DNA of 64,000 bases, taken from the NCBI GenBank assembly GCA_046346695.1, contig JAXMHS010000004.1, forward strand, positions 98,085 to 162,084, given 5' to 3'. The position numbers and the translations under genes are program-made. This DNA comes from Verrucomicrobiaceae bacterium. GTDB taxonomy: Bacteria > Verrucomicrobiota > Verrucomicrobiia > Verrucomicrobiales > Verrucomicrobiaceae. Each line of letters begins with the position of its first letter. Position 1 is the first letter of the stretch. Of the stretch, positions 1-64,000 are shown piece by piece. The notes under the pieces were generated by a model. That model was not told the origin of the DNA. It did not search any database and saw nothing but the letters and a program-made list of their open reading frames with translations.

Positions 1-424
1 CGCAGCCGATCAAATCATCACAGGCCGTGGCTTCAATACGGCTGTTGGTCACGTTGACCGGGAAGTTCCATGTCGCGATCTGTCCCTTCGCTTTGCGCAG
101 ACCTTTCTTCACCGCGGCATCGATGGATTCCTGAGGGATGCCACCGGCGCCGAGAAAATCCCACTCATCACGCTTCTTGCTGCCCGTGGGTTTGACGAAG
201 CCCGGATGGTCCATGTGCGCGGCAAACACCCAGGTGGGCTTGCTCTTGGCCTTGCCGTTCTTGTAAGTGGCCAGGAGATTGCCGAACTTGTCACGCTTCA
301 ACTTCACGTGACGGCAGCCTTTCAGCAGCGACTCGATCTCCGCGCGCACGTGATATTCATGAAACGGCGCCGTGGGCTGCTTGAGGAGTCGCTTGAGAAT
401 GTTGTTGAGGTTGGGCGATGCCAT
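1..424 (-). CDS. M42/M20/M28-like metallopeptidase, 5' part (runs off window start)
   Basis: Manual translation from ATG at 424: MASPNLNNILKRLLKQPTAPFHE...RDKFGNLLATYK...VFAAHMDHPGF...ACDDLIGC; AHMDH and DD metal-binding motifs; not in ORF track because partial. Confidence 0.75.
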   Translation of the reverse strand, partial: MASPNLNNILKRLLKQPTAPFHEYHVRAEIESLLKGCRHVKLKRDKFGNLLATYKNGKAKSKPTWVFAAHMDHPGFVKPTGSKKRDEWDFLGAGGIPQESIDAAVKKGLRKAKGQIATWNFPVNVTNSRIEATACDDLIGC

Positions 425-464
425 GCGCCATCGTAACTCGATTTTCGCAAACACCAAACGCCTC

Positions 465-1484
465 GTGAAGAAGCTTCGATATTTCTTTGAGACCCTCGTG
501 ATTCGATTCGCCGTCTGGCTCCTTCCGCGGCTGCCACGGTGGTTCATCATGGCCTTGTCGCGTTGGAGCGGCTCCATCGCCTACTGGTGTGACCAGCGCG
601 GACGCAGCACCGCGCTGGAAAATCTATATTACGCCTTCGGTGACCGCCACACACTCGCGGAACGAAAGCTCATTGCCCGCCGCTCTTATCAAGTGTTCGC
701 CCGCACATTTTTGGATCTGTTCTGGTCGTCTTACCTTTCGCCTGACAACTGGCAGCAATACTTCAGCGTCCGTTTGCACGATTCGCAGGTTGAAGAGGAG
801 GCACGGCGGAAAGGCGGCATTTGGGTGACACCGCATTTCGGCAATTTTGAATTCGTGAGTTTGGGTTGGGGATTTCGCGGCCTGCCTTTCACGGTGGTGG
901 CGCAAAACTTCAAGAATCCCGCCCTCACTCCCATTTTCAGCCGCCTGCGCAGTCATTCGGGCCAGTTCGTGATTCCCCAGGAATCCGCCATGATCAAAGT
1001 GATGAAACACCTGAAACGTGGCGGCTATGTTGGCATGCTCGTGGATTTGAACATCCCGCCCGGCAACACGTCCGCGGCGGTGAAGTGCTTCGGCATGTGG
1101 AACTCCGTGCCCACCCTGCACGTGCAGCTTGCCCAGCGCCTGGGGCTTCCAATCATCCCGCTCGTGTGCCTGCCGCTGCCGGACGGCCGCTATGAATTGC
1201 GCACACTGGCGGACTTTCATCCAAAGCCCGACGATGACATCCAAGATCTGACACAACGTGTGTGGAACCACTGTGAAATGGCGATCCGCGAGCATCCTGA
1301 ATGCTGGATGTGGATGTACAAGCACTGGCGTTTCCGGCCCGTGGGCAAACCCGGTGTGAAGCACCCGGATTATCCCTCCTATTCGAACCTTTCCTGGGAT
1401 CTGTGGGACATCATCCCCGAGCCGTTGCGACCTGAGAAGCCGGAACCCCGAAAAAAGAAAAACAAGGGCGTCCCAACCAACTGA
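465..1484 (+). CDS. Lipid A lauroyl/lysophospholipid acyltransferase (LpxL/HtrB family)
   Basis: TPHFGNFE (HxxxxE/D), LVDLN, PECWMWMYKHWR motifs; GTG 465 chosen because the ORF-track start overlaps the divergent peptidase gene. Confidence 0.85.
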   Translation: MKKLRYFFETLVIRFAVWLLPRLPRWFIMALSRWSGSIAYWCDQRGRSTALENLYYAFGDRHTLAERKLIARRSYQVFARTFLDLFWSSYLSPDNWQQYFSVRLHDSQVEEEARRKGGIWVTPHFGNFEFVSLGWGFRGLPFTVVAQNFKNPALTPIFSRLRSHSGQFVIPQESAMIKVMKHLKRGGYVGMLVDLNIPPGNTSAAVKCFGMWNSVPTLHVQLAQRLGLPIIPLVCLPLPDGRYELRTLADFHPKPDDDIQDLTQRVWNHCEMAIREHPECWMWMYKHWRFRPVGKPGVKHPDYPSYSNLSWDLWDIIPEPLRPEKPEPRKKKNKGVPTN

Positions 1485-1570
1485 AAGACCGGCCCTCACG
1501 TGCCAGTTTTTTCATTGCCCCACGAGTCCTGCGCACGTAAACCTCACGCCTTCCAAAAAAACACCCGCCA

Positions 1571-3001
1571 ATGTCCATCCCGCATCTTCCCGCCCTCCGC
1601 AAAGGCCGTCCTTATGAGTCGCTCGACAAGGTTCAGGTCAAAGACCACAAAACGGGCGAAGTCTGCGCCGAAGTCAGCCAGGTGAACGCCGGCATCGTGC
1701 GCAAGGATCTGGCGAAGATCGGCGAAGCACGCGCGGCGCTGAAGAAATTCACGGTGGAGCAACTCATCGAGATCACCGCGAAGGCGGGAGACTTTTTCCT
1801 CAATGGCACGCTGCCGCTCGGTGACAAAGGTCACACGCAGTCGCCGCAGGAGTACATCGCCACGCTTTCCCGCACCAGCGGCCTGCCGCACATCATGGTG
1901 AAGCGCAACATGACGAAGATTCACTTCGCCATGACCAACATGAAGATGATCCTCAACGGCCTCTCCCGCGGCCTGGACCTGAGCGTCATCGACCGCGGCT
2001 TCGGCACGCAGGCCGGCTGCCCTGTGGCGTATTTCCCGACCACGAAGTCCCTGGGCCTCGTGATGCCGAGCAACTCCCCCGCGGTGAACTCCCTCTGGCT
2101 TCCGTCCATCGCGTTGAAGATTCCCGTCGTGATCAAGCCGGGACGCGAGGAGCCATGGACGCCCTTCCGTCTTATTCAGGCATTCATCGCCGCCGGTGCG
2201 CCTGCGGAGGCGTTTGGCTTCTACCCCACCGACCACGAAGGCAGCGGCGAAGTCATCAAGCTCAGCGGCCGCAATCTCGTCTTTGGTGATGTCAACATCG
2301 CCAAGATGTATGAGAACAACCCCGCCGTTCAGGTTCACGGTCCAGGCTGGAGCAAGATCATCATCGGTGAAGACAAGATCGAAAACTGGAAGGAATACAT
2401 CGACGTCATCGTCAGCTCCATCAGCGACAACGGTGGCCGTTCCTGCATCAACGCCTCCGCCGTCATCGTGCCAAAGTATGGCAAGGAAATTGCCACCGCC
2501 ATCGCCGAGCGTCTCGGCCCGGTGAAGCCCACCACAGCAGACGACGACAACGCGCGCCTCTCTGGTTTCGCGAACGTGAAGATGGCCGACTACATCGACA
2601 GCGCCATCGACAACGATCTCAAGACGCCCGGCGCCGAGGACGTCACCGCCAAGTTCCGCGACGGCCCGCGCAAGGTCGAGTTTGAAGGCGGTACCTTCCT
2701 GCGCCCCACCATCATCTGGTGCTCCGACAACAAGCATCCGCTCGCCAACCGCGAGTTCCTCTGCCCTTACGCCAGCGTTTTGGAAGTTCCGCAGAGCGAA
2801 GTGCTCGGCCGCATCGGCTACTCGCTCATCGTCACCGCCATCACGCAGGATCCCGCCTTCATCAATGACCTGCTCGAATGCGGCGACATCGACCGTCTCA
2901 ATATCGGGCCGATCAGCACGATGAAGATCAGTTGGGACCAGCCGCACGAAGGAAACATGTTCGAGTTCCTCTACAAGCGCCGCTCCATCGACTGCGCGTG
3001 A
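1571..3001 (+). CDS. Aldehyde dehydrogenase-superfamily protein (atypical, acyl-reductase-like)
   Basis: MPSNSPAVN, KPGREEP, GPGWSK, catalytic GGRSCINAS, EFLCPY; typical host codon usage. Confidence 0.8.
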   Translation: MSIPHLPALRKGRPYESLDKVQVKDHKTGEVCAEVSQVNAGIVRKDLAKIGEARAALKKFTVEQLIEITAKAGDFFLNGTLPLGDKGHTQSPQEYIATLSRTSGLPHIMVKRNMTKIHFAMTNMKMILNGLSRGLDLSVIDRGFGTQAGCPVAYFPTTKSLGLVMPSNSPAVNSLWLPSIALKIPVVIKPGREEPWTPFRLIQAFIAAGAPAEAFGFYPTDHEGSGEVIKLSGRNLVFGDVNIAKMYENNPAVQVHGPGWSKIIIGEDKIENWKEYIDVIVSSISDNGGRSCINASAVIVPKYGKEIATAIAERLGPVKPTTADDDNARLSGFANVKMADYIDSAIDNDLKTPGAEDVTAKFRDGPRKVEFEGGTFLRPTIIWCSDNKHPLANREFLCPYASVLEVPQSEVLGRIGYSLIVTAITQDPAFINDLLECGDIDRLNIGPISTMKISWDQPHEGNMFEFLYKRRSIDCA

Positions 3002-3019
3002 CCTGAACTCGCACACGTC

Positions 3020-3553
3020 ATGGGCTACTTGGTCAAAGCATCGTTCAATACGGAACCCCGGTCATATGCACTGGAGGGCATCAAGACAGATGTTCAGGCC
3101 AAAATACTCGTACCGACCGCGTTGGTTCGTCATGAGAAGCAGGACTTCTGGTATTCCGTCAGCGAGTTGATTGGCGAATCTCCGACGCCATCGTTTCGGT
3201 ACCTGTGCGAGCATTGCAAAAGTTGGATTGTCGGCCGCAAGATTGATGTGGGCCTTCAAATCAAGTGTGGCAAATGCGGGCAGATGTCCGACATCCCCGA
3301 CATTGAGGCCCGCCAGCGGGCCGTTCAGAATCACGACGCACCCAAACAGGCGAAGTCATTGATGATCGCCGGTGTCGTGGTTGCGTCGTTTGGAATCCTT
3401 TCGACGGTTGCGAGCTATTTCTCGGCCATGCAACCGGGCGGCAGGGCTTATGCCATTTTTTCCGGGCTGATCATCTTGGGGCTCGGAACATTTCATCAAG
3501 GCTGGAGCCGGTCTGCTCAAATCCGACGCAAAACGTCTTCCGACAAAAAATAA
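3020..3553 (+). CDS. Hypothetical membrane protein with zinc-ribbon (CEHC..CGKC) and two C-terminal TM helices
   Basis: ORF fills the gap between ALDH and ADH; its TAA overlaps the next ATG (TAATG); atypical codon usage. Confidence 0.6.
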   Translation: MGYLVKASFNTEPRSYALEGIKTDVQAKILVPTALVRHEKQDFWYSVSELIGESPTPSFRYLCEHCKSWIVGRKIDVGLQIKCGKCGQMSDIPDIEARQRAVQNHDAPKQAKSLMIAGVVVASFGILSTVASYFSAMQPGGRAYAIFSGLIILGLGTFHQGWSRSAQIRRKTSSDKK

Positions 3554-4671
3554 TGTCCCTCGCCCCCTTCGATCACCAGCCCCGCACCCGACTCGTTTAT
3601 GGCAACGGTACGCTGGCTCGTGTCGGTGAGCTGGCGCGTGAGATTGGCGGCACACGGGCGCTGGTGGTGAGTGATCCCGGCATCGTCGGCGCGGGTTACG
3701 TGACGCGTGCGGTCAGCTTCCTCGTCGAGACCGGACTGCAGGCGCGTGTGTTTGGCGAGGTGCGCGAGAATCCCAGCACGGAGGATGTGGATGCTTGCGT
3801 CGCAGCAGCGCGTGAGTTTGGCGCTGATCTCATCATCGGTCTCGGCGGCGGCAGCAGCATGGACACCGCGAAGGGCTGCAACTTCATCCTCACCAACGGC
3901 GGACGCATGCACGACTACTGGGGTGTCGGCAAGGCCACGAAACCCATGCTGCCGCTCATCGCCATTCCCACCACCGCTGGAACTGGCAGCGAGTGCCAGA
4001 GCTTTGCGCTCATCTCCGATCCCGAGACGCACGTGAAGATGGCCTGTGGTGATCCCAAGGCCGCTGCGAAGGTCGCCATCCTCGATCCCGAGCTCACCAT
4101 CTCCCAGCCGCAGCGTGTCACCGTCTGCACCGGCATCGACGCGCTCTCGCACGCGCTCGAAACCGCCGTCACGAAGAAGCGTAACGCGCTCTCATCCCTT
4201 TACTCCCGCGAAGGCTTCCGCCTCTGCCACTCCGGCTTCAGCCGCGTCCTGCGCGATCCGAAGGATGTCGAAGCCCGCGGCATGATGCTCCTCGGCGCCG
4301 CCTACGCCGGAGTCGCCATCGAGAACAGCATGCTCGGCGCCGCACACTCCTGCGCCAATCCCCTCACCGCCTTCTTTCACACCGTGCATGGAGAGGCCGT
4401 CGGCGTCATGCTGCCCCACGTCATCCGCTTCAACTCCGCGTTGCCCGAAATCGCCGCCATCTACGAAAGCTACTTCGACGGCGACCTCGCCGACCGCGTC
4501 AGCGAACTTCTCTGGGAAGCCAAGATGCCCCGCACCATCACCGAGCACGGTGCCAAGGAGGAAAACCTCCGCGAACTCGCCGAACTCGCCGCCAAACAGT
4601 GGACCGCCCAGTTCAATCCTCGGGAACCCAGTGTGGAAGACTTTGTCGAGATGTATCGCGCGGCGTTGTGA
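3553..4671 (+). CDS. Iron-containing alcohol dehydrogenase
   Basis: GLGGGSSMDTAK, IPTTAGTGSE, GIDALSHALE, AHSCAN, HGEAV motifs. Confidence 0.93.
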   Translation: MSLAPFDHQPRTRLVYGNGTLARVGELAREIGGTRALVVSDPGIVGAGYVTRAVSFLVETGLQARVFGEVRENPSTEDVDACVAAAREFGADLIIGLGGGSSMDTAKGCNFILTNGGRMHDYWGVGKATKPMLPLIAIPTTAGTGSECQSFALISDPETHVKMACGDPKAAAKVAILDPELTISQPQRVTVCTGIDALSHALETAVTKKRNALSSLYSREGFRLCHSGFSRVLRDPKDVEARGMMLLGAAYAGVAIENSMLGAAHSCANPLTAFFHTVHGEAVGVMLPHVIRFNSALPEIAAIYESYFDGDLADRVSELLWEAKMPRTITEHGAKEENLRELAELAAKQWTAQFNPREPSVEDFVEMYRAAL

Positions 4672-5648
4672 GCCCTGTTGAACAACTTGATGCGCTGCTC
4701 GCACGGCCCGAGCCGCTGCTGGCGCTGGCACCAATGCAGGATGTCACCGATCTGGGCTTCTGGCGGCTGATGACGCGTTATGGCGGAGCGGATGTGTATT
4801 ACACGGAGTACTTTCGCGTGCATCCTGACTCGCATTTGGAAAAGCCGATCCTGGCATCGATCACGGAGAATCCGACGGGGCGTCCGGTGGTGGCGCAGAT
4901 GATCGGCAATGATGTCCCATCCCTCGTGCGCAATGCGAAGGAACTGCAGCAGCATGCGGTGGCGGCGATTGATCTAAATCTCGGCTGTCCGGCACCGGTG
5001 GTTTACAAGAAGTGCGCGGGTGGCGGCCTGCTGCGTGATGTGCCGCGCATCGAGTGCATCCTCGGCACGTTGCGGGAGGCGGTGGAGATCAAGTTCACGG
5101 TGAAGACACGGCTGGGGTTCGATGACACGGAGACGCTCGACACGTTGGTGCCGCTGTTTGCGAAGCACGGCGTCGATCTGGTCACGATTCATGGCCGCAC
5201 GGTCATGCAGATGTATCGCGATGGGGTGCGCTACGATTTGATCGGCCAGGCGAGGTCAAACCTCCCCTGCCCTGTGCTGGCGAACGGCAACGTGGGATCG
5301 CACGGCGATGCGGCATCGATCGTGATGCAGACAGGCGTGCATGGTCTGATGATTGGCCGCGGGGCGATTCGCAATCCGTGGTTGTTTGACCAGATTCGCC
5401 AGCACTGGCGCGGCGAGACGGTGTTCCAACCGACCGGCGAGGACCGGATGGCGTATGTGGAGGCGCTGTATGACGCGGTGACGACACCCTGCACGCGCGA
5501 ACTCGACCAGGTGAACCGCCTCAAGAAGCATCTGAACTTCTTCGGCCCCGATGTGACGGGCGCGGAGGGCTTTCTGCATGACATGCGCCGCAGCACGACG
5601 CGTGCGGGGCTGATGGAGGTGTGTTCACGGTATTTCGGCGTAGGCTAG
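4668..5648 (+). CDS. tRNA-dihydrouridine synthase (Dus family)
   Basis: LAPMQDVTD, IDLNLGCP, GGGLL, VTIHGRT, ANGNV, MIGRGA; GTG at 4668 overlaps the ADH stop (GTGA). Confidence 0.9.
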   Translation: MSPVEQLDALLARPEPLLALAPMQDVTDLGFWRLMTRYGGADVYYTEYFRVHPDSHLEKPILASITENPTGRPVVAQMIGNDVPSLVRNAKELQQHAVAAIDLNLGCPAPVVYKKCAGGGLLRDVPRIECILGTLREAVEIKFTVKTRLGFDDTETLDTLVPLFAKHGVDLVTIHGRTVMQMYRDGVRYDLIGQARSNLPCPVLANGNVGSHGDAASIVMQTGVHGLMIGRGAIRNPWLFDQIRQHWRGETVFQPTGEDRMAYVEALYDAVTTPCTRELDQVNRLKKHLNFFGPDVTGAEGFLHDMRRSTTRAGLMEVCSRYFGVG

Positions 5649-6349
5649 GGTGATTGCTTTTTATTCTTGTCAAAAAGCCTTTGGAAAAACGACTTTTTAT
5701 CTTTGAAGTCAGGTTGGGGGTTCGGTTTAGGCAGCAAGGCGGGTGGTACTCCAGAGGTGTCCATGCCCCGGGGAACCGAACCGAAGAAATTTAGAATGCG
5801 TTTGCCTGTCTCATCAAAATAAACTGAGCCAACTTCACCGCCAGCGCCTTCGAACAACTGCTTGCAGCGAATAATTCCATTCGGCTTACGCCACTGCTGA
5901 ATTTTCCAAGCTCCAGCTTCATCGTAAATGCTCTCAAGCGAGTAGATCAGCACGCCTGATGAAAAGTACTGGCCCGTCCAGACCTCCCGACCGCGGTCAT
6001 CGTAACGATGGAGATCCACCAACCAAGGCACGATATCGCTCTTGTCGTTTGGGACTGCTGGCAAGCCATTGTCCCTGTAATAAATCTCGGACAATCGGCG
6101 GCCTCGCGGATCAAACGAGGACCGTGTTGCGACAACGCCAATTGGAGATGGCCAGGGGTAGATTTCCAGCTTCCCAGACTCCGCCTGGTCAAAGGCAGCA
6201 GCCAGTTCGCTTGATCTTATCATGTAACGTTTGCGTATTCCGTGATCGCTCTGGGACAGCAGTTCCGGCAAACCCGCTTCCTCGTCGAAGAACGCCTCTG
6301 GCTCACTCGCATTGTTTTGCGGCACCATCTTCAGTTTACCCACACTCAT
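5645..6349 (-). CDS. Hypothetical protein with repeated YD/YwqK-like beta-hairpin motifs
   Basis: RYDDRGREV..QYFSSG, IYDEAG..QWRKPNG, YFDETGKRI; AT-richer than flanks; start uncertain (ORF open to 6586). Confidence 0.55.
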   Translation of the reverse strand: MSVGKLKMVPQNNASEPEAFFDEEAGLPELLSQSDHGIRKRYMIRSSELAAAFDQAESGKLEIYPWPSPIGVVATRSSFDPRGRRLSEIYYRDNGLPAVPNDKSDIVPWLVDLHRYDDRGREVWTGQYFSSGVLIYSLESIYDEAGAWKIQQWRKPNGIIRCKQLFEGAGGEVGSVYFDETGKRILNFFGSVPRGMDTSGVPPALLPKPNPQPDFKDKKSFFQRLFDKNKKQSP

Positions 6350-6748
6350 TTGGGGTGACGCCTGAGTCTTTGCCACATCCAACCCACGGGTCTCGCACAA
6401 CGAGTGAAAAAACTGGGGGACGAATCCATTGATACAAGCCACCTCGGCGGGAATGGCCATGAGCCCCATCATGATGATCAGCCAGCTTTGTTTGAAGCGT
6501 CGATTTGCTGGTGCCCGTGACGCTGTGTGTTCAAGCGCTCCGCTGGGCAAATCGCAACCTGATCTGTTCACAAGCCAATTTGACATATTGAGGATTCTTC
6601 ACAAGGGCATCCAGTGATGTTTCATGAGCAAATGCTTTCCCCTTTGGGGCTTGCGCCTAAAGCAGGACCAAGAGGGCGATTTCACTGTCTGTCCTGCTGC
6701 TTTTCCCGCATTGGACATCCCCCAAAGCCTATGCTATTCGCAGGCCCC

Positions 6749-8473
6749 ATGTCACTCGCACGAACCCTTGTCTCCACCTTTGCCCTGGCTCCCGCGCTGC
6801 TCGGCGCCGCGGAGAAGATTGATTTCAACAAGCAGATCAAACCATTGCTCGAAGGTGCCTGCACGCACTGCCACGGCGCGAAGGAGGACAAGGGCGACTT
6901 CCGCATGCACACGCTGGAAGACATCAAGAAGGGCAACGAAAATGGCCCCGGCCTCACTCCCGGCGATCTGAAGAAGAGCTCGATCTACACGACGTTGCTG
7001 CTGGCACCGGATGAAGACACGGCAATGCCGCCGAAGAAGGAAGGCATGCTGGAGAAGAGCCAGATCGAGGTGATCAAGACCTGGATCGAACAAGGTGCCG
7101 AATGGCCCGGCGGCGTGGTGCTGGAACAGACGCCGCGCATCAAGTTCGAGAAGCACATCCAGCCGATTTTGGAGCAGAACTGCGTGTCCTGTCACAATCC
7201 CGACAAGTCGAAGGGCGACTGGATCATCACGACGAAGAAGGAAGCCTTCACCACAGGCGAGAACGCACCGAACATCGTGCCGTTCGACCTCAAGAAGAGC
7301 GCGATTTATCACCTGACCACGCTGGCAGCGGATGAGGACGATCTGATGCCGCCGAAGAAGAGCGGCGGGCCTTTGAGCAAGGAGGACGTCAATTACCTCA
7401 AGCTGTGGATCGAACAGGGCGCTCCGTGGCCGGATAATCTGAAGCTGACCGCGAAGGAGAAGAAGGGGCCGGCTTCCAACAACCCGGATACCCTGGAACT
7501 GGTGAAAAAGATTCACGCATTCATCGTGAAGACCTCGCAGGAGAAAAAGGAGGCGGACATGAAGCCTTACGACGCGAAGGTGCCGAAGACGGGCGCGCCG
7601 TTCAGCATGGTGGTGATCAAGAGCGGTGAGTTCATGATGGGCAGCCCGGACAGCGAGGCGAATCGCGGCGATGACGAAGGCCCGCAGGTGAAAAAGACCA
7701 TCAAGCCCTTCTGGATGGGCAAATACGAAATCACATGGGATGAATACGAGCCCTTCCAGCTCACCAGCGAAGGCCGCAACAAGGACGGCTCCCGCCAGGT
7801 GTGGAAGCCGACCGACAAACCGGAAGATCTGATCTCGCAACCGACGCCACCTTATCAGCCGATGGACTTCGGCATGGGCCGCGAGCGTTTCCCCGCGATC
7901 TGCATGACACAGCATGCCGCGAACAAGTACTGCCAGTGGCTGAGCGCGCAAACCGGTCACTTCTACCGCCTGCCGACCGAAGCCGAGTGGGAATACGCCG
8001 CCCGCGCCGGCACGAAGACCGCGTATTTCTTTGGCGACGATGCCGCGCAGCTCAAGGACTACGCGTGGTACTTCGACAACGCGCCGAACTTCCAATATGC
8101 GAAGGTGGGCGGCAAGAAGCCGAACCCATGGGGCCTTTACGACATCTACGGCAACGTGTGCGAGTGGTGCCTCGACCAATACACACCCACCACGCCTGCG
8201 GCTTCGATCCTCGGCAGCGACTGGGTGCGCTCGAAGACGCCGTATCCGCACGTCGCCCGCGGCGGCACCTATGACGATGATGCTGAGATGTGCCGCAGTG
8301 CCGCACGCAAGGCCTCCGATCCGCTTTGGAAGCAGCAGGACCCGCAGTTGCCAAAGAGCATCTGGTATCTGACCGATGCGACGTGGCTCGGCTTCCGCAT
8401 CGTGCGTCCGCTCGAGATTCCGACGGTGGAGGAAATGTTCGCCGCCTGGAACAACGGCGTGGCGAAGGAGTAA
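6749..8473 (+). CDS. Secreted SUMF1/EgtB/PvdO (FGE-fold) protein with two N-terminal planctomycete-type cytochrome c domains
   Basis: Signal peptide; CTHCH and CVSCH heme motifs each followed by a MPP..IxxWIEQGA tail; FMMGSP, RLPTEAEWEYAARAG, NPWGLYDIYGNVCEW, LGFR. Confidence 0.9.
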   Translation: MSLARTLVSTFALAPALLGAAEKIDFNKQIKPLLEGACTHCHGAKEDKGDFRMHTLEDIKKGNENGPGLTPGDLKKSSIYTTLLLAPDEDTAMPPKKEGMLEKSQIEVIKTWIEQGAEWPGGVVLEQTPRIKFEKHIQPILEQNCVSCHNPDKSKGDWIITTKKEAFTTGENAPNIVPFDLKKSAIYHLTTLAADEDDLMPPKKSGGPLSKEDVNYLKLWIEQGAPWPDNLKLTAKEKKGPASNNPDTLELVKKIHAFIVKTSQEKKEADMKPYDAKVPKTGAPFSMVVIKSGEFMMGSPDSEANRGDDEGPQVKKTIKPFWMGKYEITWDEYEPFQLTSEGRNKDGSRQVWKPTDKPEDLISQPTPPYQPMDFGMGRERFPAICMTQHAANKYCQWLSAQTGHFYRLPTEAEWEYAARAGTKTAYFFGDDAAQLKDYAWYFDNAPNFQYAKVGGKKPNPWGLYDIYGNVCEWCLDQYTPTTPAASILGSDWVRSKTPYPHVARGGTYDDDAEMCRSAARKASDPLWKQQDPQLPKSIWYLTDATWLGFRIVRPLEIPTVEEMFAAWNNGVAKE

Positions 8474-8498
8474 TGCCGCACATCCTCACCCAACCTCG

Positions 8499-8530
8499 AC
8501 GGGCCGCTGATCACTGCGGCCCGTTTTTTT
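8499..8530 (+). terminator. Rho-independent terminator
   Basis: ACGGGCCGC/GCGGCCCGT stem followed by a T-run. Confidence 0.8.
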
Positions 8531-8590
8531 GCTCGCCATCGAGGTAGAACCACGCTCAAGCTGCCGTTCCCACCCGCTCACTTTCCAATC

Positions 8591-10126
8591 ATGACGCAAT
8601 CCAACTCCTCCCGCGGCGCTGTGGCCGCCCTGGTCGCCGCCTTTCTTGGCTGGCTTTTCGACGGCTTCGAAATGGGTTTGTTCCCGCTGATTGGAAAACC
8701 TGCGTTGCAGGACTTGCTGCCCGGAGCGACTGCCAAGGCGCATGTGGACTGGTTCACGGTGATCATCGCCGTCTTCCTCGTCGGCGCGGCGACCGGCGGC
8801 GTGCTGTTTGGCTGGTTGGGTGACAAGCTGGGTCGCGTGAAGGCGATGACGCTGGCGATCTTCACGTATGCGATCTTCAGCGGCCTCTGCGCCTTCGTGA
8901 CGGAAGCATGGCACTTCGCGGGACTGCGTTTCATCGCTTCACTCGGCATGGGCGGTGAGTGGGCGCTTGGCGTGGCCTTGGTGAATGAGATCTGGGGAGG
9001 AAAAAATCGCGCGTGGATCGCTGGCATGATTGGAGCGGCCTCGAACATCGGCTTCCTGCTCACGGGGCTCATCAGCTGGCAGCTCAATGCGAGCTTGGAG
9101 ATCGTTACCGGCTGGATTCACGCGATGGGATTGTCACCGGAGAACACGGATTACCTGCTGCACAACCGCGCCTGGCGTTTCATTGCGGTGAGCAGCGCCT
9201 TGCCCGCCTTGATCAACTTCTTCATCCTGGTCTTCGTGCCCGAGTCCCACAAATGGGAGGAGGAGAAGAAGTCAGGAGGCACGTCTCATTGGGCCACGAT
9301 GGACCTCGTGGGCGTCTTGATAGCCTGCCTCGCCGCTTTGACGATCATCTATGTCTGGTCTCCGCTGTGCGATTGGGGCAATGCGATCGCTGCGGTCGTG
9401 ACAGTCGCAGGACTCGGCATCGCTCTCTGGGGCTATTTGCATCCTGTGCGCCAGTACATGGCACGCTCGGTGGCCGCCGGGGGCACCCAGTCAGGTGATC
9501 ATGGAACCATCATGCGCAATCTGCTTGTCGGGGCCGGACTGGCGGCGGTGGCCTTGCTCGGCACGTGGGGCTCCGCACAGCAGGCAGCGCGCTGGTCGTC
9601 GGACCTTGCTCCGAAGGGTGTTTCGCTTCCGATCATCGATTACGTGGTCATCTCCACGGCGCTGGGCGCCATTTTGGTCACGCTCATCACTCCCTTGGTG
9701 GCGGACAAGCTGGGACGCCGCGTGACCTATACGCTGCTCTGTGTTGCAAGTCTGGCGGTCTCGCTTGGGTTCTTCCAGACAAACGCACCTTTCACCGGAG
9801 ACAGCATTCCGTCCTCCCTGGTGATCAGCGCATTCCTGCTGGGGGGTATCACCGCCTCCTTCTATGGCTTTTTCCCGCTCTACTTCCCCGAGTTGTTCCC
9901 CACCAGCGTGCGTGCGACCGGCCAAGGCTTCTGCTTCAACTTTGGCCGTCTGATCGCCGCCATCGGTGCGCTGCAACTGGGCAATCTGATGACACTCTTC
10001 ACAGGCGAAAAGACCACCGCGCTGCAATCTGCCGCCAATGCCTACTCCGTTCTGTCCTGCATTTATGTCATTGGCATGATTGTGGTGTGGTTCGCCCCCG
10101 AGACCAAAGGACGGGCGCTACAATAA
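8591..10126 (+). CDS. MFS transporter (aromatic acid/sugar-like)
   Basis: GWLFDGFE, GWLGDKLGRV, GMGGEW, ADKLGRR, PELFPTSVRATGQG, PETKGR; about 12+ TM. Confidence 0.92.
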   Translation: MTQSNSSRGAVAALVAAFLGWLFDGFEMGLFPLIGKPALQDLLPGATAKAHVDWFTVIIAVFLVGAATGGVLFGWLGDKLGRVKAMTLAIFTYAIFSGLCAFVTEAWHFAGLRFIASLGMGGEWALGVALVNEIWGGKNRAWIAGMIGAASNIGFLLTGLISWQLNASLEIVTGWIHAMGLSPENTDYLLHNRAWRFIAVSSALPALINFFILVFVPESHKWEEEKKSGGTSHWATMDLVGVLIACLAALTIIYVWSPLCDWGNAIAAVVTVAGLGIALWGYLHPVRQYMARSVAAGGTQSGDHGTIMRNLLVGAGLAAVALLGTWGSAQQAARWSSDLAPKGVSLPIIDYVVISTALGAILVTLITPLVADKLGRRVTYTLLCVASLAVSLGFFQTNAPFTGDSIPSSLVISAFLLGGITASFYGFFPLYFPELFPTSVRATGQGFCFNFGRLIAAIGALQLGNLMTLFTGEKTTALQSAANAYSVLSCIYVIGMIVVWFAPETKGRALQ

Positions 10127-10278
10127 GCTCCCGCCATCAACCACGGGTTGGAGCAGGACTTTGTTTCTTTTCTTGCCACGGCGCCCTTCATAGATAATAA
10201 TTCACCCATATTAATTTCTCAGAAATAAGAAGCTCTTTACACCCACGGGTAAAAATTTATAGCTTCTATGATTTTATC

Positions 10279-10307
10279 TTGATCCTATCTTCGGAAGTTG
10301 TTACATT
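10279..10307 (+). promoter_or_regulatory. Sigma70-like promoter of marR with a palindrome in the spacer
   Basis: TTGATC-N17-TACATT; CTTCGGAAG inverted repeat inside the spacer; AT-rich intergenic region. Confidence 0.55.
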
Positions 10308-10352
10308 ACCCAGAATTCGAGATTTTCTCGGAACCCATAGCTCTAAGGAACC

Positions 10353-10805
10353 ATGTCCATGATCACCGGAACCAAACAACCAGCCAAAGACCACGCCAAA
10401 CTGGCAGATTTCATTCTGTTCAGCCAGCGTGAGTTCCTGCTGAATCTCTCCCGCGAGCTGAACCGAGACAACATCTCCTTCGCTCAGTTTTTCCTCCTCA
10501 GTTACCTCGCCACATCGAAGGAACTGACCATGACGGACATCGCACGCAAAATGGGCCACTCCACCGCCGCCGCCACGGGGCTCGTCGACCGCCTCGAAAA
10601 GCTCGGCTACATGGAGCGCACCCATGCTATCGACGATCGCCGCAAGGTGCTCGTCCGCATCACCTCCCGAGGCATTGAGCTCGTCAGCCGCCTGCGTGAC
10701 GAACTGCAAAATCAGATCGCCGATGCGATGAGCGAAACATCCTCCGAGGATGCCGCCAGCTTCATGAGTTCGTATCGTACGCTGGACACGGCGATGTCTC
10801 GCTAA
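10353..10805 (+). CDS. MarR-family transcriptional regulator
   Basis: ISFAQFFLL, TMTDIARKMG, ATGLVDRLEKLGYMER, DDRRKVLVRIT. Confidence 0.92.
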   Translation: MSMITGTKQPAKDHAKLADFILFSQREFLLNLSRELNRDNISFAQFFLLSYLATSKELTMTDIARKMGHSTAAATGLVDRLEKLGYMERTHAIDDRRKVLVRITSRGIELVSRLRDELQNQIADAMSETSSEDAASFMSSYRTLDTAMSR

Positions 10806-10832
10806 GCCAGCATTCTTCGTTTTTTTACTGGA

Positions 10833-10866
10833 GGCGCACGGTTTGTCCGTGCGCCTTTTTGTTTTT
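10833..10866 (+). terminator. Rho-independent terminator
   Basis: GGCGCACGG/CCGTGCGCC stem plus T-rich tail. Confidence 0.7.
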
Positions 10867-10883
10867 GATGGCAAACAAAGCCA

Positions 10884-11549
10884 ATGGAAGCAGCGCCCCT
10901 CTGGATGTCTTTTCCCGCCCTCGAAGCCCTTCCTGGCTTCGTCCATCGTTTTACGCTGCGCCATCCAGACATCGACGTGGACGAGGAGCGTGCCGTGGTG
11001 GTGGAACGCCTTTGGAACTGGCATCGTGAGCAGGTGGCCGAGCTGGGATTTGCCGGTCAGGCCCTTTGCATTGCACAGCAGGTGCATGGCGCGGATGTCG
11101 CCGTGGTGAGCGAGCCGCCTGCCGGGGTCATTTCGAATGTCGATGGCATCGTGAGCAACGCTCGTGGCCTCGTCATCGGCATCTATGTGGCCGATTGCTG
11201 CGCCGTGTATCTGGCGGACACTGGGACGGGAGCCTTCGGTGTGGTGCATTCAGGAAAGAAGGGCTCTGAACTCGGCATCACCACAAACGCGATTGCAAAG
11301 CTGCGCCGGGCCTTTGGCACCGATCCTGCCGATCTGCATGTGCAACTCAGCCCCTGCATCCGTCCCCCCGCCTACGAGGTCGACTTTGCAGCGCAGATTC
11401 GCCAGCAGGCGCTCGATGCGGGGGTTCCCGCCTCGCAGGTGCATGACACGGGCATCTGCACCTCTTCCGATTTGCGACGCTTCTATTCCTACCGCATGGA
11501 AAAAGGCCGCACAGGCCGCATGCTGGCCCTGCTCGGTCGCAAAAGCTGA
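10884..11549 (+). CDS. pgeF: Polyphenol oxidase-like / purine nucleoside phosphorylase YfiH (PgeF) family
   Basis: QQVHG, VADCCAV, VHSGKKG, SPCIRPPAYEV, ICTS..FYSYR..GRM. Confidence 0.85.
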   Translation: MEAAPLWMSFPALEALPGFVHRFTLRHPDIDVDEERAVVVERLWNWHREQVAELGFAGQALCIAQQVHGADVAVVSEPPAGVISNVDGIVSNARGLVIGIYVADCCAVYLADTGTGAFGVVHSGKKGSELGITTNAIAKLRRAFGTDPADLHVQLSPCIRPPAYEVDFAAQIRQQALDAGVPASQVHDTGICTSSDLRRFYSYRMEKGRTGRMLALLGRKS

Positions 11550-11558
11550 TCATCCACG

Positions 11559-12401
11559 ATGACCTTTCATTCTCCCGCCAAAATCAACCTCTGGCTGCGT
11601 GTCCTCGGCAAGCGCAACGACGGCTTCCATGAGGTGCAGACACGTCTCTGCCGGCTTGCATTGGGCGACACTGTCGAGATCGAGCATCGGGGCAAAGGCA
11701 TGCAAGTGGACCTCACGTGCTCCGACCCCACGGTGCCCTTGGACGAGTCAAATCTCGCCATGAAAGCCCTGCGGGCCTTCGAGAACCGCACAGGAAAGCA
11801 ATCCTCCTGGCGCTTGCATTTGGAGAAAAAAATTCCTGCTGGTGCCGGCCTCGGTGGAGGCAGCAGCAATGCAGCCACCGTGCTCCGCGCCTGCAACGAA
11901 CTCACCGGCAAGTCGCTCTCACAGACACAACTGATCGAACTTGGTGCACAGATTGGTTCCGACGTTCCCTGCTTCCTGCTCGACACACCCGCCGCTGATG
12001 GCGCGGGACGTGGCGAGCAGGTCACGCCTGCTGAATTCCCCTGGCAACTGCCCCTCGTGCTCATCAAGCCACCCTTTCCCATCCCCACGCCTTGGGCCTA
12101 CAAGCGCTGGGCAGGCGCAAAGGAAATCCCTGGCATCCTCTACGCTCCGCAGCTCTGCGAATGGGGCGCGATGGTGAATGACCTCGAACGCCCGGTGTTC
12201 GAAAAGTTCATCCTCCTGCCCACGCTCAAGATGTGGCTGCTCGAACAGGGGGAAGTCCGCGCCGCGCTCATGTCCGGCTCCGGCAGCACCATGTTCGCCA
12301 TCACCGACAATGCAGCGCAAACCACCGACCTTGTCGAAAGGGCGCGCGTCTGGTGCGGAGAGACCTCGTGGATTCAGGCCACCACCACGGCCGCAGCGTA
12401 A
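11559..12401 (+). CDS. ispE: 4-diphosphocytidyl-2-C-methyl-D-erythritol kinase
   Basis: PAKINLWLRVLGKRNDGFHE, KKIPAGAGLGGGSSNAA, IGSDVP, NDLE, MSGSGST. Confidence 0.95.
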   Translation: MTFHSPAKINLWLRVLGKRNDGFHEVQTRLCRLALGDTVEIEHRGKGMQVDLTCSDPTVPLDESNLAMKALRAFENRTGKQSSWRLHLEKKIPAGAGLGGGSSNAATVLRACNELTGKSLSQTQLIELGAQIGSDVPCFLLDTPAADGAGRGEQVTPAEFPWQLPLVLIKPPFPIPTPWAYKRWAGAKEIPGILYAPQLCEWGAMVNDLERPVFEKFILLPTLKMWLLEQGEVRAALMSGSGSTMFAITDNAAQTTDLVERARVWCGETSWIQATTTAAA

Positions 12402-12433
12402 GCTTTTGCCTGAAAAAGTTCGGGGCCGGACGG

Positions 12434-12594
12434 CTCCCGATTCCGTCCGGCCCCTGGTTTGATCAACCTCAACTTAGACCTGCGGTGAAGCAGGGTTTCA
12501 GTTAACAACCAATCACTCTCAAGACCCAGTCTATGGAGGGCTTTTTAGTTCCCCGCATGAACTGTTGAGTGCTTAGTCACGGAGGCTCCGGAAG
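12434..12594 (-). ncRNA. Candidate 6S RNA-like structured RNA
   Basis: Manual folding gives end-to-end pairing (UCCGG/CCGGA, CUCAAC/GUUGAG, UGCGG.GAA/UUC.CCGCA) with a central A-rich bubble; followed by an alternative terminator hairpin and U-run; no CDS here. Confidence 0.55.
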
Positions 12595-12667
12595 TGTTGA
12601 AAAAAGTTGGCGAAAAGTTTTGCTCAAGGCCGGTTCCCCTCCCCCGTTTCCTTTTCCGTCCCGCTCC

Positions 12668-13420
12668 ATGCCTGATCTTCACGACCTTACAGCCGAAGAA
12701 CGAGCCATCTACGAATGGCAGATGTGGGTGCCTGGTGTCGGCGAAGAAGGCCAGCGCAAGCTGAAAGCCACCTCTGTTCTCGTCTCCCGTGTCGGCGGCT
12801 TGGGCGGTCTTGTGGCGCTGGAACTTGCCGCCGCTGGCGTCGGCCGCCTCATTCTCGCTCATGCAGGCGACTTGCAGCCTTCCGATCTCAACCGTCAGCT
12901 TCTGCAAACCCACGACCACATCGGCAAGCCACGCATCGACTCCATCGTCCGCCGCCTGCGCGATCTCAATCCGCGCTGCGACATCATCGGCATCCCGGAA
13001 AACGTCAGCGACGCGAATGCCGACGCTCTTGTCGCGCAGGCCGACTACATCGTCGATGCCGCACCGCTGTTCCAAGAGCGGCTTGCGCTCAATGCTGCCG
13101 CCTTCCGCGCCCGCAAGCCCATGGTCGAGTGCGCCATGCACACACTGGAAGCCAGCGTCACCACCTTCGTTCCCGGAGAAACCGGCTGCCTCGCCTGCTA
13201 CGTCCCCGAAGTGCCCTCTTCGTGGAAGCGACAGTTCCCCGTCTTCGGTGCTGTTTCCGGCACGGCCGCCTGCATCGGCGCGATGGAGGTCATCAAGCTC
13301 ATCACCGGTATCGGCAACACCTTGAAGGGTGAGTTGCTATCGATCGACCTCGCCTCCATGCAGTTTCGCAAAGTCCGCCTCCCAAAGCGTGCTGGTTGCC
13401 CTGTCTGCGGCCAGATTTGA
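12668..13420 (+). CDS. HesA/MoeB/ThiF-family E1-like protein (degenerate nucleotide-binding loop)
   Basis: GEEGQRKLK, SRVGGLGG, SDLNRQLL, CLAC and C-terminal CPVCG zinc pairs. Confidence 0.85.
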   Translation: MPDLHDLTAEERAIYEWQMWVPGVGEEGQRKLKATSVLVSRVGGLGGLVALELAAAGVGRLILAHAGDLQPSDLNRQLLQTHDHIGKPRIDSIVRRLRDLNPRCDIIGIPENVSDANADALVAQADYIVDAAPLFQERLALNAAAFRARKPMVECAMHTLEASVTTFVPGETGCLACYVPEVPSSWKRQFPVFGAVSGTAACIGAMEVIKLITGIGNTLKGELLSIDLASMQFRKVRLPKRAGCPVCGQI

Positions 13421-13437
13421 AAGCAGAAGGGTGGCCG

Positions 13438-14394
13438 CTATGGCGGGGCGAACTTCACGGTGACACCCCGCAGTTTCGTCGCCGTGGCTTCTCCGCGTTC
13501 CTTGCCAAGCACACACATGGCTGTGGCCAGCGCATCGCTGGTGGTACAATCTGGGGCGATGACCGTGCAGGCGATGCGTTCTGTGAGCCCAAGACCGGTC
13601 TTTGGAGAAACAATGTGGGAGTAACGCGAGCCGTCGATCTCGACGAACTGATACAAATCACCCGAGGTTGAGACGCCACAGTTCTTCAAGCGTCTCGTCT
13701 CCAAGGGTTCAGTGCCATCGGACGACGAATGCTGGAAGGTGCGCAGTTTGACCTCCCAGGTGTCTTCGTCGGGTGGTGGGTCGCCGATGGCGATGTCACC
13801 ACCTGCGATGACAAGAGCGCGAGTGATGCCGCGCTCGCCCAAAATGTGCAGCGCGGCATCGGCAGCATAACCTTTGGCGATGCCACCCAGGTCGATGAGC
13901 ATGCCGGGTTTGGTGAGCATGATGGTTTGCGTTTGTGAATCGAGTTGAACACCGCGCCATCCAGTGGCGGCGATGGCCTGCTGAAGACGGTCAGCGGGCG
14001 GCAGTCGCTTTACACGCTTTGTGTGACGCCAGAGGCGCGTGAGGTTGCCACAGGTCGGATCGAATGCGCCTTCAGTAACGCGGGCGAGATCCAACGCACG
14101 TGACATGATGTCAAAAAGCGCCGGACTGGCCTTGAAGGGCACGTTGGGACCAGCGTTGCAGAGCCGCATGACTTCGCTGTTCGGTTCGTAGTCGGAAAAA
14201 GCCGCGTTGAGTTCGCCAATGCGTTTGAAGGCGGCATCAGCGGCAGCTTCCGCTGTCATCTTTGAGTCTGCATGCAATGCGATGTGAAACGTGGTGGCCA
14301 TCAACGGCGCGGTGAAGTCAAACCGCTCCAGCGCATGTGCGGCTGGCGCCCAAGTGCAAAACCAGAGCAAGACACGAAGCATCACAGCCCTCAT
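13438..14394 (-). CDS. apbE: FAD:protein FMN transferase ApbE
   Basis: LMATTF, FSDYEPNSEV, GAFDPT, IDLGGIAKGYA, STSGD, SHIVSPKTG, SDALATA. Confidence 0.92.
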   Translation of the reverse strand: MRAVMLRVLLWFCTWAPAAHALERFDFTAPLMATTFHIALHADSKMTAEAAADAAFKRIGELNAAFSDYEPNSEVMRLCNAGPNVPFKASPALFDIMSRALDLARVTEGAFDPTCGNLTRLWRHTKRVKRLPPADRLQQAIAATGWRGVQLDSQTQTIMLTKPGMLIDLGGIAKGYAADAALHILGERGITRALVIAGGDIAIGDPPPDEDTWEVKLRTFQHSSSDGTEPLETRRLKNCGVSTSGDLYQFVEIDGSRYSHIVSPKTGLGLTERIACTVIAPDCTTSDALATAMCVLGKERGEATATKLRGVTVKFAPP

Positions 14395-15401
14395 CGTGCC
14401 GCCTTCACCTGATCCCAGACTTTCGTGTACTTCGCGAGGTCTGTGCCAAGATCCTCAATGACCTCACATTTGGCCTGGATGTCGGCTGGAATGGTGACTG
14501 CAGGATTCTTCAAAAATTCAGGACTGACCTTCTCAAGCGCAGGTTTGTTGGGGCAGTAGTAACCCATCCACTCCATGTTTTCAGCGGCGACGACCGGATC
14601 GAGGACGAAATTGATGAAGGCGTGGGCGAGATCAGCCTGCTTCGAGGTCTTGGGGATGACCATTTCGTCACAGCCAATGGTCACGCCTTCCCGCGGCACA
14701 AGAATCTCAACCTTCGGGTTTTCCATCTGCACTTGAAAAAGGTCGCCACTGTAACCGTGAACAAGGAGAAATTCCGCCGAATCGATCCCGGTCTTGTAGC
14801 CTTCGTTGTCGAAGCGGGCGATGTTTTTCTTCCAGCGAATAAGCACGTCACGCGCGGCGGCAAGTTGGGCGTCGTCACGGGTGTTGATGCTGTGGCCGAG
14901 AAACTTAAGCGCGGCACCAATGCTTTCGCGCATATCATCGAGTAGCGTGACGCGACCTGCGAGCGCGGCGCGGTCAAACATCGCCCAGCTTGGCTCAGCA
15001 CCCTTCACTTTGTCTTTGCGCACCGCGATCACGGCATAACCCAGCGTGTACGGCACGCTATGCTCCATGGTTTTGTCCGCCACCTTCGCCAGCACGGCAG
15101 GGTCGATATTGGGCAGGTTGGGAATCTTTGAATGATCGAGCATGGCGAGCATTCCCTGCGCACGCATGACCTGGATCATGTAAGCGGTGGGAAACACGAG
15201 ATCATAACCGGTGGCGCCTGCCTTGAACTTGGCGAACATGCTCTCGTTCGAGTCAAAGGTGTCGATCACCACCTCGCAGCGATGCTGCTTCTCGAACTTT
15301 TTGACCACATCGGGGCTGATGTAGTCCGCCCAGGTGTAAACGTGCAGGGTTTCTGCGCGAGCAGCGACAGCAAGCAAGCAGAGGAGGAAGATCGTCTTCA
15401 T
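14391..15401 (-). CDS. potD: Spermidine/putrescine ABC transporter substrate-binding protein (PotD/PotF-like)
   Basis: LHVYTWADYI, DTFDSNESM, GYDLVFPTAY, LLDDMRE, PREG. Confidence 0.85.
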   Translation of the reverse strand: MKTIFLLCLLAVAARAETLHVYTWADYISPDVVKKFEKQHRCEVVIDTFDSNESMFAKFKAGATGYDLVFPTAYMIQVMRAQGMLAMLDHSKIPNLPNIDPAVLAKVADKTMEHSVPYTLGYAVIAVRKDKVKGAEPSWAMFDRAALAGRVTLLDDMRESIGAALKFLGHSINTRDDAQLAAARDVLIRWKKNIARFDNEGYKTGIDSAEFLLVHGYSGDLFQVQMENPKVEILVPREGVTIGCDEMVIPKTSKQADLAHAFINFVLDPVVAAENMEWMGYYCPNKPALEKVSPEFLKNPAVTIPADIQAKCEVIEDLGTDLAKYTKVWDQVKAAR

Positions 15402-15994
15402 GCAACAGCAGGTTGAAGCATCGGGATGCCCGCTTGGCGGCGGCAGGCGGCCTCAGTGTTATAAGCCGCGAGCAGCAAGCAGGAGAAAACGAGATCACTG
15501 ATCAGCGATTGGCGCAAAAACCAGGTGGTGGGCGGCATGCCTGGCAGGCCCACACCTGTGGTCAGCGCTCTCACCCAGCCCGCAAGATTCTTCGCGTAAG
15601 CGGGATCGGCGAGCCATGACACGGTGTTCGTCACGAGGTAAAAGCCGATCGAGCAGCTTATGACACCAAGCAATCCCCCCACCAGCCCGACTTTCCCCCG
15701 GCAACGGGCCGCCATCCAAGCCGCCAGGCCGAAGCAACCATAAACGGCCACTGCTTCCCAGTGCAGCACGTCCTTCATACTTGTGGCCAGAATGCCAATG
15801 AGGACAAGCAAGCCCGGGATAATCAGGAATGACACACGCTTCGGGAACACCAGCGTGCCAGTAAATGCCAGCGCCATCCACGGCGTGAAATTCTCAAGCA
15901 TCGCGAAGTGCAGATGTCCTGCGAGTTTGGCATAACGGAACGCTGCGGCAGCAAGCACCAGGAGGATGGGCAGAACGATGGAACGTGAGTTCAT
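15398..15994 (-). CDS. Integral membrane protein, DUF6580-like putative transporter component
   Basis: NFTPWMALAF, FYLVTNTVSW, Y...GWV..LT.G, SDLVF pattern; about 5-6 TM; alternative start 16006. Confidence 0.6.
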   Translation of the reverse strand: MNSRSIVLPILLVLAAAAFRYAKLAGHLHFAMLENFTPWMALAFTGTLVFPKRVSFLIIPGLLVLIGILATSMKDVLHWEAVAVYGCFGLAAWMAARCRGKVGLVGGLLGVISCSIGFYLVTNTVSWLADPAYAKNLAGWVRALTTGVGLPGMPPTTWFLRQSLISDLVFSCLLLAAYNTEAACRRQAGIPMLQPAVA

Positions 15995-16042
15995 GGGAAA
16001 AATCATGTAAATGGGAGTGCCCCTCGGAGCGAACAGTGAGGA

Positions 16043-16147
16043 ATGACGGTGTTCGAAGGACTAATGAAGTCCAAATCGCAAATGTCGAATCCCATTGCGG
16101 CAGCTTTGGTTACTCTGACTCTCATTCATTCGTCATTCTGGATTCAG
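16043..16147. repeat. GAATGAC/GTCATTC intergenic inverted-repeat element (degenerate copy)
   Basis: Contains CATTCATTCGTCATTCTG (16123-16140), identical to 29209-29226. Confidence 0.6.
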
Positions 16148-16189
16148 TAAACGTCGTCGAAAAAGCCGTTAGCACAGGCAGCATGAAAA

Positions 16190-16438
16190 TCACACGGCCA
16201 CGCCCTTTTTCCGCAAAAACGGCACCAGCTCATCCACTCCAAAGTCCGCAAGCACTTCGCCGTCCCAATCCATCGTCGGAGCCTTGGACTGGCCGCTGAG
16301 GTCGATCATGGCCTGCATGGCCTCGCGGTTGCCGCTGACGACCACTTTCTCATGGGGGATGCGCCGGGCGTCGAGGTAGTCGAGCACCTCCTCACACCAC
16401 GGGCAGCCGGTTTTGACATAAAGCACGGGTTTGCTCAT
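16190..16438 (-). CDS. Glutaredoxin-family protein
   Basis: LYVKTGCPWC, SGQSKAPTM. Confidence 0.9.
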   Translation of the reverse strand: MSKPVLYVKTGCPWCEEVLDYLDARRIPHEKVVVSGNREAMQAMIDLSGQSKAPTMDWDGEVLADFGVDELVPFLRKKGVAV

Positions 16439-16494
16439 GCGGGGATGATGCCGCAGCGACGACGAAGAGCAAGAATCGCGTCAGGGATTCGCGG

Positions 16495-16523
16495 TTGACC
16501 ATCCCGGCTGCGGCGATTAGGGT
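16495..16523 (+). promoter_or_regulatory. Sigma70-like promoter upstream of the RRM gene
   Basis: TTGACC-N17-TAGGGT, about 380 nt upstream of the likely ATG. Confidence 0.5.
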
Positions 16524-16903
16524 CAATGCGCAGTTTTCTGAGCGTCTCATCGTTGCTCCGACTCTCTGTCCTCCGACCGCCATCCTCGAATGCGCCATCT
16601 CCAACCCAAGACTGTGCCAAGGGAGCCGTTCCAACGGACGGAAGAAGGAACAAGACGCCTGAAAGTGACCTCCAGTGTGGCTTCAGTGCCCGCTGTTGAG
16701 TCCTTTGAGCCAGCCGTGCTGTCGCAGCCCGGCTTCGAAAACTGCAGCAGCCCGTGGTGGTGCTGTGGCAGACCGCATGTGCGGTCCGCCCCGCGCCGCG
16801 GAGCCGTGGAAGAGGCACGCCGCCCGCTCCCGCCCGCCGCCATCTCCAGCACCCCGGCCTGCTTGAACACGCAAACGCCCAACACCCACGCACAAACATC
16901 CGC

Positions 16904-17479
16904 ATGTCTGAATCCTCAAACCGCAACCGACGCCGCCGCAATCGCAACCGTGGCCCGCGTCCCAACCGCGATCAGCGCGACACCCGTCAACCCACCGGCC
17001 CGTCCGGCCTGCAGAAATTCCTGAACGTCATCAGCTTCGGCCTTCTGGGCGGTGGCAAGAAAGCCAGCCCCAAACCCCAGGCACGTCCTGCTGCCATCGA
17101 ATCCGCGCCGCGCCCGCAGCGTGAGCCGCGCCCGCGTCGTGAAGCAGCGGTCAATCCTGCCGAGATCACAACCGAACGCCTCTACGTCGGCAATCTCTCC
17201 TATGACGCCACCGAGAGCGACTTGTTTGAGTTGTTCAACGGTGTCGGCAACGTGCGTAACGCCGAAGTGGTCGTCAACAGCCGCACCCAGCGCTCCAAAG
17301 GTTTTGCCTTTGTGACGATGGGTGGCATCGACGAGGCCCGCCGCGCCGTGCAGGAACTCAATGGCAAGGACTTTATGGGCCGCCCGCTGCAACTTAGCGG
17401 TGCAAAGCCGAACACTCGCGGTGGTGGCGATTCCCCCTCTACGGAGGAGTCTCAGCCAGAAGAAAAAGCCGCCGCCTGA
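16904..17479 (+). CDS. RNA-binding protein (RRM) with Arg-rich N-terminus
   Basis: RNP2 LYVGNLSY, RNP1 KGFAFVTM. Confidence 0.9.
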   Translation: MSESSNRNRRRRNRNRGPRPNRDQRDTRQPTGPSGLQKFLNVISFGLLGGGKKASPKPQARPAAIESAPRPQREPRPRREAAVNPAEITTERLYVGNLSYDATESDLFELFNGVGNVRNAEVVVNSRTQRSKGFAFVTMGGIDEARRAVQELNGKDFMGRPLQLSGAKPNTRGGGDSPSTEESQPEEKAAA

Positions 17480-17497
17480 TCCGCTCATCTTATTCGC

Positions 17498-17540
17498 GAC
17501 GCCCGCAGGCTTGTCATGATCCTGCGGGCGTCTTTTTTTT
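17498..17540 (+). terminator. Rho-independent terminator
   Basis: GACGCCCGCAGG/CCTGCGGGCGTC stem plus T8. Confidence 0.85.
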
Positions 17541-17616
17541 GCCGCAGGAAAGAAAAAATGTGTCGGACAGTGAACAAAAGCTTGTTGTGTGACTTCCAAT
17601 ACCCCCGAAACCCACC

Positions 17617-18462
17617 ATGCCTGCTTCCCCTTTGCTAGACCGGGAACCCGAACCCGGCAATGCGATGACCAGCGCTCCTGTCGTCCAAGTCACTCCCGAA
17701 GAAGTCCGAGCGGACGAGCATTTTTGCAGCCTGTTGGATGATCGCGCGCTGCTCAGCGGTCCGAACCGCCGTCTGCTCGACCTGCGGCTGCTTTACAGCG
17801 TTGCGAGGGATTTCATGCGAGGCTTCCGAGCCCTGCATTTCGTGGGGCCGTGCATCACGATGTTTGGTTCGGCGAGATTCGATGAAAACCACCGCTACTA
17901 CCGGCTGGCGCGGCAGATGGGCGCGGCCGTCGCGAAGATGGGCTTCACGGTGATGACTGGAGGAGGTCCTGGCATCATGGAGGCCGGCAATCGTGGCGCC
18001 AAAGAAGCAGGAGGACGCAGCGTTGGCTGCAACATCCGCCTGGCATTCGAGCAAAATCCCAATCCTTACCTCGACCGCTGGGTGACGATGGAGCACTTCT
18101 TCGTGCGCAAAACACTGCTCATCAAATACAGCTATGGCTTTGTCATCATGCCCGGCGGGTTTGGCACGATGGATGAAATGTTCGAAGCCCTGACTTTGAT
18201 CCAGACCCGCAAAATCAAAAGCTTCCCCATCGTCATCATGGGAGGCGACTACTGGCCGGAGATGCGCCAGTTCATGGAACACATGCTTGCAGGCGGTACT
18301 ATCAGCCCTGAGGACCTGGATCTGATCCGCTGGACCGACTCCGTGGACGAGGCGGTGGCTCACCTGCAGGAAAAAGCCGTGCGACAGTTTGGACTGCGCC
18401 ACCCACGTGTGCCGCAGCACAATCGGTGGCTGGGTGAGAAGGCACTTGAAGGCGCGCATTGA
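17617..18462 (+). CDS. LOG / TIGR00730 family Rossmann-fold protein
   Basis: TMFGSAR, TGGGPGIMEAGNRGA, HFFVRK, PGGFGTMDE. Confidence 0.92.
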   Translation: MPASPLLDREPEPGNAMTSAPVVQVTPEEVRADEHFCSLLDDRALLSGPNRRLLDLRLLYSVARDFMRGFRALHFVGPCITMFGSARFDENHRYYRLARQMGAAVAKMGFTVMTGGGPGIMEAGNRGAKEAGGRSVGCNIRLAFEQNPNPYLDRWVTMEHFFVRKTLLIKYSYGFVIMPGGFGTMDEMFEALTLIQTRKIKSFPIVIMGGDYWPEMRQFMEHMLAGGTISPEDLDLIRWTDSVDEAVAHLQEKAVRQFGLRHPRVPQHNRWLGEKALEGAH

Positions 18463-18483
18463 AACGTCACACTTCGCGCCCAG

Positions 18484-19437
18484 ATGGCTGAACACACCTT
18501 CACGCTCTCGAATGGTCTCAAGCTCGGCTATGCCGAATATGGTGACCCGCGTGGAGAGGTCATGTTTTATTTTCACGGCTGGCCATCCTCTCACGTGCAG
18601 GGGGCATTGTTTGACGAGCCGGCCAAAAAACATCGCATCCGGCTCATCTGCCCTGACAGGCCTGGGATCGGCCTTTCCGACTTGCAGCCGGGCCGGACCC
18701 TCTCTGACTGGCCGGACACGCTTGCGCAGCTCGCGGCGCATGTCGGCGCGGATAATTACCACGTGCTCGGCTGGAGCGGCGGCGGGCCGTATGTGCTCAT
18801 CACAGCACTGAAAATGCCCAAACGGCTCCTTTCCGCCTCAATCGTATGCGGAGCGCCTCCACTGAAGTTCCTCGGCGATCGTGAAATGTTCTGGCTCTAT
18901 CGTGTCATGATTCAGTTGCGCCACTACTTTCCAACCGTGCTTGGCACGGTGCTGCGTCTTGGAGGAATGATCGCGAAAGGCTCGCCCGCCAAAGCACCGC
19001 TGCGCTGGCTGATGAAGCTGCTCGGCCCCGAGGATCGTCGTGTGTTGTTGCTGCCGGGCATCTACGACGTGGTGCGCGAGGCGACACTCGGTGCGCTGAA
19101 TCGTGGTCCGCAAAGTGTGATCGCCGATGCAGACATTTATTTGAGCGAATGGGGTTTTGAAGTGAGCCAGATCGCATTCCCCATTCATTTCTGGCATGGC
19201 AAACAGGATCGCAACATTGCGTGGACTTACACCGAGCGAATCGCGTCACTGATTCCGAAGGCAACCACCGTCTGGTCGGAGATCGATGGCCACTACTCGA
19301 TGCCCATCACGCACGCCGAGCAAGTCCTCGTCAAGGCCGTCCATGGCCACCAAGACTCATCGGTTGGGCAGAAGGATCGGAATGCCGTCGTCGATCACGA
19401 AAATCTGGCTTCCATCCTGCGTCGCCAGAGCTTCTGA
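18484..19437 (+). CDS. Alpha/beta hydrolase
   Basis: YAEYGDPRG, FHGWPSS, PDRPGIGLS, GWSGGG, WHGKQD, GHY. Confidence 0.88.
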   Translation: MAEHTFTLSNGLKLGYAEYGDPRGEVMFYFHGWPSSHVQGALFDEPAKKHRIRLICPDRPGIGLSDLQPGRTLSDWPDTLAQLAAHVGADNYHVLGWSGGGPYVLITALKMPKRLLSASIVCGAPPLKFLGDREMFWLYRVMIQLRHYFPTVLGTVLRLGGMIAKGSPAKAPLRWLMKLLGPEDRRVLLLPGIYDVVREATLGALNRGPQSVIADADIYLSEWGFEVSQIAFPIHFWHGKQDRNIAWTYTERIASLIPKATTVWSEIDGHYSMPITHAEQVLVKAVHGHQDSSVGQKDRNAVVDHENLASILRRQSF

Positions 19438-19554
19438 GACACCATGCACGGCGCACTCCTCTGCCGTGGCACGACGCAGCGGCTGATGTGTGTCCGGACA
19501 GCGCATCACAGACAGGAATTCATCCAACCAGGCAGTGTTATTCTCGGCACTCAT
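19357..19554 (-). CDS. Trm112/YcaR-family small protein
   Basis: MRCPDTHQPL...FVIDDGIPILL; start overlaps the moeB stop. Confidence 0.75.
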   Translation of the reverse strand: MSAENNTAWLDEFLSVMRCPDTHQPLRRATAEECAVHGVSEALATQDGSQIFVIDDGIPILLPNR

Positions 19555-20699
19555 CAGTATTCTGACATGGACGGATCAATCTCGCGCGCCCAGGCAATGA
19601 TGCCGCCGGAAACATTCCAGACATTCTCGAAACCGAGTTCGCGCAGTTTGCTGACCGCGCGGGCGCTGCGTCCGCCGCTTTTGCAGTGCACGAGGATGCG
19701 CTTGTCACGTGGCAGCTCACCAGTGCGGTTTTCGAGCTCGCCGAGCGGGATGAGCTTGGCGCCGTCAATGCGGCAGATGGCCTGCTCATGCGGTTCGCGC
19801 ACATCGAGGAGGAAATGGTTGTCTCCGGCATCGCGGAGTTCTTTGAGTTCGTGAACAGTCATGGCTGGAACGTCGGGAGCCGTCGCGGCGGAGTTGGGAA
19901 TGCCGCAGAAGCCCTCATAGTCGATGGGTTGGGTGATGGTGGGTTTCTCGCCACACACCGGGCAGTCCGGATCGCGGCGTAGTGTGAGCGTGCGGAAGCG
20001 CATGCTCAGCGTGTCGAGGTGGAGAAGTTTGCCGAGCAATGGCTGGCCGATTCCGGTGATCAGTTTGATCGCTTCGAGCGCCTGCAGGGTGCCGATGAGG
20101 CCCGGCAGCACGCCGAGCACGCCACCTTCCGCGCACGATGGCACAAGGCCGGGCGGTGGCGGCTGCGGGCACATGCAGCGGTAGCACGGTGCTCCGAGAT
20201 GTGGAGCGAAGACGCCCACCTGCCCGTCAAAGCGCAGGATGCTGCCGTACACGTTCGGCTTCTTCAGCCACACAGCCACGTCGTTGCTCAGGTAGCGCGT
20301 GGGGAAATTGTCCGTACCGTCGATGATAACGTCATAATCAGCGGCGATGCGCATCGCGTTCGCGGCGGTGAAGCGCTCGGCGTAAACCTGCACGTTGAGA
20401 TGCGGATTGATGTCCAGCAGGTGCTCGCGGGCCGCGTCGAGCTTCTTCCGGCCGAGGTCTTTCTGCCCAAAGAGGATCTGGCGCTGCAAATTCGTGACCT
20501 CGACTACATCGGGGTCCACGAGGCCAAGCCCGCCGATGCCTGCCGCCGCCAGATACATCGTGATCGGCGACCCCAAACCGCCCGCGCCGATGCACAGCAC
20601 CCGTGCTGCCTTCAGCCGACGCTGCCCCTCGATCCCAAATTCGGGAATCGCGAGGTGACGCGCATAGCGGCGCAGTTCTTCAGGGGAAAGGTCGGACAT
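19554..20699 (-). CDS. moeB: Molybdopterin-synthase adenylyltransferase MoeB with rhodanese domain (MoeZ-like)
   Basis: RYARHL, IGAGGLGSP, TNLQRQIL, DGTDNFPTRY, PCYRC, SCAEGGVLG, DVREP, HCKSGGRS. Confidence 0.93.
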   Translation of the reverse strand: MSDLSPEELRRYARHLAIPEFGIEGQRRLKAARVLCIGAGGLGSPITMYLAAAGIGGLGLVDPDVVEVTNLQRQILFGQKDLGRKKLDAAREHLLDINPHLNVQVYAERFTAANAMRIAADYDVIIDGTDNFPTRYLSNDVAVWLKKPNVYGSILRFDGQVGVFAPHLGAPCYRCMCPQPPPPGLVPSCAEGGVLGVLPGLIGTLQALEAIKLITGIGQPLLGKLLHLDTLSMRFRTLTLRRDPDCPVCGEKPTITQPIDYEGFCGIPNSAATAPDVPAMTVHELKELRDAGDNHFLLDVREPHEQAICRIDGAKLIPLGELENRTGELPRDKRILVHCKSGGRSARAVSKLRELGFENVWNVSGGIIAWAREIDPSMSEY

Positions 20700-20781
20700 G
20701 AGCCGATAAAATGGCGCGATGACACACACGTGCAACGATTCCAGCGGTTGCGAGCACAAATGCTTGGCCTAAGCTCTGGTC

Positions 20782-21060
20782 ATGCCTGATTGGACTCCCC
20801 CAACCTCCGTCAATCTGGTCGATCTCAGCTTCATGGACTCGCGTTCGAAGCTCATCGACCTCGCCGCCTTCCTCGACCGCGTCCAAAAAGCCGGTCAGGA
20901 CGGCGACTTCCGCGTCCAGGCCCTCAAAAACGCTCTCACGCTGCTCTCCCAAGACAAACCGCAGCGTGCGAAGGATGTGCTGCTGAGCTTCAGCGACCCC
21001 AGTGTGGAGCCCATCGCCAAAGCGACGATGCAAGGCGCCATCGGAGCCCACAAAGCCTGA
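20782..21060 (+). CDS. Small hypothetical helical protein (RSKLIDLAAFLDRV motif)
   Basis: Host-like codon usage; co-oriented with the TatD-like gene. Confidence 0.7.
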   Translation: MPDWTPPTSVNLVDLSFMDSRSKLIDLAAFLDRVQKAGQDGDFRVQALKNALTLLSQDKPQRAKDVLLSFSDPSVEPIAKATMQGAIGAHKA

Positions 21061-21092
21061 ACCAAGAACCACGAACGAGGAACCAGGAACTT
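21058..21092. repeat. Short GAACC-type low-complexity intergenic repeat
   Basis: aaccaagaaccacgaacgaggaaccaggaac, about 7-nt periodicity. Confidence 0.4.
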
Positions 21093-21097
21093 CAACG

Positions 21098-21898
21098 ATG
21101 AACTACATCGAACCCCACGGCCACATGGTCAGCCGCACCACGGACTGCTACGAGCGCATGGCGCTCGCCGGCTGCCAGGCCATCTGCGAGCCCGCGTTCT
21201 GGGCCGGTTTCGACCGCGCCAGCGCAGACGGCTTCTACGACTACTTCCGCCAGATCACCGAGTATGAACCGAAGCGCGCCGCGAAGTTCGGCATCAAGCA
21301 CTTCTGCTGGCTCTGCATCAACCCGAAGGAAGCCGAGGACCTCGAGCTCGCAGAGGACGTCATCGCCCTCATCCCGCAGTTCATCGACAAACCCGGCGTC
21401 CTCGGCATCGGCGAGATCGGCCTCAACAAAAACAGCCGTAACGAGCTCGCCATCTTCGAGCGGCATCTCCAGGTCGCGCAGGATTATGACCAGCTCGTGC
21501 TCATTCACACCCCGCACCTCGAGGACAAGCTCAAAGGCACACGCCTCATCGTCCAGGCGCTGAAAAACTTCTCCAAGATCAAGTCCGAGCGCGTCATCAT
21601 CGACCACGTCGAGGAGCACACCATCGACCATGTGCTCGACCACGGCTTCTGGGCCGGCATCACGCTCTATCCCGAGAGCAAATGCACCCCGCATCGCGCC
21701 ATCGACATGCTGGAGCACCGCCACGCCGAGCGCATTTGGATGAACAGCGCCTGCGACTGGGGCATCAGCGATCCCCTCGCTGTCCCCAAGACCATGCAAG
21801 CCATGCGCCAGCGCGGCTGGAGCACCGAAATGATCCAACGCGTCGCGTGGGACAATCCCCGCGCCTTCATGAGCCAGTGCGCGAAGTTCACGCTCTGA
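21098..21898 (+). CDS. TatD-family metallohydrolase, EboB-like
   Basis: IEPHGHMVSRTT, EPAFW, NPKEA, IGEIG, IHTPH, DWGISDPLAVPKT, which match EboB-type motifs as recalled. Confidence 0.85.
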   Translation: MNYIEPHGHMVSRTTDCYERMALAGCQAICEPAFWAGFDRASADGFYDYFRQITEYEPKRAAKFGIKHFCWLCINPKEAEDLELAEDVIALIPQFIDKPGVLGIGEIGLNKNSRNELAIFERHLQVAQDYDQLVLIHTPHLEDKLKGTRLIVQALKNFSKIKSERVIIDHVEEHTIDHVLDHGFWAGITLYPESKCTPHRAIDMLEHRHAERIWMNSACDWGISDPLAVPKTMQAMRQRGWSTEMIQRVAWDNPRAFMSQCAKFTL

Positions 21899-21980
21899 TC
21901 TCATAGTTCCGGCCTGCGGGGCAACCATCTAGTTGAAGAAGGGGATGCCAGCATCCATCATGAGGCCAGCTGCCCAAAGA

Positions 21981-22799
21981 ATGACCGTCCCAAATCTCGA
22001 CTCCATCGCTCTCATTGCCGGAAACGGTCTCTATCCAGAGACCTTTGTCACGGCGGCGCGAAAGGCGGGGGTGAAGAAACTCGTCGTGGCGGCGTTCACG
22101 AACGAGACCAAGCCGGAACTCGCCAGCATGGTGGATTCCATTGAGTGGTTCCGTGTCGGCCAACTCGGCAAAATGATCTCCTTTTTCAAAAGGGAAGGCG
22201 TGAACCAGGCTGTCATGGTCGGCCAGATCGCACCCAAAAACCTATTTGACCTGCGCCCGGACCTCCGCGCGCTCTTCATTTTGGCAAAACTTAAGCGGCG
22301 GAACGCGGAGACGTTGTTTGGAGCCGTGGGCGATGAACTGGCCAACGAGGGCATCACCCTCCTTCCCGCCACGACCTTCCTCGAGGACCTCATGCCCGGC
22401 CCGGGGCATGTCGCCGGACCGCACATCAAGAAGCGGCGGCAGGAAGACGCCGAATACGGTTTCAAAATCGCCAAGGAAAGCAGCCGGCTCGACATTGGAC
22501 AGACCGTGGTGGTGAAGAATGGCACGGTGCTGGCCGTGGAGGCATTTGAAGGCACGAACGAGGCCGTGAAACGAGGCGGCGCTCTCGGTCGTGGAGGTGC
22601 GACGATGGTCAAGGTTTCCAAGCCCAATCACGACATGCGGTTCGATGTGCCCGTCGTAGGCCCCGAAACGATCCGCACCGCGAAGGGAGCGGGGGTCGAT
22701 TTGATCACCGTGGAGGCCGGCAAAACGTTGATTTTAGGCAAAGAAGAGGTGTTTCGCCTGTGCCAGGAGGCCAAGGTCACCCTCATCGCGCTGGCGTGA
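21981..22799 (+). CDS. lpxI: UDP-2,3-diacylglucosamine diphosphatase LpxI
   Basis: LIAGNGLYP, DIGQTVVV, AVEAFEGT, KVSKPNHDMRFDVPVVG. Confidence 0.92.
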   Translation: MTVPNLDSIALIAGNGLYPETFVTAARKAGVKKLVVAAFTNETKPELASMVDSIEWFRVGQLGKMISFFKREGVNQAVMVGQIAPKNLFDLRPDLRALFILAKLKRRNAETLFGAVGDELANEGITLLPATTFLEDLMPGPGHVAGPHIKKRRQEDAEYGFKIAKESSRLDIGQTVVVKNGTVLAVEAFEGTNEAVKRGGALGRGGATMVKVSKPNHDMRFDVPVVGPETIRTAKGAGVDLITVEAGKTLILGKEEVFRLCQEAKVTLIALA

Positions 22800-22843
22800 T
22801 TCTTTCTACGACTGCCGCCGTGTCTTGGATGGCTGAATTCTTG

Positions 22844-22920
22844 TCTCGTATTTCAGCCCCTGTTTGGGTCTAATTGGGGTGGATAGCGGCATACTCCGTT
22901 ATCCACATAACATAATAACC
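22844..22920 (+). promoter_or_regulatory. Conserved promoter box and leader hairpin, pilin-like gene 1
   Basis: TCTCGTA..N..GGTCTAAT, 28-nt hairpin 22879-22906, then ATAACATAATAACC; shared with 23923-23997. Confidence 0.6.
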
Positions 22921-22933
22921 AAACGATAAATAA

Positions 22934-23782
22934 ATGAAAACGAAACGAAACCACGCCTTCACTCTGATCGAGTTGTTGGTGGTAATCACGATCATCGCGA
23001 TTCTCGCGAGCCTGGCCGTGCCCACCTACACCCTCATTCAGAGGATGGCCAATCAGATAAGAGGCGTCAACAACGCCAAACAGATCATCGTCTCGATGAA
23101 GCTGTTCGCGAAGGAACACAACAGCCAGTATCCTGACTCAGTGCCCAATCCGCTCACAGGCAGTTCTGCACAGACCGCCAATGACGCATTCCGGTACATG
23201 ATTCAGGAAAAGTTCGCGACGGATGAGCGCATCTTCGGCTGCCCCGCCGGTCTCAACCCGGATTCCAACATCGGTCAGGGCCCCAGCTATGGCTATGCTT
23301 TGATGCCTGGTGAAAACCATTGGGCGATGACTGGCAACCAGACGGACGCCACGGAGGGCAACATGCCCCTCGTGTTTGAAAACCCAGCCACCCCCAGCTG
23401 GCCTCCGCTCTGGAATGCCAATGTGGCAGGTCAGGTCGCTCCTGGCCGCACCTGGCCTGGTGGCAAGGTCATCATTGGTCGCAATGACGGCAGCGCCGCC
23501 GTGGAAACTCTGGCTGGCAGCAGCGGTATGGTTGGTCCCCGAGTCATGGCCGGTGGCTCGAACATGTTCACCCAAGCCTCCCAAGGCATGTCACTGCGCG
23601 TTTTGCCGGTGGTTTATGGCAATGTCGGCGTTGCTGATCCAGCAACGCTCGCTCGCAGCCTTCCCCCTCCCGTCCCTGGTCCCCTCTCTACTGGAGTGCC
23701 CGGCACTACTCCGGCTTCTGAGGGTGTTGCCAGTGCTTCAGCAGCTCCCGTCGGCCTGCCGCCTTCGGTTTTAAAACAGTAA
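22934..23782 (+). CDS. Prepilin-type N-terminal cleavage/methylation protein (pilin/pseudopilin-like), paralog 1
   Basis: MKTKRNHA|FTLIELLVVITIIAILASLAVP; Pro-rich C-terminal tail. Confidence 0.9.
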   Translation: MKTKRNHAFTLIELLVVITIIAILASLAVPTYTLIQRMANQIRGVNNAKQIIVSMKLFAKEHNSQYPDSVPNPLTGSSAQTANDAFRYMIQEKFATDERIFGCPAGLNPDSNIGQGPSYGYALMPGENHWAMTGNQTDATEGNMPLVFENPATPSWPPLWNANVAGQVAPGRTWPGGKVIIGRNDGSAAVETLAGSSGMVGPRVMAGGSNMFTQASQGMSLRVLPVVYGNVGVADPATLARSLPPPVPGPLSTGVPGTTPASEGVASASAAPVGLPPSVLKQ

Positions 23783-23804
23783 TCTAGCCTGAAGGCAATC
23801 CACG

Positions 23805-23836
23805 CCGCCGGATGCACGCCATCCGGCGGTTTTTTT
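23805..23836 (+). terminator. Rho-independent terminator
   Basis: CCGCCGGATG/CATCCGGCGG stem plus T7. Confidence 0.8.
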
Positions 23837-23922
23837 GTGCTTTGGTGTGCGGGCAGCTAACTGACCTTTTCCCTGTCATTTTCGATGACTTTACCCCCAT
23901 GCCCCTGATGCGAACATTTTTT

Positions 23923-23997
23923 TCTCGCATTATAGAACTCGGTTCGGTCTAATCAGTGGGTGCCGGATTAATTCGGAGCCCACATAACATCATAACC
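23923..23997 (+). promoter_or_regulatory. Conserved promoter box and leader hairpin, pilin-like gene 2
   Basis: TCTCGCA..N..GGTCTAAT with the same spacing as copy 1, 28-nt hairpin 23956-23983, then ATAACATCATAACC. Confidence 0.6.
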
Positions 23998-24019
23998 AAC
24001 CCACAAACGCACTCATAAA

Positions 24020-24910
24020 ATGAAAACGAAACGAACCCACGCCTTCACTCTAATCGAGCTGTTGGTGGTGATCACAATCATCGCGATTCTCGCGAGCTTG
24101 GCCGTGCCCGCCTACAACGGCATTCAGCGCATGGGCAACCAGACCAAAGGGGTCAACAACTGCAAGCAGATCATCCTCTCGCTCAAGCAGTTCTCCAAGG
24201 ACAACAACAGCCAGTATCCGGACTCCGTACCCAATACGACGACCGGAGGAGGCGTTGCTGCCACGTCGAATGACGCCTTCCGCTTCCTGATTCAGGAGCA
24301 GATCGTTCAGGACGAGCGCATCTTTGGCTGTCCGGCTGGCTACAATCCCGATGGAAACATTGGCACCGCACCCAGTTACGGCATGTCACTCACACCGAAC
24401 GAAAACCACTGGGCCATGACGGCCGGTCAGACTGATGCCACCCAAGGCAACATGCCCATCGTGTTCGAAAACTCGGTGACCTCTGGCTGGCCTCCGCAGT
24501 GGAATGCGGATGTTGCTGGTCAGATCCGTCCAGGCCGTACCTGGCCCGGAGGCGAAATCATCATCGGTCGTAACGACGGCAGCGTCCAAGTGGAGAAACT
24601 GAATGGCAAACGTGGTACCGTCGGCCCGAAGGCCATGGCCGGAGGCATGGATTCCTTCACCCAAGCTTCCCAAGGTGTGCCGCAACGCGTGCTCAATGCA
24701 GTCATTGCTGGAGGTGGGCAAATGCAGGGCATTAACACCAACATGCCAGGTGGCCTAGGTTTCCCTGGCCAGCCGGGTTTGCCTGGTGGGCTTCCGGGTC
24801 AGCCGGGTCTCCCCGGAGGTCTTCCGGGTCAGCCGGGTCTCCCCGGAGGTCTTCCGGGTCAGCCGGGTCTCCCTGGAGGCCTTCCTGGTGGTCTTCCACC
24901 GAATCAGTGA
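24020..24910 (+). CDS. Prepilin-type N-terminal cleavage/methylation protein, paralog 2, with C-terminal GLPGGLPGQP repeats
   Basis: MKTKRTHA|FTLIELLVV; aligns along its length with paralog 1. Confidence 0.9.
   Translation: MKTKRTHAFTLIELLVVITIIAILASLAVPAYNGIQRMGNQTKGVNNCKQIILSLKQFSKDNNSQYPDSVPNTTTGGGVAATSNDAFRFLIQEQIVQDERIFGCPAGYNPDGNIGTAPSYGMSLTPNENHWAMTAGQTDATQGNMPIVFENSVTSGWPPQWNADVAGQIRPGRTWPGGEIIIGRNDGSVQVEKLNGKRGTVGPKAMAGGMDSFTQASQGVPQRVLNAVIAGGGQMQGINTNMPGGLGFPGQPGLPGGLPGQPGLPGGLPGQPGLPGGLPGQPGLPGGLPGGLPPNQ
24761..24895 (+). repeat. 30-bp coding tandem repeat (about 4.5 units)
   Basis: cttccgggtcagccgggtctccccggaggt exact at 24791 and 24821, near-exact at 24851, degenerate at 24761. 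Confidence 0.95.
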
Positions 24911-24933
24911 TGCCTTGAAGTAACCGTCCTTGC

Positions 24934-24970
24934 GCCGCCGGGTGTGCCTCATGCCCGGCGGCATTTTTTT
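24934..24970 (+). terminator. Rho-independent terminator
   Basis: GCCGCCGGG/CCCGGCGGC stem plus T7. Confidence 0.75.
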
Positions 24971-25084
24971 GACAACTGCACTGGTTTGCAGGCAAAAAAC
25001 TTGACCCTGCGGAGGCTTCTTCGATTACTGTTTCATTGAGATTCTGCGCTTGATCTCTCCTGCTCGTATTTCATTTCAAAAAGC

Positions 25085-25723
25085 ATGCCTGTCTCTTTTC
25101 ACAGCCCTTTTGTCCGCTCATGCCGCAACGCCGTGGCAGTCCTTTGTGCTGCTGCACTTCTGGGATTTGTCCCGGCTGTGTCCCAAGCTTTCGACACGGT
25201 CATTCTGGATCCAGGGCATGGCGCCCACGACCGCGGGGCGGCGATCGGTTATGTGTATGAAAAGCACCTCGCGCTCGACACTGCGCGACGAGTGGAGCAG
25301 TTGCTCAAGAAGGAAGGATTGAAGGTCATCATGTCGCGCAGCCGTGATGTGTTCATTCCGCTCCAAGACCGCTCAGCGCTGGGTAACAGCCGCCGTGGCG
25401 CCATTTTCGTCAGCATTCATTACAACTACAATCGTGGCGGCAGTGGAGCCGGTGCGGAGACCTACTACCACTTTTCCTCCAGCTACATGCTCGCCGCCTA
25501 CATCCAGGCCTATCTGGTGCAGCGCACCCACATGAGCAACCGGGGCGTCAAAAGCGCCAACTTCCACGTCATCCGCGCCACCAACAAAAACCCGGCCGTG
25601 CTGGTCGAATGCGGATTCGTCAGCAACTCCAGCGAACGTGCGCGCATGATGACCGGAGAATTCCGGGCGGGCATTGCCGAGGGCATTGCACAGGGCATAG
25701 TGGCCTACCGCAAATCCAGGTGA
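25085..25723 (+). CDS. N-acetylmuramoyl-L-alanine amidase (Amidase_3)
   Basis: ILDPGHGAHD, EKHLAL, FVSIHYN, PAVLVECGF. Confidence 0.93.
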   Translation: MPVSFHSPFVRSCRNAVAVLCAAALLGFVPAVSQAFDTVILDPGHGAHDRGAAIGYVYEKHLALDTARRVEQLLKKEGLKVIMSRSRDVFIPLQDRSALGNSRRGAIFVSIHYNYNRGGSGAGAETYYHFSSSYMLAAYIQAYLVQRTHMSNRGVKSANFHVIRATNKNPAVLVECGFVSNSSERARMMTGEFRAGIAEGIAQGIVAYRKSR

Positions 25724-25733
25724 ATGGAGTTTC

Positions 25734-27776
25734 TCAAGGTGTGGCCGCAGCCTGCGCTCCGCTGTCAGAAGACGCTGTTTTTTTCCTGCTTTCACTCCAC
25801 GCCAGGAACACGCCATAGGCCAGCAGAACGAGCTGGCTGATCCAGAAGGCATAGATCTTCGGCCACGTTCCGTCCGTGAAGCCGTACGCGTGCAGACCGA
25901 CGCCGAGTTGGTTCACACCGAACCATGAGAAGATCACGATGCAACCCAGCACAAGGTTGCAGCAGTGCAGTCCGACTTCGCGGATGTAACCACCGAGACG
26001 CGCGTGCAGAATGACGAGGCACATGAGCACGATCATCAGCGCGCCATTTTCCTTCGGATCCCAACCCCAGAAACGCCCCCAGCTGTAATTCGCCCAGATG
26101 CCGCCTAAAACGGTGCCCACGAGCGAGAGGAACAAGCCCGCGGCAATGAAACCGTATGCCACACGCGTCATGAACCGCGCCTGATCCGAGCCGGTGGTGA
26201 CCACTTCGCCACCTCGCCTGCCTTGCAGGCTGGAGACAAAGCGCATGAGGAAGTAAAACATCGAGATCAGCGCCGCCACCATGCATGCGGCGTAGCCGAG
26301 ATTGATCATCGGCACATGGGTGGAGAGCCAGAAATTGGTGATCAGCACGGCCTGGAGCTGTTGCATGGTGTCTGTGGCCTCAGATGCCTCGAACTGGATG
26401 GCCAGGAACATGCACGCCGTGCCGCCAACGGCTGCCACCAGCAGTCCCAAGCCGCGCTTCGTAATCCACTCGGCGATCAGCCCGAACAAAGCGCAGGCTG
26501 AGCCGATGAAGATGATTGTCTCGTAGAGCGTCGTGATCGGAGGACGTTGCATGATGATGCAGCGAATCACCACGCCTGTCACTGCAAGCACCGTGGCCAT
26601 AACCAGAAACGTCCAGGCACATGCTCGCGTGATCGTGCCAAACCGGGAGGCGGCCGATACCCACGTAAGCGCCACGCCAACGAAGCCGACAAGGAACAGC
26701 CATTGCGCGTAGAAGAAGTAGTCCGCCTTCATGGAATGGCGTTCCAGGGCGATGAACTGCCCTTCACCGCGCGCTTTCGCAGCGTCCTGAATCTTCGCCA
26801 GCAGACTCTTTGAGGCAGCTTTGAATTTCGCCGCATCAGGCAGAGCCAGATACACATCTTCATAGGCTGCCAGCCAGGCGAGTTGCGCTGCGTCTGCCTC
26901 ATGCTCGCCATTGATGGCTCCGAAGATGATGTCACCGGGCCCGTGCCACACGTCCTCCGCGCCAGGCGCCGGCGGGAACAAACGCAGTTGCTGCTCGGAG
27001 TTGCCGCTCATCATCGCACCAAGCGCAGCTTTCCCAAAGTCGCGGAACCACGGGATCTGCATCGGTGGACCGCCGCTGGAATGAACAGCCTGGGCGAATT
27101 GCTTGAGGCTCTTCGAGAGGCGCACGGGCTTTTCGATGCCTGCGGGCAGTTGATCAACTTTGTCACCCACCGGCGAGCGGATGAAGTCGAAATGACCGGT
27201 GATCATCTCGTAATCGAGGAAGTTCGCGGCGAGCTGGACGATCATGCGTTGCTCCGGCGTCTGCTTCTTCGCGGGAAGTTCGCGATACGTGTTCATCTTC
27301 TCCATCAGCATCTGACGCGCGGGCTCAATCTCAGCAAAAGTGTATTGATCGCGCTTCGCTTTGGCTTTCAGGCCGAGTTCTTCGATCGCGGAGGAATTGT
27401 CCACCTTGAACAAGGGCACGAGCCTGGCGATGTCCGGCCGGAACCAGCTCATGAGAAGCCATTCGGTGGCGCTGAGCTTCACCGGCTTCTCCCCTTCTTT
27501 GACGATGGGCTTCTGCGTGGCGGGATCGACAAGCGGCTTGCCACCCATCTCGCCATTTTCGGTCAGCCAGATGCTCCGGCGTGCGCGAAAACGCAGCAGC
27601 CGGTAGCTGGCCAGATTTTCGAGTGGTTTGATGCGCCCGGATTCCTGCACCGGCATCGCCGCGAAGGTTTCCACGACTTCCTTGTCGCGGAACAGGTCGA
27701 GCGGCGCCAGTTCGGCGGCAGCGGCGAAGCTGGAGGCTCCTGCGAGCACGGCCAGTGTGAAAAGAAGGGTTTTCAT
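25734..27776 (-). CDS. ccsA: Cytochrome c biogenesis protein CcsA (system II) with large N-terminal periplasmic domain
   Basis: GRIKPL, PPITTLYE, WLSTHV, WANYSWGRFWGWDPKE (WWD domain), GLHAYG. Confidence 0.92.
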   Translation of the reverse strand: MKTLLFTLAVLAGASSFAAAAELAPLDLFRDKEVVETFAAMPVQESGRIKPLENLASYRLLRFRARRSIWLTENGEMGGKPLVDPATQKPIVKEGEKPVKLSATEWLLMSWFRPDIARLVPLFKVDNSSAIEELGLKAKAKRDQYTFAEIEPARQMLMEKMNTYRELPAKKQTPEQRMIVQLAANFLDYEMITGHFDFIRSPVGDKVDQLPAGIEKPVRLSKSLKQFAQAVHSSGGPPMQIPWFRDFGKAALGAMMSGNSEQQLRLFPPAPGAEDVWHGPGDIIFGAINGEHEADAAQLAWLAAYEDVYLALPDAAKFKAASKSLLAKIQDAAKARGEGQFIALERHSMKADYFFYAQWLFLVGFVGVALTWVSAASRFGTITRACAWTFLVMATVLAVTGVVIRCIIMQRPPITTLYETIIFIGSACALFGLIAEWITKRGLGLLVAAVGGTACMFLAIQFEASEATDTMQQLQAVLITNFWLSTHVPMINLGYAACMVAALISMFYFLMRFVSSLQGRRGGEVVTTGSDQARFMTRVAYGFIAAGLFLSLVGTVLGGIWANYSWGRFWGWDPKENGALMIVLMCLVILHARLGGYIREVGLHCCNLVLGCIVIFSWFGVNQLGVGLHAYGFTDGTWPKIYAFWISQLVLLAYGVFLAWSESRKKTASSDSGAQAAATP

Positions 27777-27823
27777 GCAAAGGATACGTTGGGTCGGAGT
27801 TCCTCGTGTCAGTTCGTTGGGCA

Positions 27824-29122
27824 TCAAAGCAGCTTCCAGATGGCCAGTCCAAACGCGGCATTGAACGCCGCGATGAGGCCCAGTGAGAACGTCCAGGGAT
27901 TCACCTGAATGTAGCGGGCCAGCATCATGAGGAAATGCAACAGCAAACCTTCGGCGACGATAATGCAGGAGATGAGCGGCCAGTGGTCGGAGGGGTTTTC
28001 CACGATTTGGAAGCCGCTGCTCTTCACACCCGTGCCACTGCGTGTTCCGTCATCAAAGGTTTGTTGGAAGACCGCATAGCCTTCGCTGCGAACGGGCTCG
28101 TTCATCGTAATGACGCGTTTTTCCTCGCGACCGTTTTCCAACTTGGTGACCCAGCTCGTGAAGCGGCGGGCACGCTCGGTGCCCGGATGTTTCTCCTGCT
28201 CTGTTTTGTCGAGCTTCATGGCAAACGGGAGCTTGTAACTGCGGTGAACGAGCGAGATCAGATACTTGTCGTTGCCGACTGTTGCGGTCCATGGTGCGGC
28301 AGCGAACTCCCACAGGATGCCTTTCTGTTCCTCACCGGTCTTTTTGTCCTTCACGATGGCGATGCACGCGCTGGCGAGCTGTTCATCAGCCATCGCGCCA
28401 CCGGACGCATCGAGCGTGTTAAGTTCCTGGATGTAATAACCGTCCACCGCATCGGAGCGGCTGCCCTCGCGGTCACGCTTGGGCTGTGCATGCTGCTTCC
28501 AGCCGGTGATCGTCAGATCGAACGAAAGGCTCTCATGCTTGAAGTTCCTCTTCGCATCCCCGAGTCCTTTGAATTCGGAATCCGCGATCACCAACACTGT
28601 CCGACGTGCTTTCTCGTCCGTCTGGACCTTTTCGATCTCGATCACGCGTTCGTGGAAACTGGAGAACTCGTCGCTCACCTCCCCTTCCCTCAAATTCATG
28701 CTGCCTTCCTTCGCAAAGTGATGGCTCACCGCCCCCGCGGCGATCATGAGCAGGATGGCAAAATGCGAAATCACCACGCCGATGGTGCGCGGTGACTTGC
28801 GGATGCGGATGATGCCGCCGAGCAGCATGTTCACAAACAGGATCGCCATCAGCAGGTAACCGCCTGGGATGATATACAGCGGCAGGGTGACGTCACCGAT
28901 GTCGGCGATCGCCAGTGCTCTCAGGCAGGCCCCGATGTCGATCCGGTCAATGAAGTACGATTCAAAATAGCGCGCCTGGCTCGCGACCAGACCATGTTCG
29001 GCCTGCTCCAACGTGCCCAGGAACGTCATGATCAGCAGCAGTGCCAGCATGACAGCGGCAAGCCCGTAGCTGGAGAGGAAGGCGATGAGGCGCGAAAGTA
29101 AGATGGAAGCGGAAGATGACAT
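27824..29122 (-). CDS. Cytochrome c biogenesis protein ResB/CcsB-like
   Basis: LSSYGLA, LTFLGTLEQ-like segment, HFAILL, LPFAMKL, MNEPVRSEGYAVFQ; stop overlaps the ccsA 5' region. Confidence 0.85.
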   Translation of the reverse strand: MSSSASILLSRLIAFLSSYGLAAVMLALLLIMTFLGTLEQAEHGLVASQARYFESYFIDRIDIGACLRALAIADIGDVTLPLYIIPGGYLLMAILFVNMLLGGIIRIRKSPRTIGVVISHFAILLMIAAGAVSHHFAKEGSMNLREGEVSDEFSSFHERVIEIEKVQTDEKARRTVLVIADSEFKGLGDAKRNFKHESLSFDLTITGWKQHAQPKRDREGSRSDAVDGYYIQELNTLDASGGAMADEQLASACIAIVKDKKTGEEQKGILWEFAAAPWTATVGNDKYLISLVHRSYKLPFAMKLDKTEQEKHPGTERARRFTSWVTKLENGREEKRVITMNEPVRSEGYAVFQQTFDDGTRSGTGVKSSGFQIVENPSDHWPLISCIIVAEGLLLHFLMMLARYIQVNPWTFSLGLIAAFNAAFGLAIWKLL

Positions 29123-29125
29123 GGA

Positions 29126-29243
29126 AATGACGAAATCAGAATGACGAATGATGAAGGAATGACGAAGCACGAATGACGATGAGCGCCTCTTCGGCCTTCG
29201 TCATTGGACATTCATTCGTCATTCTGATTTCTGGTTTCGTCAT
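29126..29243. repeat. GAATGAC/GTCATTC inverted-repeat element (complete copy)
   Basis: Several GAATGAC(GAA) units followed by their reverse complements; fills the whole intergenic space. Confidence 0.8.
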
Positions 29244-29908
29244 TGCTTTGGCAGGTTCGGCTTGATGGACTGGCAGAAGGCATCAAAGGCTGCGGCGTTC
29301 TGCTCCACGAGCCCCTTCGGACCGGTGAGTTTGACAAAAATGGTGGCCTGCTCAGCGGAATGAATGAGGCCGAGCAGGCGATAACCTGTTTTGGCCTGTT
29401 CCGCACCGAAGCCTTTGAAGTCGCCATCGAAGGCCACATACGTCGCCTCGCGATTGAAGAACGGCTTCTTTGGCAGTTTGGCGATTTCGTCAGGTGTGTA
29501 AGCTGCCTGCCCCATCTGCGTGCGCCAGCGGTTCACATTGGCATCCAGACCGCCCGCGGAGCCGGGCATGAGTGAGATGTAGCATTCGCCCTCTTGATTC
29601 GGGCCGAAGCGCAGGTCGAGCAGGCGCATGCCCATCGGATCAGGCGTTGCATTTTCACTCCAACCCTCGGGGACCGTCCACGTGAGCAGTTCACGGAAAT
29701 TCGGGCGCTGTGACTGCTGGTTGTCATCCGCATCATCAAAAAAGCGCGTGGCGCTCGGGATGTCGATGGCCGGCTTGCGTGCGTGGCTGGAAATCTCACG
29801 CGTCTCCGTGATGACAAAATCCTGCTGGCGTCCGCAGGACAGGAGAGTGAGGCTGCATGCGAGCAGCGCACAGCTAGTCGGGGGGGCTTTCATCGAAGGG
29901 GAACGCAT
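29240..29908 (-). CDS. Putative lipoprotein in the ccs operon
   Basis: Lipobox LLSC; WTVPEGW, GGLDANVNRWRTQMG, FVKLTGP. Confidence 0.75.
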   Translation of the reverse strand: MRSPSMKAPPTSCALLACSLTLLSCGRQQDFVITETREISSHARKPAIDIPSATRFFDDADDNQQSQRPNFRELLTWTVPEGWSENATPDPMGMRLLDLRFGPNQEGECYISLMPGSAGGLDANVNRWRTQMGQAAYTPDEIAKLPKKPFFNREATYVAFDGDFKGFGAEQAKTGYRLLGLIHSAEQATIFVKLTGPKGLVEQNAAAFDAFCQSIKPNLPKQ

Positions 29909-30070
29909 GAGAGGAGGGGATGTTTAGCAGCTTCCTTCGTGAGCGCCACGAAGAAGCATGTGCGCGCGGGGGAAAGACGAGCAGCGAAATAGAAGGGGCT
30001 CAGCCTCAGTGGAGCGCAGGCTGGAGACTGAGAACTGAGACACTTCACCACTTCATGCAGTGTCGGCCGA

Positions 30071-32080
30071 TCACGAACCCTTGTGATCCGTGTGGCAGGC
30101 TTTGCAGTTCACGGCAGCCTTGTATTCAGCCACGCCGGCGGCGTCCTTCGCTTGAACTTTTTTCACAGCACCGATCAGAGCCTGGCACTTTTTCACCCAG
30201 GCGGCCTTTTCACCCTTTGGCGGCATGGCGGCGCACATGTCTTGATAAGCTTTCAGGAGCGTTCCGAGTTCCGCATCACTCGCGGTGCCGCCGGAAACCT
30301 TCTTGCACAGCGCGTCATCCGGCTTGTGGTAAGTCTTCATGACCGTCTTGATGACGTCACTTCCACCTGCGGCGGGCTTAGCGTCGGCCTTTTTCGGCTC
30401 TTCCTTCTTCGCAGGAGCAGGCGGAGGCGCGGGCGGTGCGGGCGGCGGAGCGGTCAGCTTGGCGATTTCCGCCTCGCTGAGGCCGACATTGACCTTGAGA
30501 TCAGGACGCTGGCCTTCGAGAGCCTTCGCGCCATTCTGTGTCACGCCGGTCTGCCAGACAAAGAGCTTCTTGAGCCCCTTCGCCCCGGCCAGTTTGGCGA
30601 TTCCGCCATCCGTGACCTTGTTGCCGTAGAGATTGAGGTATTCGAGGTTTTGCAGCGCGGCGAGCTTGGCGAGACCAGCATCACTGAACTTGGTGTTTTC
30701 GAGGTGCAGGCGTTCCAAGTTGGTCATCTTCGCCAAGGAATCGGCCGCGGCATCCGTGATCTGGCTGCGCGCGAGATCAACCCACACGACCTGCTGGGCG
30801 ATGGGCTCCAGCATGGCGAGTTCCTTGTCGCCAAACTTGTCCGCGGCATTGATGACGCCGAGACGAAGCTGCTCGGTGTCCTGCGCCAGCGGCATGAGCG
30901 AGGCGTTCAACGCCTGCATCTTCGCGGTGATTTCGGCCACCTGCTTCTTCTCGGCGTCGGTAAGCGGCTTGGGTTTGGGCTTCTCCACCTTCACGACCGA
31001 GGCTTTCGGCAGGCCTTTGCTCAACATCGCGGCGAGGATGCCCTCGATGGCGGCATCCGGCTTCGCTGCAGCGACGGTCTGTGTGTCCGAGGCGCCGTTC
31101 TTGATCCACCACGTGATGATCTGGCACTCTTCCTTGGTGATCTGCGGCTCGTCGGACGGCGGCATGTGGTCGTCATCATCCTTGGGCAAAAGAACGCGCT
31201 TCAGCATGAGACTGTCGTCCGGCTTGCCAGCTATAACCGTCGTCGCACCGTCGCCACCACCTTTCATGATGGCGGCAAAATCGTGAAGCTGCAGCTTGCC
31301 CTTCTTCTTCTCGACGCCATGACAACTCGTGCACTTCGCTTCCATGATCGGAGCGATGACATCCCGGTAAACGATGGCCTTCGCTGCAATCGCCGCGTCG
31401 AGCTTGCCACCTGCGGCAGGTTTTGCAGCAGGAGCAGCCGGAGCCGCGGGTTTCGCAGGGGCGGTGGCAGGTGCCGGTGCTGCGGCAGGAGCAGCGGCCA
31501 CCACGGCGACAGGCTTCGCATCATCCTCGGCAGTCCAGCCGTTGTTGATGTGGGCGTTGGGCAGTTTGGCCTTCAGGGCGGCCACTCCGGCCTTCGTGAC
31601 ACCACTCTGCCAGAGGTAGAGGGCCTTCAGCTTGCCCATTGAAGCAAGCTTGGCGATTCCAGCGTCAGTGACTTTCGTGTTGTAGAGATTGAGGTATTCC
31701 AACTCGGAGAGGCCCTTGAGGTGATCCAACCCCGCGTCTCCAATGCCCGTGCCTTCGAGGTGCAGTTCCTTGAGACCTTTCATGCCTGCGAGCTTGGCCA
31801 GACCTGCGTCGGTGACCTTCGTGCGGGCGAGATCGAGGGAGGCGATCTTGTCGGCAATGGGCGCAAGTGCATCAAGTCCCGCATCGCCGAATTCCTTCGC
31901 GACATTCAGTGCGGTGAAGCGGTACGCCTTGGCGTCTGCGGCGACCGGCATGAGCGAGGCACCAGTGGCGTTCACCTTTTGCATCGCGGCCTCGACGGCG
32001 GGATCAGCGGCTTTTTTGTCATCGGCAGCATGCGCGGTGAATGCGAGCGCCAGGGCGAGGATGAGGGAGGTAGGTTTCAT
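30071..32080 (-). CDS. Secreted multi-domain c-type cytochrome: LRR - PSCyt1 - LRR - C-terminal heme domain
   Basis: Signal peptide; two homologous LRR blocks (LEYLNLY..KVTD.GIAKL); CTSCH; C-terminal CKACH; Pro/Ala linkers. Confidence 0.88.
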   Translation of the reverse strand: MKPTSLILALALAFTAHAADDKKAADPAVEAAMQKVNATGASLMPVAADAKAYRFTALNVAKEFGDAGLDALAPIADKIASLDLARTKVTDAGLAKLAGMKGLKELHLEGTGIGDAGLDHLKGLSELEYLNLYNTKVTDAGIAKLASMGKLKALYLWQSGVTKAGVAALKAKLPNAHINNGWTAEDDAKPVAVVAAAPAAAPAPATAPAKPAAPAAPAAKPAAGGKLDAAIAAKAIVYRDVIAPIMEAKCTSCHGVEKKKGKLQLHDFAAIMKGGGDGATTVIAGKPDDSLMLKRVLLPKDDDDHMPPSDEPQITKEECQIITWWIKNGASDTQTVAAAKPDAAIEGILAAMLSKGLPKASVVKVEKPKPKPLTDAEKKQVAEITAKMQALNASLMPLAQDTEQLRLGVINAADKFGDKELAMLEPIAQQVVWVDLARSQITDAAADSLAKMTNLERLHLENTKFSDAGLAKLAALQNLEYLNLYGNKVTDGGIAKLAGAKGLKKLFVWQTGVTQNGAKALEGQRPDLKVNVGLSEAEIAKLTAPPPAPPAPPPAPAKKEEPKKADAKPAAGGSDVIKTVMKTYHKPDDALCKKVSGGTASDAELGTLLKAYQDMCAAMPPKGEKAAWVKKCQALIGAVKKVQAKDAAGVAEYKAAVNCKACHTDHKGS

Positions 32081-32158
32081 GAAATCAATGAGCAGAGAGC
32101 GGTGACAAAAAACAAAGTCATCGGAAGAACGACTTTGGACTAAAAGTCGCAAGATGGA

Positions 32159-33319
32159 CTAACCTTTCACGATGCTGTCCACCGTGGGCTTGAGTTCGGG
32201 CGGGAAGGCGGCTTCACTGACCTTTTGCGTGCCACTGGCCCCCTGCTGCACCCACCACTTCAGCAGCTCTATTTCTTCCTTGCTGAGCTGATCCTTGCCT
32301 TCAGGCGGCATGTGTTCTCCCTCATCGTCATCGATGGGAAGCATGATTCGGGTGATGCTCAAGCTTTCCTCCGGCTTGCCTGCGACGAAATTGCTGCCGT
32401 TTTCGCCACCCTTCATCGCCAGGTCGTAGGTGTCCATGCGCAGGTCGCCCTTTGATTTCTCCTCGTTGTGGCACTTGTTGCACTTGGCGTCGAGAATTGG
32501 AAGAATCACATGCTGGAAGACGAGCTTGTCATCCCCGCCGGTTGCCGTGGAAGGCGAGCCTATCTGTGGGTTCGTGCCAGGCGGTGTATTCCCGGTGACC
32601 TTCGGCTCCACTTTGGGTGTTGCTTTCGGTTCAGGCTTGGGTGGTTCAGGAGTGACGACTGGTGTTTCTGGCGCAGGCTCGGGCTTTTCCACCAGATTGA
32701 GCATAAACTTTTCCATGGCGACCATCTTCTCCTTCATGAAGGGCGGAGCATGGTCGATGAGAAATTTGCTCCCGTGGCTGATGTTGCCGCCAAAGTGGGC
32801 ACCCAAGCCCAGGATACCGAAGCTCAGGAAATACAGCGCACGGTAGGCAGTGAGCAGTTCGAAGCTGCCTCGGCCCATCGCGGTGAGGCGCACTATCAAC
32901 GCCAGCAGCACCCCCACGGTGCCAATGAGGCCCATCGTCTGATGCAGCGTGAAGTTGCCGCCATCGTAACCGCCTTCGCGGGAAAGCATGATGCCCGCCA
33001 TCACTGCCAGCACCGCGCCAATCGCGCCCACCAGCAATATCAGCAGCGAGGAGCTTCCGTATTTATCCTCGCCCCGCCGGGTGCTGCAAAGAAGCTCAAA
33101 AAAGCAAAGCAAGCCCAGCACACCCACAGGAAGGTGCAGAAAGATTGGGTGGAAACGCCCGATAAACAGCACCATTTGCGACGGCTCAACGTCAGGTGCC
33201 TTGTAGAGCGGCGGGAAAATCAGCAGGCCGAGCACAAAGGCTCCAATGAGCAACATTGTGACTATCCAGGCGGGAGTGAGAGACGGAGGTTCGGCAGAAT
33301 CACGCTCGGGCGATGACAT
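32159..33319 (-). CDS. Membrane protein (DUF2231-like) fused to a PSCyt1 cytochrome c domain
   Basis: IGRFHPIFLHLPVG, HQTMG, GAHFGGNISHG, CNKCH, HMPPEGK, LKWWVQQGA. Confidence 0.85.
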   Translation of the reverse strand: MSSPERDSAEPPSLTPAWIVTMLLIGAFVLGLLIFPPLYKAPDVEPSQMVLFIGRFHPIFLHLPVGVLGLLCFFELLCSTRRGEDKYGSSSLLILLVGAIGAVLAVMAGIMLSREGGYDGGNFTLHQTMGLIGTVGVLLALIVRLTAMGRGSFELLTAYRALYFLSFGILGLGAHFGGNISHGSKFLIDHAPPFMKEKMVAMEKFMLNLVEKPEPAPETPVVTPEPPKPEPKATPKVEPKVTGNTPPGTNPQIGSPSTATGGDDKLVFQHVILPILDAKCNKCHNEEKSKGDLRMDTYDLAMKGGENGSNFVAGKPEESLSITRIMLPIDDDEGEHMPPEGKDQLSKEEIELLKWWVQQGASGTQKVSEAAFPPELKPTVDSIVKG

Positions 33320-33467
33320 GAGATGGAGGGGTTGGGGGAATGTCGCTGCTAATAACGCCGATTCAGTCCAATATTCATCAGGAACCTGATGGTCGTTTCT
33401 GCCTTGGTTTTGGCTTCATCTCTGATCGGCGGCCAGCCGTATCTTGTGCCTTCCTTCATTATTTTTC

Positions 33468-34859
33468 ATGCCCCGCACTGTCCTGCACTGGTTCCGCCGC
33501 GATCTCCGCCTCACCGACAACACCGCGCTGCATCACGCCACGAAGGACGCGGAGCAGGTCATGCCGGTCTATGTCCTGAGCGATTGGAAAAACAGCCACG
33601 GCTGGACCGGCCCGAACCGCCAGCAGTTCCTCTGTGGCAACCTCGAATCCCTCGCGAAAAACCTCGAAACCATCAGCAGCCGCCTCATCATTCGCTGTGG
33701 GAAGGCCGATGCCGAACTGGAGCGCCTCGTTCGCGAGACGCAGGCTGGAGCGATCTACTTCAACCGCGACTACGATCCCTTTGGCCGCGCCATGGAAAAT
33801 AAGATCGCCGCGCTTTGCACGCGTCTCGGCATCGAGTGCCATGCATTCGACGACAGCGTCATGCACGCGCCCGAAACCGTGCTCACCGGCACCGGTCAGC
33901 CGTATCGCGTTTACACGCCCTACTCGAAGAACTGGCTCAATCTCGACAAGGCGGCCCCCCTGCCCCGTGTGGCCAACTTGGGACCGAAAGCCGGTGAAAA
34001 AATCACCAGCCTGCCCCTTCCCACGCTCGCGCATTGGAATCTCCCTGAGCCCACGGCGAACATCGTCGCATCAGGCGAACGTGCCGCCCGCGACCGCATG
34101 AAGCACTTCATCGAAGGCGGCATCCTCCAAGGCTACACCGCGAATCGCAACACGCCGGTGGGTCAAACGACCTCCCTGCTCAGCCAGGATCTGCGCTACG
34201 GCCTCATCGGCATCCGCGAGCTGTATGCGCGATGCGCCGCCCTCGAAAAAGCCAGCACCTACATCAAGGAACTCGCGTGGCGGGAGTTCTACTTCGCCAT
34301 CCTGTGGTTCTACCCGGAGGTCTTCGAGCATGAGTTCGCTCCCGACTGGCGCGGCCTGTCCTGGCCCGGCACCGAGGCCGACTTCCAGCGCTGGGCCACC
34401 GGCACCACCGGCTTTCCCATCGTCGATGCTGGCATGCGCCAGCTCTTGCAGACCGGACTCATGCACAACCGCCTCCGCATGATCACCGCCATGTTCCTGA
34501 CCAAGGATCTGCACTGCGACTGGCGCATGGGCGAGGCCTTCTTCATGCAGCAACTCGTCGATGGCGAAAACGCCAGCAACAACGGCGGCTGGCAATGGTC
34601 CGCCGGCACCGGCGCCGATGCTGCTCCTTACTTCCGCATCCAGAATCCCTGGCTGCAAAGCGCCCGCTTCGATCCCGCGGGCACCTACATCAAGCAATGG
34701 GTGCCCGAACTCAAGGACGTCCCCGCCCCGCTCCTCCACGAGCCACCCAAGCCCGGTCTCCCGCTCGCCCAAGGTTACCCGCTCCCCATGGTCGATCACC
34801 ACACCGAACGCGACCGTTGCCTCGCCATCTTCGCGAAGCACAAGGCGGAGCGGAGTTGA
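33468..34859 (+). CDS. phrB: Deoxyribodipyrimidine photolyase
   Basis: WFRRDLRLTDN, YRVYTPY, TSLLSQDLRYG, ELAWREF, TGFPIVDAGMRQL, MHNRLRM, NNGGWQWSAG. Confidence 0.95.
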   Translation: MPRTVLHWFRRDLRLTDNTALHHATKDAEQVMPVYVLSDWKNSHGWTGPNRQQFLCGNLESLAKNLETISSRLIIRCGKADAELERLVRETQAGAIYFNRDYDPFGRAMENKIAALCTRLGIECHAFDDSVMHAPETVLTGTGQPYRVYTPYSKNWLNLDKAAPLPRVANLGPKAGEKITSLPLPTLAHWNLPEPTANIVASGERAARDRMKHFIEGGILQGYTANRNTPVGQTTSLLSQDLRYGLIGIRELYARCAALEKASTYIKELAWREFYFAILWFYPEVFEHEFAPDWRGLSWPGTEADFQRWATGTTGFPIVDAGMRQLLQTGLMHNRLRMITAMFLTKDLHCDWRMGEAFFMQQLVDGENASNNGGWQWSAGTGADAAPYFRIQNPWLQSARFDPAGTYIKQWVPELKDVPAPLLHEPPKPGLPLAQGYPLPMVDHHTERDRCLAIFAKHKAERS

Positions 34860-35194
34860 TCGGGGAATCCCAGTTATCAGATCGCGGTTCTTGTGGGTTC
34901 ATCAAACCTGCTGGGATGGCCCAATCAAACGGCTTGTCATCGTTGCGTCTAGGCATCCTCCGTTCTTGGGCTGCCGTGCTTCAGATGGACCGCTCTTCGA
35001 GTTTGGGTTCAGGTTTGGGAATCATTTTCACCTTCCAATATCCGCCCACAGCGCGTAAACTGACAATTTTGTTGCCTGAGTACGGCATAGGAGGGTAAAT
35101 CGACACCCATGAACGAGAAATCCTGTACTCAGGCAACAAAAGCACTGGCTATAAAGCTGCTGACAAACACACGAATCTGTTAACCATCCGTACT

Positions 35195-35201
35195 GTTCGC
35201 C
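35195..35201 (+). other. Integron-type R' recombination core (GTTCGCC) opening cassette 1; possible attI remnant upstream
   Basis: Exact complement of the R'' box GGCGAAC that closes cassette 1 at 35800. Confidence 0.65.
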
Positions 35202-35210
35202 TAACTCAAC

Positions 35211-35777
35211 ATGCTGTCAGTGATTCAAGATGCCCTACAACCGCTTGTCGCAGAGGGCTTGATGCCTGGCGTGAGCCTTTGGGGAGCCTCGTTCTCGCCA
35301 TTCGACAAGACCACCGAGTTCCAAGCCTTCCGTCTTCATGGATGGGAGGGAACAGAGCTTCAGATTGGCGCATCAGACGCTATAGATTTCAAGACTACAG
35401 TCCCTGCTTGGCAGTATGAGGAGGATGGCGTCACTTACGATGAGCCAGAGACCATTCAGGAGCACGTATTCCGGTTCCTCGCCATTGAGCCGTTGAACAG
35501 CCGCGACTTGACTATTGCTGCGACACATGAGGTAGCATTGGGCACCGTGGAGGGCATAGATCTCTTGTATGCCAGCTACGAGATTCCTTTCCCCACCGGA
35601 ACTGAGATTCGTCGAGCCGTTGCAGGCCTTCGAGTGCGGATGGCAGAGGGCTACCTCGGAGGACACGAAGCCTCATTTGCCATCATACAGAAGCGGCCTG
35701 ATCACAGGCTTCGTATAGGTCCAGCTAGTCAGATCATGAGTGATTTACCATCACATTTCGAGCCGATTTCCCCATGA
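35211..35777 (+). CDS. Gene cassette 1: hypothetical protein (188 aa)
   Basis: ATG 10 nt after the R' box, followed by attC; atypical codon usage. Confidence 0.75.
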   Translation: MLSVIQDALQPLVAEGLMPGVSLWGASFSPFDKTTEFQAFRLHGWEGTELQIGASDAIDFKTTVPAWQYEEDGVTYDEPETIQEHVFRFLAIEPLNSRDLTIAATHEVALGTVEGIDLLYASYEIPFPTGTEIRRAVAGLRVRMAEGYLGGHEASFAIIQKRPDHRLRIGPASQIMSDLPSHFEPISP

Positions 35778-35799
35778 GCACAACCACCGGACGACCAAC

Positions 35800-35892
35800 G
35801 GCGAACAAAACGGATGCAGGCAACGGCTCGAAGGCTATCTGTCGTGTCAGCAACGTCTCGCGCTCGCCGTCGCCTGATCCGAGACGTTCGCC
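35800..35892 (+). other. attC site 1 (93 bp)
   Basis: R'' GGCGAAC ... R' GTTCGCC; arms CGGAT[G]CAGGCAACGGC / GCCGTCGCCTGATCCG with an extrahelical G. Confidence 0.85.
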
Positions 35893-35909
35893 CAACTCAA
35901 CACGCCACT

Positions 35910-36836
35910 ATGGAGCAACCAGAGTCTTTGCCAGCTTTTGATCCGGTTGCCGCCGATGCGTTCTTTGCTGACCTGATTTCCCGCTATTCGAGTAGCGATG
36001 ACCAAATCATCAAAGATCTGGTGAGTTTTCACCCCCTTACACAGTTCGACGAGTCTGAGTATGTGAGACTACTGAATCTAAGTCTCTCGCTTGATGTCTC
36101 TGAGAAGAAGCGTGTGGTGGATGCCACCCCTACACTTTCGCAGTTTCAGATTGATGAGTTGCTCAAGGTTTTTCGAGAGGAACAGGAGCAGTTTGAGAGT
36201 CTGCGCCCCAAAGAGGGCGAAACCATTTCACAGCTTGAGGAACATAAGAAGACCGAGTGGGTAGCACTCAAGGAACTTTATATTGCAGAGCTCAAATCGA
36301 GGAGAGATGAGAATAGAAGGTCTGCGGAGTCTGCTCCAACAGATGCCGAGGTAAACACCATTCAGGCGTTTCTCAGCCCTTACAATGCTGAGATAGTTCG
36401 AGCATTGGCTCGACGTCCTGCGGACATTTACACACTAACGCCACGACAATTTGAGGTGCTAATGGCTGAGATTCTAAACGATTTGGGTTGGAGCATCGAA
36501 CTTACGCCAGAGTCTAAGGATGGAGGTCGAGATATTATTGCCACGATTCCTTTCGGCTCTTCGAAGCTTCTTGGATTAGTGGAGTGCAAGCGATATTCGC
36601 CCGATCATAAGGTGGGTTTAGAGATTGTTGAGAGATTTGCATATACTGTGAGAGACCGAGACAGGGCTAGCTTTGGCATGTTGGCTACATCATCCTACTT
36701 TACTCAAGGGGCGTGGAGTGCTGCACAACGCCACCAATGGCAGATGCAACTCCACGATTTCGATCACATTTGCCACCTTCTGAAGAATTATGGACATTAC
36801 AAACAAGATGCAAGGATGGCCTGCCCCCGGAAGTGA
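35910..36836 (+). CDS. Gene cassette 2: Mrr-like restriction endonuclease with helical N-terminal domain, 3' end clipped by IS
   Basis: RQFEVLMAEIL..LGW, SKDGGRDIIA, VECKRY (PD-(D/E)xK); the last residues MACPRK are IS-encoded. Confidence 0.85.
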   Translation: MEQPESLPAFDPVAADAFFADLISRYSSSDDQIIKDLVSFHPLTQFDESEYVRLLNLSLSLDVSEKKRVVDATPTLSQFQIDELLKVFREEQEQFESLRPKEGETISQLEEHKKTEWVALKELYIAELKSRRDENRRSAESAPTDAEVNTIQAFLSPYNAEIVRALARRPADIYTLTPRQFEVLMAEILNDLGWSIELTPESKDGGRDIIATIPFGSSKLLGLVECKRYSPDHKVGLEIVERFAYTVRDRDRASFGMLATSSYFTQGAWSAAQRHQWQMQLHDFDHICHLLKNYGHYKQDARMACPRK

Positions 36837-36841
36837 GACAG

Positions 36842-37777
36842 TCAAAAATGTAGTTTCAGCATCCTTGGTTTGTTGATGTTGGGTTTTTCTGTTGCGCTGT
36901 CAAACGCAGCGGAGGTCTCATCGAGCGTAGCGAGATGAGGCCGCAGCGAAGTTTGACAGCGTGCGGCCACCTCCGCCGGGGTTCGGTAGCCCAGCGAGCT
37001 GTGCGGCCGACATTCGTTGTACTCGTGCCGCCAGGCGTCGATGATCACCCTGGCTTCCGCCAGCGTGCCAAAGACTTCGCGGTTGAGGCACTCGTCGCGC
37101 AGCTTGTCGTGGAACGATTCGATATATGCGTTCTCCCACGGCGAGCCGGGCTTGATATAGAGCGTCTTGATGTGCTTCGCTGCGAGCCAGTCCTGGATGG
37201 CATACGCGACGAACTCCGGTCCGTTGTCACTGCGGATGTGCTCGGGCGTGCCGTGCTTGTGCATGGCCTGCTCCAGCACCATGAGCACATCCTGCGCACG
37301 GATCGACCACGCCACATGCGTGGCAAGGCATTGCCGCGTGTGCTCGTCGATGAGCGTCAGGATGCGGAACGCTCCTCCTGATTCGGTCTGGTCCATCACG
37401 AAGTCCCAGCTCCACACCTGGTTGCGCCGTGCGGCGCTCAGACGCTGTGCCTGGGATGGGCCAAGCCTGCGTGTGCGTCGCTGACGCTTGCGCACCTGCA
37501 GCCCTTCGGCACGTCTCACGCGTGCCACGCGCTTGGCGTTGATCCGCCTGCCTTCGCGTCTCAGCAGCGCGGTGATGCGCCGGTAGCCGTAGCGCGGATG
37601 CTGGCGGCTCAACTTCACGATGCGGTTGTTCATCCTCCGGCTGCCTTGACTCACTGCCTTCACGCGATAATAGCCCGAACGTGCCAGCCGCACCGCACGA
37701 CACGCCTGCGTGATCCTGCCAAGACCACTGTCCACCGCGCAGCGTGCCGCTTGGCGTTTGCTCGCCGGGCTCACCAT
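36842..37777 (-). CDS. IS3-family transposase OrfB (DDE integrase core)
   Basis: YGYRRI, WSWDF, IRSDNGPEF, PGSPWENAYIESF, EYNECRPHSSLG. Confidence 0.95.
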   Translation of the reverse strand: MVSPASKRQAARCAVDSGLGRITQACRAVRLARSGYYRVKAVSQGSRRMNNRIVKLSRQHPRYGYRRITALLRREGRRINAKRVARVRRAEGLQVRKRQRRTRRLGPSQAQRLSAARRNQVWSWDFVMDQTESGGAFRILTLIDEHTRQCLATHVAWSIRAQDVLMVLEQAMHKHGTPEHIRSDNGPEFVAYAIQDWLAAKHIKTLYIKPGSPWENAYIESFHDKLRDECLNREVFGTLAEARVIIDAWRHEYNECRPHSSLGYRTPAEVAARCQTSLRPHLATLDETSAAFDSATEKPNINKPRMLKLHF

Positions 37778-38037
37778 TTTTTTGCGTTCACGAACTTCAA
37801 GATGTCGATCTGCACGCTGAGGTCCGCGACGATGCGTTTGAGACGCGCGTTCTCTTCGGCAAGAGCACGCGCCTGCCTCAGCTCATCGACCTGCATCCCG
37901 CCGTATTTGCGCTTCCACCCGTAGTAGGTCTGCTCGCTGATGTTGTGCCGTGCGCACACCTCTTTGACCTTCATCCCACCCTGCGCTTCGCGCAGGATGC
38001 TCACGATCTTCTCCTCACTGTGTCTGCTCTTTTTCAT
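37771..38037 (-). CDS. IS3-family transposase OrfA (HTH)
   Basis: MKKSRHSEEKI..LRE..G..V..VC..H.IS..TYY.WKRKYGGM; joins OrfB by a -1 shift at GCA AAA AAA TGG. Confidence 0.95.
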   Translation of the reverse strand: MKKSRHSEEKIVSILREAQGGMKVKEVCARHNISEQTYYGWKRKYGGMQVDELRQARALAEENARLKRIVADLSVQIDILKFVNAKKW

Positions 38038-38156
38038 GTCGTTCTGTTCTCCTGGTTACGGAGCCAGAACTACATTTTACAACTGTCCTCTTTTCCGGGG
38101 GCAGGCCAAGGACGGGACTGTGGGTGTTTCCCAAGGGAGACATTGGCCATGAAAAG

Positions 38157-38346
38157 GGCGAACAAAGCGCTGGAGGCAACAGCGGGGGCTTGGGTGTCGG
38201 CGATGGTCTTCCGTAGCCCGACCGCAGGTGTCACACATCCTGCTGCCAGCCGCCTTCGCCCCCGGCAGGATGTGCGCCACCTGCTAGCGCCATCCCGTTT
38301 CCACGCTTTCCGCCGCCCCCGCCGTGCCTCAGCTTAATCGTTAGCC
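38157..38346 (+). other. attC site 2 (long, 190 bp)
   Basis: R'' GGCGAAC ... R' GTTAGCC; arms GCT[G]GAGGCAACAGCGGGGGC / GCCCCCGCCGTGCCTCAGC. Confidence 0.8.
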
Positions 38347-38356
38347 GTCACCACGC

Positions 38357-38758
38357 ATGTGGGGAGCACTCCAACACCCAAGACACGTCGAGTTCTATGA
38401 AGAGTTTCACGCTGGCAGGCAGAGTGACGACCAAGACTGGATGCCGATGGTCAGAGCAGTTCAGCATCTTCAGTCGCTTTCAGTCGCGCCCGGCCTTTAC
38501 GCATTCACTTCGCTCTGGCGGTTTCATCTCACGACCGCCCCGGCTTACCAGGAGTGCGACAGTCATTGTTCGGTCACTGTCATTTGGCGGTGGACCGACC
38601 GGCGTTTTCACATTGCGTTTGGTCGGCTCGCAGGCGGCTGGGTGGATGACCGACCACCGGAGCAGATTTGTGATGAATCTGGTTTTGCCGTTGTCATCGA
38701 GCCATTCATTCAGCGACTCTTGGCTTCGTCATCCGAGCATGGGAACCTAGACGGCTAA
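38357..38758 (+). CDS. Gene cassette 3: hypothetical protein (133 aa)
   Basis: ATG 10 nt after R' GTTAGCC; stop TAA lies inside R'' GGCTAAC. Confidence 0.75.
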   Translation: MWGALQHPRHVEFYEEFHAGRQSDDQDWMPMVRAVQHLQSLSVAPGLYAFTSLWRFHLTTAPAYQECDSHCSVTVIWRWTDRRFHIAFGRLAGGWVDDRPPEQICDESGFAVVIEPFIQRLLASSSEHGNLDG

Positions 38759-38814
38759 CCACGAGCGGCAGGCCGTCGCCGTTGCAATCCGACTTGTGGC
38801 CGCCTTCGTTGAGC
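38753..38814 (+). other. attC site 3 (short or degenerate, about 62 bp)
   Basis: R'' GGCTAAC ... R' GTTGAGC; GCGGC/GCCGC and GTCG/CGAC pairing. Confidence 0.55.
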
Positions 38815-38894
38815 TTGGACTTAAGTCAATCCCGTCACACACTGATCGCTCGAATGCTTGCCAGCGATGCCGGCGCGTGCGAGGGCGAATGTGC

Positions 38895-39791
38895 ATGATT
38901 TCTCGCTCTCTCATTGTTTTCGCCGTCGCTCTGATGTCCTCCAGCCTGTGCCCTGCGCAGATTCCCACGCACGAGAACGTCCCCTACGGCACGCATGAGA
39001 AGCAGGTGCTGGATTTCTGGCAGGCGAAGTCGGAGCAGGCGAAGACGCCGCTGCTGTTCTTCGTTCATGGCGGCGGGTGGTTGAACGGAGACAAGGCGAA
39101 TCCGGATTTTTTGGCGAAGTGCCTCGAAAACGGCATCTCGGTCGTCTCGATCAACTACCGCCTCATTTCGGACGCGCAGGCGGCGAAGATCGATCCGCCA
39201 GTGAAGGCGTGTCTGGACGATTCGGCGCGAGCGTTGCAGTTCGTGCGCAGCAAGGCGGACGAATGGCACATCGACAAGGAGCGCATCGGTGGCTGCGGGG
39301 GCTCGGCGGGTGGGTTCACGGTACTGTGGCTGGCGTTTTCACCCGACATGACCGATGCGAAGAGCGCGGACCCGGTTTCACGCGAATCGACCCGGTTGCG
39401 CTGCGTGATGGCCTTTGTGCCGCAGACCACGCTGGATCCGAAGCAGATGCAGGCGTGGATTCCGAACAACACGTATGGCAACCACGCCTTCGGTCTGCCG
39501 AGCATGGACGACTTCGTGGCGAAACGGGACGCGCTGCTGCCGTGGATCGAGCGTTTCTCGCCCTATGCACTCGCCTCGAATGACGATCCGCCGGTGCTGC
39601 TCTTCTACGACAACCCGCCGAACCTCGGCCAGCCCTACAAAGACCCGCCGCACAGCGGAAACTTCGGCGCGGGCATCGCGGAGAAGCTCAAGGCCGTCGG
39701 CATCGAGCACGAGATCAATTACAACAACGATTACGCGCACATGCGCTGGCCGGATTTGTTCGGCTTCATCGCGGAAAAGCTCAAGAAGTGA
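38895..39791 (+). CDS. Secreted alpha/beta hydrolase (esterase/lipase-like)
   Basis: Signal peptide; FVHGGGW, VSINYRL, GGSAGG. Confidence 0.88.
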   Translation: MISRSLIVFAVALMSSSLCPAQIPTHENVPYGTHEKQVLDFWQAKSEQAKTPLLFFVHGGGWLNGDKANPDFLAKCLENGISVVSINYRLISDAQAAKIDPPVKACLDDSARALQFVRSKADEWHIDKERIGGCGGSAGGFTVLWLAFSPDMTDAKSADPVSRESTRLRCVMAFVPQTTLDPKQMQAWIPNNTYGNHAFGLPSMDDFVAKRDALLPWIERFSPYALASNDDPPVLLFYDNPPNLGQPYKDPPHSGNFGAGIAEKLKAVGIEHEINYNNDYAHMRWPDLFGFIAEKLKK

Positions 39792-39987
39792 CGCAAAACG
39801 GGCCAAGATGGTTCCCCGCGAGGCTTTCGCCATCCCCGTCACGACTGACTGCAAGATGATGATCCGGCGGGGCGTTGTGCCCATCCCCCATTGATGCGAA
39901 TCACGCCTCCCTTGCGGACGCGATGAAAATCGCATTGAAGCATGTCAGGCTCTCACGATGTTCCTGCCGCACCCCAACTCCTTTTCC

Positions 39988-42276
39988 ATGCACACCCGAC
40001 CCTGTTCCTCCCTCGCCCTTTGGTTCGCCACTTCGCTGGCCCTGACCGGAATCACCACCGCCAATGACTGGACGAGCTGGCGCGGGCCGTTGCAGAACGG
40101 CGTAAGCCTGGAGCATTACAAGAGCGCGGGCAAGCTGTCTGAAACCCCGGCCTGGACCTATGCTGCCCGCGGGCGTGGCACGGCGGTGGTGTTTGACGGC
40201 AAAGTCATTTTGTGGGGCTACAAAGGCGAGACGACCGATCTGATCGAGCTGATCACCTGCATGGATGCCAAGACGGGCAAAAAGCTCTGGGAGCACGAAC
40301 TGCCGGATTACCTAAGCGACTCGATCTACAACCGCTATTCCATCGGCGCACCGACGGTCGATCCTGAAACGAAGCGCATCTACCTCGTGAGCAACGCCGG
40401 CACCTTTTATTGCTGGGAGATCGACGGCTCGAAGGTGTTTGAGCTGAGCCTCATGGAAGATTTGGGCCGCATGACCTTCCCGAACGCGCGCGTGGGCAGC
40501 CCGGTCATCGAGGGTGACTACGTGCTGACACATTTCATCTACTCGAACTGGGGCGCGGATGGCCCGGCGGCAGACCGCATCTACGGCTTCGACAAGAAGA
40601 CCGGCGAACTGGTCTGGTGGTCAATGCCCGGTGTGAATCCCCCCGTGGACAGCTCCTTCTCCACCCCCGTGCTGGAAACCCGTGACGGCAAACGCGTGGC
40701 CTACTTCACCACCGGCTGCGGTCACGTCGTGTGCGTGAACGCACGCAACGGCAAGCCTTACTGGAAGATGCCGATCTGCAAAAACGGCGTGAATCCGAGC
40801 GTCGTGCTGCACAAAGGCAACCTTATTGCCATCCACAACGACGAAAACGTGGACAGCTCCGAAAAGGGACGCCTCGTCTGCATCAAGCTGCCGGAAAAGC
40901 TCACCGCGGCCGTGCCGCCCGCGACGGATTCCACCGTGTTGGAGCCCAGCGCCGAGGTGTGGCGCAATCCGATCGGCGCGACGAGCAGTTCGCCCGTGCT
41001 GGTGGGCGATGTGGTTTACCAGCTCACTGACGGTGCGGAATTGTATGCCATCGACGCCAACACCGGCGCTGATCTTTGGAAGCTGAAGCTCAGCAATGCG
41101 AACCTCCATTCCTCCCCGCTCTATGCAGATGGCTTGCTTTACTGCCCGCTGATGGAAGGCAAGCTGTCGGTGGTGAAGCCGGGCGCGAAGTCTGGCGAGG
41201 TCGTGCAGGAGATCAAACTCGAAGGCGACTGCCTCGGCGCGCCGAGCATCTGCGACGGCATGGTGTATGTGACGACGACGGAGAAGTTTTACGCGTTCGC
41301 CATTCCGAACAAGGGCATCACAGTGGACGCCGCGCCGAAGCCAGTGATTCCGAAAACAGGCAAAGCGGTGGCCTTGCAGGCCATTCCTGCCGAGGTTGTC
41401 GTTCTTGCCGGTGACAAGCAGACCTTCCGCATCCGCAGTGTGGACGCGAACGGAATGGTGGTGAGCGACAACGTGAAAGGCGTGAAGTGGGAAAGCTTCA
41501 TCCCGCCGACTGCCAAGGTGAAGGCGACGATGGACGCGAAGTTCAACGATGCCGGGGAACTCGTCGTGGCACCCGATGCGAAGATCAGCGCAGGCGCGTT
41601 CAAAGGCACGGCTCCAGACGGGCTCTTCGGCACCATCCGCGGACGCACGCTCAAGAACCTGCCAATCACCGAGGATTTCGAAGGCTACAACCTGACGGAG
41701 GAGTTCGGCGCCGACCAGGTCAACCCGGCCTACAAGTTCGCCTATCCGCCGCTGCCGTGGATCGGTGCCCGCTTCAAGTTCCAGGTCATGGACAAAGACG
41801 GCAACAAGGTCTTCGGCAAGAGCTTTGACCGTCTGCTGTTCCAACGTGCCACGGTGTTCATCGCGCCGTCCCAATTGAAGAACTACACCATGCAGGCCGA
41901 TGTGATGACGGATGGCTCCGCACGCTCGAAATCAGACATCGGCCTCGTGAACCAACGCTACCTGATCTGCCTGCGCGGCAATGCTGGCAAATTGGAAGTC
42001 AGTTCCAACCTGGAGCGCCTGAAGCAGGAAGTTCCCTTCAAGCTGACCGCCAACAAGTGGTACACGCTCAAGACACGCGTGGATGTGGCTGACAACGGCA
42101 GCGGTGTGGTGAAGGCGAAAGTCTGGGAAAAAAGCGCCGCAGAGCCCGATGCCTGGACCATCGAGGTAAAGGTACCGCGTGCGCACAAGAACGGCTCGCC
42201 GGGCATCTTCGGTTTCACGCCTCTGAATCAGAAGCGTGTCTTCCTCGACAATTTGAGCATCACAGCGAACAAGTGA
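39988..42276 (+). CDS. PQQ-like beta-propeller repeat protein (BamB-like) with C-terminal Ig and beta-sandwich domains
   Basis: DWTSWRGP, repeated DAKTGKKLW / SSPV / SSPL motifs. Confidence 0.85.
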   Translation: MHTRPCSSLALWFATSLALTGITTANDWTSWRGPLQNGVSLEHYKSAGKLSETPAWTYAARGRGTAVVFDGKVILWGYKGETTDLIELITCMDAKTGKKLWEHELPDYLSDSIYNRYSIGAPTVDPETKRIYLVSNAGTFYCWEIDGSKVFELSLMEDLGRMTFPNARVGSPVIEGDYVLTHFIYSNWGADGPAADRIYGFDKKTGELVWWSMPGVNPPVDSSFSTPVLETRDGKRVAYFTTGCGHVVCVNARNGKPYWKMPICKNGVNPSVVLHKGNLIAIHNDENVDSSEKGRLVCIKLPEKLTAAVPPATDSTVLEPSAEVWRNPIGATSSSPVLVGDVVYQLTDGAELYAIDANTGADLWKLKLSNANLHSSPLYADGLLYCPLMEGKLSVVKPGAKSGEVVQEIKLEGDCLGAPSICDGMVYVTTTEKFYAFAIPNKGITVDAAPKPVIPKTGKAVALQAIPAEVVVLAGDKQTFRIRSVDANGMVVSDNVKGVKWESFIPPTAKVKATMDAKFNDAGELVVAPDAKISAGAFKGTAPDGLFGTIRGRTLKNLPITEDFEGYNLTEEFGADQVNPAYKFAYPPLPWIGARFKFQVMDKDGNKVFGKSFDRLLFQRATVFIAPSQLKNYTMQADVMTDGSARSKSDIGLVNQRYLICLRGNAGKLEVSSNLERLKQEVPFKLTANKWYTLKTRVDVADNGSGVVKAKVWEKSAAEPDAWTIEVKVPRAHKNGSPGIFGFTPLNQKRVFLDNLSITANK

Positions 42277-42321
42277 CCACCACCGGCCTCCGACCGCCCA
42301 ACCCCAACTCGAGTTTTACAC

Positions 42322-43959
42322 ATGACCACGAAAACCACCACACTCCTCCTCGCCGCGGTGCTCGCCGCCTCGGCCACGCTGCGTGCCGCTGATTACAGTC
42401 AGTGGGGCGGCGGCAACACCCGCAACATGGTGTCCGATGAAAAGGGCCTGCCCATCGACATTGATCCCGGCAAAAAATTCGGACCCAAGGCTGCGCCGAA
42501 AGCCGCTGGCCGCCTTCGCCCAAATGCCCAGGAAGCCAACAAGGCACCAGGAGCAGAGGACATCGACATGAGCACCACCAAGAACTGCCTCTGGGTGGCC
42601 AAGCTCGGCTCGCAGACCTACGGCACACCGATGATAGCCAACGGCAAGGTCTATGTCGGCACCAACAACGAATCACCGCGTGATCCGAAGCACACCGGCG
42701 ACCGCGGCATTGTGATGGTTTTTGACGAGTACACCGGTGAGTTCAAATGGCAGTTCGTGTCCCCCAAGATGGGCAGCGGCAAGGTGAATGACTGGGAGTA
42801 CCTCGGCATCTGTGCCAGCCCGACGATCGTCGGCGACAAGGCCTACGTGCCCAGCAATCGCTGCCAGATCGTCTGCCTCGACGTGAAGGGCCTTTCCGAT
42901 GGCAACCAGGGCATGCAGGACGAGGGCGCCTTCATGGCTCCGCTCGACAAGGATGGCAAACCAACCGCTCCCCTCACTCCTGGCGACACCGATGCGGACA
43001 TTCTTTGGGTTTACGACATGTACAAGGAACTCGGCGTGTTCCAGCACAACGCCACCGCCGGTTATCCGCTTGTGATCGACGGAAAGGTCTTTGTGCCGAC
43101 TTGCAATGGTGTGGACTGGACGCACACGAACATCCCGGCGCCGAATTCCCCGAGCTTCATCATGCTTGATGCGGAAACCGGCGCGCTGCTTGGCGAGCAA
43201 GATCACGTGGCCTCCGAACGCGTGCTCCACTGCTCATGGTCTTCGCCGAACTCGCTCGACGTGAACGGCAAGAAGCAGATCATCTTCGCCGCCGGTGACG
43301 GCTGGGTTTACTCGATGGCTCCCGAAACTCACAAGGATGCCGAGGACCTCGACATCCTGAATGAATTCTGGCGCTACGACGCCAATCCGCCCGAGTACCG
43401 CAAAAACTCCCAAGGCGAGCCGATCAAGTACGTCGAATACGACGGCCCGAGTGAAATCATCGCCACGCCCACCGTGGCTGACGGCCTCATCTACGTGAAC
43501 ATCGGACAGGATCCTGAGCACGGCGAAGGGGTCGGCTGCCTGAGCTGCCTTGATCCGAAGATGAGCGGTGACATTTCCGGCAAGGCTCTTTGGACCTTCA
43601 AGGACATCGAGCGCACCATCTCCACTCCTGCGGTGAAGGATGGACTCGTTTACGCCGCTGATTACACAGGCCGAGTGTTCTGCCTCGACGCCAAGACCGG
43701 CAAGCAATACTGGAAGTTCGACACCAAGGGCCACATCTGGGCCAGTCCGCTCGTCGCTGATGGCAAAGTCTGGATTGGCAACGAAGAAGGCGAACTCTTC
43801 ATCCTGGCCGAAGGCAAGGAGCTGAAGGAGATCAAGACCATCGAATTCCCCTCCCCGTTGCTCAGCTCGGTGGTCGCCGCCAACGGCGCCCTCTACATCA
43901 CCACCCACACGCACCTTTACTGCTTCAAGGAGGGCGCCAAGCCCGCCGCGGCGCAGTAA
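42322..43959 (+). CDS. PQQ-like beta-propeller repeat protein
   Basis: Signal peptide; YSQWGG, TYGTP, LDAKTGKQYW, WASPLVADG. Confidence 0.85.
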   Translation: MTTKTTTLLLAAVLAASATLRAADYSQWGGGNTRNMVSDEKGLPIDIDPGKKFGPKAAPKAAGRLRPNAQEANKAPGAEDIDMSTTKNCLWVAKLGSQTYGTPMIANGKVYVGTNNESPRDPKHTGDRGIVMVFDEYTGEFKWQFVSPKMGSGKVNDWEYLGICASPTIVGDKAYVPSNRCQIVCLDVKGLSDGNQGMQDEGAFMAPLDKDGKPTAPLTPGDTDADILWVYDMYKELGVFQHNATAGYPLVIDGKVFVPTCNGVDWTHTNIPAPNSPSFIMLDAETGALLGEQDHVASERVLHCSWSSPNSLDVNGKKQIIFAAGDGWVYSMAPETHKDAEDLDILNEFWRYDANPPEYRKNSQGEPIKYVEYDGPSEIIATPTVADGLIYVNIGQDPEHGEGVGCLSCLDPKMSGDISGKALWTFKDIERTISTPAVKDGLVYAADYTGRVFCLDAKTGKQYWKFDTKGHIWASPLVADGKVWIGNEEGELFILAEGKELKEIKTIEFPSPLLSSVVAANGALYITTHTHLYCFKEGAKPAAAQ

Positions 43960-44080
43960 GCCGCGAAGTGACTGCAACAAGCTGGTGTTGCCAATGGCAG
44001 AATTTCAACGCCGCGGAGGAAACTCCGCGGCGTTTTTCGTGCATGGCGCAACATCGAACGCAGGCAGACGTAATCGCTTC

Positions 44081-45004
44081 ATGACCTCGCGCCGCTCCTT
44101 CCTGTCCACCAGTCTCGCAGCCATCGCTTCCCGGAGTTTCGCGCAAAGTGATACCGTGGAGCCGATCATCGACATCCACCAGCACACGCACTATCACGGC
44201 CGGCTCGATGAGCATCTACTCGCGCATCAGAAGGCCATGGGCATCACCACGACCATTTTGCTGCCCGGCGGCACGTGGGTGGACAGGCCCTCCACTCACA
44301 ACGGCAAATCAAACGGCCTGGCTGCGCGCTGCGGCACCACCAAGGACGCGTATGAATTCGCGAAGGCCCATCCTGATGCCTACATCTGGGGCGCGAACGA
44401 AGTCACCGATCTCGACAACGCACCCGCGGAGATCGAAAAATGGCTCAAGATGGGCGCCTGCATCATTGGTGAGCAGAAGTTCAAGGTGGAATGTGATTCA
44501 CCCGAGAGCCAGAAGCTCTACGAACTGGCCGCTGCTTACAATGTGCCGATCCTTCTGCATTTCCAATTCCAGACGTACAACCTGGGCTACGAGCGCTTCC
44601 ACACGATGCTCGCCAAATACTCGAAGACGAACTTCATCGGCCATGCGCAGACATTCTGGGGCAACATCGACAAGATGCAGGAGCAGAAGAACCTGTATCC
44701 CAAGGGCAAGGTCACGCCCGGCGGCCTCACGGACCGTTATCTGGCCGATTATCCCAACATGTTCGCCGACATGTCCGCGGGTTCCGGTTTGAACGCGCTC
44801 ACCCGCGACGAGGAGCACACCACGAAGTTCTTCGAGCGGCATCAGGACAAGATTCTCTACGGCAGCGACTGCGCGGATCATCTTGGCCGCGGCCCCGGCT
44901 GCCAGGGTGCGGCCACCATCGCCGCCATCCGCAAGCTCGCGCCCAACAAGGCCGTCGAACGCAAAATCCTCTTTGAGAACTCGAAGAAGCTTTTCCGGCT
45001 CTGA
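44081..45004 (+). CDS. Tat-exported amidohydrolase_2-family protein
   Basis: SRRSFL Tat motif; IIDIHQH, ILLH, FIGHA, LYGSD. Confidence 0.85.
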   Translation: MTSRRSFLSTSLAAIASRSFAQSDTVEPIIDIHQHTHYHGRLDEHLLAHQKAMGITTTILLPGGTWVDRPSTHNGKSNGLAARCGTTKDAYEFAKAHPDAYIWGANEVTDLDNAPAEIEKWLKMGACIIGEQKFKVECDSPESQKLYELAAAYNVPILLHFQFQTYNLGYERFHTMLAKYSKTNFIGHAQTFWGNIDKMQEQKNLYPKGKVTPGGLTDRYLADYPNMFADMSAGSGLNALTRDEEHTTKFFERHQDKILYGSDCADHLGRGPGCQGAATIAAIRKLAPNKAVERKILFENSKKLFRL

Positions 45005-45020
45005 ATTTACTCGCAGACTT

Positions 45021-45189
45021 GGAGCGCGAGTGTGTCGGAGTGTGTCAAAGACCACTCGCCATTCTTATCTCCAGCCGCAGTCTGCTGCCCAAACGCAGCC
45101 ATCTGGCCAATGGAATCCCTCAGGCTACTCGCTGCTTGCCTCCATGGCACAGCCGCAGGAATGTCAGGCGAGTTGAAAACTCGCGCTCC
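45021..45189. repeat. REP doublet of a second class (GGAGCGCGAGT...ACTCGCGCTCC)
   Basis: The right REP reads GGAGCGCGAGTTTTCAACTCGC on the minus strand (GGAG plus hairpin); the left copy is degenerate. Confidence 0.6.
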
Positions 45190-45193
45190 CTCA

Positions 45194-45979
45194 ATGCTCA
45201 TCACCAGTTCCTCCAACGAACGTGTCAAACACGCCCGCCGCGTGCGGGATGGTCGTGAGCGCGATCTCATTTTCGTCGAAGGCGAGCGGCTCGTGGCCGA
45301 GTGCATCGCCTCGCAATTGAAGCAGCACGCCTGCTTCATCACCAGCGAGCCTTCTGCCTCACAGCAGGACTTGTTGCAAACCCTCACCTGCCCCGTGTTC
45401 GAGCTTTCCGGACAGGTGATCGAGTCACTGAGCGACACCATGTCCACGCAGGGCATCATCCTGATTGCGGAACGGCCGTTTCCCGAGGTGGATCGCTTCT
45501 TCGCAGCCTCGGCGCCATTGCTGCTCGGTCTGGACCGCGTTCAGGATCCTGGAAATCTTGGAACCCTCGTCCGCACCGCCGAAGCCGCGGGTGTGAGCGG
45601 TGTTTTCTCCTTCGCCGGCTCGGCCGATGCGTTTTCGCCGAAGGCTTTGCGCAGTTCCATGGGCTCGGCATTTCGCCTCCCCATCCTGCCGGAGGTTTCC
45701 GGGCTCGGCACGCTCACGACATGCCGGGAACGTGGCCTCAAATCCGTGGTGGCCACGGGCGATGCGGATCTGGCGCACTACGATTACGACTGGCGCCAGC
45801 CCACGCTGTTGATTCTCGGCAACGAAGGCCGCGGAGTAAGCACCGAGTTGCTCAGCGTGTGCGATGTTCGTGTGCGCATCCCGCTTCATCCGCCGGTCGA
45901 ATCTTTGAACGTCGCCGCCGCGGGTGCGGCGCTGTTGTTTGAGGCGGTGCGCCAGCGCACGTTGCGGGCTTCTGCCTGA
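45194..45979 (+). CDS. TrmH/SpoU-family RNA methyltransferase
   Basis: VEGERLV, LDRVQDPGNLGTL, ALRSSMG, LGNEGRG, ESLNVA. Confidence 0.92.
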   Translation: MLITSSSNERVKHARRVRDGRERDLIFVEGERLVAECIASQLKQHACFITSEPSASQQDLLQTLTCPVFELSGQVIESLSDTMSTQGIILIAERPFPEVDRFFAASAPLLLGLDRVQDPGNLGTLVRTAEAAGVSGVFSFAGSADAFSPKALRSSMGSAFRLPILPEVSGLGTLTTCRERGLKSVVATGDADLAHYDYDWRQPTLLILGNEGRGVSTELLSVCDVRVRIPLHPPVESLNVAAAGAALLFEAVRQRTLRASA

Positions 45980-46005
45980 GGCGCGGGCCGCTGCCGCAAG
46001 GAAAA

Positions 46006-46098
46006 TGGCGGAGAGAGAGGGATTCGAACCCTCGGTACGGCTTTTGACCGTACAACGCTTTAGCAAAGCGCCGCTTTCGACCACTCAGCCATCTCTCC
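46006..46098 (-). tRNA. tRNA-Ser(GCT)
   Basis: GGAGAGATGGCTGAGTGGTCGAAAGCGGCGCTTTGCTAAAGCG...GGTTCGAATCCC..CTCCGCCA; long variable arm; encoded CCA. Confidence 0.97.
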
Positions 46099-46186
46099 GT
46101 TGCTCGCCTGCCGGGTGGGCTTGCGAGGGGCGTATTTAGCGTGTTCCGAGGGATTGCGTCAAACGAAATTCACCCTCGCGCCGAAC

Positions 46187-46861
46187 TCATTTCACGAGGA
46201 GATCGGGACGGTTTGCCTGCGTTCGTTCCAGCGCCATCTGCGCCCGCCATTCGGCGATCTTGGCGTGATTGCCGCTGGTCAGCACCTCCGGCACCTGCAG
46301 GCCGCGATATTCGGCCGGTTTGGTGTATTGCGGAGCCTCCAGCAGGCCGCTGGCGCCGAAGCTTTCCTCCACCGCGCTCATCTCATCTCCGAGCACACCC
46401 GGCAGGAGGCGCACCACGGCATCCATGACCACCACGGCGGCAATCGCTCCATTGGTCAGCACATAATCGCCGATGCTGATCTCCTCATCCACCCAGTGGT
46501 CGATGATGCGCTGGTCCACGCCTTCATAGTGTCCGGACAGGAAGATCAGATGCGGTTCCGCGGCCAGCCGCTGCGCCGTGGCTTGATCAAATCGCTTTCC
46601 GGCCGGTGACAGGTAAATGATCCGCGCCTCGGGCGTGTCGATGCGGTCCAGCGCCTCGAACACCGGCTCAGGGCGGATCACCATCCCCTGCCCGCCTCCG
46701 TAGGGTGTGTCATCCACGTGACGGTGTTTTCCCAGCCCGTGCTCACGCAAATCATGCACGCGGAGGTCGAGGATGCCCTTTTCCTGCGCACGCCCCATGA
46801 TGCTCAGGCCCATCGGCACCGAGACAAGTTCCGGAAACAGCGTGACCACATCGATTCGCAT
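46187..46861 (-). CDS. trmD: tRNA (guanine-N1)-methyltransferase
   Basis: MRIDVVTLFPE, VDDTPYGGGQGM, GHYEGVDQR, ISIGDYVLTNG, PQYTKP. Confidence 0.96.
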   Translation of the reverse strand: MRIDVVTLFPELVSVPMGLSIMGRAQEKGILDLRVHDLREHGLGKHRHVDDTPYGGGQGMVIRPEPVFEALDRIDTPEARIIYLSPAGKRFDQATAQRLAAEPHLIFLSGHYEGVDQRIIDHWVDEEISIGDYVLTNGAIAAVVVMDAVVRLLPGVLGDEMSAVEESFGASGLLEAPQYTKPAEYRGLQVPEVLTSGNHAKIAEWRAQMALERTQANRPDLLVK

Positions 46862-46921
46862 GCCCGCGTTATGCCGCAGGCTGTCCGGCACGGCAAGCTC
46901 TGCATTCTTGGGGAATGAGCC

Positions 46922-46949
46922 TTGACGCTTCGGGCCGCGCTTCTACTAT
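46922..46949 (+). promoter_or_regulatory. sucC promoter
   Basis: TTGACG-N16-TACTAT. Confidence 0.65.
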
Positions 46950-46969
46950 CGCGCTCCCCTTTCTCCCCC

Positions 46970-48151
46970 ATGAACATCCACGAGTATCAGGCCAAGCAGT
47001 TGTTTGAAAAATTCGGCGTCGCCAGCCCCAAGGGCATCGTTGCCAGCACAGCGGAGGAAGCAGGCAGTGCCGCACGTGAGATCGGTGGCCCGGGCCTCGT
47101 GGTGAAGGCACAGATTCATGCCGGCGGTCGTGGCAAAGGCACCTTCAAAAATGGCTTCAAAGGCGGCGTTCATGTGGTGGACGCTCCCGAGCAGGCGAAG
47201 GACATCGCGGGCAAGATGCTCGGCCAGACGCTTGTCACGCATCAGACCGGCGCTGACGGCAAGCTGGTGAGCAAGGTCCTCATCGCAAAGGCCGTGGACA
47301 TCACGAAGGAATACTACTTCGCCATCCTGTTCGACCGCGGCAGCAGCGGCCACGCCATCATCGCCAGCACTGAGGGTGGCATGAACATCGAGGACGTGGC
47401 GGCAAAGACGCCGGAGAAGATCATCAAGGAGTTCATTCATCCGACCCTCGGCCTGCAGGGTTATCAGTGCCGCAAAATCGCGGCGGCGCTCGGTTTGCGC
47501 GGCGCCTTGATGAACCAGGCGGTGAAACTTTTCTCCGCCATGTGGAACCTGTATTCGAAGTGCGACTGCTCGCTCGTGGAGATCAACCCCCTGGCCGTCA
47601 CCACCGACAACCAGCTCGTGGCGCTGGATGCAAAGTTCAACTTCGACGACAACGCGCTTTACCGCCAGAAGGACATCGTGGCCATGCGTGACAAGAGCGA
47701 GGAAGACCCGCGCGAAGTCGCCGCCAGCGAATACGAGCTGAACTACATCGGCCTCGACGGCAACATCGCCTGCCTCGTCAACGGCGCGGGCCTCGCCATG
47801 TCCACGATGGACATCATCAAGTTCCACGGCGGCGAGCCCGCCAACTTCCTCGATGTTGGCGGCGGCGCGACGAAGGAACAGGTCACCGCGGCCTTCAAGA
47901 TCATCCTCGGCGATCCGAATGTGAAGGGTATCTTGGTGAACATCTTCGGCGGCATCATGGACTGCAACATCATCGCCACCGGCATCATCGCCGCAGCTCA
48001 GGAGACGCACCTGAACATCCCGCTCGTGGTCCGGCTCGAAGGCAACAACGTCGAGGCCGGCAAGGCCACCCTGGCCGCCAGCGGTCTGGCCATCACCAGC
48101 GCCAGCGACCTGACCGACGCGGCGAAGAAAATCGTCGCCGCAGTGAACTGA
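46970..48151 (+). CDS. sucC: Succinyl-CoA synthetase beta subunit
   Basis: [48 protein letters not shown]. Confidence 0.97.
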
Positions 48152-48211
48152 ACTGGAACGCAGCCTGTGCTGCCATTTCTTGTGTCGTGGCGCTTCTTAG
48201 GCCTTGCGCGG

Positions 48212-48994
48212 CTACCGCACCAGTCGGCGAAACTCGCTCAAAGCGAAATTGCCCAGCCGGTTCAGCCGGTTGCGCAGAATTTGCAGCGGCGTCTTGTCCA
48301 CGAAAAAGGTGAGCAGGATCGAGTCACGCGTCTGCACCTCGGGCCCCACGGTGTCCACTGAATGATACGTGTGCCGGTCCACCGCGAACGCATAGCCGGT
48401 GTTTGGCGAGAAGGACATCTGCGCGGCCCGCTCCAGGGCGTTCTCGCTGTTGATCTTGTAAAAGACGGTGCCCACATGCTCGATGGAACGATCCGGCGGC
48501 AGATAAAGCTGGATCGTCATGCCCTTCCAATGCGTGTCCGGATGAAGGCCAATGCTGTAACCCGGCACGTCCCTTGTCAGAATCGGAATGGGATACATGC
48601 GCACCCTCGTGTAGTCCGGCCCAAAACGCTTTTCGAGACCCGGCGCGAGCCGCTGCCGGAACGCCTCGCGAACTTCCTTCGAGCAGAGCACCTTGCCCAC
48701 CACCTCCCAGACTTCTCGCTTCTCCCGCGGCAGGCGCCGGATGTATTCCGGCAGCAGGTCGATCTTCGTGCGTGTGCCGCTCCCATCATTCGTCCGCGTG
48801 GATTTGGCAGCGCCGGACATCTGGCGATAGTCCCCCTTGACCGGCATCGCGCTCAACAAGGCCGCATACATGTCCGCCGGAAACACATCGACGAGCCGCA
48901 AATGAAAAAACGGCTCGTCACTCTGCTCCGCGGCGTGAATGGCGCCCACCACATGCTGGATGAGGTTCTGGATGTTGCTGCTCTTGTTCGTCAT
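48212..48994 (-). CDS. 2OG-Fe(II) oxygenase-family protein
   Basis: GYSIGLHPD (HxD), QLYLP, GTVFY, FSPNTGYAF, YHSV, RDSILL; start uncertain. Confidence 0.75.
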   Translation of the reverse strand: MTNKSSNIQNLIQHVVGAIHAAEQSDEPFFHLRLVDVFPADMYAALLSAMPVKGDYRQMSGAAKSTRTNDGSGTRTKIDLLPEYIRRLPREKREVWEVVGKVLCSKEVREAFRQRLAPGLEKRFGPDYTRVRMYPIPILTRDVPGYSIGLHPDTHWKGMTIQLYLPPDRSIEHVGTVFYKINSENALERAAQMSFSPNTGYAFAVDRHTYHSVDTVGPEVQTRDSILLTFFVDKTPLQILRNRLNRLGNFALSEFRRLVR

Positions 48995-49132
48995 TGGAAT
49001 CGCCGCTGCATGGCTTCCCCAGCCTGCCATGATCAGCTCGAAGGAGCAACGCTTCAATGACACATCAACTTCAACCAAAGAATCTCACAGACATCCACGC
49101 ACCCGCAAAGAACGCTCTTGACCAACCTCATG

Positions 49133-49165
49133 GACGTTGCGTTGCCTGCATCCGTTTTGTTCGTC
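49133..49165 (-). other. Decayed attC half-site, same family as attC1
   Basis: CGAACAAAACGGATGCAGGCAACG (24 nt) identical to 35802-35825, then GCAACGTC as in attC1 after an internal deletion. Confidence 0.7.
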
Positions 49166-49170
49166 CCGCA

Positions 49171-49370
49171 TCACTTGGATTTCTTGTCGGTTGCTTCCTT
49201 CGTCTCGAACCCCAAGAGTGTTTCTCGCTGTTTCGTACGAGGCATCACGCCAAACCATATGCTGGTGTTTGACCTGCTCCCGAAGGTTGAGCCAGACTTT
49301 ATGAGAGTCTGGAGGTGGCTGGCGGCTTGGTTTGAGTGTTGGGTTTGGGTGGGGGATTGCGTTGCCCAGC
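49171..49370 (-). pseudogene. 3' remnant of a cassette-like gene
   Basis: Reading frame ends ...EATDKKSK* just before the decayed attC; 5' part replaced by the IS3 relic. Confidence 0.4.
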
Positions 49371-49530
49371 ACTTTTGCCTCGGCCAGCGTGGCGAAGACT
49401 TCGAGGTCGAGCAGTTCATCGCGCAGGCGGCTGTTGAAGCTCTCGCTGCAGGCGTTCTGCAACGGGCTGCCTGGCTGGCGATCCATTCGCGCACGGCTTT
49501 GGCGATGAACTCCGGAACGTTGTCGCTGCA
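49371..49530 (-). pseudogene. IS3-family transposase fragment (frameshifted)
   Basis: CSDNVPEFIAKAVREWI then, in another frame, PGSPLQNACSESFNSRLRDELLDLEVFATLAEAKVL. Confidence 0.8.
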
Positions 49531-49584
49531 GATGAACTGGCTTTCGGCAGAGGATGCCTCAAATCGGCACGTCATGTCAAAACT
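49531..49584. repeat. 54-bp direct repeat, copy 1
   Basis: 48/54 identical to 50567-50620; minus strand carries TTGACA-N18-CATCCT. Confidence 0.85.
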
Positions 49585-49693
49585 CGGGAGGCTGGGTAGT
49601 GTCTTGGACACTACCGGCTGAGGAGCAGGCAACGAAAAGAATGCTTGGCAAAGAGGGGGGTGAATGGGTAACATCATCGTGTTCACCCCTCGA

Positions 49694-50374
49694 ATGTCCG
49701 ATGGATCCGAAGACCTTTGCAGAACAGATGCGTCAGGCACGCTTGAAGTCGCCCTTGCTCAAACGCGAGCAGGCGCTGAAGCAATTCGCCGAGGTGGAGG
49801 CCTATTTGGTTCGACACAGCTTGCGGCCGAATGCGAGGCTCTCCGCCAGTGGGCAGAAAGCGCGGGGTATTTGAGGAGCTTTGAAGAAACCGCCCGTCCT
49901 CCCGATGCCTTCGGGTATGAGCACGAGGTCTGGTTTCCTCCATCCGGCGAACAAAGCGGGCAGGTCATCAAGGCGACCTATGGAAACTGCTTTGGCCATC
50001 TGCCCGACGGCAGCGAGGCGACGCCTCTCGGCTACTTGGAGCGCCTGCGGCTGTGCAATGAAGTGCTGGGGGACCAAATTCGCCTGCTCGGCGTGGACGA
50101 GTTTCGCCCAGGCGTGATTCGCGTGATCACGAGCCAGCCCGCGATCGAAGGCCACCCAGCCGAGTCGGAGGAAGTCGTGCAGTTTTTTACCGGCTCTGGT
50201 TTTGAGAAACGCCGCTGGGGCGCGAACACCGTCTGGTTCCGTCCGGTGGACAATCTCGTCGCCTCGGACACGCATGGTGGGAATGTGCTGCGCACTGCCA
50301 GCGGCGCCTTGGTGGCCATTGATGTGCCGCTCATGATCTGGCATCCAGGCATGAAACCGCTCGATGCGGTGTAA
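49694..50374 (+). CDS. Stand-alone Kinase-PolyVal-like protein (kinase domain of polyvalent proteins)
   Basis: GYEHEVW, VIK, YLERLRLCNEVLGD, ITSQPAIEG, SDTHGGNVL..G.L..ID catalytic-loop pattern. Confidence 0.75.
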   Translation: MSDGSEDLCRTDASGTLEVALAQTRAGAEAIRRGGGLFGSTQLAAECEALRQWAESAGYLRSFEETARPPDAFGYEHEVWFPPSGEQSGQVIKATYGNCFGHLPDGSEATPLGYLERLRLCNEVLGDQIRLLGVDEFRPGVIRVITSQPAIEGHPAESEEVVQFFTGSGFEKRRWGANTVWFRPVDNLVASDTHGGNVLRTASGALVAIDVPLMIWHPGMKPLDAV

Positions 50375-50391
50375 CCCACGGAGCGCGGCAT

Positions 50392-50562
50392 TCATGCTGC
50401 CACCATGCTGAAACAGGACACGAAGTTCGCGACGATGTAGAACTGGCCGATCTCCTGCGGCAGCGCGTCCAAGATCGGCGGCGGTGCAGGCGCAGGCTCC
50501 TCAGCACGCAGCAGCAGGCAGGCGGAAAGGGGCAGCGTCAGGATGAGGTGTGGCGCATGCAT
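50392..50562 (-). pseudogene. Short or truncated secreted-protein gene
   Basis: Signal-peptide-like MHAPHLILTLPLSACLLLRA-EEPAP; only 56 aa; directly behind the promoter in repeat copy 2. Confidence 0.4.
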
Positions 50563-50566
50563 GGCG

Positions 50567-50620
50567 GATGAACTGGCTTTCCGCAGAGGATGCCTCAAAA
50601 CGCCTCGTCGTGTCAAGACT
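50567..50620. repeat. 54-bp direct repeat, copy 2
   Basis: See copy 1; 1036 bp apart. Confidence 0.85.
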
Positions 50621-50628
50621 GTGAGCCA

Positions 50629-50787
50629 GGAGCGCGGACTTCAGTCCGCAGCACTCCACCAGCATAACCAGTTCCGCGCTCGTCCTTCACCTCTGTTCCA
50701 CCGAGGATCACACTGCTTGCAGCATCGAACACTCGATTCGCTCCCGCCATTCGTGAACAACCTGCTGCGGACTAAAGTCCGCGCTCC
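50629..50787. repeat. 159-bp REP doublet (REPIN/BIME-like), left of RAYT
   Basis: GGAGCGCGGACTTCAGTCCGC ... GCGGACTAAAGTCCGCGCTCC. Confidence 0.9.
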
Positions 50788-50828
50788 TTTCGCTTGCGAC
50801 GCATCCGACGATTTGATTCCATGTTCGC

Positions 50829-51500
50829 ATGAGCGAACCGAATCCGCGCCGCCCAGGCCCACCACACCATCCCGAAGTGCGGGAAGTGGTGCGTCGGCAG
50901 CGTGAGGTGTCGCAGAATCCAACTCGCGAGGAGCAGAGGGCTGGCTTTCGCGGCTGGAACGAGCGTGGTTACGTCCCGCATCGCGATGAACCGGGCCTGA
51001 CGCAGTTCGTCACCTTCCGTCTGGCCGACAGCTTTCCCGCCGAGCTTCGCGATGAGTGGGAAAAGCTGTTAAAGATCGAGGACGATCGCGAACGCCGCAC
51101 GCAATTGGAGGCGTGGCTCGATCTCGGCCACGGCGTGTGTCATTTGAAGGATGTGCGGATCGCGCAGCTTGTGGCAGAAGCGCTGCGGAAGTTCGACAGC
51201 GAGCGTTACCGCCTGATCGCCTTCACGATCATGCCAAATCACGTGCATGTCTTGTTCGAGGTCGGCGAGACGCCGATGGCGAAGGTTGTGCGTGATTGGA
51301 AAGGCACGACGGCCCGCGCCGCGAACGCACTGTTGGGTCTGACCGGCTCGTTCTGGCAGCAGGATTATTGGGACACCTACATGCGCGATGTCGAACACGA
51401 GGAGCAGACGATTCGTTACATCCGGAACAATCCCGTGAAAGCCGGTTTGGTGAACGACTGGCAGCAATGGCCTTGGACCTACGTGCGCCCCAAGGATTGA
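50829..51500 (+). mobile_element. REP-associated tyrosine transposase (RAYT, HUH/Y1)
   Basis: RGYVPH, QFVTFRLADS, IMPNHVHVL (HUH), WKG.TA, FWQQDYWD, YIRNNPVKAGL; REP-flanked. Confidence 0.92.
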
Positions 51501-51659
51501 GGAGCGCGGACTTCAGTCCGCAGCACTCCGCAAGCACCTGTCACGCCGCCGCACCAATTTTCGCCCACCACACCGAGGATCACTCTGCTTGCGGCATCGC
51601 GTGCTCGAGTCGCTCCCGCCATTCGTGAGCAACCCGCTGCGGACTAAAGTCCGCGCTCC
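51501..51659. repeat. 159-bp REP doublet, right of RAYT
   Basis: Same ends, length and orientation as the left copy; the 3' part of the spacer is also conserved. Confidence 0.9.
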
Positions 51660-51846
51660 AGCCGGAACGAGCACGCCGGGAGGTCGGGGACGGGTGGCGC
51701 GAACAGGCGGAGCGATTGGGACGTGGCTGAGAGGAGATTGTCTGTCGCTGGTCAACTGGTTGTACCCTGGCGTCGCTTCCCTGAGAGTTATTGTTGGCTG
51801 CAGTCGCTATTGCTAAACAATGCCTTCGTTTTAGTTTCTAAGCGCG

Positions 51847-53973
51847 ATGAACTATAAATCAAAAAAATCCAGCTACGACAACAGCCTATTTACTCTGCGT
51901 TTCATGGGTGATGGTGGCCTGCCCCCGGAAGTGAGACAGTCAAAAATGTAGTTTCAGCATCCTTGGTTTGTTGATGTTGGGTTTTTCTGTTGCGCTGTCA
52001 AACGCAGCGGAGGTCTCATCGAGCGTAGCGAGATGAGGCCGCAGCGAAGTTTGACAGCGTGCGGCCACCTCCGCCGGGGTTCGGTAGCCCAGCGAGCTGT
52101 GCGGCCGACATTCGTTGTACTCGTGCCGCCAGGCGTCGATGATCACCCTGGCTTCCGCCAGCGTGCCAAAGACTTCGCGGTTGAGGCACTCGTCGCGCAG
52201 CTTGTCGTGGAACGATTCGATATATGCGTTCTCCCACGGCGAGCCGGGCTTGATATAGAGCGTCTTGATGTGCTTCGCTGCGAGCCAGTCCTGGATGGCA
52301 TACGCGACGAACTCCGGTCCGTTGTCACTGCGGATGTGCTCGGGCGTGCCGTGCTTGTGCATGGCCTGCTCCAGCACCATGAGCACATCCTGCGCACGGA
52401 TCACCACGCCACATGCGTGGCAAGGCATTGCCGCGTGTGCTCGTCGATGAGCGTCAGGATGCGGAACGCTCCTCCTGATTCGGTCTGGTCCATCACGAAG
52501 TCCCAGCTCCACACCTGGTTGCGCCGTGCGGCGCTCAGACGCTGTGCCTGATAATAAGCCTGCGTGTGCGTCGCTGACGCTTGCGCACCTGCAGCCCTTC
52601 GGCACGTCTCACGCGTGCCACGCGCTTGGCGTTGATCCGCCTGCCTTCGCGTCTCAGCAGCGCGGTGATGCGCCGGTAGCCGTAGCGCGGATGCTGGCGG
52701 CTCAACTTCACGATGCGGTTGTTCATCCTCCGGCTGCCTTGACTCACTGCCTTCACGCGATAATAGCCCGAACGTGCCAGCCGCACCGCACGACACGCCT
52801 GCGTGATCCTGCCAAGACCACTGTCCACCGCGCAGCGTGCCGCTTGGCGTTTGCTCGCCGGGCTCACCATTTTTTGCGTTCACGAACTTCAAGATGTCGA
52901 TCTGCACGCTGAGGTCCGCGACGATGCGTTTGAGACGCGCGTTCTCTTCGGCAAGAGCACGCGCCTGCCTCAGCTCATCGACCTGCATCCCGCCGTATTT
53001 GCGCTTCCACCCGTAGTAGGTCTGCTCGCTGATGTTGTGCCGTGCGCACACCTCTTTGACCTTCATCCCACCCTGCGCTTCGCGCAGGATGCTCACGATC
53101 TTCTCCTCACTGTGTCTGCTCTTTTTCATGTCGTTCTGTTCTCCTGGTTACGGAGCCAGAACTACATTTTACAACTGTCCTCTTTTCCGGGGGCAGGCCA
53201 ATGGCTTTGATTTGCACGGAGCAAGCATCTACGACTTGGGGATTGCTTTCATGACGTTCCAGAGATTGCTGAACAAGACCTTTCTCTTGACGCGAGATCG
53301 CTTGGAAAAAGGTGCTTTCCCAAAGCGAGACGAACGCCAGTTGTTGGCTCTACAGATCGGCGAAAGGCGGAAAGCTTCTGATGGATACGGCCTTCTGCCA
53401 TTGCTCACTGATCCGACAAATCTTCAGATTCTTCGCTTTGTCGGAGAACAACTAATGGCCGGACTCTTTGGCTATTATGTTCAGGACATCATGAAGCGTC
53501 TCAAACGTGAAGAGAACGACGAAAAGAGGTTCTTTATCGGCTCAATTCATGCAGAAGTTGTGAACATCGTCGGACGAATTGACGCGGCAGGAGGAATCGG
53601 GGCGCTCGAAATAGGTGCTCCTGGAATCAGCCATGCCAAGCCAGTGTTGTTCACAGAAGAAACAAAAAAGTACGTCAACAAGCTCTCCAAAGAACACTTT
53701 CTCGGCCCAAAGCAGACAATTCGTGGAAAACTTGTTAAACTATTGCCAGGGGCGGGCGTGATCGAAATTAACAGCCGTGGACGCGGCAAGGTAAAGGTTC
53801 ATGTAGACACCGAGATTTTCGATCGAGTCCGCTTCGATAAATCTCGATCTGACATGTTGGAGTTTGTGGGACGCCCCATTTTCCCGCTTGGAGCACAATC
53901 ACAGAAGGTTTACGAGTTAGAAGCCTCTGACGTGCGCGTACTTGAGCCAGACCCGACCGATGGAAATTGGTAA
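51847..53973 (+). pseudogene. Unknown 278-aa gene interrupted by IS copy 2
   Basis: Removing the IS and one ATGG TSD restores one frame: MNYKSKKSSYDNSLFTLRFMGDG-FDLHGASIYDLGIAF...PDPTDGNW* (837 nt). Confidence 0.85.
51915..53200 (-). mobile_element. IS3-family (IS407-group-like) copy 2, 1286 bp, frameshifted
   Basis: Same IRs; TSD ATGG (51911-14 / 53201-04); 6 nt shorter than copy 1 (A7 to A6, a 1-nt deletion, and a 10-to-6-nt replacement). Confidence 0.95.
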
Positions 53974-53985
53974 ATGGCTTAAACT

Positions 53986-56733
<2,748 letters not shown>

Positions 56734-56754
56734 GTGCAGGGGAAAAGGAGGCGG

Positions 56755-56782
56755 AGAGTAAAGAGGTGCTCCAAAGGGTCAA
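56755..56782 (-). promoter_or_regulatory. ileS promoter
   Basis: TTGACC-N16-TACTCT on the minus strand. Confidence 0.55.
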
Positions 56783-56870
56783 GGAGTGGTCAGGATGGCC
56801 ATGTGCAAGCCCCTGGACCACGGCTTTGCCGTGTGATTTTCAACCGACAAACCACCTCACCTGCGGGGCA

Positions 56871-57182
56871 TCACTCCGCTTTCTTCCACTGATGCACGAC
56901 GTAGGTCGATGCGGACGCGCCGAGCGCCGTGACGGCCTGCTCCTTGGTGAGACCGGCGGTGGTGGAAGTGACGGTGACCTTTTGCGTGCCGGGTTTGTCG
57001 CCAGGGACGATTTCGACCTTGGAGACTCCCTCAAGCTTGGTGAAGGACTCGGTCACATGCTGTTTGCAGCCGGCGCAGACCATGCCCGTCATCTCGGCCA
57101 CATAAGTCACAGCCTTGGTGTCTCCAGCAAAAGCATTGATGCTGAGAACGGCGGCAAGGATGAGGAAAAGAAAGGCTTTCAT
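56871..57182 (-). CDS. Exported heavy-metal-associated (HMA) domain protein
   Basis: Signal peptide MKAFLFLILAAVLSINAFA; GMVCAGC motif. Confidence 0.85.
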   Translation of the reverse strand: MKAFLFLILAAVLSINAFAGDTKAVTYVAEMTGMVCAGCKQHVTESFTKLEGVSKVEIVPGDKPGTQKVTVTSTTAGLTKEQAVTALGASASTYVVHQWKKAE

Positions 57183-57332
57183 GAGGGCTGTGAAGAGTGG
57201 ATCAATAACGCAAAAGCTCAACGAACCAAGCCCAAGTTTTTTGCAAAGCGAGACGTTGGTTGAAAAGAACTTCGCCGGCACGAGGTTTTTGCGCATCGTT
57301 CCGGACTCAGTTGTGTTTAGCCCACTTCAACC

Positions 57333-58442
57333 ATGAAACCCTCGCTTCTCCTCCCCATTTTGGCCACAGCGTTCACGGCTCACCTCGCCGCTCAAACGCC
57401 TGCAGCCGAACCAACGGCCCCAGCTCCGACCTCCCCTGCCCCGCAAGTCATCCTCACCCCAGCGCAAACGGCCAACATCCTGAAGCAACTGGAGCAGATC
57501 GAATCGCAAATCGGCCAGGGACGCACTTCCATCTTGAGCGCGGCGTTGACGAAATTCCGTGCTGCCATGGGAAGCGCCAACGACGCGCTGGGACTCTACC
57601 TCGACTGCATCAAGCTGGAGGATTTTGAGCGCAAGGATCTGAAGCAGACCGATTTCATGGACTGGCGAGATAAAAACGAAGCCCGGCTGAAGGATGAGGA
57701 CTTTACCACCGGATTGTTGCTGCAACTGGAATACCTCGTGATGACCATCCAGGCGCAGGATGTGAGCGAAATATCAAAGATGGGGCCCATGGTGACCGCC
57801 CTGCAGGCGTTCATTGCCAAGGAAATCGCTGCCATCCAAAACACCACAAAACACACGGCATCAGGCGCGGTAGAAGCCAAGGATAATGGCAAAGGAGGAG
57901 GTGGTGGTGGCGGACGCCAGGGTGGTGGGCGGCAAGGAGGAGGCGGTGGCGGCCCTGGCGGCCAGCTTGCCAGCATGTTACGCCAGTCCGTCAAAAACAC
58001 CGAGTTCAGCAAGGCATATCTGTTGGAAGATCATCTGACTCGAAGGGACTGGCAGTATGCCCCGCTGGATGTAGGCGGCATTTACTCGAGCATCATCTTT
58101 CCTTATTACTTGTCGGAGAAGCCAACGGAATTGGCCGCACAATGGGATGCGCGCATCAATGCCGACATGGCAATTCACAAGGCAATGCGTAGCGAGACAG
58201 AATTCGCGATCTACTTCAAAGAAGAAAACCCCCGCCTGCAGTGGGCCAAAAACAATTTCCTCGTCACCAACAACGTGAATGCAGTCAACGCACTGGCGGA
58301 TCTGCTCAAAGTCATTCGTGACAACCCGAGCCACCCGGATGCCGCGTCGTGGCTGAGTGATTTCCGCCAATTGGTGAAAAGTGCCTCCGAGCCCGAACCG
58401 GGACCGGTGCCAACCGAAAAGCCCATCGGCAGCCAGCAATAG
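57333..58442 (+). CDS. Secreted hypothetical helical protein with a Gly-rich insert
   Basis: Signal peptide; host-like codon usage. Confidence 0.75.
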   Translation: MKPSLLLPILATAFTAHLAAQTPAAEPTAPAPTSPAPQVILTPAQTANILKQLEQIESQIGQGRTSILSAALTKFRAAMGSANDALGLYLDCIKLEDFERKDLKQTDFMDWRDKNEARLKDEDFTTGLLLQLEYLVMTIQAQDVSEISKMGPMVTALQAFIAKEIAAIQNTTKHTASGAVEAKDNGKGGGGGGGRQGGGRQGGGGGGPGGQLASMLRQSVKNTEFSKAYLLEDHLTRRDWQYAPLDVGGIYSSIIFPYYLSEKPTELAAQWDARINADMAIHKAMRSETEFAIYFKEENPRLQWAKNNFLVTNNVNAVNALADLLKVIRDNPSHPDAASWLSDFRQLVKSASEPEPGPVPTEKPIGSQQ

Positions 58443-58454
58443 CCCCAGCGGCGC

Positions 58455-58823
58455 ATGTTCCGCTGGATTGCCACGATCTTCCGCAGTTTCGGCCCCGCCT
58501 GGTCCGGGCTGGCCTGGGCCATGCGGGAACAACGGAATCTCAGGGCACATGCCCTGTTTACTTCGTTGGCGATGGTTTTCGGCTGGTGGCTGCAAATCGA
58601 GGCATGGGAATGGTGTGCTGTGATGCTGGCATCTGGTTTGGTGTGGGTGGCCGAATTACTCAACACAGCGCTTGAGGTGCTGGCAGACCGCGTAAGCCGG
58701 GAACGCGAGGAGTCCATCCGACGAGTGAAGGATACTGCGGCTGCCGCGGTGCTGCTGGCGGCAGTCGCGGCGTTTATCGTCGGATTGATCATTTTTCTGC
58801 CCAAGCTCTGGCGATTGATTTGA
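58455..58823 (+). CDS. dgkA: Prokaryotic diacylglycerol/undecaprenol kinase
   Basis: EQRNLRAH, AELLNTALE..D, KDTAAAAV. Confidence 0.88.
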   Translation: MFRWIATIFRSFGPAWSGLAWAMREQRNLRAHALFTSLAMVFGWWLQIEAWEWCAVMLASGLVWVAELLNTALEVLADRVSREREESIRRVKDTAAAAVLLAAVAAFIVGLIIFLPKLWRLI

Positions 58824-58842
58824 GAATGTCCCGCCACCAACC

Positions 58843-58870
58843 TTGACGCCGCGATGCGCGCTCCTATGAT
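58843..58870 (+). promoter_or_regulatory. sucD promoter
   Basis: TTGACG-N16-TATGAT. Confidence 0.65.
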
Positions 58871-58911
58871 GCGCGCCTCTCCGCCCCCAAAACTTTCACT
58901 TCCTCTCCCCG

Positions 58912-59820
<909 letters not shown>

Positions 59821-59855
59821 TGCTGCGGATGACGCCCAAGAACGAGCGATAAGTT

Positions 59856-59889
59856 AAAAAAAGCCGGACTCAATCGAGTCCGGCTTTTT
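59856..59889. terminator. Bidirectional terminator
   Basis: A7-GCCGGACTC/GAGTCCGGC-T5 between convergent genes. Confidence 0.85.
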
Positions 59890-59919
59890 CGCGAACAGTA
59901 CACCTTGGAAAAAACCGCG

Positions 59920-60300
59920 TCAGCTCCAGAAATGAAACCATTGGTTCAGCCAGCCAACCACGGCGGCGATGGCACAAACGACAAAGATGCCCTCGGTGAA
60001 CAGGCGCAAACGCTCACCGCGTCGGGCACGCTGCTGGGCCATGGGCAGGCGGCGGGGATGGCGAACGGGTGACGGAAGTTCCATCGGCGGCACCATGTTC
60101 ACATTGGCCAGCCGATGCCGACGCTGAATTCCGGGGGCAGCCGTAATGAAGCACTCCAAACGGTGAATCTCGCTGCCCACTTCATCCGATTGCCTGGCAA
60201 GCTGACGCGACTTCGTGCGCGGCGACATCTCTTGTTGCATCTCCCGTACGGTTTTCGAGCGTCGGGAACGAATTTTTCGATTGCCGGAGAACAAGGACAT
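59920..60300 (-). CDS. Hypothetical protein, C-terminal TM anchor
   Basis: Basic N-terminal part and hydrophobic tail. Confidence 0.7.
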   Translation of the reverse strand: MSLFSGNRKIRSRRSKTVREMQQEMSPRTKSRQLARQSDEVGSEIHRLECFITAAPGIQRRHRLANVNMVPPMELPSPVRHPRRLPMAQQRARRGERLRLFTEGIFVVCAIAAVVGWLNQWFHFWS

Positions 60301-60334
60301 GGATGCGGAAGGGTGAACGGTTGACGATGGTGAA

Positions 60335-61018
60335 TCAGAACATCAGCCGGACCAGGACAATCGCGGCGAGCAAAGTGGCAATCAGCGGCAGCGTGAATGC
60401 AAATCCACGACGCATCCAAGCCCCCCAATCGTCAGTTTGCCCATTGAACATGGACAGCACTGACGCATCGGCGTCTTGCAGACTGATCGATCCTTGGTTG
60501 GCAGGCTCCTGCGGCTCCAGCGCCTGAATGCGTCGCACGCCCTTGTTAAAATCCCCTTCAGCATCATCAATGGCAGCCAGCGCGTGGTCGAGTTCCTGGT
60601 CCACTTGCGCACGATGCCAGCGCTCAGGTTGCAGGTTTTTCAGAATCTCCAGATGCTGGCGAAACTCGTCATGGGTGAGGCTGAGTTCCTCCACGCGTTT
60701 CTGCGCGTTGTAGAGCTCACGTTCGATGTGGCTGACCGAGCGCCCCAGTTTATCCAGTAGATCACGCTTCCCGGCGACAAACCGCTCCTGTTTGATGCGC
60801 AGCGCCTCGAGATGCTGCTTTTGACGCTCGATCTCCTCCTGCTGCATGCGAAGCTGGATCAACTGCTCCTGGGCGGCTTTGACCTTGAGATCCACATTGT
60901 CCAACGAGGCGCCATTGGCGGGCTCGTGTAGAAATTCCGGCGCTTCGTCGAAGACGAGGACATTTTCATCCAAACGACCGGTGGTCGGGGCCGGTGCAGA
61001 TGCTTTGCGGGTGATCAT
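60335..61018 (-). CDS. Hypothetical coiled-coil protein, C-terminal TM anchor
   Basis: Long heptad-rich region; tail FAFTLPLIATLLAAIVLVRLMF. Confidence 0.75.
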   Translation of the reverse strand: MITRKASAPAPTTGRLDENVLVFDEAPEFLHEPANGASLDNVDLKVKAAQEQLIQLRMQQEEIERQKQHLEALRIKQERFVAGKRDLLDKLGRSVSHIERELYNAQKRVEELSLTHDEFRQHLEILKNLQPERWHRAQVDQELDHALAAIDDAEGDFNKGVRRIQALEPQEPANQGSISLQDADASVLSMFNGQTDDWGAWMRRGFAFTLPLIATLLAAIVLVRLMF

Positions 61019-61051
61019 GGGAGTGCTGAAATTAATTACAGCCTCTAAATA

Positions 61052-62776
61052 CTACAGATCTCTTAAATATTCCAGATTTTTCGTGCGCTTCTTGGCAAAA
61101 AAGTACGGCACCCCCCCAAACACCACAGTAAGCACCGCCAGCGCTGCCAGACTGGCCAGTTCCCAGCGCCAGTCCGGCGTCTGCATCAGGGTGGCCTCCT
61201 GCTTCAAGTTCCCCCACGACGGAATAAGCGTAAACGCGGTTCCTCCCACGATGTAAACAAAACTCGCGATCAAGCACACCGTCCCTCCGAAGCCGGACAC
61301 GATCTTCGCCGGATTCGATTCACGGAAATTCGGCACCAGTGCCCCCAACGACAATGCCAGCGAGGTCAGACCGTAGCTTAACAGCAGTATCGCTGCGCTG
61401 AAGAACATAACACGCCTTACAGACAGCCCCAGCGACAGACCCGATACCACCACCAGCATCACCATCAACAGCGCCAGCACGCTGGCTGACAGACGCAGCT
61501 TCAAGGCGAGAACACGGTGCAGCGGCAGCGGGGAAAGTCCCAGCAACCACATGCGTCGTCCCTCCAGGCTGAACTGCGGATAGATGAAACGAGTCGTCAA
61601 CGTCGAGAGCGCCAGGCAACAGACCAGCAGGTTGAGATGACTCACCACCGTGATCCAGAATGGGCTTTGCAAATCGTAGCCCAGCTTGCGGAGATTCATC
61701 GAATACATCAGCAGCAGGCTGAAGATGATCGCGGTCTGACCCCACTGCACTGGCTCGCGCACAAAAGTGCGCGCGTCCTTCACCAGCAGCGCAAACGAGG
61801 CGCGGTCCAGTGCCAGCCACTTTCGGAGCTGGCTGGCCAGTTTTCCCGGTTGTTTGCTGAAAGCAGGCATTTCTTCGCCGCTTCCCGCTCCTGGATCAGC
61901 GCTCATCAACCGGTTCCACGCCGGCATGAAATGCACCGAGGCCACTCGCGTGGTGATTACGACGCTCATCGCCGCGTTCGCCAGCAGTACGAGGTTGAAA
62001 AACAACGCCCTCTCTCCAAGCCCGCGCCCCGCGGCCTGGATGGTCTCCGCCACCCACGCGCTCGGCAGCAGCGGGTGCATGCAAATCTCCGTGTGACGCA
62101 ATAGCTGGTTCAGGCTCGCTGTGAGGTCTCCGGAATTCCACGTCTCCAAGCCCGACTGCCACAAGGGCAGCGTCCTCGCCAACATGAATGCCAGCAGCAG
62201 CGCCAGCGGCTTCCACATCCACCGCCGCGCCCAGCGCACCAGCGCGATCAACAGCCACGTCGAAGCATTGGCTGCAATCATGACCAGCGACACAAGCGCC
62301 GGCACCACCATCGGCAGGAAGCCTGTCCGCCCCTCATACAGCATACGCGCCAAGGCCAGCAGGATCGGTGCGCTGAGCAGCAGCAGCCCCCAGCTTGCCA
62401 GCAGCATGCCTTCCAGCGTTTTCCACAACACCAGGCTTCGCGGCTGCAGCGGCAGCGCAACCTGCCACTCCATTTCCCTGCGTCGGAACAACCCCATCCC
62501 GGTGATCGTCGTGTTCGAGATCACCAGCATCACCAGGAAGAAGAAGAACAGCAGAAACACCAGCCGCTCTGTCAGCAGAGGGCCCACTAGCGGCAGCTTC
62601 ACGATGAATTCCAGCCCTCGTGCCACCAGCAGATAGGCCGCCACACTGTAAATGACGAGAAACAACGCCACCGTGGCACTCAGCAACCGGTTCTCGCGTA
62701 AACCCGTACGCATCTTGTGCCGCAGCATGCGCCAGTGCGCACGCCCGAGCAACGCAACAGCAGTGGCAGCAGTCAT
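61052..62776 (-). CDS. Putative ABC transporter permease subunit
   Basis: About 12 TM; LVKDARTFVREPVQW, RFIYPQFSLEG, PNFRESNPAKIVSGFGG; start uncertain. Confidence 0.8.
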   Translation of the reverse strand: MTAATAVALLGRAHWRMLRHKMRTGLRENRLLSATVALFLVIYSVAAYLLVARGLEFIVKLPLVGPLLTERLVFLLFFFFLVMLVISNTTITGMGLFRRREMEWQVALPLQPRSLVLWKTLEGMLLASWGLLLLSAPILLALARMLYEGRTGFLPMVVPALVSLVMIAANASTWLLIALVRWARRWMWKPLALLLAFMLARTLPLWQSGLETWNSGDLTASLNQLLRHTEICMHPLLPSAWVAETIQAAGRGLGERALFFNLVLLANAAMSVVITTRVASVHFMPAWNRLMSADPGAGSGEEMPAFSKQPGKLASQLRKWLALDRASFALLVKDARTFVREPVQWGQTAIIFSLLLMYSMNLRKLGYDLQSPFWITVVSHLNLLVCCLALSTLTTRFIYPQFSLEGRRMWLLGLSPLPLHRVLALKLRLSASVLALLMVMLVVVSGLSLGLSVRRVMFFSAAILLLSYGLTSLALSLGALVPNFRESNPAKIVSGFGGTVCLIASFVYIVGGTAFTLIPSWGNLKQEATLMQTPDWRWELASLAALAVLTVVFGGVPYFFAKKRTKNLEYLRDL

Positions 62777-62931
62777 CGGTTGGGACAAAAGAATGGTGAA
62801 ACTAGAGAGTCGGCGACACGGGTCAACATTCGCACACAAATCTTGCCGCACCACATGACGCTCGGAGTGCGCGGTCTGCCTGCCGGCATTATCTGCTTCC
62901 CAAATCTCCTGCGTCATTGGTACTATGGCGC

Positions 62932-63252
62932 ATGGAACCGCAGTCAGATCCGGCTGAGCAGCCGCACGCATGCACCTCGTCGTCCACTTGTGTTGGAACC
63001 TTTTCGCCGTCGGCGCCGGCAGAAAGCCCGCTCCGCAAGATGCTCATCTTCCTGCTCAAGGCGATCATCGTCGTTCCGCTGGGCGTTTCGGTCCTATGGA
63101 TGGAATACCAGGTCGGTGCGCTGGTGCTCGATGCGTTGATGGAAAAACCCTATGTGCTGACCGGAACCGAGCTGGGGTGGACCCGCAACGCCATGTGGAC
63201 CATCATCGTTCTCGGGTCAGTCTTTTACTGGAATCGCGTGAAGTTCGGCTAG
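62932..63252 (+). CDS. Small membrane hypothetical protein
   Basis: Two hydrophobic segments; start uncertain. Confidence 0.55.
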   Translation: MEPQSDPAEQPHACTSSSTCVGTFSPSAPAESPLRKMLIFLLKAIIVVPLGVSVLWMEYQVGALVLDALMEKPYVLTGTELGWTRNAMWTIIVLGSVFYWNRVKFG

Positions 63253-63307
63253 AACGACTGTTGACGCAGTTGCCGTCGTCCGTGAGTGGCGTATCGCTCC
63301 ACTCCCC

Positions 63308-64000
63308 ATGTTTTCGCACCGTTCCCTGCCTTTGGCATTGTTCCTTTCCCTCCCGCTGATCTCCCAGGCGCTGGAGGTGCGTGTTTCACCAACGCTCACG
63401 CTGCATCAGGCCGTTCAGCAAGTCCGTGATGAACGCAAAGCGGGAAACACGGAGCCTGCGACGATTGTTTTGCCGGAAGGCACCACGGAACTGCTGCAGC
63501 CGGTCATCTTGGAAGCGCAGGACTCGAATCTAAAGATCACTGGCACGAAGAGCACGCTGATCGGCGCACCGCTCGTCAAAGATTGGCAAAAGCATGATGG
63601 CCAGATCATCAAATCAGGTGTCTCGAAGCTGCTGCCGAAGGGCTTCGTGCCGAAACAACTCCTCTGCGACGGTGAACGCCAGATCCTTGCCCGCTACCCG
63701 AACTTCGACGCGAAGGACCCGCTTTACGGCGGCTGGGCCTTCGTTGCACCGTTTCCGCCCGCAGGTGCTCCTGAAGGCCATCTTTGGAAACGCACGCTCT
63801 TCGTGAAGCCGGAGGACGTGCGCCAGTGGGCGCATCCCGAGGACGTGGAGATTGACATCTTCGCTCAATACGGCTGGTGGAACTTCATTGAGCCCGTCGC
63901 ATCGCTCGATCCGGCCACGCGCTTGCTCACGCTGAAAAAAGACTGCGGATACGACCTCCACCCGCACAACCGCTACCACTTTCAAAACGCGCTCGAAGAG
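63308..64000 (+). CDS. Secreted right-handed beta-helix / GH141-like protein, 5' part (runs off window end)
   Basis: Manual translation MFSHRSLPLALFLSLPLISQA...LLCDGERQILARYPN...YGWWNF...NRYHFQNALEE. Confidence 0.75.
   Translation, partial: MFSHRSLPLALFLSLPLISQALEVRVSPTLTLHQAVQQVRDERKAGNTEPATIVLPEGTTELLQPVILEAQDSNLKITGTKSTLIGAPLVKDWQKHDGQIIKSGVSKLLPKGFVPKQLLCDGERQILARYPNFDAKDPLYGGWAFVAPFPPAGAPEGHLWKRTLFVKPEDVRQWAHPEDVEIDIFAQYGWWNFIEPVASLDPATRLLTLKKDCGYDLHPHNRYHFQNALEE

Follow-up and report, generated by a model that had tools for sequence, protein, structure and literature searches.

Direct repeats around a minimal Kinase-PolyVal gene in Verrucomicrobiaceae probably mark an old rearrangement at a resident locus

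Introduction

Protein kinases of the Kinase-PolyVal family have lost the C-terminal helical subdomain and carry a distinctive Glu before strand 2 and a Gln in the last N-lobe strand (PMC5512222). Iyer, Burroughs, Anand, de Souza & Aravind (2017, PMC5512222) place most of its members in Verrucomicrobia-Chlamydia and Bacteroidetes, and mention stand-alone versions for Bacteroidetes only. Here we analyze a stand-alone gene of this type in a 64-kb stretch of Verrucomicrobiaceae DNA, referred to as the window, in which 2 direct repeats, R1 (49528-49584) and R2 (50564-50620), lie on either side of it. A preliminary description had proposed that the repeats bound an excisable or amplifiable conflict module. 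Our results indicate that the locus as flagged is mostly ordinary, namely a rearrangement scar in a variable region rich in IS and REPIN elements and not a new mobile or amplifiable conflict module. In the reading that we favor, with a probability of roughly 0.7, a 1036-bp unit was duplicated in tandem long ago and its outer parts were later lost, the repeats being copies of the promoter of a neighboring gene, S, and the kinase a long-standing resident.

Results

The kinase gene (49694-50374, plus strand) encodes a minimal protein kinase of 226 aa. Translation starts at the ATG at 49694, as in all homologues, and not at 49664, which opens a 236-aa ORF. The Kinase-PolyVal profile PF18762 matched at 34.9 bits, above its gathering threshold of 27, with the alignment spanning residues 56-221 of the 236-aa ORF and profile positions 4-154 of 160, and 59 of the 68 homologues listed carry a precomputed match to the same profile. 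Four residues, K93, D192, N197 and D210, do not vary among 17 sequences, 166-aa paralogues included, which means that the ATP-binding and phosphotransfer residues are retained; the two residues that mark the family, E76 (the Glu before strand 2) and Q148 (the Gln in the last N-lobe strand), are also invariant. In the AF2 model (pLDDT 88.7), only beta strands follow helix 158-167 and the chain ends at residue 226, so that the protein is modeled as lacking the C-terminal helical subdomain, as in the structural definition of the family. The best 50 Foldseek matches in the PDB are all protein kinases, with weak scores (best E 2.4e-3, TM 0.24-0.41). Together, the Pfam score, the invariant residues, the model and the Foldseek matches bear out the earlier identification of a stand-alone Kinase-PolyVal-type kinase.

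Upstream of the gene lies a conserved 62-nt leader (49632-49693, plus strand) with its own sigma-70-like promoter, which was called by a promoter scan (TTGGCA at 49645-49650, N18, TAACAT at 49669-49674). This leader is conserved in the window and in the related loci L001, L009, L013, L008, L006, L014 and L034. In 4 lineages (the window, L013, L009/L035 and L034, at 77-88% nucleotide identity) the kinase adjoins ileS, the isoleucyl-tRNA synthetase gene (53986-56733, minus strand, in the window), which serves as the syntenic anchor of the locus in relatives, and its neighborhood there is rich in toxin-antitoxin and defence genes (ParE/antitoxin, AbiJ and TIR genes). The dN/dS ratio of the kinase is 0.10-0.17, indicating purifying selection, and tblastn returned no relatives from 50,697 phage records, 72,556 plasmids and IMG/VR, leaving the link to phages and plasmids that had been suggested unsupported. 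The kinase is thus a vertically inherited resident under purifying selection, is preceded by a conserved promoter of its own, and is no passenger of the repeats. In one relative, L006, the leader and about the first 240 nt of the kinase are present in a second, decayed copy; therefore, partial duplicates of this gene arise and decay elsewhere too.

R1 and R2 are 57 nt long, identical at 50 of 57 positions, and spaced 1036 bp from start to start. Re-measuring the 54-nt core (49531-49584 and 50567-50620) gave 48/54 identity, in agreement with the preliminary description, which was also right that the pair encloses the kinase gene and a stub of a secreted-protein gene. The 2 repeats are 12% diverged (88% identical), and their longest exact shared run is 17 nt. 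A 33-nt core pattern of the repeat (R) occurs at 2 places in the window, R1 and R2, with no match in 100 shuffles; a 21-base core pattern produced one chance match, in a Lachnospiraceae genome, among 185,579 species genomes, and a 20-base pattern none in JGI metagenome contigs. The same R1-kinase-stub-R2 structure is present in 4 other assemblies of close strains (L001-L004). We considered R as a multi-copy mobile element and rejected this, since contigs aligned to R at a likeness of at least 80% gave only 2 places per metagenome. R was also considered as a coding sequence, but no coding signal emerged: in each frame inspected by eye, 2 of the 7 R1-R2 differences are synonymous. As for structured RNA, R and its surroundings had no Rfam match at E up to 5, and their folds were no better than about -2 z. 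A perfect 9-bp hairpin, GGTAGTGTC-TTG-GACACTACC (49594-49615), lies between R1 and the kinase leader. A low-depth variant contig from runs X8 and X9 departs from R2 after 50605 and is readable for 30 nt.

The minus strand of both repeats carries TTGACA-N18-CATCCT, as had been reported. CATCCT shares 3 of 6 positions with TATAAT, and a consensus promoter scan did not call a promoter in R. The claim that the repeats bear promoters is plausible nonetheless, because R is the 5' flank of S and relatives retain its -35/-10-like hexamers 5' of S; R may thus act as a promoter. The reported geometry is also correct, R2 facing the 3' end of the kinase gene and R1 an IS relic.

S belongs to a family of 190-199-aa signal-peptide proteins in Prosthecobacter and is full-length in relatives. 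In the window, a stub remains (50392-50562, minus strand) consisting of the first ~54 codons, signal peptide included, after which come a short out-of-context tail and a stop. The secreted-protein stub of the preliminary description is therefore real: 50397-50562 is homologous to S codons 1 to ~54, with nucleotide identities of 84.9% to L034 1892-2080 and 87.9% to L037 4943-5163. The stub changes faster than its flanks (92% versus 96-98% identity between strains). R2 is the S promoter/5'UTR still in its native place, immediately 5' of the S start codon, and R1 is a copy of the same region whose S-proximal side is fused to the IS relic. In L037-L039, a full R of 57-62 nt (88% identity) sits immediately 5' of the S start codon and no kinase is present within 5 kb; among relatives with a full-length S, the R and S 5' end of L037 (88% at the nucleotide level) are the most window-like. 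This indicates that R1 and R2 are diverged copies of an S promoter/5'UTR from Prosthecobacter-like Verrucomicrobia. The kinase loci next to ileS in L013, L009/L035 and L034 are, for their part, devoid of the R1/R2 pair. The repeats are therefore copies of a putative promoter region unrelated to the arrival of the kinase, the outcome that the preliminary description had itself named as fatal to its idea, and a kinase that came with the repeats is not supported.

L034 shows S and the kinase side by side, in the order S - R - kinase next to ileS. Here the S start codon is followed by the first 26 nt of R and then by the kinase leader, in an S-kinase spacer of 56 nt that can be aligned to R over those 26 nt only; relative to this spacer, the window has an extra 47-nt segment that bears the hairpin. 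Because S is not beside the kinase in L037, the adjacency of S and the kinase rests on L034 and the window.

The repeats lie among other elements. To the left is a decayed IS3-family transposase relic (49085-49534, minus strand), a frameshifted C-terminal rve_3 part with an internal deletion, which Pfam (rve_3) and frame analysis show to be as real as had been described; its last 7 nt, GCAGATG, overlap R1. It is 75% identical to the full IS copy at 52280-52336. A full-length IS3-family element (51915-53200, minus strand) is flanked by a 4-bp ATGG target duplication and is a recent insertion, absent in close strains. To the right, a composite element (50628-51801, plus strand) abuts R2, comprising a REPIN (50628-50788), a RAYT gene (50829-51500; Y1_Tnp at 40.3 bits), a second REPIN (51500-51659) and a ~145-nt "T" element (51658-51801). 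The inverted REP arms are 24-26 nt long and 96% complementary (50628-50653/50763-50788 and 51501-51524/51636-51659); hence it is the element beside R2, and not R, that has the makeup of a REPIN-RAYT.

Altogether, these observations fit the following history. The ancestral locus would have resembled L034, with S (minus strand) and the kinase (plus strand) as divergent neighbors in the order S - R - kinase, in a variable region rich in toxin-antitoxin and defence genes just downstream of ileS. A 1036-bp unit that began near S codon 54, included R and the kinase, and ended some 22 nt beyond the kinase stop would have been copied, most simply in tandem, to give S-R-kinase followed by S5'-R-kinase. 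On the left, S may then have been replaced by an IS3-family element, with the junction in the 7-nt microhomology GCGGATG just 5' of the S start codon, and R1 left behind; on the right, everything beyond R2 would have been lost, the second kinase copy included, so that the REPIN-RAYT element now abuts R2. The remaining R1 - kinase - S stub - R2 would be a rearrangement fossil and not an active excision or amplification device. The tandem nature of the duplication and the order of these events are what we infer; the layout behind them is as follows. The window order R1-kinase-S5'-R2 is a circular permutation of the S5'-R-kinase of L034 and therefore fits an old tandem duplication with its outer parts lost. 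The spacing adds up accordingly: 189 (stub and junction), 57 (R), 47 (gap) and 743 (leader and kinase) make 1036. At the left junction, the IS-derived homology stops and the R homology starts within the shared 7-mer GC(A/G)GATG; in L034 and L037 the S 5'UTR natively contains GCGGATG, which also occurs in the full IS copy, at 52330-52336. The inner junction (22 nt past the kinase stop, against S codon ~54) is located only to about 25 nt, and the 22 nt have no outgroup sequence. As for the age of the duplication, R1, R2 and the R of L037 differ pairwise at 6-7 of 57 positions in a star-like manner, and both repeats are present in strains at a kinase dS of 0.053 from the window.

Tandem duplication predicts a second kinase copy, which was not seen in any strain, so that "tandem" is drawn from order and spacing only. 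This missing copy speaks for a dispersed duplication, in which the kinase was never duplicated and a short piece was copied across it, or in which R1 is templated filler from R2 in a microhomology repair that truncated the IS. R1 is indeed short, and its left junction lies in a 7-nt microhomology, as template switching would give. However, R1 sits where L034 has R, between S and the kinase leader, and at its distal end it keeps 5-7 more ancestral bases than R2, which fits R2 having been cut at that end; R1 is therefore argued to be the original in its place and not filler. In addition, the stub and R2 start right behind the kinase stop, and the spacing corresponds to one contiguous ancestral unit, so a single tandem event explains the layout in one step. 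We consider dispersed duplication unlikely.

The part of the preliminary description that stands is a 1-kb unit, probably duplicated once in the past; the part that does not is that the unit can be excised or amplified today. Recombination between R1 and R2 was proposed to delete or amplify the kinase, and the R2 promoter to silence it in antisense. Consistent with such a device, direct repeats flank the kinase gene, a plausible R promoter faces its 3' end, and ParE/antitoxin, AbiJ and TIR genes lie nearby in relatives. However, in the contigs of 12 metagenomes holding the organism, depth was flat and no contig joined across a 1036-bp deletion or a tandem copy; these population data are assembler contigs only, which drop rare variants, and an empty site for the neighboring IS3 was, by contrast, readily seen. 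The repeats, 12% diverged and sharing no identical run above 17 nt, are both stably kept across strains, and they do not travel with a kinase cargo, given that R lies at S with no kinase nearby and the kinase loci of relatives lack R. The kinase, for its part, is an ancestral resident under purifying selection, and the phage, plasmid and viral collections searched hold no relatives of it.

RNA-derived contigs from 7 metatranscriptomes begin at 49693-49706 and span only 49693-49961; the stub, R2, R1 and the 3' two-thirds of the kinase gene had no coverage in them. Antisense silencing from R2 is thus not supported, although weak antisense transcription may escape these contigs, which are unstranded and low-depth. 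The 5' segment of the kinase gene is the sole part of the locus recovered in the 7 metatranscriptomes. Taken together, a module excisable or amplifiable today is very improbable.

Direct repeats flank the kinase in 5 lineages of the clade (the window, L008, L009, L013 and L018). They are 57-329 nt long, with spacings of about 960-1165. All 5 lineages with at least 82% protein identity have them, and none were found at some 12 loci that are more distant; the upstream repeat of L009, like that of L013, stops exactly at the leader start. No cross-lineage similarity (nhmmer, shuffle-controlled Smith-Waterman) was found that would make all these repeats one gene-converted homologous family, beyond REP motifs, a 70-nt piece common to L009, L018 and L013 and, in L013 and L034, a 3' end motif of ~21 nt. 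A similarity of R to the relatives' flanking elements that had been noticed by eye is not significant (z 1.8). As candidate attC sites, the repeats of L013, L018 and L009 gave ssDNA folds no better than shuffles (z -2.2 to +1.2) and no long hairpin, and no integrase is listed in the loci examined. That these repeats make the kinase a mobile single-gene cassette, which duplicates its target or lies between recombination sites, is the least credible of the readings: the flanking repeats are unrelated between lineages and lack an attC-like hairpin, in several other lineages they are copies of intergenic elements, multi-copy or REP-associated, which lie between other genes as well (L013 has 4 copies, L008 has 3, and L037, which has no kinase, has 6 copies of the related T element within 10 kb), R occurs just twice per genome or metagenome, and the window, L013, L009 and L034 share ileS synteny and are therefore not independent insertions.

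The 5' end of the kinase gene looks dual-coding. A 57-codon ORF in the +1 frame (MDPKTFAEQMRQARLKSPLLKREQALKQFAEVEAYL..., 49701-49874, plus strand) lies wholly inside the 5' end of the kinase ORF as a candidate overlapping gene and is covered by RNA-derived contigs. It overlaps kinase codons 1-45, its first ~38 codons are conserved, and its ATG is invariant, 7 nt downstream of the invariant ATG of the kinase. Three lines of evidence suggest dual coding at this end, namely synonymous-site suppression, codon-position GC and the RNA coverage. Openness of the frame was discarded as evidence, as the +1 frame stayed open in 90% of cases when the kinase frame was resampled synonymously. A separate 57-aa gene coupled at TTGA to a 167-aa kinase was rejected, because the overlap codon is CTG in most lineages and there is no other canonical start, and the kinase therefore needs the upstream ATG; programmed frameshifting between the 2 frames was rejected as well, with no conserved slippery heptamer visible in the alignment. 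Some homologues of the small ORF (P0112, P0114 and P0115) differ from it in their C-termini. The small ORF has no homology to HipB, Phd or any Pfam or NCBIfam family, and PADLOC, Pfam and NCBIfam gave no match for it or for the kinase product beyond the kinase domain. We tentatively raise the possibility, without counting it probable, that the 5' ~120-200 nt also encode a conserved helical-hairpin protein of 57-63 aa in the +1 frame, and that start choice on one short-leader mRNA sets the ratio of small protein to kinase. This might constitute an undescribed two-product module, possibly toxin-antitoxin-like or self-regulating, that is conserved across Verrucomicrobiaceae.

Discussion

Reading the flagged structure as a scar removes a false lead and provides a worked example of how outgroup gene order decodes a repeat-flanked gene. 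Our analysis also documents a conserved, chromosomal, stand-alone Kinase-PolyVal branch in Verrucomicrobia, with its own promoter, in a toxin-antitoxin- and defence-rich island next to ileS, and this locus is a tractable entry point to the substrates of minimal kinases. Dual coding, if true, would be one of the rare instances in which two genes of a bacterial chromosome overlap on the same strand, and would change the annotation of the 226-aa and the 57+167-aa gene calls in the kinase family.

Among known systems, the closest to the history proposed here are tandem-duplication scars and partial gene duplicates with IS-associated microhomology deletions, with which the locus shares the permuted order, a spacing equal to the unit length, a gene truncated at the junction and a 7-nt microhomology; it differs in that the second full copy is gone and the event is reconstructed from outgroups. 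REP/REPIN-RAYT systems are represented by the Y1_Tnp (RAYT) gene between inverted REP hairpin pairs adjoining R2, and in sister lineages the kinase is flanked by related intergenic elements that are multi-copy. R itself differs from these elements, having 2 copies only and no hairpin pair, and being the 5' flank of S. The resemblance to the kinase toxin-antitoxin pairs HipBA and Phd-Doc and to overlapping-ORF arrangements such as hok/mok is one of layout only: the kinase gene has a small conserved ORF at its 5' end, the island around it is rich in toxin-antitoxin and defence genes, and the most abundant RNA comes from the 5' small-ORF region, whereas the small ORF is wholly inside the kinase ORF in another frame and not upstream of it. 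Finally, the kinase agrees with Kinase-PolyVal in its score above the gathering threshold, in the modeled absence of the C-terminal lobe and in the invariance of the catalytic Lys/Asp/Asn/Asp together with E76 and Q148. It differs in being stand-alone, chromosomal and vertically inherited, and not part of a multidomain polyvalent protein, a phage or a plasmid, a context that is the original setting of the family and not a property of the domain, and in having an N-terminal helical extension of ~60 residues.

A repeat-flanked kinase gene and the putative promoter region of gene S

The kinase gene lies between two 57-nt direct repeats, R1 (49528-49584) and R2 (50564-50620), which are identical at 50 of 57 positions and have a start-to-start spacing of 1036 bp; the 48/54 identity given in the preliminary description for a 54-nt core was borne out. 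The longest exact run common to both copies is 17 nt, and the 33-nt core of the repeat (R) found no further match in the window and none in 100 shuffles. On the minus strand each copy carries TTGACA-N18-CATCCT, the -10 hexamer of which is weak (3/6) and absent from the list of a consensus scanner. The interval holds the Kinase-PolyVal ORF and a short ORF on the minus strand whose start resembles a signal peptide (the stub). To the left of this R1-kinase-stub-R2 block there is a frameshifted remnant of an IS3-family rve_3 gene, and to the right a REPIN-RAYT-REPIN unit followed by a full IS3-family element. The same layout occurs in 4 other close-strain assemblies (96-98% identical), which, together with the repeats themselves and the Pfam match, confirms the repeat-flanked kinase and stub as first observed.

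The stub is the 5' end (approximately 54 codons) of gene S, which belongs to a Prosthecobacter family of secreted proteins of 190-199 amino acids. In the relative L034, a full-length minus-strand S gene (190 aa) is found directly upstream of the kinase, and window positions 50397-50588 match, at 84.9% identity, its 5' end together with the 26 nt that precede the start codon. In 3 other relatives (L037-L039) the S start codon is directly preceded by a full R (57-62 nt; 88% identity with each window copy), and no kinase gene occurs within 5 kb. When the regions upstream of S were aligned (both window copies, the close strain L001, L037, and L040), TTGACA and CAT(C/T/A)(C/A)T were in register; the L034 spacer aligns with R over the first 26 nt only and is missing the hexamers. 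Because R sits upstream of S in relatives with its hexamers in register, we identify it as the S promoter/5'UTR, promoter activity being suggested by conservation and position.

The two copies as a rearrangement scar

The ancestral order, as in L034, is S5'-R-kinase, which, circularly permuted, gives the order in the window, R1-kinase-S5'-R2. The parts of a single contiguous ancestral unit add up to the repeat spacing (189 + 57 + 47 + 743 = 1036). The simplest history would be that this 1036-bp unit was duplicated in tandem and that the two outer parts were then lost. At the left junction, IS3-family homology stops and R homology starts inside the 7-mer GC(A/G)GATG, which is native to the S 5'UTR (L034 and L037) and present also at the matching place of the intact IS copy; this is the pattern typical of a microhomology-mediated deletion, here with the loss of S. 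At the right junction, R2 homology stops 5-7 nt before that of R1, and the REPIN begins 7 nt further on. A dispersed copy or templated filler is a rival to the tandem duplication as the source of the second R. R1, R2, and the R of L037 are mutually equidistant (6-7 differences) and both window copies are older than the split of strains with a dS of 0.053, so the event is old. The structure is real but is an ordinary rearrangement scar.

As for present-day activity, contig depth is flat across the unit in the 12 DNA metagenomes holding the organism, and no contig from them spans a 1036-bp deletion or a tandem copy, contigs being a kind of data that misses rare variants; in contrast, the empty site of the neighboring IS3 element was seen at once in the same kind of data. 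Given the minimal homology requirements of homologous recombination, 88% identity and 17-nt exact runs make this process unlikely. The earlier proposal of an excisable or amplifiable 1-kb conflict module, possibly silenced by antisense transcription from the repeat promoter, is not supported, and by the refutation criterion given in the preliminary description itself (repeats that in relatives are promoters unrelated to the arrival of the kinase) it is refuted. Separately, low-depth L001-like contigs of metagenome runs X8 and X9 depart from the window after 50605 (50605-50627; TGCGATGTCAAGACTCGTGAAGGGGGCGAA..., 30 nt read), which points to a polymorphism between strains where R2 meets the REPIN.

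The kinase is a resident of its locus and a chromosomal member of a known family

The distance from the kinase gene to the 3' end of ileS is 1.1-2.8 kb in L013 (a Prosthecobacter MAG), L009/L035, and L034, as in the window. Nucleotide identity to the window is 78-83% for the kinase in these relatives, and for ileS it is 79-82% in L013 and 87.7% in L034 (87% between L009 and L013). The content of the kinase-ileS interval varies (AbiJ-NTD4, TIR, unknown proteins of 260 and 278 aa), and a ParE/Unstab_antitoxin pair is found upstream in L013 and L034. R1 and R2 are absent from L013, L009/L035, and L034. The kinase is thus a resident of the locus and not an arrival. More distant homologues occur in other contexts, behind a Lon_C gene or between sbcD and sbcC; in L014 and L015 (6001-6681) the gene lies 12 nt upstream of sbcC, an unusual operon interruption seen in one lineage. 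In L006 (10380-10620) an intergenic region 3.7 kb downstream of the genome's intact kinase gene contains a degenerate duplicate of the kinase leader and approximately the first 240 nt (identity about 69%, no frame intact).

The ORF scored 34.9 bits against Pfam Kinase-PolyVal (cut-off 27). We found 68 homologues, usually of 226 aa, which are from Verrucomicrobiota wherever the source names them (mostly Prosthecobacter-like MAGs), the rest being metagenomic; the habitats of the DNA are activated-sludge, wastewater, plastisphere, and soil metagenomes. Because all homologues begin at the equivalent of ATG 49694, the protein is 226 and not 236 aa long. Residues K93, D192, N197, and D210 are invariant, and so are E76 and Q148, the two residues that Iyer et al. 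2017 (PMC5512222) named as specific to the family. AlphaFold predicts a kinase core without C-lobe, preceded by a two-helix N-terminal extension (pLDDT 88.7, pTM 0.85), and the 50 top PDB fold matches shown are all to protein kinases, although these matches are weak (best E 2.4e-3, TM 0.24-0.41). The dN/dS against 5 relatives is 0.10-0.17. No relatives of the family were found in phage, plasmid, or IMG/VR collections, and PADLOC gave no match. A 62-nt leader bearing TTGGCA-N18-TAACAT is kept wherever the gene occurs, distant contexts included. The kinase is a new member, stand-alone and chromosomal, of a known family.

Possible dual coding at the 5' end of the kinase gene

Contigs from 7 metatranscriptomes of 3 studies cover the kinase from 49693/49706 to 49863-49961 only, and 3 of them stop at 49894-49895, one with adaptor read-through. 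Other RNA cover in the 3-kb locus consists of a short RAYT 5' piece, 48900-48973, and one IS-relic contig reaching 14 nt into R1. The contig ends at 49894-49895 suggest a discrete abundant RNA of approximately 200-270 nt (the contigs carry no strand direction) that covers a small +1-frame ORF inside the kinase ORF (49701-49874; 57 codons in the window, 57-63 across lineages).

The RNA-covered segment bears several marks of an additional constraint, and it has no SNPs between strains. In codons 1-68 dS is 0.25-0.48, versus 0.6-2.6 in the rest of the gene (one comparison saturated), third positions show 0.5-0.9 states per codon in codons 1-45 versus 1.8-2.4 elsewhere, and in codons 1-30 first positions are more variable than third. 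In all 20 lineages, GC by codon position over codons 1-59 reads 0.71/0.61/0.46 in the kinase frame, which is abnormal, and 0.61/0.46/0.71 in the +1 frame, which is normal. The ATG of the +1 ORF is invariant, its first approximately 38 residues are nearly so, and in the distant group GGAGG lies 7 nt upstream of this ATG. The ORF is called as a gene in 25 protein clusters; its product, a predicted helical hairpin without match in Pfam or NCBIfam, retrieved in an exhaustive search only its own family plus 3 proteins with a common N-terminal 40 residues and a different continuation. Openness of the ORF alone was rejected as evidence, since 90% of synonymous resamplings leave it open. Dual coding at 49701-49874 is indicated by synonymous-site suppression, codon-position GC, and the invariant ATG.

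The kinase frame also looks translated in this segment, judging from its invariant ATG, a frame open in 19 of 20 lineages, the lack of another canonical kinase start in most lineages (CTG at the overlap), and third positions of the +1 frame itself that vary 2-4 times less than synonymous sites ordinarily do. A single coding frame under an added RNA-level constraint is possible; we favor constraint on both frames over approximately 49701-49815. Public annotations differ, giving a single 226-aa gene or a 57-aa plus 167-aa pair, one L013 pair with a CTG start. The possible overlapping small gene is the only part of the locus that would surprise a specialist.

The surrounding variable region and the flanking repeats of sister lineages

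The genes sucC and sucD (46922-48151 and 58912-59820), usually adjacent, are 10.7 kb apart in the window, and the variable region in its entirety lies between them, with a 288-aa gene, the IS relic, kinase, RAYT, IS3, a low-GC 278-aa gene, ileS, and a further two ORFs. The IS3-family element has two copies (51915-53200 and 36817-38100), whose 4-bp target duplications are ATGG and AGGA, respectively. The copy at 51915 inserted recently and is missing in L001 and metagenome run X4; compared with the other copy and the metagenome consensus, it is short of 6 bases, at four sites, and is frameshifted or contains assembly errors. The gene between IS3 and ileS (53137-53973; GC 0.48-0.50 versus approximately 0.61 around) had no match in Pfam or PADLOC and fills the slot of AbiJ, TIR, or other genes in relatives. 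Elsewhere, two paralogous units of approximately 1.08 kb stand in tandem (22903-24675, identity about 75%), with collagen-like 30-nt repeats after them (24757-24906).

The RAYT (Y1_Tnp) gene of the window lies between two REPINs and is followed by an approximately 145-nt element, T (50628-51801 in all). REP hairpins of its family (GCGGACT..AGTCCGC) are present in L013. The 21-nt motif TTGCWNCCWGACSTSGTTTTC ends 2 of the 4 intergenic E elements of L013 (E_a 4598-4618 and E_b 5736-5756, L013 coordinates) and occurs twice downstream of the L034 kinase (2913-2933 and 2997-3017); it is absent from the window, and a looser version ends the T element. In the kinase-free L037, T copies sit between almost every gene of a TA-rich island.

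Direct repeats flank the kinase in all 5 lineages with at least 82% protein identity: 57 nt spaced 1036 bp in that of the window, 101 nt and 980 bp in L008, 329 nt and 1165 bp in L009-L012/L035, 273 nt and 1093 bp in L013, and 126 nt and 959 bp in L018. None were found at approximately 12 more distant kinase loci. A kinase-specific repeat mechanism was considered. The repeats are unrelated between lineages and without attC-like hairpins, and several of those outside the window are copies of intergenic elements, multi-copy or REP-associated, which lie between other genes as well (4 copies in L013 and 3 in L008). L037, without a kinase, has 6 copies per 10 kb of the T element that follows the RAYT gene in the window. 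The flanking repeats thus do not appear to point to such a mechanism. R of the window, present in two copies only and corresponding to a gene's own putative promoter, is different in kind from the flanking repeats of the sister lineages.
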